From Fimbriosthenelais zetlandica (Eukaryota), in the NCBI GenBank assembly GCA_977030845.1, contig OZ365119.1, forward strand, positions 12,834,001 through 12,898,000: a stretch of DNA of 64,000 nucleotides, in the 5' to 3' direction. A program made the translations under genes and the position numbers. Positions within the stretch are counted from its first letter, which is position 1, and each line of letters begins with the position of its first letter. Below the pieces are notes generated by a model that had not been told where the DNA came from, did no database searches, and saw only the letters and a program-made list of their open reading frames with translations. Below are positions 1 to 64,000 of the stretch, piece after piece.

Positions 1-829
1 AGTCGCAGTTTATTGTCTGTATAGATGCATTAACTCAAATACGGTTGGCCAAGTATGTCTGACTTTAACAAATAAATTACCAAAAAAATGGAAAATCATT
101 TGCAGTCGCTTCTTATATAACATACGTTCCATGAGAGGCCTAGATCTTGTCGTTTCAATAAGTCATTGAGGTTGGCTCACTGCTCTAACTGGTGCTTTAG
201 ACATGAAGTAACCTCTCCAACTGTTAATTCTAATTAAAACAAAAGACAGATGACAGCACCAGACATGGCTAATTTTAGTTTCTCTAGTTCTCTAGCATAC
301 ACTACTTTTACTTTTTGAAATTTTATCAAAACTATAAATATTTATCTCTTGTCCTATATATCAATGTAACGCTCGTGATACATTTTTGCGACTTTAGACT
401 CATTTTGTGAACACAAGCCACATTATGCTAGAAGCCTCGGTTAGTTGTTAGTGTAAGTGGAGTGAGACAGGTGGCGCATGTGTAGTGAATCGAGAGGCTT
501 ACACGATCCAGCGGCCTCTTCTTGTACTAGCTAGCATCACCTGAATAGTCACCTGAATAGTCACCTGAATAGGTATATCGAGACACAGTGAATTCATACG
601 TACGTGGAAAAGGACTCCAAGTATTTCAAGGTGAGAAAATTTATCAATTCCATTGAACAGGTATCTTCATTAGAACAAACCAGTAAAGAATGGTGCATCA
701 TTTTCAGAAATGCCTTTGGATTTGACTTGGGGAATCTATTGAATTGTCCAGAGACAATTACAAATCGAAATTTAAATTTGAATGTACCCGGTACTCTTCC
801 TTCATCTCCCCATATTTCATATGATTCTC

Positions 830-962
830 ATTAGTGGCGCCCTCAGTGGCGAGTGAGGGGAACTTGGTCTCAGACTGGTGCTGCTGGCCCGCCGCTACCA
901 ATGCGCCACCATCGGTACCGGCAGATAGCTGAACTAACTGACCTACTTTACAATTCAAAATG
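830..962 (+). promoter_or_regulatory. CpG-richer promoter/5'UTR of the zinc-finger gene
   Basis: GC/CpG-rich island in AT-rich DNA, AGTGGCGCCCTC motif at 833-844, YY1/Kozak-like AAAATGGCGG at the start codon. Confidence 0.5.
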
Positions 963-3900
963 GCGGACTATGAGCATGAAAACCCGACGTTGAATCATGA
1001 AAACGAGGAAAATGACAACATTGTCAACAGAACAAGTGAAGCTCCACCCTCCCCACATCTGAGTATGTATTTCCGTGTAAAATCTACCAAGATCGGTCTC
1101 TGAAAAGCTTGTCTATCTCTGTAAAACTTTGATCACTGCTGCGCGCTTGCCAATGTTTTTTAATTTTTTATGTTTCCGCGCGCAGGCTGGTCGGTTGTCT
1201 ACTGATTATATCCGCTGTTATCATTAAATTAATTTATCATCTCTTGACGTACAAACGATATGTGATGATAGGCCTGTCATATTGTGAGGAGTCGACTCTT
1301 TAGCTCTTGTCAATGAGGGGAAATCCATTGTTTTTGTGCCCGGAACTTGGTGGGTTTATGATGAGCGATAATATGTGGGTTTGTCTATTGGCGGGACCAT
1401 AGAACCGACACTCCGCACAGTGGCCCTCCAGTCGTTCCTCCAGTTATATTTTATTAACTATTGCCCAGACCTGGTGTTAATGATAATTACGAAACATCCT
1501 TTTAGACTGTGGTTAGTACTTTTACGAAGCAGATTTTACAGAGTAGCAGGCCTACGAGAACTTTTTACCAAAGTGAAAGTAGAAGTGATTTTACAGTTTT
1601 TAAAGACTGTCAGAATTTACATGCTTTTATAAACACTGCTGATTATATAGATCAATCCTTTTACTTTCTACAATTTTACCTCAACATTTTACCTTCATAT
1701 TACTAATCTACATAGGCCTACTTCTTTTAACCCTATTGATTTCATCTTGATGGTTTTGGTACTAGTGTTTCAATATTAATTGTTTGATAAAACATGTCTC
1801 GCCATGAATATAGCCTTTAGCAGCTGGCACGGCGTTAAATCACCATTCATTCATTCATTCATTCATTCATTCATTCATTCATTCATTCATTCATTCATTC
1901 ATTCATTCACTTTCATGCATAAAACTAAGAGAGCCGCCCTCCACACCCAAAAGAGAGATGAGAAACCCAAAAGAACCACACGCCGAACATGTGGCATGAA
2001 CCTTCCCATGCCACACCCCAAAACTGAGCTACTCAAACGCTCACCATGCTATGCTGGAGCTACCCAATGGAATGGGTAGCTCCAGCTCCAGCTCCAGAAT
2101 GGGAATGCCCTCCCCAACAGTCTTAAAGAAATTAAAGACCATAGCTCATTTAAACCTGGGTATAAACTGCAGTCCTGTAAAACATGTATTTAATTAATCT
2201 TCTGATTCTTGCAGATCTTGAGGAGAGAGGGGAAGGAGAAGAGGAGACAGGAGGAGAGGTGGAGAAGGAAGCACGTGGGACTGAGACAGAAGCCGACGAC
2301 ACGCTGTCTGACTGTTTACCACCATTCATCCACACAGCTTATCTAGATGCTAAGACGGGACAGATGAAAAATAACAGACAGGAACAACCAGAAACCTCAG
2401 AGAGAGAATGTGGGCACGTAGAGAATGGTAGAAATGATGAAAAAGACAATGAGATGAAAAGAAATGAACATGAAGAAAGTCATGAGAAAGCGGAATCTGA
2501 GAAAGTGAAATCTGAGAATGGGGAATCTGAGAATGGGGAATCTGAGAAAGGAGGGGAAAGAAGAGCTGAAGAAGATGAAGATGACATAAACACAAAGAAA
2601 ACAGATAAAGGGGAAGAGAGGAACCAAGAGAATGAGAGCAGGCGAAATGATGAAGATGATAACAAGACAGATGAAAGGGAAGAGGAGGAAGGAGAAGAGA
2701 AGCTGGATGTGGTATATGGAGAAGTTCATTCTACCACAGAAGTCAATGGAGCATCAGAGAAGGTGGAGAGAAGAGGAAGAGTAGTGGGCTCCATCCATAA
2801 TGTCACTCTAAACGAGGTAAAATACTCTAAAATACTCATAATGTCACCCCAGCAAAGTCAAATACTCATAATGTCACCCCAGCAAAGTCAAATACTCATA
2901 ATGTCACCCCAGCAAAGTCAAATACTCATAATGTCACCCCTGCAAGGTCAAATACTCTAAATTCGACTATCATAATGTCACCCCAGCAAGGTAAAATACT
3001 CTAAACTAGACTATATTCCAGTCTTAATATCATGTCAACCCTTCCAACAAGGTAAAATGTTGGTATTATATTTCAGGCAGCTGAATGTGAGGCATCTAGG
3101 ACCACTAAGACTGGAGAGGACAGATTGAGGGAGGAGAGAGAGGACAGATTGAGGGAGGAGAGAGAGGACAGATTGAGGGAGGAGAGAGAGGACAGATTGA
3201 GGGAGGAGAGAGAGGACAGATTGAGGGAGGAGAGAGAGGACAGATTGAGGGAGGAGAGGGAGGACAGATTGAGGGAGGTGAGAGAGGACAGATTGAGGGA
3301 GGAGAGAGAGGACAGATTGAGGGAGGAGAGAGAGGACAGATTGAGGGAGGAGAGGGAGGACAGATTGAGGGAGGTGAGAGAGGACAGATTGAGGGAGGAC
3401 AGATTGAGGGAGGTAAGAGAGGACAGATTGAGGGAGGCGAGCTTCACTGAGGTGATGCAGCAGTGGGGTGGAGGACCATGTCCCGTGTACAGGTGTAGGT
3501 CATTAGGTAACTACCTTGATGAAGGTATGAGAGCTACTCACTATGAACACGCTCACATGGAGTATAGACTGGTGTATGACTGCCCCTACACACACTGCCC
3601 GGGACAGAACGACTCATTCCAGTCTCCTGATCTCCAGGAACTCATCACCCACATGAAGGGGTCCAGTCATACGTCATCACCTGATGACGTAGACAGACTG
3701 ACGACTAATCTCTTACCCCGGAAGATCCGGAACGCTGGCTTCATACCGGCCATGTTAGTGGAGGGTGGGGGAGGTAGAGGTGAGGGTGGGGGAGGTAGAG
3801 GGGAGGGTGGGGGAGGTAGAGGGGAGGGTGGGGGAGGTAGAGGGGAGGGTGGGGGAGGTAGAGGGGAGGTGATAGAGTACCAACACACCATACAATATGA

Positions 3901-6900
3901 AGATTTACCTCATGATCAACACAAGTCAGACGATATCTCACACTTATTACAGATGCCGGATGAAGTGGCGGACATCTGGCGCGCCACCCGGAAGTGCCCA
4001 GTGGCTAACTGTCGCAGTCCTGCCATGAAACTGAAACATTTCTTTAACTGGCATTGGTATACGTTCCATGAGGCCCGGATCAAGGTTTATTACTGCCCTG
4101 TAGATGGATGTGAGAGAGAGGGACGTGCATGGACAGCCAGGCAGAAACGTGATGTAGTGGTTCACTTAAAACAACAACATAAAACCACAGACATACCTGA
4201 CACAGTGGCCTGTCAGATTATTAAAAACCCCGACTATAAACCCCCGACCCACCTACAGGGGTCAGACGAGGATAAACCCCCGACCCACCTACAGGGGTCA
4301 GACGACGAGGATAGACCCTCTCACCACCAACATGAGGAGGAGCGGAAAGAGAGTAAGAGAGGCCGGGGGCGTGGACGGGGCAGGGGTCGGGGCCGGGGCC
4401 GGGGTCGGGGCAGGGGCAGGGGCAGGGGCCGGGGCCGGGGCAGAGACACACCGATGACTGAGAGGAGAGGTGGACTAGCGGACGAGGTAAAGTCAGAGCG
4501 GGTTAAGATACCTCGTGAGTTAGAAGCGGCGTGGGAGCTTATCAAGACATGTCCATGTGAAGGCTGCCCCTCCCAACAAATGAAGGAGAGACGTGAATTA
4601 GTAGAACACTGGCTTGATTACCACACAGAAGACATCACGGTGTATGCCTGCCCAGACGCCTACTGCCAGGTAACCTCACTCAGTCTCTATATTCTAATAT
4701 TCTCTATAATTTTTTTTTTGAGTTTTTGGGACAATTTTATTAATACCAATACCACCTTTCGGTGTATTTTCAGGCTGTCCAACAATATTTACAATATACA
4801 GTATAGTTATAGTTACAAATTAGTAATATAATACATTCATTGATTAATACAAAAGGAAAATACAATTATATATAGTTATACTAATTGCAGTCTGAAAATG
4901 CCTATATTTTAATATTCTCTATCCTTTTCAGCAATCCTGCAGTGAGGGAAAAATCAATTGATTTAAAGAAACAATATGTGTATAATGAGGTGGTGTATTT
5001 GGTGATGAAGTATAATGAGGTGGTGTATTTGGTGATGAAGTATAATGAGGTGGTGTATTTGTTTCAGATGAGAGTCGGGGATGGCGTTATGAGGTTTAAG
5101 AAGCCCAGGAAGCACCAGGTGTTTGAACACCTAATGAGCTCAGAACATGGTCTGAGCTTGGGAGAGGCAGAGCAGATGGTGAAAGCTCTACCACCAGAAA
5201 CCGTCATCAACCGTAAATATATACCACCCAAAATATCATACAAACTAACCAGCCAGGAACCAGACCCACGGGGCAGAGCAAAATCTGCTGACAGAGACAG
5301 GCAGAGTCAGGGTGGCAGAGCCAGATCTGCTGACAGGGACAGGCAGAGTCAGGGTGGCAGAGCAAGATCTGCTGACAGAGACAGGCAGAGTGCTAGGAAT
5401 CAGAGGCAGGGCAGATCACAGTCCACAGACTCCGAGCAGAGTGATAATTCAGGCAGCAGGCCCCGCAGATCACAGTCTGCAGGCAGACGTGGGCGAGGCA
5501 GACCTGGTAAATCCAGCCAGGACAGCATGAGACAGGAGGGAAGCGCACTCAGCCTGAAGACGCCATTAACACAGGCTGAATTAGAAGCTTATGAAAGCAG
5601 TGACCAGATCCCTGAGTCATACCGGGGTCTGTATGTGGAGGGTGGAGGATGCCCGGCTGTAGGATGTACATCAGCCTCCTGTACCTTCACCACTATACAC
5701 GACCTGAGCCTCCACTGGAAGTGTAAACACCTCCACATCGTGCCTCAGTACTGGTGTCCCTGCATCGACTGTACCTTCACTGTTAAACGTAAATCTAACT
5801 TACAGGTGCATCTACAGAACATCCACCACAAACCAGCCAGCGTCTGTCAGGATTTACTCAACAAGGCCTTTGCTGTACATGTAGAAAACCCTGATTATGA
5901 GTTACCCGTGCTACCCAAATCAAACCATTCACCCAAATCAAACCACTTACCCAAATCAAACCATTCACCCAAATCAAACCACACTGAGGGAAGTGTGAGA
6001 GGGGAGGCTGGGGTATGTGATGAAGAGAAGGAGATGATGAGTCCTCCTGCTAAACGACGGAGGGAAGAGTCGGGAGGAGAGGGAGGAGAGTTAGGGGGAG
6101 AGGGAGGAGAGTCAGGGGGACAGGGAGGAGAGTCAGGGGGACAGGGAGGAGGGGCGGGAGGGGGAGACCCGATCCCAGATAGACCATGTACAGCGGGAGA
6201 CATGGCGGCCTTCGCGAGAGACTTGATTAACCAGGTGCCCGAGGCTTACTATGATGTGTATAGAAGGACAGGACGATGTCCGTCCACGACATGTCCTCAT
6301 GGTAGGACCAAACTTAACATGCTCTCCATCATCCGACATTGGAGGTCCATGCATAGAGAAATAGTACCAGTGTATAAATGTAATCTAGACGACTGTGGCC
6401 GGAGTTATATCAAACAGAGAGAGTTACAACAACACTTGAAAGACACTCACGACCTGCTACCAGCGGCCGCACTCACTCTCTCTAAGGCTGCTCGACCTCA
6501 CTTTGGTAATAACCCCAACTACATCCCCCCAGTTCATCCTAGCTCAGTCAACAAGACAACATCACACAGTACAAAGAGAGCAGAGAAAGAGAGTGATGGA
6601 GAGATAGAGAATACACCATCCAACCCAACACTGCCTACTACCACTAGAGGGAGAGGGCGGGGAAGAGGGAGAAGGAGAGTATCCATCACCGGATCGACCC
6701 ACCATTCTGAGTCTCCTACACCTACTGAAGCCAGTGGAAGGAGGCGCGGGGGAGGGGTTAACATAACGACAGAGATATCAGACAGCTCAGATACTGAACC
6801 CCTGACCGTGCCCACACCAAGAAAGACAACGTCAGCCATAGGTAGGGGGAGAGGTAGAGGGAGAGGGAAGAGAAAGAAGTCTCCAGACACCTCACATAGT

Positions 6901-8799
6901 GAAGCTTCACCTCCTAAACATACTCCTGTAAATAACGGGAGAGGGAGAGGGAAGAAAAACCAGACTCCAGAGACCTCTGATTCTGAATTAGAGAAGCCTC
7001 ACACTCCAAGATGGACAAGAGGCAGAGGGAGAGGGAGAGCTAGAGGGAGAGGGAGAGGGAGAGCTAGAGGGAGAGGGAGAGGACAAGGGTACAGATCAGA
7101 CCTGAAGTCAGCAGCTGGGTGGAAGGAGTCAGAAGATGTGTCAGATAAAGTGTCAAACCTGAGTGAGGTGAAACAGGACCCTATATACAACCTGAGTGAG
7201 GTGGATCAGGACCCTACATACCAGCCCTGTATCAGACTACAGCCTGTCATGAGTGAGGTGGATCAGGACCCTGCATACCAGCCCTGTATCAGACTACAGC
7301 CTGTCATGAGTGAGGTGGATCAGGACCCTATATACAACCTGAGTGAGGTGGATCAGGACCCTACATACCAGCCCTGTATCAGACTACAGCCTGTTCCTGA
7401 CGTGATGAGAGGTCCAGCTCTCACTGTCACTCCATATAAACACCATGACGTCATACAGGCAGGTCAGGAACAATGGATCATGAGGAAACGAAGCATCGTC
7501 AAGATAGCAGATGCTAGAAGACGAAGAGATGCCAGCCCAACCCCCTCTACCAGAAGAAGAGATGCTAACCCAACCCCCTCTACCAGAAGAAGAGAAGCTA
7601 GCCCAACCCCCTCTACCAGAAGAAGAGAAGCTAGCCCACCCCCCTCTACCAGAAGAAAAGATGCTAGCCCACCCCCCTCTACCAGAAGAAGAGAAGCTAG
7701 CCCACCCCCCTCTACCAGAAGAAAAGATGCTAGCCCAACCCCCTCAAACAGACGAGGTGCTCCTAGTCCAACTCCCTCTAACAGACGAGGTGCTCCCATA
7801 CGTAGGAGCACGCGAGCTGCCAGAGCCTCTACCAGTTCAACCCCGAGAAAGAAGCGAGAGTCAGAGAGCAGGCGAGGCCGTGAACAGATAGAAGGAGAGA
7901 GAGGTCTGGTAGAGGAGATGGAGGAGGATGGCGTGGGGATGTACTCTAGTAATGGTTCAGACGCTGAGGTGATGGATGTATCATTCGATGATGATGATCA
8001 TCATCTAGGTGTAGAGATCCCAACTCTCCAAGACGCTGGACTACAAGTGTGCTCCCTCCCTACAAGACAAAGGTTACCTCACCAAGCACAGCCGTCTGTT
8101 AGTGGAGAGAGAGGAGGGGAGGCGGGAATGGGGGGTGTGGGGCCAGGGGTGGGGGGTGTGGGGCCAGGACTGGGGGGTGTGGGGCCAGGGATGGGGGGTG
8201 TGGGGCCAGGGATGGGGGGTCTAGGTCCAGGAATGGGGGATGTGGGGCCAGGGATGGGGGATGTGGCGGGAGCGATAGCTGAACTGAAACAGAAACAATC
8301 TGAGATTATAAAACAACTTGAAAATCAAAATAAATCATCACTCGCTGAACTTCATAAAGAAATACATGACTTAAAGTCAATGAACGACACACTGCGTCAT
8401 GAGAATGATACATTACGTCATGGGATGACGTCAGGTGAGGCGTGGAGGACGGAGAAAGACGCGCTCCAGTTACAGCTTCATGAGAAGGACGCTACAATAC
8501 GGACATTACAGGACGTACTGGCACGATTCATAAACCCAGCAAACGTTACCAACCAAACGTTACCATCAGCTAAACCTTCCACGTCAACCTCCACCACTCC
8601 TGCCACCCCTGCCACCCCTGCCACCCCTGCCACCCATCACATGGTGGCTACACCTCCCGCACCCCCACCTGGACTCTCATCCAGTCAGAGATGCTCTGTG
8701 ACGCTGCGGACCGGCGCCATTATAAACTTTGATTACCAGTCCACGGCTGATTTCATACAGAAGATCAACACTCTAAATGATCAACAGGAATTAAGATAA
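960..8799 (+). CDS. Uncharacterised ~2009-aa multi-C2H2 zinc-finger protein with five paired-finger modules, RG/GR repeats and a C-terminal coiled coil (4 coding exons)
   Basis: Exons 960-1062 (ATG in AAAATGGCGG, donor GTATGT, phase 1), 2215-2816 (acceptor TTCTTGCAG; donor GTAAAA at 2817, alternative phase-0 donor at 2712), 3077-4669 (acceptor TTTTCAG, donor GTAACC), 5068-8799 (acceptor TTTGTTTCAG, TAA 8797-8799, AATAAA ~8822). Phases are all compatible and total 6030 nt. One C2H2 finger (CPDAYCQ|MRV...HLMSSEH) is completed only by the exon 3-4 junction, which supports the model. Confidence 0.82.
1844..1909. repeat. (TTCA)n microsatellite in intron 1 of the ZF gene
   Basis: About 16 perfect CATT units. 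Confidence 0.95.
2820..3000. repeat. 30-bp minisatellite at the start of ZF intron 2
   Basis: Unit AAATACTCATAATGTCACCCCAGCAAAGTC, ~5 copies. It explains the repetitive tail of ORF 2184-2960. Confidence 0.9.
3114..3436 (+). repeat. Coding 24-bp tandem repeat (REEREDRL)n
   Basis: About 13 units, in frame within ZF exon 3. Confidence 0.9.
7520..7795 (+). repeat. Coding 33-bp tandem repeat (RRREASPPPST)n
   Basis: About 8 units, in frame in ZF exon 4; SP/TP-rich basic tract. Confidence 0.9.
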
Positions 8800-8869
8800 A
8801 TAGTACACATGTACGGAGATAAATAAAAACATGAACTAACTAAACATAAAGTTAGCTACCGTGGATGAT

Positions 8870-9305
8870 ACAAGATGGTACCAAAACTGACACCAAGACA
8901 TGGTACAAAGTGGAACCAAGATAGAAACATTGAAAGTGGTACCAAGGTGTGAACTGACACCAAGACGTGGTACAAAGTGGAACCAAGATACAAACATTGA
9001 AAGTGGTACCAAGGTGTGAACTGACACCAAGACATGATACAAAGTGGAACCAAGATAGAAACATTGAAAGTGGTACCAAGGTGTGAACTGACACCAAGAC
9101 ATGGTACAAAGTGGAACCAAGATAGAAACATTGAAAGTGGTACCAAGGTGTGAACTGACACCAAGACATGGTACAAAGTGAAACCAAGATAGAAACATTG
9201 AAAGTGGTACCAAGGTGTGAACTGACACCAAGACATGGTACAAAGTGGAACCAAGATAGAAACATTGAAAGTGGTACCAAGGTGTGAACTGACACCAAGG
9301 TACAA
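8870..9305. repeat. 67-bp minisatellite just downstream of the ZF stop/polyA signal
   Basis: Unit ...GTGGTACCAAGGTGTGAACTGACACCAAGACATGGTACAAAGTGGAACCAAGATAGAAACATTGAAA, ~6.5 near-identical copies, no unique spacers. Confidence 0.95.
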
Positions 9306-9574
9306 AGTGTGAAGGAAGAAAAACATATCCTAGTACATGTACTTTCTATTTGTTAATGTTGATTTCAGATTGAGTTAATCTTGCCTCTAATTCAGATCGT
9401 TTACTCCTTTATAATATCTTTTTACGCAGCTAATATTTGCTCTTGTAACTACATTCAACTTCATTTTTTATGATGGGCATAATTAGATATTAGATATCCA
9501 TGTATGCTATATTGGTTGTGTTAAAACTATTATCATAGTCGTTCAGAAGGTGAATGTATGGGATTTAGTTCCAA

Positions 9575-9665
9575 GTACAGTAGAACCTCACTTAACTGGT
9601 CATCTCTTATGCCTGGTACTTTTTCTTCCATTTCATGTTGAAACATTCACTAAAGCGGTCACTAC
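9575..9665. mobile_element. Possible pogo/Tc1-type MITE fragment
   Basis: Starts TA|CAGTAGAACCTCACTTAAC and contains AAAGCGGTCAC, resembling pogo-MITE termini. No matching right end was found. Confidence 0.3.
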
Positions 9666-9829
9666 ATTTAACGGCCATGTTATGATTGATACTATTTCAT
9701 GTTCAAGTATTCATTACTTCATGTTCAAGTATATTTACTGTTTCCACTTTTCATGCATTTAAAGGAATTCTATTTGTTATCATAATTGATGGTAATCTGT
9801 TTGAAAGAGTTTAGTTTCAGGATATAAAT

Positions 9830-10177
9830 TTTGTCATGAATGACAGTGATCTGTGAGGATGCTTTTATTTGTTGACTTTATCTTTTTGTCATGAATGACA
9901 GTGAACTTTGAGGATGCTCTTATTTGTTGACTTTATCTTTTTGTCATGAATGACAGTGAACTTTGAGGATGCTCTTATTTGTTGACTTTATCTTTTTGTC
10001 ATGAATGACAGTGAACTGTGAGGATGCTTTTATTTGTTGACTTTATCTTTTTGTCATGAATGACAGTGAACTTTGAGGATGCTCTTATTTGTTGACTTTA
10101 TCTTTTTGTCATGAATGACAGTGAACTTTGAGGATGCTCTTATTTGTTGACTTTATCTTTTTGTCATGAATGACAGC
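9830..10177. repeat. 55-bp minisatellite
   Basis: About 6.3 copies of TTATTTGTTGACTTTATCTTTTTGTCATGAATGACAGTGAACTTTGAGGATGCTC, with internal TGTCA-TGAA-TGACA inverted repeat. Confidence 0.95.
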
Positions 10178-10385
10178 TGATTACTTTGAGTATATTACTG
10201 ACCTGACAGATGTACTGGATGGAGAAAAGTGAATAAAGCTTATAATTAAACTTGACGGCGATGGTTTCCTTTCTAATATCCTTAAACAAAATCTCCTGTT
10301 CATCGGTTATAAAAATACTTATTTTTTTAATGCCGTGTAATATAATTCTTGCACTCTACAAGCTTCAGTAGTAGGGGCACAGTTA

Positions 10386-10589
10386 AGCCTAGAACACACT
10401 AATCCGATTCTCTAATTCGTCGCCATCCGACCCTCCATTTCTAATGGCATCCATTGATTAACATTGTGTCAGTGGTTAGCCTTACATAGGTTTGACGGCT
10501 GTTCAAATTACAAGCATTTAGTTGAAATAGAAATCTAGTTTCGGATCAGATGGATCCGGATGGATGGTCGGATAAGTGTGTTCTAGGCT
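10386..10589. mobile_element. PIF/Harbinger-type MITE, family A
   Basis: TIR AGCCTAGAACACACT...AGTGTGTTCTAGGCT, flanked by TTA/TTA target-site duplication; no ORF. Confidence 0.85.
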
Positions 10590-12305
10590 TTAGTCAGGAG
10601 CGGTTGTGAATTTTTGAATGTGTATTGTGTGTTGTTTTTTTTTACACAATACAAGGGCCTTCGCCCCTTGTTAAGGGAAACATAGGCCGTGGCATGGGGC
10701 GGAAAGTAGGCCTAAACATTGTTGATTCCCTCGTTTGCCGTATAGGTCCCGAGGGCGCCACTGGACGGTAAAGTCCCCTCCCGACTCTCCGGAAGTAGCC
10801 TTTAACTCTTTTATTATCGCCGACAACAGCATTGCCTCGGCGTTTACAGGTTAACAGCCGGATTAGCTTTACTCTTTTGATTGCGATAAATTCGACATGA
10901 AAATCTACCGACGGATTTCAGGTTTGACTCATTTCAGTGCTTTCAAAATTCTACAAACACCCTCTGAAATTTCTAAGCGGCCAAATCCCCTATTATCGCT
11001 CGCTTCCAGTCCCTCGCTGTTTACAATCTTTTTCAGGCAGTGTAGGTGTGTTCTTTTGCATGTCATGAATACTTTATGAAAATCTACCGACGGATTTCAA
11101 TTTTGTTACATGTGGATGCTTTCATAAATTTATAAACGCTCTCTGAAAATTCCAAGGGAAGCCCCATTGATTTAGCATTGAGCCTTAGTTCTCACTTTTG
11201 CCGGTTGGGGGTAGTGGCATGGAACGGAAAGTAAACATTACGTTGATTCCTTCGTTTGCCCATAGAAAGATGGTTTGCTCTACGAGTCACGGCGCATACA
11301 ACAATAACAACCCAGGAAATATATTTCAAAGTGAATTGTATGTCGTTGAAAAGAAGCTACACTACTGTCTGTTGAAGAATAGGAATAGATGAAAGCTATA
11401 TCTACATGCACACATCGAGTCTGTTTTATTTGCATTCACAAAAATATTTAGCCCTTTTACTATTACTTAAAACTCCATTTAAAATTGTAGATACATTTTC
11501 AATCTATCTACATGTTGATTTTTGATTTAATTGAGCGGTAATTTATTTCAGAAATGGCTTCTGAGTGTACTGATAGCGCCCCATGCTACGACGCCACCTT
11601 CGGCAGAAGCGTGAACTACGGCTCAATGCTATCTCAATGGAAAAATTGGTTCCGCCTCTTTTATCGAATATTCAGGAGTTCCCTGGCTACAGACACCATG
11701 TAGGCAGGTAGATATATACTTTTCATGTATTTATATTTTGTATTTTGACCACATTGAAGTGTATTTTCTCTGGGAAACACTCTGGAATATTCTCAATTTC
11801 GTTACTAGTGCTAATTCAATGGAACACATTTTATTTATCATTTATAAAATATTTAGCCCTTTTACTGGTCGTAAACTCCATGTAGGCCTAGGCAGGTAGA
11901 TATTTACTTTTCATGTATTCATATTTTAATCTATCCACATGTTGACTGAGTCCTAATATTTTATCATTTTCTTGTGCACCTACCCCACTTCTTAAATCCT
12001 TGGATTTAACCCTAATACTTCATCTATTATTTCCAGGTGTCCAATACATGGTAATGGTCCCACCTCTGCGTATATACAGCTGACCACCAACACGCACTGC
12101 CACTGATCAGCTGTCAATATGCACCTAACTCCTCATTCTCCTTTTAATCTTTATATATCCCTATATAGATACCCTTCTGTCCGGCATATCTGGATACTAT
12201 AGGATGACAAATTCACGTAATCTTTGGATCATGTGTAACGTAACCTATCTCATTTTCGACATTGTACAGCCAAACGCTCTGGACTCAATAAAGAGTAAAG
12301 CTACA

Positions 12306-12727
12306 TGGTCTCATGCTTCATTGCGCAGGTAGGTCACCCAGTACCCGGATCAGGCGCTCGCATACTTCCGCCTCTTACGACTGGAATCAAGCTAAACATG
12401 AGATAGAGGAGGGTGTCATTTTCTGTCGGACAAGGACGTGAACAATCTGTGTCACGACTCTGATTTCGAAATTCTTTAATATCTCGGCAACCACTCGGTC
12501 TTTTTAAGAAATTCAAAATGGAAAATCTTAGTTGGGAAAATGTCTAATGGGTGGTATAGGAAATAAATACTGAAACTGCTTCTAAAAATTTCGATTTTCA
12601 AAATATAGCCAATTTCACAAGGTGTCCCGACTCCAGCCCCGTTTCCAATCCAAGGCTCCGATCTCAGCTGAAAATCCGGCACAGTGGCGCCCTCAGGTGG
12701 TGGGTGAACGAAGACCTATATGACGAT
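12306..12727 (+). repeat. ~400-bp dispersed repeat, copy 1
   Basis: Begins TGGTCTCATGCTTCATTGCGCA; homologous to 13154-13570 (direct) and 13703-14051 (inverted). Confidence 0.85.
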
Positions 12728-12757
12728 CGATCATATATACTACCATTCTTCATCGTT

Positions 12758-12828
12758 CTGCCGTTAGTCTAGAGGTAAGACGTTGAACTGTAACGTGAGC
12801 GACCGGGGTTCAATTCACCGTCGATTGG
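12758..12828 (+). other. tRNA-derived element (Tyr-like GTA loop), pseudo-tRNA/SINE head
   Basis: A box TAGTCTAGAGG, D stem GTCT/AGAC, loop CTGTAAC, B box GGTTCAATTC. Anticodon and acceptor stems do not pair. Confidence 0.7.
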
Positions 12829-13037
12829 AACATTTTTCTGCCCCATGGGTCGCTTTGCCTACACATTTATATGATGACAGTGAGCCTTTTTCTGCGACCT
12901 CACCGAGCACCCCTAGCGCCAGCTGTCCGACCAGGCGGGAACCAAGCTATGTTTGATGCTGCTATCTAAAAGATCCCCTCCCAAATGAACACTGCTCAGC
13001 TATATAATGTGTACTTATCCTGCAGCGAAAAGGGATT

Positions 13038-13107
13038 TACAAGACAGGGAATCGAACCCCGGTCTCTCACGTTACAGTCCAGCGTCTTACCTCTAGACTA
13101 CCTGGAT
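13038..13107 (-). other. tRNA-derived element (Tyr-like GTA loop), second copy, convergent with the first
   Basis: Minus strand TAGTCTAGAGGTAAGAC...CTGTAAC...CGGGGTTCGATTCCCTG. T arm intact; anticodon stem CTGGA/GTGAG unpaired. Confidence 0.7.
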
Positions 13108-13153
13108 CACATGTCTCTGTCTTGCAGATTCAATAAACACACTAAAGCTATTT

Positions 13154-14051
13154 TGGTCTCATGCTTCATTGCGCACCTGCCTTGGTCAGGCGCTCGCACA
13201 CTTCCGGCTCTCACGACTAGAATCAAGCTAAACATGAAATAGAGGAGGGTGTCATTTTCCGTCGGACAAGGACTTAAACAATCTGTGTCACGACTCCGAT
13301 TTCGAAATTCTTTAATATCTCGGCAACCACTGGGTCTTTTTAAGAAATTCAAAATGAAAAATCTTAGTTGGGACAATGTCTAGAGGGTGGTATAGGAAAT
13401 AAATACTGAAACTGCTTCTAAAAATTTCGATTTTCAAAATATAGCCAATTTCACAAGGTGTCCCGACTCCAGCTCCGTTTCCAATCCAAGGCTCCGATCT
13501 CAGCTGAAAATCCGGCACAGTGGCGCCCTCATGCACGTGGTGGATGAACGACGGCCTATATTATGACGATTGGCGCAGAGATATGATGTGGGAGAACGCT
13601 GAACTATGCTACTATAGCATTGATCTCTCTGGAAGGACCAAGCCAGCGCGACTGTAGCGCACCCGAGATTTGATGTGGGAGAACGCTGAACTATGCTACT
13701 TATCGGAGCCTTTGATTGGAAACGGGGCTGGAGTCGGGACAACTTGTGAAATTGGCTACATTTTGAAAATCGAAATTTTTAGAAGCAGTTTCAGCATTTA
13801 TTTCCTATACCACCCTCTAGACATTGTCCCAACTAAGATTTTTCATTTTGAATTTCTTAAAAAGACCCAGTGGTTGCCGAGATATTAAACATTTTCGAAA
13901 TCAGAGTCGTGACACAGATTGTTCACGTCCTTGTCCGACAGAAAATGACACCCTCCTCTATCTCATGTTTAGCTTGATTCCAGTCGTGGGAGCCGGAAGT
14001 GTGCGGGCGCCTGGCCTGGGTGACCTACCTGCGCAATGAAGCGTGAAACCA
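13154..14051. mobile_element. Foldback/long-TIR element: ~345-bp inverted arms around a ~205-bp spacer
   Basis: 13154-13498 is the reverse complement of 13703-14051 at high identity. The spacer holds two direct copies of GATGTGGGAGAACGCTGAACTATGCTACT. Confidence 0.7.
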
Positions 14052-15302
14052 TATAACTAATACAAACGCTCGAGGCGCGCATAATTACGGCCACTAGAGG
14101 AACTAAGTTCCATAGCGTTAACATTGGCTCTTGTTCCTACGCTTAGATACGTTTTGCAGTGGCTCCGATACAATTAGCCTGTTTTTCTGCACCTTTTCTG
14201 AATGTTTTGACCATAGACATAGATAACTCTCTATGTCTATGGATAACTCTCTATGTCTATGGATGGTCGGATTAGTGTGTTCTAGGATTTAGTCAGGAGC
14301 TGTTGTGAATTTTTGAATGTGTATTTTTTTTACACAATAATATACAAGGTAAGAGTGACTTGTTGATGTCTTATTTATAGAGACACGAGGCACACGTTGA
14401 TCTTTACACTTTAATGCTCTAATGTTGATATAATACAAAGCGGTATTGGTGTGAACCAGGTTGAACACTGTCCGGGGCTGACTTCTCATTGTGGAATGTC
14501 AATATGTTTGGTCAAAAGAGAAAACTTATTGAATTACTAAACACATCTCTAACTAAATCTCCATACGGTACAGAGAAATAGGAGCTTTAAGATAAAGTGA
14601 GAGTAAGCCCCAGGTTTTACTGTTAAGGTATAAATAAAACAGAGGACCAAGTCAGACATGGCCGCGGGCTCTGGTCTCGGTCCACAGCCAATTTAATTTA
14701 TAATAAATTCTAACCGTTCCCCTTCACTGTACATGACAAAACATCCGCACCATTTAGTCTTGGAAACCTGTTACCAGAACCCGGGGATATATTTGTTGGT
14801 CTTATATTGCTTAACAAAATGGATCAAGGTTCAAACTTGTTTACTTACAATTCAATAGATATACATAAAAGCAATATGATTATATATTGTACATTCCTTA
14901 CTAACACAATATCATAGATGATAACATTTTCATTTTTAGCCAGTCAGATGTACACGGAAGGATTAATAATAATAATGTGAGACAAATATAAATATTGAAT
15001 ACAAAATTAATTGTTTTCCGTTTGTCCACAGTAATAGAAATATTAGAGAGAGCAGGAACAGACTCTGCTCAGTGGAAAATGTAACATAGACAAATAATTA
15101 GCTACAATTCCTTGTTAAGTCGTTTGTTTATAGAACCAACATTTAAAAAAACCAACATTTATTCGTGTTGAGAGTGAATGACTCACCTCCAGCATCTTAA
15201 CACCTTCACACATTACCGACAAATAGAAGAAAAAATAACAAATTTCTATACAACTTGATGAATTCAGCATTTCTCTAAATAAACCTAATATTAACCCATT
15301 CC

Positions 15303-18300
15303 CTAAACGATCTCATACTTGTCGACGTAGAGCAGGACTTCCCGGGAGAATTTAACAGGCGTCTCATCCTCCAACTGTCGAACTTCTGCGATCTGTACAA
15401 ACAAGAAAAAACACATGTTTAAAAAGAGAAGTAAATAAGACAATTTGCGATTTGTGGAAGACCAGGATAATTTATGTTCCTCAATATTCTATGTTTCAGA
15501 TAACTCGTGCACTGTAATATTTCCCTCCGGAATGAGAATGTGAAAAATAAATAAATAAAATATTTTAATTTTATGTGAATCATTCTCTATTCAATCTTGT
15601 ATTGGTCCTATTCAGAATGTTCTATCACTTGTATAAGTTTTCTAATATAGTATCATATAATAGCGTACCTCGACTTCGCAGTAGGATTTTTTGGAAAGAA
15701 AGCTGAGAGAGACGGGGAAGAAGTCATCGGGGTGGCCATTGATGGTGAACTCTAGACTGCCAGTCTTGTTAGAGTGGTCGATGACGGGGAGCTTCCACTC
15801 TAACAGATTCTTACGATTATCATAGTGATAATCACCGTCACAATCACCCACCACCGGCGCTCCGACTCCAGACCTACAACACATCAAACTATTACTGACA
15901 ATAGTTACATAATCCAAGGGTCGGCAGTTCAATCCCCCGAACTGTACAAGGCATTCCCAATGTCTCCCTACTCAGGGTGTTGGTGTACATATGTTCTAGA
16001 GCACATGCACCTAGAAATATCCATTGCACAGAAGGCAATGTAGTAATACACATAGAAAGAGCCGCCAGCTGAAAATCATACGAGAAACTTGAGTAATCAA
16101 GAGTGTGAGCTGGTATTCACCCATAACAGGCTCTATAAAAATTCTAACTAAAAAAAAAAAAGAAAAAAAAAATTAACATGGCGTAATCATATGACTTGAC
16201 CATAAAGACACAGTGTAAGATTGTACATATAAACAGTGTAAGATTGTACATATAAACAGTGTAAGTTTGTACGTACGGCAGTGGGATGGTGATGAGGACG
16301 TCGGTTAGTTCTAACTCCACCTTCTCTAACTCATACTCTATGTTTACATCGCAACCTGAAGACGTCTCGTTAGGCCAGCAGTTGACTGAGATCAAACAAA
16401 TACAGTTAGACGTGAAAATACATCAAAATAAATACAGTTAGAATCTCTAGTGGGTTAGACGTGAAAAGAGGACAACCTATTTGGTGCCATCTCACTTAGA
16501 CAAATCAAAGAGGAACTAGATTAAATCATGATAATTAATCAGGGTGACCACTCAAATTTCATTTTGAAATTCCCTGTGTTTTCCCTGTGTTTTCCCTGTG
16601 CCATTATCGATTTTCCCTGTGATACTTTCCGCGATAAAGTAATGATTTGTACTTTGTTTCAGAGTAACTTTTCATGTAATCCAGCCCCTACACTAGTAAA
16701 AGATTTTCCCTGTGTTTTCCCTGTACCAGTTTTAAAAAATTCCCTGTGTTTTCCCTGTGTTTTGGCCATTTTACCAAATTCCCTGTGTTTTCCCTGCAGG
16801 GAATTTTTTTTTTTCATTTTCCCTGTTTTCCCTGTGGCGTGGACACCCTGATTAATGAACACGATTAAATCATGATAATTAATGAACTAGATTAAATCAT
16901 GATAATTAATGAACTAGATTAAATCATGATAATTAATCTTTAGGCAAATAACAAGAATATCATGAAATATAGATACATTTTCTCCATATTTTCGAAATTT
17001 AGATTAATTTAGGTTTATTTTAGTTAATATATCCTGAGATAGACAATAATTCTCCAATTTCTATTTTAGTAGACTATATTTTAGTTATTATAAAGTGAAT
17101 CTCACTAGATAGAGGGATGTACGACTCGTCCTGTGTTTGGAAGCGCCACCTCAGAATGCCGGCATCTTGGTTGAGAGGGAAAGGTTTGGATGGATTTTTT
17201 AAAGCCACCACAGACTGACCCAAAAACAGCTTCTTATCCACGTTAGGATGAGGCTTAAAAAGAGAAAAAAAGAGATTATTATTCCTGAAATTATTGGTAT
17301 TAATTCCGTGCGAATATTAAATTCTCAAAGTCCATAAACAGCCCATGAAGGGCCTTTAGATATATATCATTATTTATCATTTAGATGATGTACAGCGTTT
17401 AGAGCATAACGAATTTTAGGCTATACAAAATCAATTATGATTTAGATTTTGGGAGATTGTCTATTTGTGATTGAGGACTGTGATTCACTCTGACTATCTG
17501 TGATTGACTCTGACTGTCTGTTCTCCCTTGTTCGATGTATAAATATCCTAAATTAAAAAAAAAAAAAATAAAAAAAAATTGTCGGTCTTTAATGATTGAG
17601 TTTTGGCCAGGTAAACCTCCTACCTGTAATTGGATGCTCTTGTTGTCGCGGTCGGCGATATGAACCTTGACTTTACTGTGTTTGTCGTCGCTGATTCGCA
17701 GGGTGGCCATCCCGTGAATCTCAAAGTTCTCTAAACCACCATCCCGACCCGCCGTCAACGAGATCTTCTCCTCTACTCTGATGTGAACACTACAACGACA
17801 AGAATCACAGTCAGACACCAATCACAGACAGTCAGAGTCAATCACAGACAGTCAGACAAATAGACAACAATCACAGTCCTCAATCACAAATAGACAATCT
17901 CCCAATAACAAGAGAAATCAGAGAGGATAATATTAATTCTTAATTACGAATCTTTAGACAGCGAAGAAAATATTACGTAACAGAAATGAGTGGAGGAGGA
18001 TAAAGACTGAGACTGACCTCTCCTGGTTGATGGCGGGGGTGGAGGCTTTAGTTACAGCGCTAGGCTTGTTACTGCTTACACTGCTCGTAACGTCTGGACA
18101 AAATAATACATTAATTATAGCAGCNNNNNNNNNNNNNNNNNNNNNNNNNNNNNNNNNNNNNNNNNNNNNNNNNNNNNNNNNNNNNNNNNNNNNNNNNNNN
18201 NNNNNNNNNNNNNNNNNNNNNNNNNNNNNNNNNNNNNNNNNNNNNNNNNNNNNNNNNNNNNNNNNNNNNNNNNNNNNNNNNNNNNNNNNNNNNNNNNNNN

Positions 18301-20864
18301 NNNNNNNNNNNNNNNNNNNNNNNNNNNNNNNNNNNNNNNNNNNNNNNNNNNNTTCTGGTGAGGCATAAACTCTAAAATTCTGGATTAAAATGGATCATAA
18401 AATTATTATTATTCAGACAATATATTAATAGTTGTGGGTTGTGGTTTATAAACATTTTAAATGAGACATTATGATAATTAATGACACCCACGCTGGCCCT
18501 CTGATTTAAGCTGGTCAACGAACGACTCCACATCTTTCGTCTTTGAACCAAGTTTCATTGCACGACCGGTAGACGAAGGTTTGCTGCCAAATACAAATAA
18601 AATAATAAAATAATGACTGGGGGATAAATAATTTTAATAACAGGTGAGTTTCAGTAATGAGATATTTAATGAGATATTTAATGAGATGTAATGAGATATC
18701 TAATGAGATATTTAATGAGATATAATGAGATATTTAATGAGATATTTATTGAGCTAACTGACCTAGGCGGCTGGTAGGAGGGTTTAGAAGGCTCGGTAGG
18801 AGAACTGTCCATGAGAGGCGAGTCTTGTCGACCCATCCCTCCTCCTCCTATCCCCGCCATCCTCCCCTTCCCTCCTGTCCTCTGTCTCTGCTGCTGTAGT
18901 TCTTTAGCCATCCGCTTCATGTGTTCCTTGGCTTCCTTCTCTTGTGTCTGTAAAATGTACGAATAAATATCAATATAGCACCAAGTATATAGCGCTATAG
19001 CAATTATATCAATATAGCACCAAGTCTATATCTGGGGCTAGGCTGCGTGGGGGCTAGGCGTACTCTGTGGTTTGTTTTTTCATGGAAAATAAATAATGTG
19101 AACGGGCAAATGTCATATATTTATCAGGATTTTACATAGAAAGGCGTCAAAATTATTTTCTTTTTTTGGTTTTTTGAAGGATAAAATCAATTTCGGTCAA
19201 TGTAAATTAAAGCCACAGAAAAAAAATAGTTCCGGTCCGTTTTCCGTATGGAACTACAGACAGACAGACAGACAGACAGAGGGTGTAATAAGTGACTAAC
19301 CTGTCTGACCGCCTGGTAAACCTTCTCCTCGTGGGAATCCATCTCAGTGAATGTCCTGATCTGAGCTAGATTCACATTCTCCCTGTACCCGAGCGCTACG
19401 ATCTCATCAAAGGCGAAGATGAGAGGGAAGGCCTGGTCTATGATCTCTGATTCCTCCATCAACTTACAGTACTCAGGAACCTGGTATAATATTGAAAAGA
19501 TATATTAATTTATAAATTACACTTTAAATAAATGTTACAGTACTGTAAAGGATAATATAATATTTAAAAGATATATTAATTTGAAATTTAAACAATATGG
19601 ATAATTTTAATGAATAGTGATTTGTCGATATGTCAACATTATAATTAGACGCCACGGCCCATGACGTGATAAGGTTGTCAGTATATTACTGTAAGGGTAT
19701 ACGTAAAGTCGGTAAGGATTATTATTTCATGTGGTATGACATTATTTAGAGGATCATATTTAGAACAAAATTATTGAAGAGTTTACTTACAACTCTGGCA
19801 AAAAGACGTAGAGTTTCCAGGTCCTCGAGTATGTTGGAGGCTTTCGTGGTGATGAGCAGCACGTACAGCTTCTCTAGCGGCTGATAGACGTAACGTACAC
19901 TCTCAGTCTCCACAAACGTGTGCTGCTTGCCCGTGTTCATCAGTTTAGGGAAGGCTGCCAGCAGTCCCTCAATACGAGACCGTGTCATCTCAACAAACTG
20001 ACGGGAAATGATGGCTACAAAATAAAATAGAAATATAAGTAAAACCCACCTCAAGATTAAATAAAATTCCACCTATAGGCTACCCCCCCCCCCCCCCCCT
20101 ACCCCCGCTGTCCCATACCCTCTACCTGAACCCTTATATTATAATTATTTGATAAATTATGTAGGCCTAAGGAAATACGTGTGTCTTTCCTGAAAGCACT
20201 ACCTCAAGTGAGCTTGGATCAGCTCTCTTAGAATTAAACTGGACTAAATATATTGGATTAAACATCCGCTAGGGGCACGTACAACCAACACACGTATACA
20301 AATTATGTAGGCCTACATGTAATATTGTAACAATAGTCAATATGATCTGGGACTTAATTCCAGACCACACCTATTTATAAGATATACATTTGCTTACCTT
20401 TTCCTGCCTTGTTGCATACTGCTGCCGCCAGCAAAACCTGGAAATGAGGAACAAATATTATTAGATTATTACCGTAATTGTCCTCATAAATTTTGACAGT
20501 AAATTTAATTGCTGCGAATTAGAATTTAGGCCTAAACTAAAGTAAACATCAATATACCATACATAGATTGATTGATTCAACCATGAACCGACGACACACA
20601 CGTCAAACAGGGAAATGTCTTAGAAGGCCTACATTTACAACTTTACATTTCATGAATTAAGAATTTCTATTTTCTAATATCTAGATGTTTTTTGTTGACA
20701 GGTTTTTGACAGTCAGTACTGAGTACACACTAGTACTACAGTAAAACCGGTGACGTTGAACTTGTCTATTTTTCACCCAGTCGGCCTCTGTTTCCCCGGC
20801 TCTACAATGTTATCTCTTTGTAAAACCCACTCTAAACGCTACATATGATGTGCCTACTCACCAT
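15303..20864 (-). CDS. ARCN1: Coatomer subunit delta (archain 1), 505 aa, 12 coding exons
   Basis: Exons (minus): 20862-20864 (ATG|gtgag), 20398-20437, 19791-20014, 19301-19480, 18763-18947, 18492-18583, 18018-18093, 17624-17789, 17106-17253, 16277-16385, 15669-15873, 15303-15392. All GT-AG and phase-compatible, 1518 nt. The translation [39 protein letters not shown]...YVDKYEIV matches delta-COP as I remember it. Confidence 0.97.
15905..16172 (+). mobile_element. tRNA-derived SINE, family B, antisense in an ARCN1 intron
   Basis: B-box-like GTTCAATCCC, body shared with 31389, 37990 and 56171, ending TTCTAACT plus an A-rich tail. Confidence 0.8.
16540..16850. mobile_element. hAT-like MITE in an ARCN1 intron
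   Basis: TIRs CAGGGTGACCAC / GTGGACACCCTG (11/12), many internal TTTCCCTGTG repeats, flanked on both sides by ATTAAT, inserted into a 27-bp tandem repeat. Confidence 0.75.
18125..18352. other. Assembly gap (N) inside an ARCN1 intron
   Basis: N run. Flanking exons join in phase, so no coding exon appears to be missing. Confidence 0.99.
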
Positions 20865-21010
20865 TATGAAGGTTAATAGTGTTGAAGTAATCAAATAATG
20901 TTTGTAGAGTACGATTTTCACTAGTAATCCAAGATCATCACTGACTTCCAACTCACTCCTGCCAAGATGGCGGCGGCCACGTCAGTCTGGTGATATCACT
21001 CCGCGCGGGG
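20865..21010 (-). promoter_or_regulatory. ARCN1 5'UTR/promoter
   Basis: Upstream of the ATG exon; CpG-rich, with YY1-type CAAGATGGCGGC and CGCGCGGGGG. Confidence 0.6.
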
Positions 21011-22693
21011 GGAACTATATCATATTATCACTTCATTATGGTACAAAACAAAAGGACAGTCTGAGAAAAATATTTACCAAGATTCATTCATACCACAGCA
21101 GTAAAATAATAGTAGTTGGTGCCTTTTTCATTTAGTTTGCATGGAATGTATGGAGGCGTGATACGGGTGGCCCCAATACGGATATGACTCCGCATAGTTG
21201 TGAAAATGGTCTCCTTACTAGAAGAGTTCCACACAAAATAGGTCTGTATATTTAATCGTTTTAAATTGTATAGTAGAATCTTTGTTATTACATAATGATT
21301 GTTGCCTCTTTATAATTAAACACGTGAGTCATAGTTGATTAGTATAATCACCGCTTTCAGCGGCAAGACTGGGAACTAATGCGCTCCATGCTAAGTCAAT
21401 GGAGCGTCGATCGTAATTTTCAGATGGCGTTTGTAGATCTAGGAAAGCACCCAGATCAGCAAAAAACATAAACACATCGGTGGATTTTCATAAAGAATCT
21501 ATCGCATCCAAGAAAACAGAGCTACGCTGGCTGAAAACCTGGAAACAGCCGGTGAAGTTTGAAGCCGGTGTTGTGAGCGATAATAAAGGAATTAAAGGCT
21601 ACTTCCGGGGGTTTACTTCCGGTAGCCTACTGCTACCCCACCACCGGCAAAACTCGGAACTAAGCAAAATGCCGTAGTTCATCAGAAATCCGCAGTGAGG
21701 CGCCACTGAGGAGTCGTAGTTCACGAGAAATCCGCAGAGCGGCGCTACGGGCGCTGACCAATCACAGACTAGCTTAGATAGAACGACGGAAGTTGAGGCA
21801 CTCGCCTTTTACACCAATGAGAGCCCGGCTTTCATTATATTTAGCTTCCCAGGAAGAAAGTAAACAAAAGATGGCGGAGATAGTGTCAGTTGATGGCGAT
21901 GTTTTTCGGATTTCCACTGTTTATGCTCCTCCGTGTTGATTTCCAAATATCATGTCAATAAATACTCACTCATTAACCAATTTTGAAGAATACTAGTACA
22001 GGAATAGTCGGTGCCATGTGTATTATTAATAAATTTAGTCTAAGATCCGCCGGCATTTTCAGTTCACCTCCCGGCATTGTTTGCCTGTTTTTCACACCGT
22101 GTGATAGGCCTACACCGTAGATTCCAGACTGATTTGACGATATCAATGAATTGATTTTAGTGTGAGTATTGTTTGGTGACAGTGAAACATGCTGACATTT
22201 GTTATTTACTGAATAATTTGGCAATCCCTCCCGGCCCGCCGCTGGGCGATAATGGGTGCACTTCCCATAGGGTATAAGGCATATAACGAAGAAATGGATA
22301 GGATAGGCCTACTCTGTCTACTTTAGGACCGATTCTTTTACATTTGATATACGGATATTATAATTGGTTGAAAGAAGTATTATACATAGAGAAGACCGAC
22401 CAATCTGTTGCCGAATGTGTGCAATACTTATGATAAAACTGAAAAATAGGAACCACGGCGACAAATATTTAGGCCTACAAAATAGGAAAAACTTAGAAAT
22501 TATGTTTTTAACGTTCAGAATATTGTGGCCTGTTAATAGTTGGTGAATAAGAAGTTGATATCTAAATAAAAACAAAAACAGAGGTATATATTTTTTCCTG
22601 GACTGATGTTTATTGATAACTTTATTATCACATGTAGAATCTGACTCCAGGCATGGCAGACTTCACCAGCAGATGCAGCTCTGAATATCTACT

Positions 22694-24621
<1,928 letters not shown>

Positions 24622-25146
24622 TCAAAATATAACGAAATAAATGAGATAAAATGCAGAGTGAAACACGTGGACCACTTTTCACGTGGGTCCTGTCAAGTAG
24701 AGACATGCTGTCAATACGAGTCACAAACTGACACTTCGTTCAACATAGCTGTCACTACAGTTTAAATCCAAAATTGAGAGAAAATGATAGAGAATTTGTA
24801 TCCAATTGTTCTGAATCAAAACATATCATGTTTAGTCGGTTTAGTGTGGAAGTGACACCCCGCATTATGCGTGTCAAAATGAGAGTAGGAGACGGAACAT
24901 TATGTTAATTTTGCCCGGATCCATATCGGGAGCTGAAGGCAGCACTACGCGAGGCACACATGTCGGCAAAACAGGTCCAAATACTACACTTTCTACTCCA
25001 CCTACATCCAAAAATCCCCAGATACTGAGGCATAGTGACAAGGCAGTTCTCTGAGAGAGTGTTTGGAGAGGATACGATAACAGAATGGCTTTAAAACAGA
25101 ATATTGACAACAGGAAAAGAGGAGAATAAGGGAGCAGCCATCTTAC

Positions 25147-25171
25147 CTTGGTGGTTGAGTGGAAGAGAAAG
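25147..25171 (-). promoter_or_regulatory. UBA52: UBA52 non-coding exon 1 with 5'TOP/TCT initiator
   Basis: Minus strand CTTTCTCTTCCACTCAACCACCAAG|GTAAGA: a C-initiated pyrimidine tract plus consensus donor, typical of ribosomal-protein genes. The exon-2 acceptor lies immediately before the ATG. Confidence 0.8.
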
Positions 25172-53531: not shown

Positions 53532-56170
53532 TACTGAACATAAAAAGGCACAACACAGGGAACTCTTTTGTCCAGACTATGTCTCCCGGGTTATAAAGTA
53601 CCAACTAGTATTTGTAATTTACAATGGTCAGATGGTCTTTGATGAGCTTGGCTAGTGATCGCTATTTACTAATCAGTCTTGTACACGTGGGTACTTTGAT
53701 CCAGTAGGGATGGCTGTATGTCTCTTGGCACCTGTAGTACATGTCTGGGTCTAACTCTATACTTTGGCTAGTGTTAACATTGGCCTTGAGATCTGTTCTT
53801 CCGATTACAGCTATACGAGCCATAACTAAACAAAGCCGTATTGCTTAAAAAATAATCTATAATTATTCAAGAGGAACATTTTACACATATATGAGTACAT
53901 GGAGTACAACTCGACATTGATCTGGTTGAGCAGGTGTGTGGCACCTCTCACAGATCTGCTCGTCTTTATTTGAACTTGTTAATATTGACTGTACCCATTG
54001 AAACTGTATTGAGAGAATGTTCAGCAAAAAAAGTGTCGGAGACAAACAAGAACATATGTTAGCAGAGTATCCCGATCCTAGTATGACAATCCTGATTAGG
54101 TTACCATGGCATCCACCATTAATACTCGTGTATGTTAGCCCAACACTGATTGGTTCTTGCCATGCGAAAGGGTCATTCCCATTATGTAACACTGGTTGTG
54201 ATTGGCTGCTGGTCGGGTGGCTTGTGAAGTGTAGGAGGTCCCAGAGTGGCCGTAAATTGTGTTTTTGTTGGAAGGACGCGTGGAGGAATGGACGTGTATG
54301 TGTGTGTGGAATGGGAAATTGACAAGTGGGGGACAAATGAACGTCTACTAGAAGATGGGGGGATATGGGATAACGGATACACTGCAGAAGATATGCATGC
54401 AAGGGCTTGTTCATTTCTATAGAAAACCCTGCAAAAGTAAGAGAACTCGCATTAGAGTTTGATCAGACTTCAATGGTTAGGACTTAAACCGTGATGAATG
54501 TCAGCACTAAAGTCTCTTGGGTCCTAGCTCCCTGAAAAGTACCCTTAGACGACACCCCAAAAGACATTTATACATATATATCTTATATTATATATTATAT
54601 TATATATCTCTATTTATTATTAATACCTCATGGTTTGAATTAAACACGCCACTTTTGGTTGTGTAGGTGGCCATTTTATCGCATTGTCATCATGGCAGTG
54701 TTATGGCTTTAAATCCTGCTACCAAAGCAGCAGTTCCCATCATGCAATGTATTGTTATTTTTCTATCTGTTTTGACCCGGAAGTACTCATACAGGTCAGT
54801 TGAGATGGAGCGATAATACATAGATGGTGTTTTCTTTTTCAGTGATTTGTTTTTGTTCAATAAAATTGTCCAGTGAGTAGAAATGGAGGCCGCCTTTCTG
54901 TCTACTGCTAGGAAACTAACCTTGTTTTTCATGATTGGTGTTATTTCTTCTCTATTTTATTAAATAGAAGAGAAAGCTAGCTACTATCCTAGACGAAGCC
55001 TTATTGAGCGCATCCTCCTGATGTGAGGACAATTAAATATCTCCATGACGAATCACTGAGAATGACCTTCACGGTCGTGTGAAGGTCGGGCAGCCATCTT
55101 TCTTGCCATGGTCTTTCTTTGATGTCTTGTTTTCTTCATTAAAATGTAAATTTTTCCTGATAAAGTATTCGATCCATCATGAATGTCAATTAAGAATTGA
55201 TAGAGATAAAAGTGGAAGCCCTCATCTTCCTGACCTCCTTTGTTTTTGTCACCCTTCTTCCGACTAAACATTAAATCATGAGGAAGGTAGAAGTTTCTGT
55301 GTACAACCTTACATTATTCTCTCTGTATCTGTCTCTCTGTCTATCTCCTCGAAATTGACAGTCTGTCCAGGAAACAGTTCATTCTTCTAAAGAATAAAAA
55401 AACTAATGCTGATTCCCTTCCTTGAACTAAAGTCCATTATTTCAACATTTAGAAAAATTAAAGAAGGGATTAATTTTACCATGGCAGACAATCCAAGTGA
55501 TTTCCTCTGAATTTCTGTCTCATCGTTTGTTATTCATGGGGTCTCTCAAGTGAAGGATTTCAGAACACTAATAGTAAAACATCCCTCATAAACCCTCCCA
55601 ATGAAGAATACCTATGACCGACAACCATGCAACACCTCACCTAAAAACGCCCCATTCTTGTTTTCAATGCCCAACTTCTATTGTATTCTCTTAGAAATTC
55701 ACTCTTTTCACTTAAACACGCTATCTCTGAATGTCTCGAGTTGGGGCTTGAAAACTCTGAAATAACTAAATGGTTCCCTTTATCCTCGTCAGTGTTGTTG
55801 TATTGGGGGTTAACAACCTTTTTCAGTTATCTCATGATGATGCCTACTTGAGTGAGTTCTATATGCTCTGTTAAAGTGATGCCTCAAGTGCTGAGGTATC
55901 ACATCACAGACACATGACCTGATACCTCACCCAGTCACAATATACTGAATCTAGGCGGACTGTCCTCTTTTTGCTGAGTGCCAAACGGGGAGCAACTATA
56001 GTACAAATGTTTAAATCTTTGCTTTGACCCGGATGCTATTTGAGGAAGACACCAATCACACAGATGGTGAAAACTGACTTAACCACACCAATGTTTCAGA
56101 ACAACCATTGGCAATTCTAAGTCTATGGGAAATTTCTACGCTGAAACAGGCCCTTGCAAAGCCAGTGATC

Positions 56171-56297
56171 GAAGGCAATGTAGTAATGCACATAGAAAGA
56201 GCCCCCAGCTGAAAATCATACGAAAACTTGAGTCATCAAGAGTGTGAGCTGGTATTCACCCATAACAGGCTCTATACAAATTCTAACTAAAAAAAAC
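56171..56297 (+). mobile_element. SINE family B, 5'-truncated copy
   Basis: GAAGGCAATGTAG...TTCTAACTAAAAAAAA matches the other copies. Confidence 0.8.
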
Positions 56298-56573
56298 TAA
56301 ATTCATCCTGGAAATGTGGTGTCCACAAACTGTAGAGAGCTTGCCTGAGGATGAGTGTCAGATGAGGGCAGGTCAATGCTCCTACCACTTACTCCGCCTC
56401 TCTATCCGTTCCTCACTCCCTGCTGTTAAGTGGCTGTTTAAGAATTCACCACACCCTACAAGCTGAATGGGATCAATATAATTCTGATGTGTAAATGAGG
56501 GAGGGGAGGAGAAATGGCGGGGATGAAGACAAGCTAGGAATAATATCTCCTTCTAGTCATCTCCCACATATTA

Positions 56574-56693
56574 AGGTACCCACACACTAATCCGATTCTC
56601 TATCCGGCTCCTTCCGGTAGCTGTCCGATACTATATATTTCTGATCACACCCAATGCTTGTAATTTTAACAGACTGTTACACCTAAGTAAGGG
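56574..56693. mobile_element. Harbinger MITE family A, left half
   Basis: TTA|AGGTACCCACACACTAATCCGATTCTCTATCCGGC...; no right TIR. Confidence 0.7.
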
Positions 56694-58650
56694 ACTGTGG
56701 GTCCAAGCATCTTTTAATGTAAAATCAAACCTTGATTTTTTGTCCCGTGGTTGAACTGCCTAATACTGTGAGGTGGTAGCCTGTAAACAAGCACCGATAC
56801 TGACTGAGATAAGACAGTATTCGGCTCTCTGATTAGACAGTATTCCGCTCTCTCTTCCCAAGTTGGAAATTGGGGTCATGTACCAAGGTGCCCCCTGATG
56901 GTGAACACACAAATCAGGATCATTAATCTATTTTTGGTGAACATGTCGGATATGTGAACCCGCACTTTACTATGGAGCAATGAAGAGAGGGTTTTAATTG
57001 GGGTCTGTCCCTGTCCCTGTCCCTGTCCCTGTCCATCCACCATCTTTGCCTTTAGAGCCTATAATTGATGTTTCTAAACCCCCAAGACTCACCCGATACT
57101 CAGAGATGAGAATTTCCTGCTGATCCGCCAAATTGAATCCTCAAAAATATCATTTTTTTAGATGACTGCAAATCCTATGAGATTTTTGTTAGGGACTGAC
57201 AGAGAAAAGTGTCCAGAAATGCCTCAAAAAGCCTTTAAAAGCCCATGAGCTTCCATGTGCTGTGGCCGCTGTGGCCTCACATTGGCCATTGCCACTGGCC
57301 ACTGGTGGGTTTCAGAGTTGGCCCCCTGATTATTTTCCATTGGCCATCCTCATCCCTGTATAATCTGACATTAAGTATAACGTAATGTGCTATAAGTTGA
57401 TATAGATGATGTTATTCCATGATAATGATAAAAATCATCAAGGACATCTAAAATCGTGGAGAACTAACTGCAATCCTGCAGTTTACGACATTTATATGAA
57501 GCTGAGTATTGGGGGTGATTGCCCGGTGTTGTACTATTACAGTATCTGAATATTATGGGATAGAAAGAATCAGACTATTATGGGATGGCAGCTTCTTCTC
57601 AAAACGAGCAGCCCGCACGTAATTACTCCCCCGGGCACCTGAGGGCGCTGTGTTCCCGATTATACCATCATCGTATGGACGTCTAGGGTATAGATGGGCC
57701 ATTTATTGACTGAAGCTTCTATATGGGCAAATACAGCATTCTTTGATGCTCAGACATAACTAAAACAATAACAGCAGATTCCGAGCGTACTCCAATTTGA
57801 CTGACTATAGACTTATTCTGTCTACAACAACTCTTAGTTGGCGATATCTATGGTTCTGTCTGTAATATGGCTCCAGCCTCTGGACCAAAATCCACTTTTC
57901 TGAGCCCTTTTTGAGACTGAGGAAACATTGCTCTGTGTGGGGCTCCAGGCCTGGCATTATTTACACCCTGCCTGGTATTTACACACACACACATCCGGCT
58001 GTTTGACCCTCTACATGATGACAGCCCTGCTACAGATGTATGGTTCACCAAATTCATGCAATTATTGGAGGTTATTCCATGTAAAAATGATAAAGAGGTG
58101 TTAAAGAATGTTACATTTATTGAGTCTCAGTGGGGGATTTAAATTCTCACTCTAAGGGCCCATGTTTATTATAGCACCGCCATTTTCTGACATTGTTACG
58201 CTCGCCAATACACATGGCGATTCAAATTCCATTTGACGCATGCGCATCAGAGCTCCAACTGGGATCCAATTCACTTTATTGATTGGCAAAAATAGTTTCA
58301 TTACAAGACGCTAGGGGTAATGAGTGTTCAATGCAAACCAATTTCTCCCCCGGAAGCCTTTCCTTCTCGTGGCGCCAAGACCTGTTTTGTTCAATGGTGG
58401 ATAGGAGGCGCTGAGGATAGACGGCAATGATTAGAGATAGGGAATCAGGACCTGTCTGCCTACCACTTCCATTCAAACCTTATCAGTACCAGTATCACTG
58501 ATTAGAGCAATATAGCCACTGCTTTCCTCCCAGTTAATAGGAACTGAGAAAAGATTGGGTCATGTGCTGCAGCAGTAAAGAGTCTGCTAATTCACAGTGT
58601 AACGTCAGTGATAAGCCTAACCATTATGACACATGGTGCACGCATGGGTG

Positions 58651-58889
58651 TCATGTAGTTGTGACACTGACACCCGCCATGTAGTTGTGACACTGACACC
58701 CGCCATGTAGTTGTGACACTGACACCCGCCATGTAGTTGTGACACCGACACCCGCCATGTAGTTGTGACACTGACACCCGCCATGTAGTTGTGACACTGA
58801 CTCCCGCCATGTAGTTGTGACACTGACACCCGCCATGTAGTTGTGACACTGACACCCGCCATGTAGTTGTGACACTGACTCCCGCCATG
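58651..58889. repeat. 26-bp minisatellite
   Basis: CATGTAGTTGTGACACTGACACCCGC x~9. Confidence 0.95.
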
Positions 58890-59311
58890 TTGTAAGTTCA
58901 GGTAGGATCATGTCACCCTTGTTTTTACAAACATCTTCAGGATGTACCCAAAAGCAATGTATCTTTATAGACAACTTATTATTGAAGTATCATTGTATGA
59001 AAAGAACTACTAGTGGGCTCTTGTACCGATGTTTTAGTCGATAGTTTGAACCATGGTTTGAACTCCCGACCTTCCACACTCGGGGACTCAGTACCCAGTG
59101 GTTTGTATACATTAAAATTAGTACTGGCTATGTGTATGTAAAAAGCTTTAAGCTTGGACTGGCCTGAAATCCCTCCTTCTATCCTCTGAGATGTCCTGCA
59201 CTCTCCCAGCTCTAATCTCTGAGATGTCCTGCACTCTCCCAGCTCAGCGACATACAAAACGTCTGGATTTAGAGATTAGGAGATAATCTCACAATGTGAC
59301 TCCTCAGTTGC

Positions 59312-59501
59312 CATGGTGACCTTGCTCATGGTGACCTTGCTCATGGTGACCTTGCTCAGGGTGACCTTGCTCATGGTGACCTTGCTCAGGATGACCTTGC
59401 TCAGGGTGACCTTGCTCAGGGTGACCTTGCTCAGGGTGGCCTTGCTCAGGGTGACCTTGCTCAGGGTGACCTTGCTCAGGGTGACCTTGCTCAGGGTGAC
59501 C
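59312..59501. repeat. 15-bp minisatellite
   Basis: GGTGACCTTGCTCA(G/T) x~12. Confidence 0.95.
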
Positions 59502-60907
59502 GATCCTCGGCTGTCAGGGTAGAGAGAAGATTAAGTTAGTGGAAGGTGAACAGGGGAAAGAGATGGTAAAGTGTAATCACTACATCTCGTCAAGGTTCTA
59601 ACCTGGCTATTAACCTGCCCTATGCACCTCCCTCTTAGTCTGAACCTAGAAAATCAGCAATAGGCAGAATACCATGGACGAGCCGCATACATTGTGCCCC
59701 GTGAGACTATGACCCCTTTACACGCAGCTGGTGGGGACACCCTTCTATAATGTTACCTACATTTGTTCTTTTTATATTCTCTACTTTGAACTCAATCTTT
59801 TTCAGTCTACTTCCTTCTTCCATTTGCTCTTTCTTCTGCTTCAGTTAGCACTTCAGTTCGTCATATTTCTATACCTTCTTCTCCTCTTTCAGCATGGCTA
59901 TTTTTTATACTCCGCTGCCTTTTCTCAAGTCTAGGTTTCCTCCTTGTCTCGTCTCTATTCCTCATCCTGTTTTCGTCCTCCTCCATTTTCCGTCTACTTG
60001 TCCTCTGTCACCTTGCTCCCCACTGCTGTCATTTGTCTATTATGAGAGAGTAAAGAGAGGACATAAGGCGGCTATCCTCCCGTGGTCGGATGTGTCCTCC
60101 CTGCACTGCTCACATTGTTTCCCTGTTGACATTTAAGTGACGGGGCTTTTCATGGCAAGGCTGGCAGCCAGGGATGCTCAGGGCAAGGCTGGCAGCCAGG
60201 GATGCTCAGGGCAAGGCTGGCAGCCAGGGAAACTCTGGGCAAGCCGCTTCTCTCCCAGGTCCCGGTCTTCACTGACAGGACACCAACTCTCCCCAGCGTC
60301 TCTATCTCCCTCCTTCTGTCTGTCTGTCTGTCTGTCTCTTTCTTGTTGTTCTCTGTCTGTCTGTCTGTCTCTTTCTCTGTTTCTGCCATATCTCCCTTCC
60401 TATCTGTCTCACCATATCTGTCTCCTTTCTCCCCATGTCTCTTCCTATCTCCCTATGTCCCTTTTGGCCTTTTTTTGTGCCATATTTTGCTAGGTGTCTC
60501 ATCCTGCCCTTCTTCCTCCCATCCTTACATTGATTCCTATAGCAGCTATACTGTCCTTCTATCACCTCTTCACCCAGCCATGTCGCCTCTTCCTCCCATC
60601 CTTGCATTCATTCCCTGTACCAGTTATACTTCCTTCCCCTCATCATTATTTCCAGTACATCATCCATAAAGGAAATGCACCTCCTTAGAAAAAAAGCTCA
60701 GGCACCTCAGCTTTCCTAGTGGAAAACAAGCATGTGCCCAAGGGAGCCAGTAAAAGTGGAGGCAACAGACGCATTATGCCCTTACCAAATCCCTCTCCCC
60801 CCAACCTTCCTCAGACATCAAGACCAAGCTATAGAAATGGACACTGTTCCCATGGGAACGTGCAAACGACGCGAGCAGACGACACGTGCACCCAACCATC
60901 CATCACC

Positions 60908-60950
60908 AAGATGGCCGCCACAGCGCCATCTACAGGCCATACCCGGAAGA
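60908..60950. promoter_or_regulatory. Clustered YY1-, CTCF- and ETS-like motifs
   Basis: AAGATGGCCGCC 60908-60919, minus-strand CCTGTAGATGGCGC 60923-60936 (13/14 to the CTCF core), CCGGAAG directly after. Confidence 0.4.
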
Positions 60951-61928
60951 GATCATGTGACCTTGATGGTCCATCAAGGGTCACCATGGGAGATGGCGGT
61001 GGACAGGGAAGAGATTTTGGCTGGTTGGGGGAAGAACAGAGAGAGGAATATGAGTGGATGGGGTGATGAGAATAACAATGACTATAGGCTTTATGTAAGA
61101 TGAACTGGTAAATACGTGATAAAGATTGAATGAAAGCTGTTATCACAGGTCGGGGATCACCAAGGTATGACCACCTGTAAACCTAGGGTTCCTGGGCCAG
61201 ATCTGGGCGCCCGTCTCTTTCAAGAAATAAAAAGACTTCCAAGGAATTATTTCCTTCATGAACAGTTTGTTAATGAAAGTACACGTGCTGGACATCTTGA
61301 GTCTGCTCCCATCTTGCTATATCTCAGTAGGCTCCGTTGTTATTTTTCCCAAAGTCAAACTTTCCTGTAGTTCAAAAGTAGGATAATTTAAGTTAGTCGG
61401 ATATAATTGTTGCACCAGTGAATACTTTGTGGGAATATAATTATACTCCTGGAAGAATTCTATGATTAAATACATAAGAATTCTATGATTAAATACATAA
61501 GACCAGACAAGTGTATAGAAATTTAATCTACTGAACTGGGCATGCATCCCCATTACTCGTCAATAACTAAGTGCAAAAAAATCCATTGTAGCTGTGAGTG
61601 TGTGTGTATTGGGATGGGGGCTCCAATCAATATATTGACAGTAAGGTCGTCTCACGAGTGCTGCATTGAAATATGGCACGAATATGCATCACCCGTTCAT
61701 GACCTACATTCCCAGACTATTTATTTTAAAATAAGACTAGATGACTATTAGGCTCTGCTATTCCGCCAGTCATTCCTCCACCATGTAAGTGTTGGATCCT
61801 TCTGAACTGCAGCTGCTGCACAGCTTTACGTTAGGTAGTATCTCTGGATATTGTATTCGCAGTCAGGCAGCCATAATGTGTATCTTTGGGTGCATGCGTC
61901 TGATATTCAGTGAGGAAGCTCTGTCTCA

Positions 61929-62024
61929 GAGGATGACCACAGTAGAGGATGACCACAGTAGAGGATGACCACAGTAGAGGATGACCACAGTAGAGGATGA
62001 CCACAGTAGAGGATGACCACAGTA
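61929..62024. repeat. 16-bp tandem repeat
   Basis: GAGGATGACCACAGTA x6. Confidence 0.93.
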
Positions 62025-62173
62025 GTGAAGGCATCCAGAATGACCAGAATCCCCGGATGACCTTTCACCTATTCTCTACCACCTCGGGTAACCCTATATC
62101 ACCAGGATATAACCGACATTAAACTTAAATCCCTCACAATGCACGGGGTGCAGCACACAGACTTCCGCTAGTC

Positions 62174-62351
62174 ATACACACCACGTGTCTACATTTTATC
62201 TTCACAATACACTCTGTAATACACACCACGTGTCTACATTTTATCTTCACAATACACTCTGTAATACACACCACGTGTCTACATTTTATCTTCACAATAC
62301 ACTCTGTAATACACACCACGTGTCTACATTTTATCTTCACAATACACTCTG
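62174..62351. repeat. 45-bp tandem repeat
   Basis: TACACACCACGTGTCTACATTTTATCTTCACAATACACTCTGTAA x4. Confidence 0.93.
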
Positions 62352-62829
62352 CTTGTTTCATTTCCGTTGTGCAGTCTCAGCCAAGGTCATATGATCAGTA
62401 GCGCAACACCTCATTGGACAACGGAGCCTGATTGAGGTCAGGGGTCATAGTGGCCACGTGACCAGTGGAGATTGATACCTGTCAGGGCCCTGAACATGGA
62501 TAATGTGAAACAATTTGTCTGGAGATGCTCACCGCCAGACCGTGGGGCGGTTTTTGTGTTGGGTAATTGCCTCTGTGTAGCCATGGTGACCTGCTTGTTG
62601 CTTTGGTAACGGTATATTTGATAGTTCAGAAGTCTCAACTCAATTTAGTCACAGAGTGTCTGAGTGAGACTGGAAGGGTAGGAGGTGGGGAGGAGTGAGG
62701 AGCATGCCTGGTCAGAATACCAAGATGGTGGCTGCTTCCAGCAACTATCAGATTCTCTCCTGGATTGGACGTATGTCACGTAGTATAGGTATTTTGTTTA
62801 AGTATAAGTTCTATAATTCTATTCCCACC

Positions 62830-62930
62830 AAAAGCTTGTAATTTGAACATTTGAACATCATTGGTTGCCATTAGAAATGGGGAGTTGAGATGGCTATGGA
62901 TTGGAGAATCGGACTAGTGTGTTCCTGGGT
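62830..62930. mobile_element. Harbinger MITE family A, right half
   Basis: GCTTGTAATTTGAACA...GGATTGGAGAATCGGACTAGTGTGTTCCTGGGT|TTA. Confidence 0.65.
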
Positions 62931-64000
62931 TTACATGGAGGCCTCAATGGTTGCCCTCATTAAGCTCGTGTATGAGGGCAAACATGTATTGTTCGTTTTG
63001 GATTCTTGCTCTTTATATCTGCTTCATTCCTTCAGCTCAGTGTCATTTTTACCCCTCTTCGTCGTATTCCATCTCTGCCCTTCACCCTCTATCGTACCCC
63101 ACTACTTCTCTAGGAAATGGAAGAGGCATAAAACCTTTGTGGCTGGAGATTATGCCTGTATAAAAAGCTAATTGATTTTCATCCGAGCAGAGAAGAGTGC
63201 GAGGTGTTTTTGATCGGGGCGGAGAGATGTGGAGAGATTGTCTAGAGGTTTTCAGGGGACCTGTAGTATGCCAATGGGACTTGTTCTCCCCACAGGAGTT
63301 TTTCTTGAGGAAAAGTGAAAAAAAAACTCACTGCACAGAAGTGTGGATTATCTGCTTAAGCTAAACATGTGGACTGGAATTATCAGTGGTGGCTGCAGTC
63401 GGAGGATGATTTGATAAATTATGAACGAGTAAAGACTGGTCGGAGAGAAAAGCAGGGATTGAGACAGGGTGCGAGGTTGATGGTAATCAGGGATAAGGAT
63501 TGACTTTTGAAGTATGTTTCTAAACAGATTTAGATGAAGGTGAAGTGGGCACCGGATGATCTATGTGACTACTGCTAGTCTATAGCTGGATGTGGAGTAT
63601 ATTTTTATACCCACTTTGTAATGTGTTGAATTTTTTATGAGGCCTTAATCTACTTTTAGCGAGATGGCCTACTCACTCTGGTTAAAGCAACCCAGACATC
63701 AAGCCAATGGTTCATTCTCATGCCAAACTTTAATAAAAATGTCTTGTATACATTGGTACAAAGCTCCCATAGGGAAAAATCAGGATACAAAAGTATCAGG
63801 AACCCTATCATGTTAAAGCTGGGAGCAAAAAAATGTATTCTCGGGTTTTGGTATACAAGGTCCCATTTCAAAAGAGGTGGGTTTTCCCTAAACAAAATAA
63901 ACAAGAATGGGAATGTTGGAAAAAGGTGAAGAAAATAATTTCCAAAAGATGTAAGGCTATATTTCTTTGGGTCTTACCGGTTATTAGTCATACTAATCTC

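Follow-up and report, generated by a model that had tools for sequence, protein, structure and literature searches.

Positions 960-8799 of the window, the whole 64,000-nucleotide stretch of Fimbriosthenelais zetlandica DNA that was analysed, contain what sequence comparison establishes as a genuine protein-coding gene that is kept by purifying selection. A compact domain of ~100 residues with two zinc fingers is present five times in its product. The domain defined here is unnamed in domain databases. It is built into some molluscan proteins of very large size, with as many as 14 units, and a Gypsy lineage that is abundant and was recently active carries it as an accessory gene. The protein most likely functions as a dimeric, multivalent nucleic-acid-binding scaffold. 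To the complete explanation, a real five-module gene whose product is such a scaffold in the nucleus, we assign about even chances, and we consider it the best explanation overall.

Gene structure and the five modules

A GT-AG model with four exons and three introns on the + strand (960-1062 / 2215-2816 / 3077-4669 / 5068-8799, phases consistent) gave a spliced product of 6030 nt, or 2009 codons, in which the sole stop is the terminal one. The protein of ~2000 aa announced by the original prediction is therefore a clean product of 2009 aa. The exons and the candidate polyadenylation signal were as follows:

960-1062, + strand: putative exon 1, with ATG at 960 and donor GT at 1063; 34 codons plus one base, joined in phase to exon 2
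2215-2816, + strand: putative exon 2, coding for an acidic N-terminal stretch of low complexity; acceptor ...ttgcag/AT, donor GAG/gtaaaa, frame running on into exon 3
3077-4669, + strand: exon 3, with REEREDRL repeats, modules 1-2, GEGGGGR and (GR)n repeats, and finger 1 of module 3
5068-8799, + strand: exon 4, with the rest of module 3, modules 4-5, RG-rich and other repeats, the coiled coil and a small C-terminal domain; stop codon at 8797-8799
8822-8827, + strand: AATAAA, candidate poly(A) signal 23 nt past the stop codon, a consensus match only

The exon 3 donor (CAG/gtaacc) has an identical position in a paralogue 215 kb away, and the position of the exon 4 acceptor (tttcag/ATG) is matched both in the paralogue and in the genomic contig of the family member P0008. 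The intron between them interrupts module 3 at the same codon in each case, and its position is thus kept in three genes; in the family member P0003, module 3 is encoded without an intron. Exons 1 and 2 had no counterpart in the paralogue or in P0003, and both are for this reason candidates drawn from open frame and splice consensus. An acidic repeat exon is also present upstream in the paralogue but could not be aligned to exon 2. No gag, pol or LTR was found near the gene.

A regular expression applied to the spliced product found ten CCHH fingers arranged as five pairs, with the predicted finger-pair motifs and the five tails NAGFIP, NPDYKPP, NRKYIPP, NPDYELP and NPNYIPP. We then searched the protein with a profile HMM of 70 modules from other species; the gene itself, its paralogue, P0003, P0008 and the transposon copies were excluded from the profile. 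It gave exactly five near-full-length matches (profile positions ~4-95 of 95+, iE 3e-4 to 5e-12 at Z = 1e6) and zero matches in a shuffled version of the protein. The match to module 3 was unbroken across the 4669/5068 junction. The limits of the modules bracket those of the five units originally proposed:

3449-3757, + strand: module 1 (residues 360-462), iE 3e-4 with the other-species profile; its partner in the tree is paralogue module 1 (support 100/99)
3953-4255, + strand: module 2 (residues 528-628), iE 6e-11; groups in the tree with paralogue module 2 and P0003 residues 148-248
4505-4669, + strand: first part of module 3 (residues 712-766), covering the N-terminal helix, all of finger 1 and the beginning of finger 2
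5068-5238, + strand: second part of module 3 (residues 767-823), with the remainder of finger 2, the helix and the NRKYIPP tail
5599-5913, + strand: module 4 (residues 944-1048), iE 5e-12; 49.6% identity to P0008 over 119 aligned residues
6226-6537, + strand: module 5 (residues 1153-1256), iE 1e-11; the module used for AF2 (pLDDT 90.7)

The five modules are 22-31% identical to one another and are spaced 65-120 residues apart. The two fingers of each pair are joined by a linker of 8 residues in 5/5 modules (e.g., HREIVPVYKC); TGEKP or TG(E/Q)(K/R)P linkers are absent from the protein, as had been claimed. The Cys-to-His spacing is looser than canonical (finger 1, 12-17 residues; finger 2, 12-21), and both fingers have H-x4-5-H.

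The paralogue contains the same five modules in the same order and the same intron, with unrelated, unalignable linkers. Each module i pairs in the tree with module i of the paralogue (support 97-100); the five-unit array predates the duplication that gave the paralogue. In the modules and the C-terminus, pN was 0.33-0.43 and pS 0.66-0.85 against the paralogue, the relation expected under purifying selection. Only the modules, the coiled coil and the small C-terminal element are conserved.

The separators contain simple repeats with periods of 24, 21, 36, 6, 42, 18, 33, 57, and 9 nt, all divisible by three (82-100% matches). The expanded repeats noticed earlier are thus real and have in-frame periods, and the linkers are fast-evolving in-frame simple repeats. 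The features outside the modules are the following:

4358-4444, + strand: longest (RG)n array, residues 663-691
8263-8532, + strand: coiled coil of two long helices (in the AF2 model of the C-terminal 180 aa, 8257-8796, the helices span residues 3-57 and 60-92)
8686-8787, + strand: small beta-beta-alpha C-terminal element (CSVTLRTGAIINFDYQSTADFIQKI...), AF2 strands 144-149 and 155-160, helix 163-177, pLDDT 77-85

Further RG arrays start at residues 905, 1293, 1358, and 1417-1438. No RG array occurs in the paralogue, P0003 or P0008, which makes these arrays specific to this copy; since they are missing from the paralogue and the orthologues, they cannot belong to the core function. The coiled coil, placed behind the modules by the original prediction and modelled there by AF2, has a mean column identity of 63% among four homologues, and a conserved ...EIP..L.DAGL motif stands before it. 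The beta-beta-alpha element is kept in the paralogue, P0003 and P0008. No transmembrane segment was noticed on reading the product by eye.

The domain, its relatives and its distribution

The domain starts with an N-terminal helix, followed by finger 1 (CPVxxC...F..HWxxxH), a linker of 8 residues and finger 2 (YxC..C...L..HLxxxH); another helix, a strand and the tail NxxYIxPG complete it. AF2 modelled one module as a single compact unit (pTM 0.69) with a strand pair and a helix occurring twice (predicted beta-beta-alpha) and with the tail inside the fold (pLDDT ~84). The order of the DSSP elements suggests that the strand preceding the tail lies beside the long hairpin of finger 2. Across 79 aligned modules, seven of the eight zinc ligands are invariant, and the eighth is present in 78/79. 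The W after the first His is conserved as well, together with N (70/79), Y/F (71/78), P (69/78), I and G of the tail. In these 79 modules, K or R account for 29-47% at the positions around where the finger-2 helix begins.

The compact model and the family-wide conservation spanning the whole unit support the earlier view of the finger pair and tail as one fold unit. The five tails named earlier, of the form N(P/R/A)x(Y/F)xP, were confirmed as described. P of NPxY occurs in 23/79 modules, and the family motif is NxxYIxPG. We rejected an NPxY sorting or PTB-binding motif on account of this low frequency of P and because the motif is modelled inside the folded unit and not as a free linear one.

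No named family fits, in line with the original prediction. Pfam gave nothing at gathering threshold for this protein, and the matches were to generic C2H2-type models only: zf-C2H2 (PF00096) scored at best 21.9 bits against a cut-off of 25.2 with the exon-4 product, and the exon-3 product had no significant match. Within the family, 12/79 modules matched zf-C2H2 at E < 0.01. The top-scoring matches in the PDB were finger pairs of the ordinary kind (E 2e-4, Z no higher than 4.8), and fold searches with the confident single-unit model likewise returned generic C2H2 pairs as neighbours. The module therefore has Cys2His2 ligands and a predicted beta-beta-alpha fold and lies below the Pfam gathering threshold.

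Classical tandem C2H2 proteins (Tramtrack 2DRP, TFIIIA 1TF6, CTCF) have the same ligands, the same fold and two tandem fingers; finger 2 of the module often reads C-x4-C-x12-H-x4-H, the profile match has E 2e-4, and Foldseek against 2drp gives a TM of 0.64 (target-normalised). Unlike them, the module has a CPV knuckle, a near-invariant HW and H-x4-H in both fingers, adds the N-terminal helix, C-terminal helix, strand and NxxYIxPG tail, modelled as one globule, and its fingers are always paired, the widely separated pairs lacking TGEKP. A Krueppel-type poly-zinc-finger array was rejected, as there are neither TGEKP-like 7-residue linkers nor a contiguous array.

The zf-Di19 (PF05605) and OrsD (PF12013) families of plants and fungi are double C2H2-like domains of similar size, matched at E < 0.01 by 13/79 and 11/79 modules, respectively. 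Both were rejected, with scores below the cut-offs (20.4 vs. 27.5 bits for module 5; 26.2 vs. 27.5 and 22.6 vs. 26.6 for family members). In P0058, OrsD is matched in a different register from the module, over finger 2 and the next finger, and the NxxYIxPG tail is absent from both families as far as these matches show. Yeast Zap1 zf1-2 (1ZW8), two packed C2H2 fingers (VIA Z 4.1), and the C-terminal pair of RPN4 (AFDB Swiss-Prot, TM 0.46-0.57) gave weak scores in the range of a common arrangement, with no sequence relationship and with different flanking elements.

The profile search yielded 1511 matches with E <= 1e-3, of which 15 had E <= 1e-30. Of the best 150 representatives, 56 had one or more full modules, tail included; the same held for 64 of 160 scanned proteins, a set to which the paralogue, the protein encoded in the window, transposon ORF3 and cluster duplicates also belonged. 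Full-length matches from the N-terminal aromatic to the tail delimit a molluscan 'CPV...HW / NxxYIxPG' family, to which the five modules of the gene belong. All named members come from bivalves or gastropods (Sinanodonta, Mizuhopecten, Argopecten, Gigantopelta, Haliotis), so the suggested lineage-specific family holds as far as names go. In one member, from Haliotis, the protein also has a fused RRM domain. Host ORFs that are small (306-330 aa) and consist of a single exon have one module at the N-terminus; judged by eye only, a helical stretch and a short C-terminal motif follow later in these ORFs. The domain thus has three kinds of carrier: host proteins of giant size with many modules, small proteins with just one, and the ORF3 product of Gypsy LTR retrotransposons.

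Proposed function

The C-terminal coiled coil would form a parallel dimer, which would bring ~10 zinc-finger units together on flexible, charged linkers. A parallel in-register homodimer of the coiled coil was modelled with an ipSAE of 0.44, whereas the highest of three controls scored 0.00; the runs had no fewer than 58% of contacts in common, and the partner pLDDT was at least 60. The pass mark of the tool was reached by 21/30 proteins solved as one-chain pairs and by 0/23 solved as single chains, with a calibration that is weak for eukaryotes, and the pass may reflect generic coiled-coil behaviour alone. Each unit would bind nucleic acid via the basic N-terminal part of its finger-2 helix, and the protein would act as a multivalent nuclear scaffold. 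The RG arrays of this copy could add general RNA affinity or arginine-methylation sites.

Binding to nucleic acid is suggested by the TFIIIA, CTCF and Tramtrack pairs among the PDB profile matches, and also by the basic start of the finger-2 helix, the RRM fusion in Haliotis and the RG arrays. Against it, the family-conserved residues are structural (zinc ligands and core) with no fixed basic surface, and the modelled two-finger globule resembles non-DNA-binding pairs such as ZAP1 zf1-2 (Z 4.1).

Another reading we consider unlikely: the module may be a protein-protein interaction or zinc-dependent structural unit and the giant protein a partner-recruiting scaffold, with recruitment perhaps via an exposed NxxYIxPG tail or the ...EIP..L.DAGL motif. 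AF2 predicts a single compact body and not a string of beads along DNA, the interacting finger pair of ZAP1 is among the structural neighbours, conservation across the family is restricted to core and tail residues, and there are sub-threshold Pfam matches to ZNF451-, ZNF462- and Sina-type fingers, which are known from interaction contexts. However, the tail is modelled in the fold and therefore offers no free linear motif, several modules have a canonical C-x12-H finger 2 with basic residues at the helix start, and the member fused to an RRM likewise speaks for the nucleic-acid-binding scaffold.

The module in Gypsy ORF3 and the remaining readings

The presence of the module in ORF3 of Gypsy LTR elements is a new observation of this study. 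A search of the genome with the module profile gave at least 114 matches, ~90 of which are dispersed in ORFs of ~600-735 aa, most of 729 aa. The ORF3 module is full length including the tail region (profile positions 6-98, E ~6e-10). One element copy was dissected fully: its 1255-bp LTRs are 99.92% identical, and gag with zf-CCHC and pol with PR-RT-RH-INT both lie upstream of ORF3. Diverged sister elements (pol 32-99% identical) carry the module as well, and in another genome the module protein P0119 is encoded 2 kb downstream of PR-RT-RH-INT. The element family is young and recently active, and its ORF3 is old within that Gypsy clade.

Both ORF3 and the host protein have long low-complexity regions, and the module is common to them at 25% identity, with no similarity outside it. 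ORF3 has a single module per protein of 711-729 aa and lacks the coiled coil and C-terminal domain of the host protein. The host gene was rejected as a mere copy of Gypsy ORF3: it contains introns, lies away from any gag, pol or LTR, and has only the module in common. The host family and ORF3 probably have common ancestry for the domain. In the tree, the modules of the transposons group together as one clade (99/78), the backbone is unresolved, and the host modules do not fall within that clade. The earlier suggestion of a transposon module is thus borne out in its link to Gypsy ORF3, and the tree does not settle the direction, domestication or capture.

Should the accessory gene be the source of the host genes, or the host genes that of the accessory gene, they would clearly exemplify domain traffic between retroelements and hosts outside gag, pol and env. 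Domestication proper, in which the host gene would be a Gypsy ORF3 multiplied fivefold whose product represses the elements or serves as a decoy, with the binding target of ORF3 itself (element RNA, DNA or a partner), is in our judgment decidedly unlikely. The module is common to ORF3 of an abundant, young element family, ORF3 is old in its clade and present in another genome, and single-exon host ORFs of 306-330 aa with one N-terminal module exist. On the other side stand the tree position of the host modules, a similarity limited to the module, and the age of the host family itself, which spans bivalves as well as gastropods; the data would be explained just as well if the element had captured a host module. 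We regard as improbable, too, an exchange of the ORF3 zinc-finger domain between host and Gypsy that made the host copies dimeric, multivalent binders of ORF3's retroelement RNA, DNA or cofactor; if true, it would represent a retrotransposon-derived control system and a class of domestication beyond gag, pol and env. The module offers a concrete entry point to the role of the third gene in these Gypsy elements. CERV of C. elegans Cer1 is described as an extra gene beyond gag and pol in a Gypsy/Ty3-type element (PMC10309623); its likeness to the molluscan ORF3 is an analogy of an extra gene only.

That the protein is an ordinary sequence-specific C2H2 transcription factor with merely widely spaced fingers we hold very unlikely. 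Its best neighbours in sequence and structure (Tramtrack, TFIIIA, CTCF, KLF4) do bind DNA, but neither TGEKP linkers nor a contiguous array exist, the pairs being 65-120 residues apart; an extra helix, strand and tail wrap the finger pair in the AF2 model, zf-C2H2 scores below threshold, and the module also serves in a retrotransposon accessory protein. A non-functional, decaying transposon-derived or repeat-rich open frame is disfavoured to the point of being scarcely credible, since the abundance of recently expanded simple repeats is set against 2009 stop-free codons across three introns, an intron position conserved in three genes, pN far below pS, repeat periods that are all multiples of three, and neither gag nor pol nearby.

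The module of the preferred nucleic-acid-binding scaffold is small and confidently modelled and should therefore be easy to express. Current database labels of the family read 'uncharacterized', 'C2H2-type domain-containing' and, wrongly, 'serine-rich adhesin for platelets-like'.

Gene structure and domain architecture

Two long open reading frames were present on the plus strand of the studied region (window 960–8799), at 3125–4831 and 4885–8799, in different frames. Six canonical splice sites were read from the DNA:

1062/1063, plus strand: donor CTGA/gtatgt, putative end of exon 1
2214/2215, plus strand: acceptor ttgcag/AT, putative start of exon 2
2816/2817, plus strand: donor GAG/gtaaaa, putative end of exon 2
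3076/3077, plus strand: acceptor atttcag/GCA
4669/4670, plus strand: donor CAG/gtaacc
5067/5068, plus strand: acceptor gtttcag/ATG

Joining 960–1062, 2215–2816, 3077–4669, and 5068–8799 yields a predicted gene of four exons and three introns with 6030 nt, i.e., 2009 codons and a terminal stop, and no internal stops. The spliced product of 2009 aa is in line with the original prediction of a protein of about 2000 aa. An AATAAA, a possible poly(A) signal, is located 23 nt 3′ of the stop. Exons 1 and 2 are putative; tblastn with the N-terminal exons gave no match in the paralogue or in the locus of P0003, one of two close relatives of the protein (the other is P0008). A 30-bp tandem repeat was present in both intron 2 (2830–3014) and intron 3 (4980–5061), with 97–100% matches, and a (CATT)16 microsatellite in intron 1 (1844–1909). 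Directly 3′ of the gene, a 67-bp tandem repeat (8885–9299, 6.2 copies, 97% matches) gives long minus-strand ORFs that are spurious. The run of N at about 40470–41030 represents masking or an assembly gap.

Ten CCHH motifs were found in the product, grouping as the five finger pairs that had been predicted. Each pair was followed by its expected tail (NAGFIP, NPDYKPP, NRKYIPP, NPDYELP, and NPNYIPP, respectively), and TGEKP linkers were absent, also as predicted. Within each pair, the fingers were joined by a linker of 8 residues in all five modules, and the gaps between successive pairs were 65, 83, 120, and 104 residues. The independent expansion of simple repeats between the modules was borne out by Tandem Repeats Finder, in which all coding arrays had a period divisible by three (82–100% matches).

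Identity among the five modules was as low as 22–31%, and their reality was therefore tested with an HMM independent of them, built from 70 modules of other species with the studied gene, its paralogue, P0003, P0008, and transposon copies excluded. This search recovered exactly five near-full-length matches in the window's protein (independent E-values for modules 1–5 at Z = 1e6: 3e-4, 6e-11, 1e-11, 5e-12, and 1e-11) and zero matches in the shuffled protein. The match to module 3 was continuous over the 4669/5068 junction, which is in itself evidence for that splice.

Conservation pattern, fold, and family membership

Across an alignment of 79 modules, seven of the zinc ligands were invariant and the eighth (C52) was present in 78. 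The first Cys was followed by P in 71/79 and V in 56/79 modules, the first His by W in 65/78; Y preceded finger 2 in 48/79, and L was conserved ahead of each His pair. K or R was found in 29–47% of the modules at positions near the beginning of the finger-2 helix. In the tail, N was found in 70/79, Y or F in 71/78, I in 40/77, P in 69/78, and G in 41/78. Thus, the claim of a conserved tail holds, and its family-wide motif is NxxYIxPG rather than the NPxYxP read from the window's copies. A role of the tail in sorting, as an NPxY signal, was rejected: P at the relevant position occurs in only 23/79 modules, and the tail is modelled inside the folded unit.

AlphaFold2 was applied to module 5 (6226–6537) with a six-row module alignment as the only input alignment and gave a mean pLDDT of 90.7 and a pTM of 0.69. 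The model consisted of a helix (residues 6–15), finger 1 with helix 32–43, strand 46–51, finger 2 with helix 64–75, helix 79–88, and strand 92–95 directly ahead of the NPNY tail. From the order of these elements, strand 92–95 probably packs beside strand 46–51. The conservation across the 79 modules, which spans the whole unit, matches what a single unit would be expected to show, and with the confident model it points to the finger pair and tail behaving as one fold unit, as had been suggested.

No named family was assigned to the module, in agreement with the original prediction. Pfam gave only generic or atypical C2H2 models for the window's protein, every score being under the cut-off (best, zf-C2H2, 21.9 bits vs. 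25.2). The commonest Pfam matches of the 79 modules, zf-C2H2_4, zf-H2C2_5, zf-Di19, zf-C2H2, and OrsD, were each obtained for at most 15 modules. A PDB sequence profile search returned finger pairs of TFIIIA, CTCF, Tramtrack, and KLF4 at E 2e-4 or weaker, covering the fingers only. Foldseek against PDB gave no match at E ≤ 1e-3, and the best VIA-align match among 48,161 chains was an archaeal-virus finger (Z 4.8). Nothing was found in the viral fold database BFVD; in the Swiss-Prot part of AFDB the top match was the RPN4 finger pair (E 7e-3). The ESM Atlas shape search yielded ZNF800-like structures (TM about 0.5), and its feature search basidiomycete C2H2 clusters at 0.93–0.95, which serve as leads only. 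Thus, the neighbors of the module among named structures are generic C2H2 pairs. Confident matches to the whole unit were obtained among AFDB clusters (E 3e-7 to 1e-3, TM 0.5–0.7 over residues 17–103). These are small "C2H2-type domain-containing" proteins, presumably Mytilus and Crassostrea entries judging from their accession ranges.

An exhaustive profile search of 1.84 billion representatives detected 1511 proteins at E ≤ 1e-3, of which 106 had E ≤ 1e-10 and 15 had E ≤ 1e-30; many of the weaker matches among the 1511 were generic C2H2 proteins. One or more complete modules, tail included, were present in 56 of the best 150 of these representatives, and in 64 of 160 sequences of a wider scan that includes cluster duplicates, the window's protein, the paralogue, and transposon ORF3. 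The number of modules reached 14 in P0001, 10 in P0002, and 7 in P0007. All members with a named source were molluscan: Sinanodonta woodiana, Mizuhopecten yessoensis, Argopecten irradians, Gigantopelta aegis (mis-named "serine-rich adhesin for platelets-like"), and Haliotis rubra, whose protein also contains an RRM domain. P0002 (KAL3831323.1) and P0010 (KAL3831324.1) of S. woodiana are both multi-module proteins with consecutive locus tags, which indicates tandem paralogues of the family in a freshwater mussel as well. P0012 has the same length as our model (2009 aa) and no full modules; the agreement is a coincidence. Word-indexed protein searches were empty for modules 4–5 in exon 4, for the C-terminal 194 aa, and for the transposon ORF3, which means little since the exhaustive profile search recovered the family. 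In a literature search, thin on subscription journals, no paper describing the domain was found. The domain is a distinct, well-conserved, unnamed variant of the C2H2 superfamily with added elements of its own; as a member of that superfamily, it is not new in kind.

Paralogue, selection, and the C-terminus

P0003 (1082 aa) and P0008 (873 aa) have both the modules and the C-terminus in common with the window's protein. Identity by BLAST was 41–42% for the C-terminus and up to 49.6% over 119 aligned residues for module 4. A paralogue was found in the same genome:

C38:12,618,498–12,623,767 (L016, L028), minus strand: paralogue, about 215 kb upstream on the window's contig

It has five modules in identical order and also keeps the coiled coil and the C-terminal element. 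Its module 3 is split by an intron at the identical codon (TGTGAG/gtcagc ... tgtccag/GTA); the genomic contig encoding P0008 has an acceptor at this position too, and P0003 is intronless there. In the maximum-likelihood tree, the modules of the window's gene pair with the paralogue modules of the same rank (supports 100/99, 98/98, 98/83, 97/71, and 98/95), which indicates that the five-unit array predates the duplication. The linker repeats of the paralogue are entirely different (ETGRPDR, SRQGPVNGP, TNRPTRQTPARPGC, and KSASTKSVTA). The RG arrays are absent from it and specific to the window's copy; they are therefore not essential to the function of the family.

Over the modules and C-terminus, the two genes were 37–50% identical, with pN 0.33–0.43 and pS 0.66–0.85, given instead of dN/dS since most modules are saturated at synonymous sites (pS > 0.75). 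With pN below pS in these parts and unrelated repeats in the linkers, the pattern is what would be expected if only the modules, coiled coil, and C-terminal element were under purifying selection.

The last 180 aa (window 8257–8796) were the best-conserved part of the protein (mean column identity 63% in four sequences). AlphaFold2 modelled long helices at 3–57 and 60–92, consistent with the coiled coil predicted after the modules, then a disordered segment and, at 144–177, a beta-beta-alpha element (pLDDT 77–85). A homodimer model scored 0.44, the best of three controls 0.00; the mark used for homodimers was reached by 21/30 proteins solved as one-chain pairs and 0/23 solved as single chains. 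The homodimer runs had at least 58% of contacts in common, with a partner pLDDT of at least 60. These models support a C-terminus that would form a parallel in-register coiled-coil dimer. Atlas feature and shape searches with the C-terminal 180 aa gave nothing informative, since long helices match anything.

In the genome, the C-terminal region occurs in the gene, the paralogue, and two broken fragments only. The fragments (C38:198743–199092 and C39:4729548–4729897; L024–L027) are near-identical and comprise the coiled coil and C-terminal element (E 3e-20 and 2e-16), each with an interrupting TGA; they are probably a duplicated piece of a pseudogene. Just upstream of the coiled coil, at residues ~1746–1765 (window ~8005–8064), the gene, the paralogue, P0003, and P0008 all retain the short motif GVEIPxxxDAGL and an acidic run before it. 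GVEIPxxxDAGL is a candidate linear interaction motif.

Retrotransposon relatives and proposed role

The module-profile search of the 447-Mb genome gave at least 114 matches, about 90 of them in dispersed ORFs of roughly 600–735 aa, mostly 729 aa, with near-identical scores. One copy was dissected:

C1:1,549,102–1,562,668 (L013, L018, L019): young Gypsy LTR element, 13.6 kb

Its two LTRs of 1255 bp are 99.92% identical, and a TGG... primer-binding-like site lies 2 nt past the 5′ LTR. The element encodes a gag containing a zinc knuckle and a pol comprising protease, RT, RNase H, and integrase; ORF3, a third gene of 711–729 aa with one module, follows pol and precedes the 3′ LTR. Diverged elements with a module-bearing ORF3 had pol 32–99% identical to the dissected copy, and diverged sister families were found at L029, L031, and L032. 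On a contig of another organism, the single-module P0119 is encoded on the same strand as protease, RT, RNase H, and integrase and 2 kb downstream of them. In the tree (102 columns, 91 rows), transposon modules formed one clade (99/78) with the backbone unresolved, a topology that fits transfer between host and transposon in either direction. The link to transposons raised as a possibility in the original prediction is thus real in that the domain, molluscan as far as names go, occurs in two settings, giant host proteins and Gypsy ORF3.

Through its coiled coil, the protein would dimerize and display about ten two-finger units on flexible charged linkers. These units may bind nucleic acid: they are of C2H2 ancestry, the finger-2 helix begins with basic residues, one relative combines the module with an RRM domain, and retroelements carry the module in an accessory gene. 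The chances that the protein is a nucleic-acid-binding scaffold appear evenly balanced. The main rival, in which the module is a protein-interaction unit, is somewhat unlikely; in its favor, conservation falls on structural residues and the model shows the finger pair as a globule. A role connected to retroelements is unlikely: it has the ORF3 relatives on its side, and ORF3 and the host protein have the module alone in common, at 25% identity. An ordinary transcription factor, for a protein with generic C2H2 pairs as structural neighbors and modules without TGEKP linkers, is improbable. A non-functional frame, set beside the clean reading frame and pN below pS, is hardly credible. The nucleic-acid-binding scaffold is the reading we prefer.

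Two small single-exon ORFs carry one N-terminal module each, C25:19798684–19798956 (330 aa; L010/L033) and C21:5940088–5940369 (306 aa; L012/L034). No gag or pol was detected within 5 kb of either, and their modules lie nearer to the host modules than do those of the transposons. In the 330-aa ORF, a C-terminal ...CTVNFSNGHCLKFIY... motif recalls the C-terminus of the giant protein.
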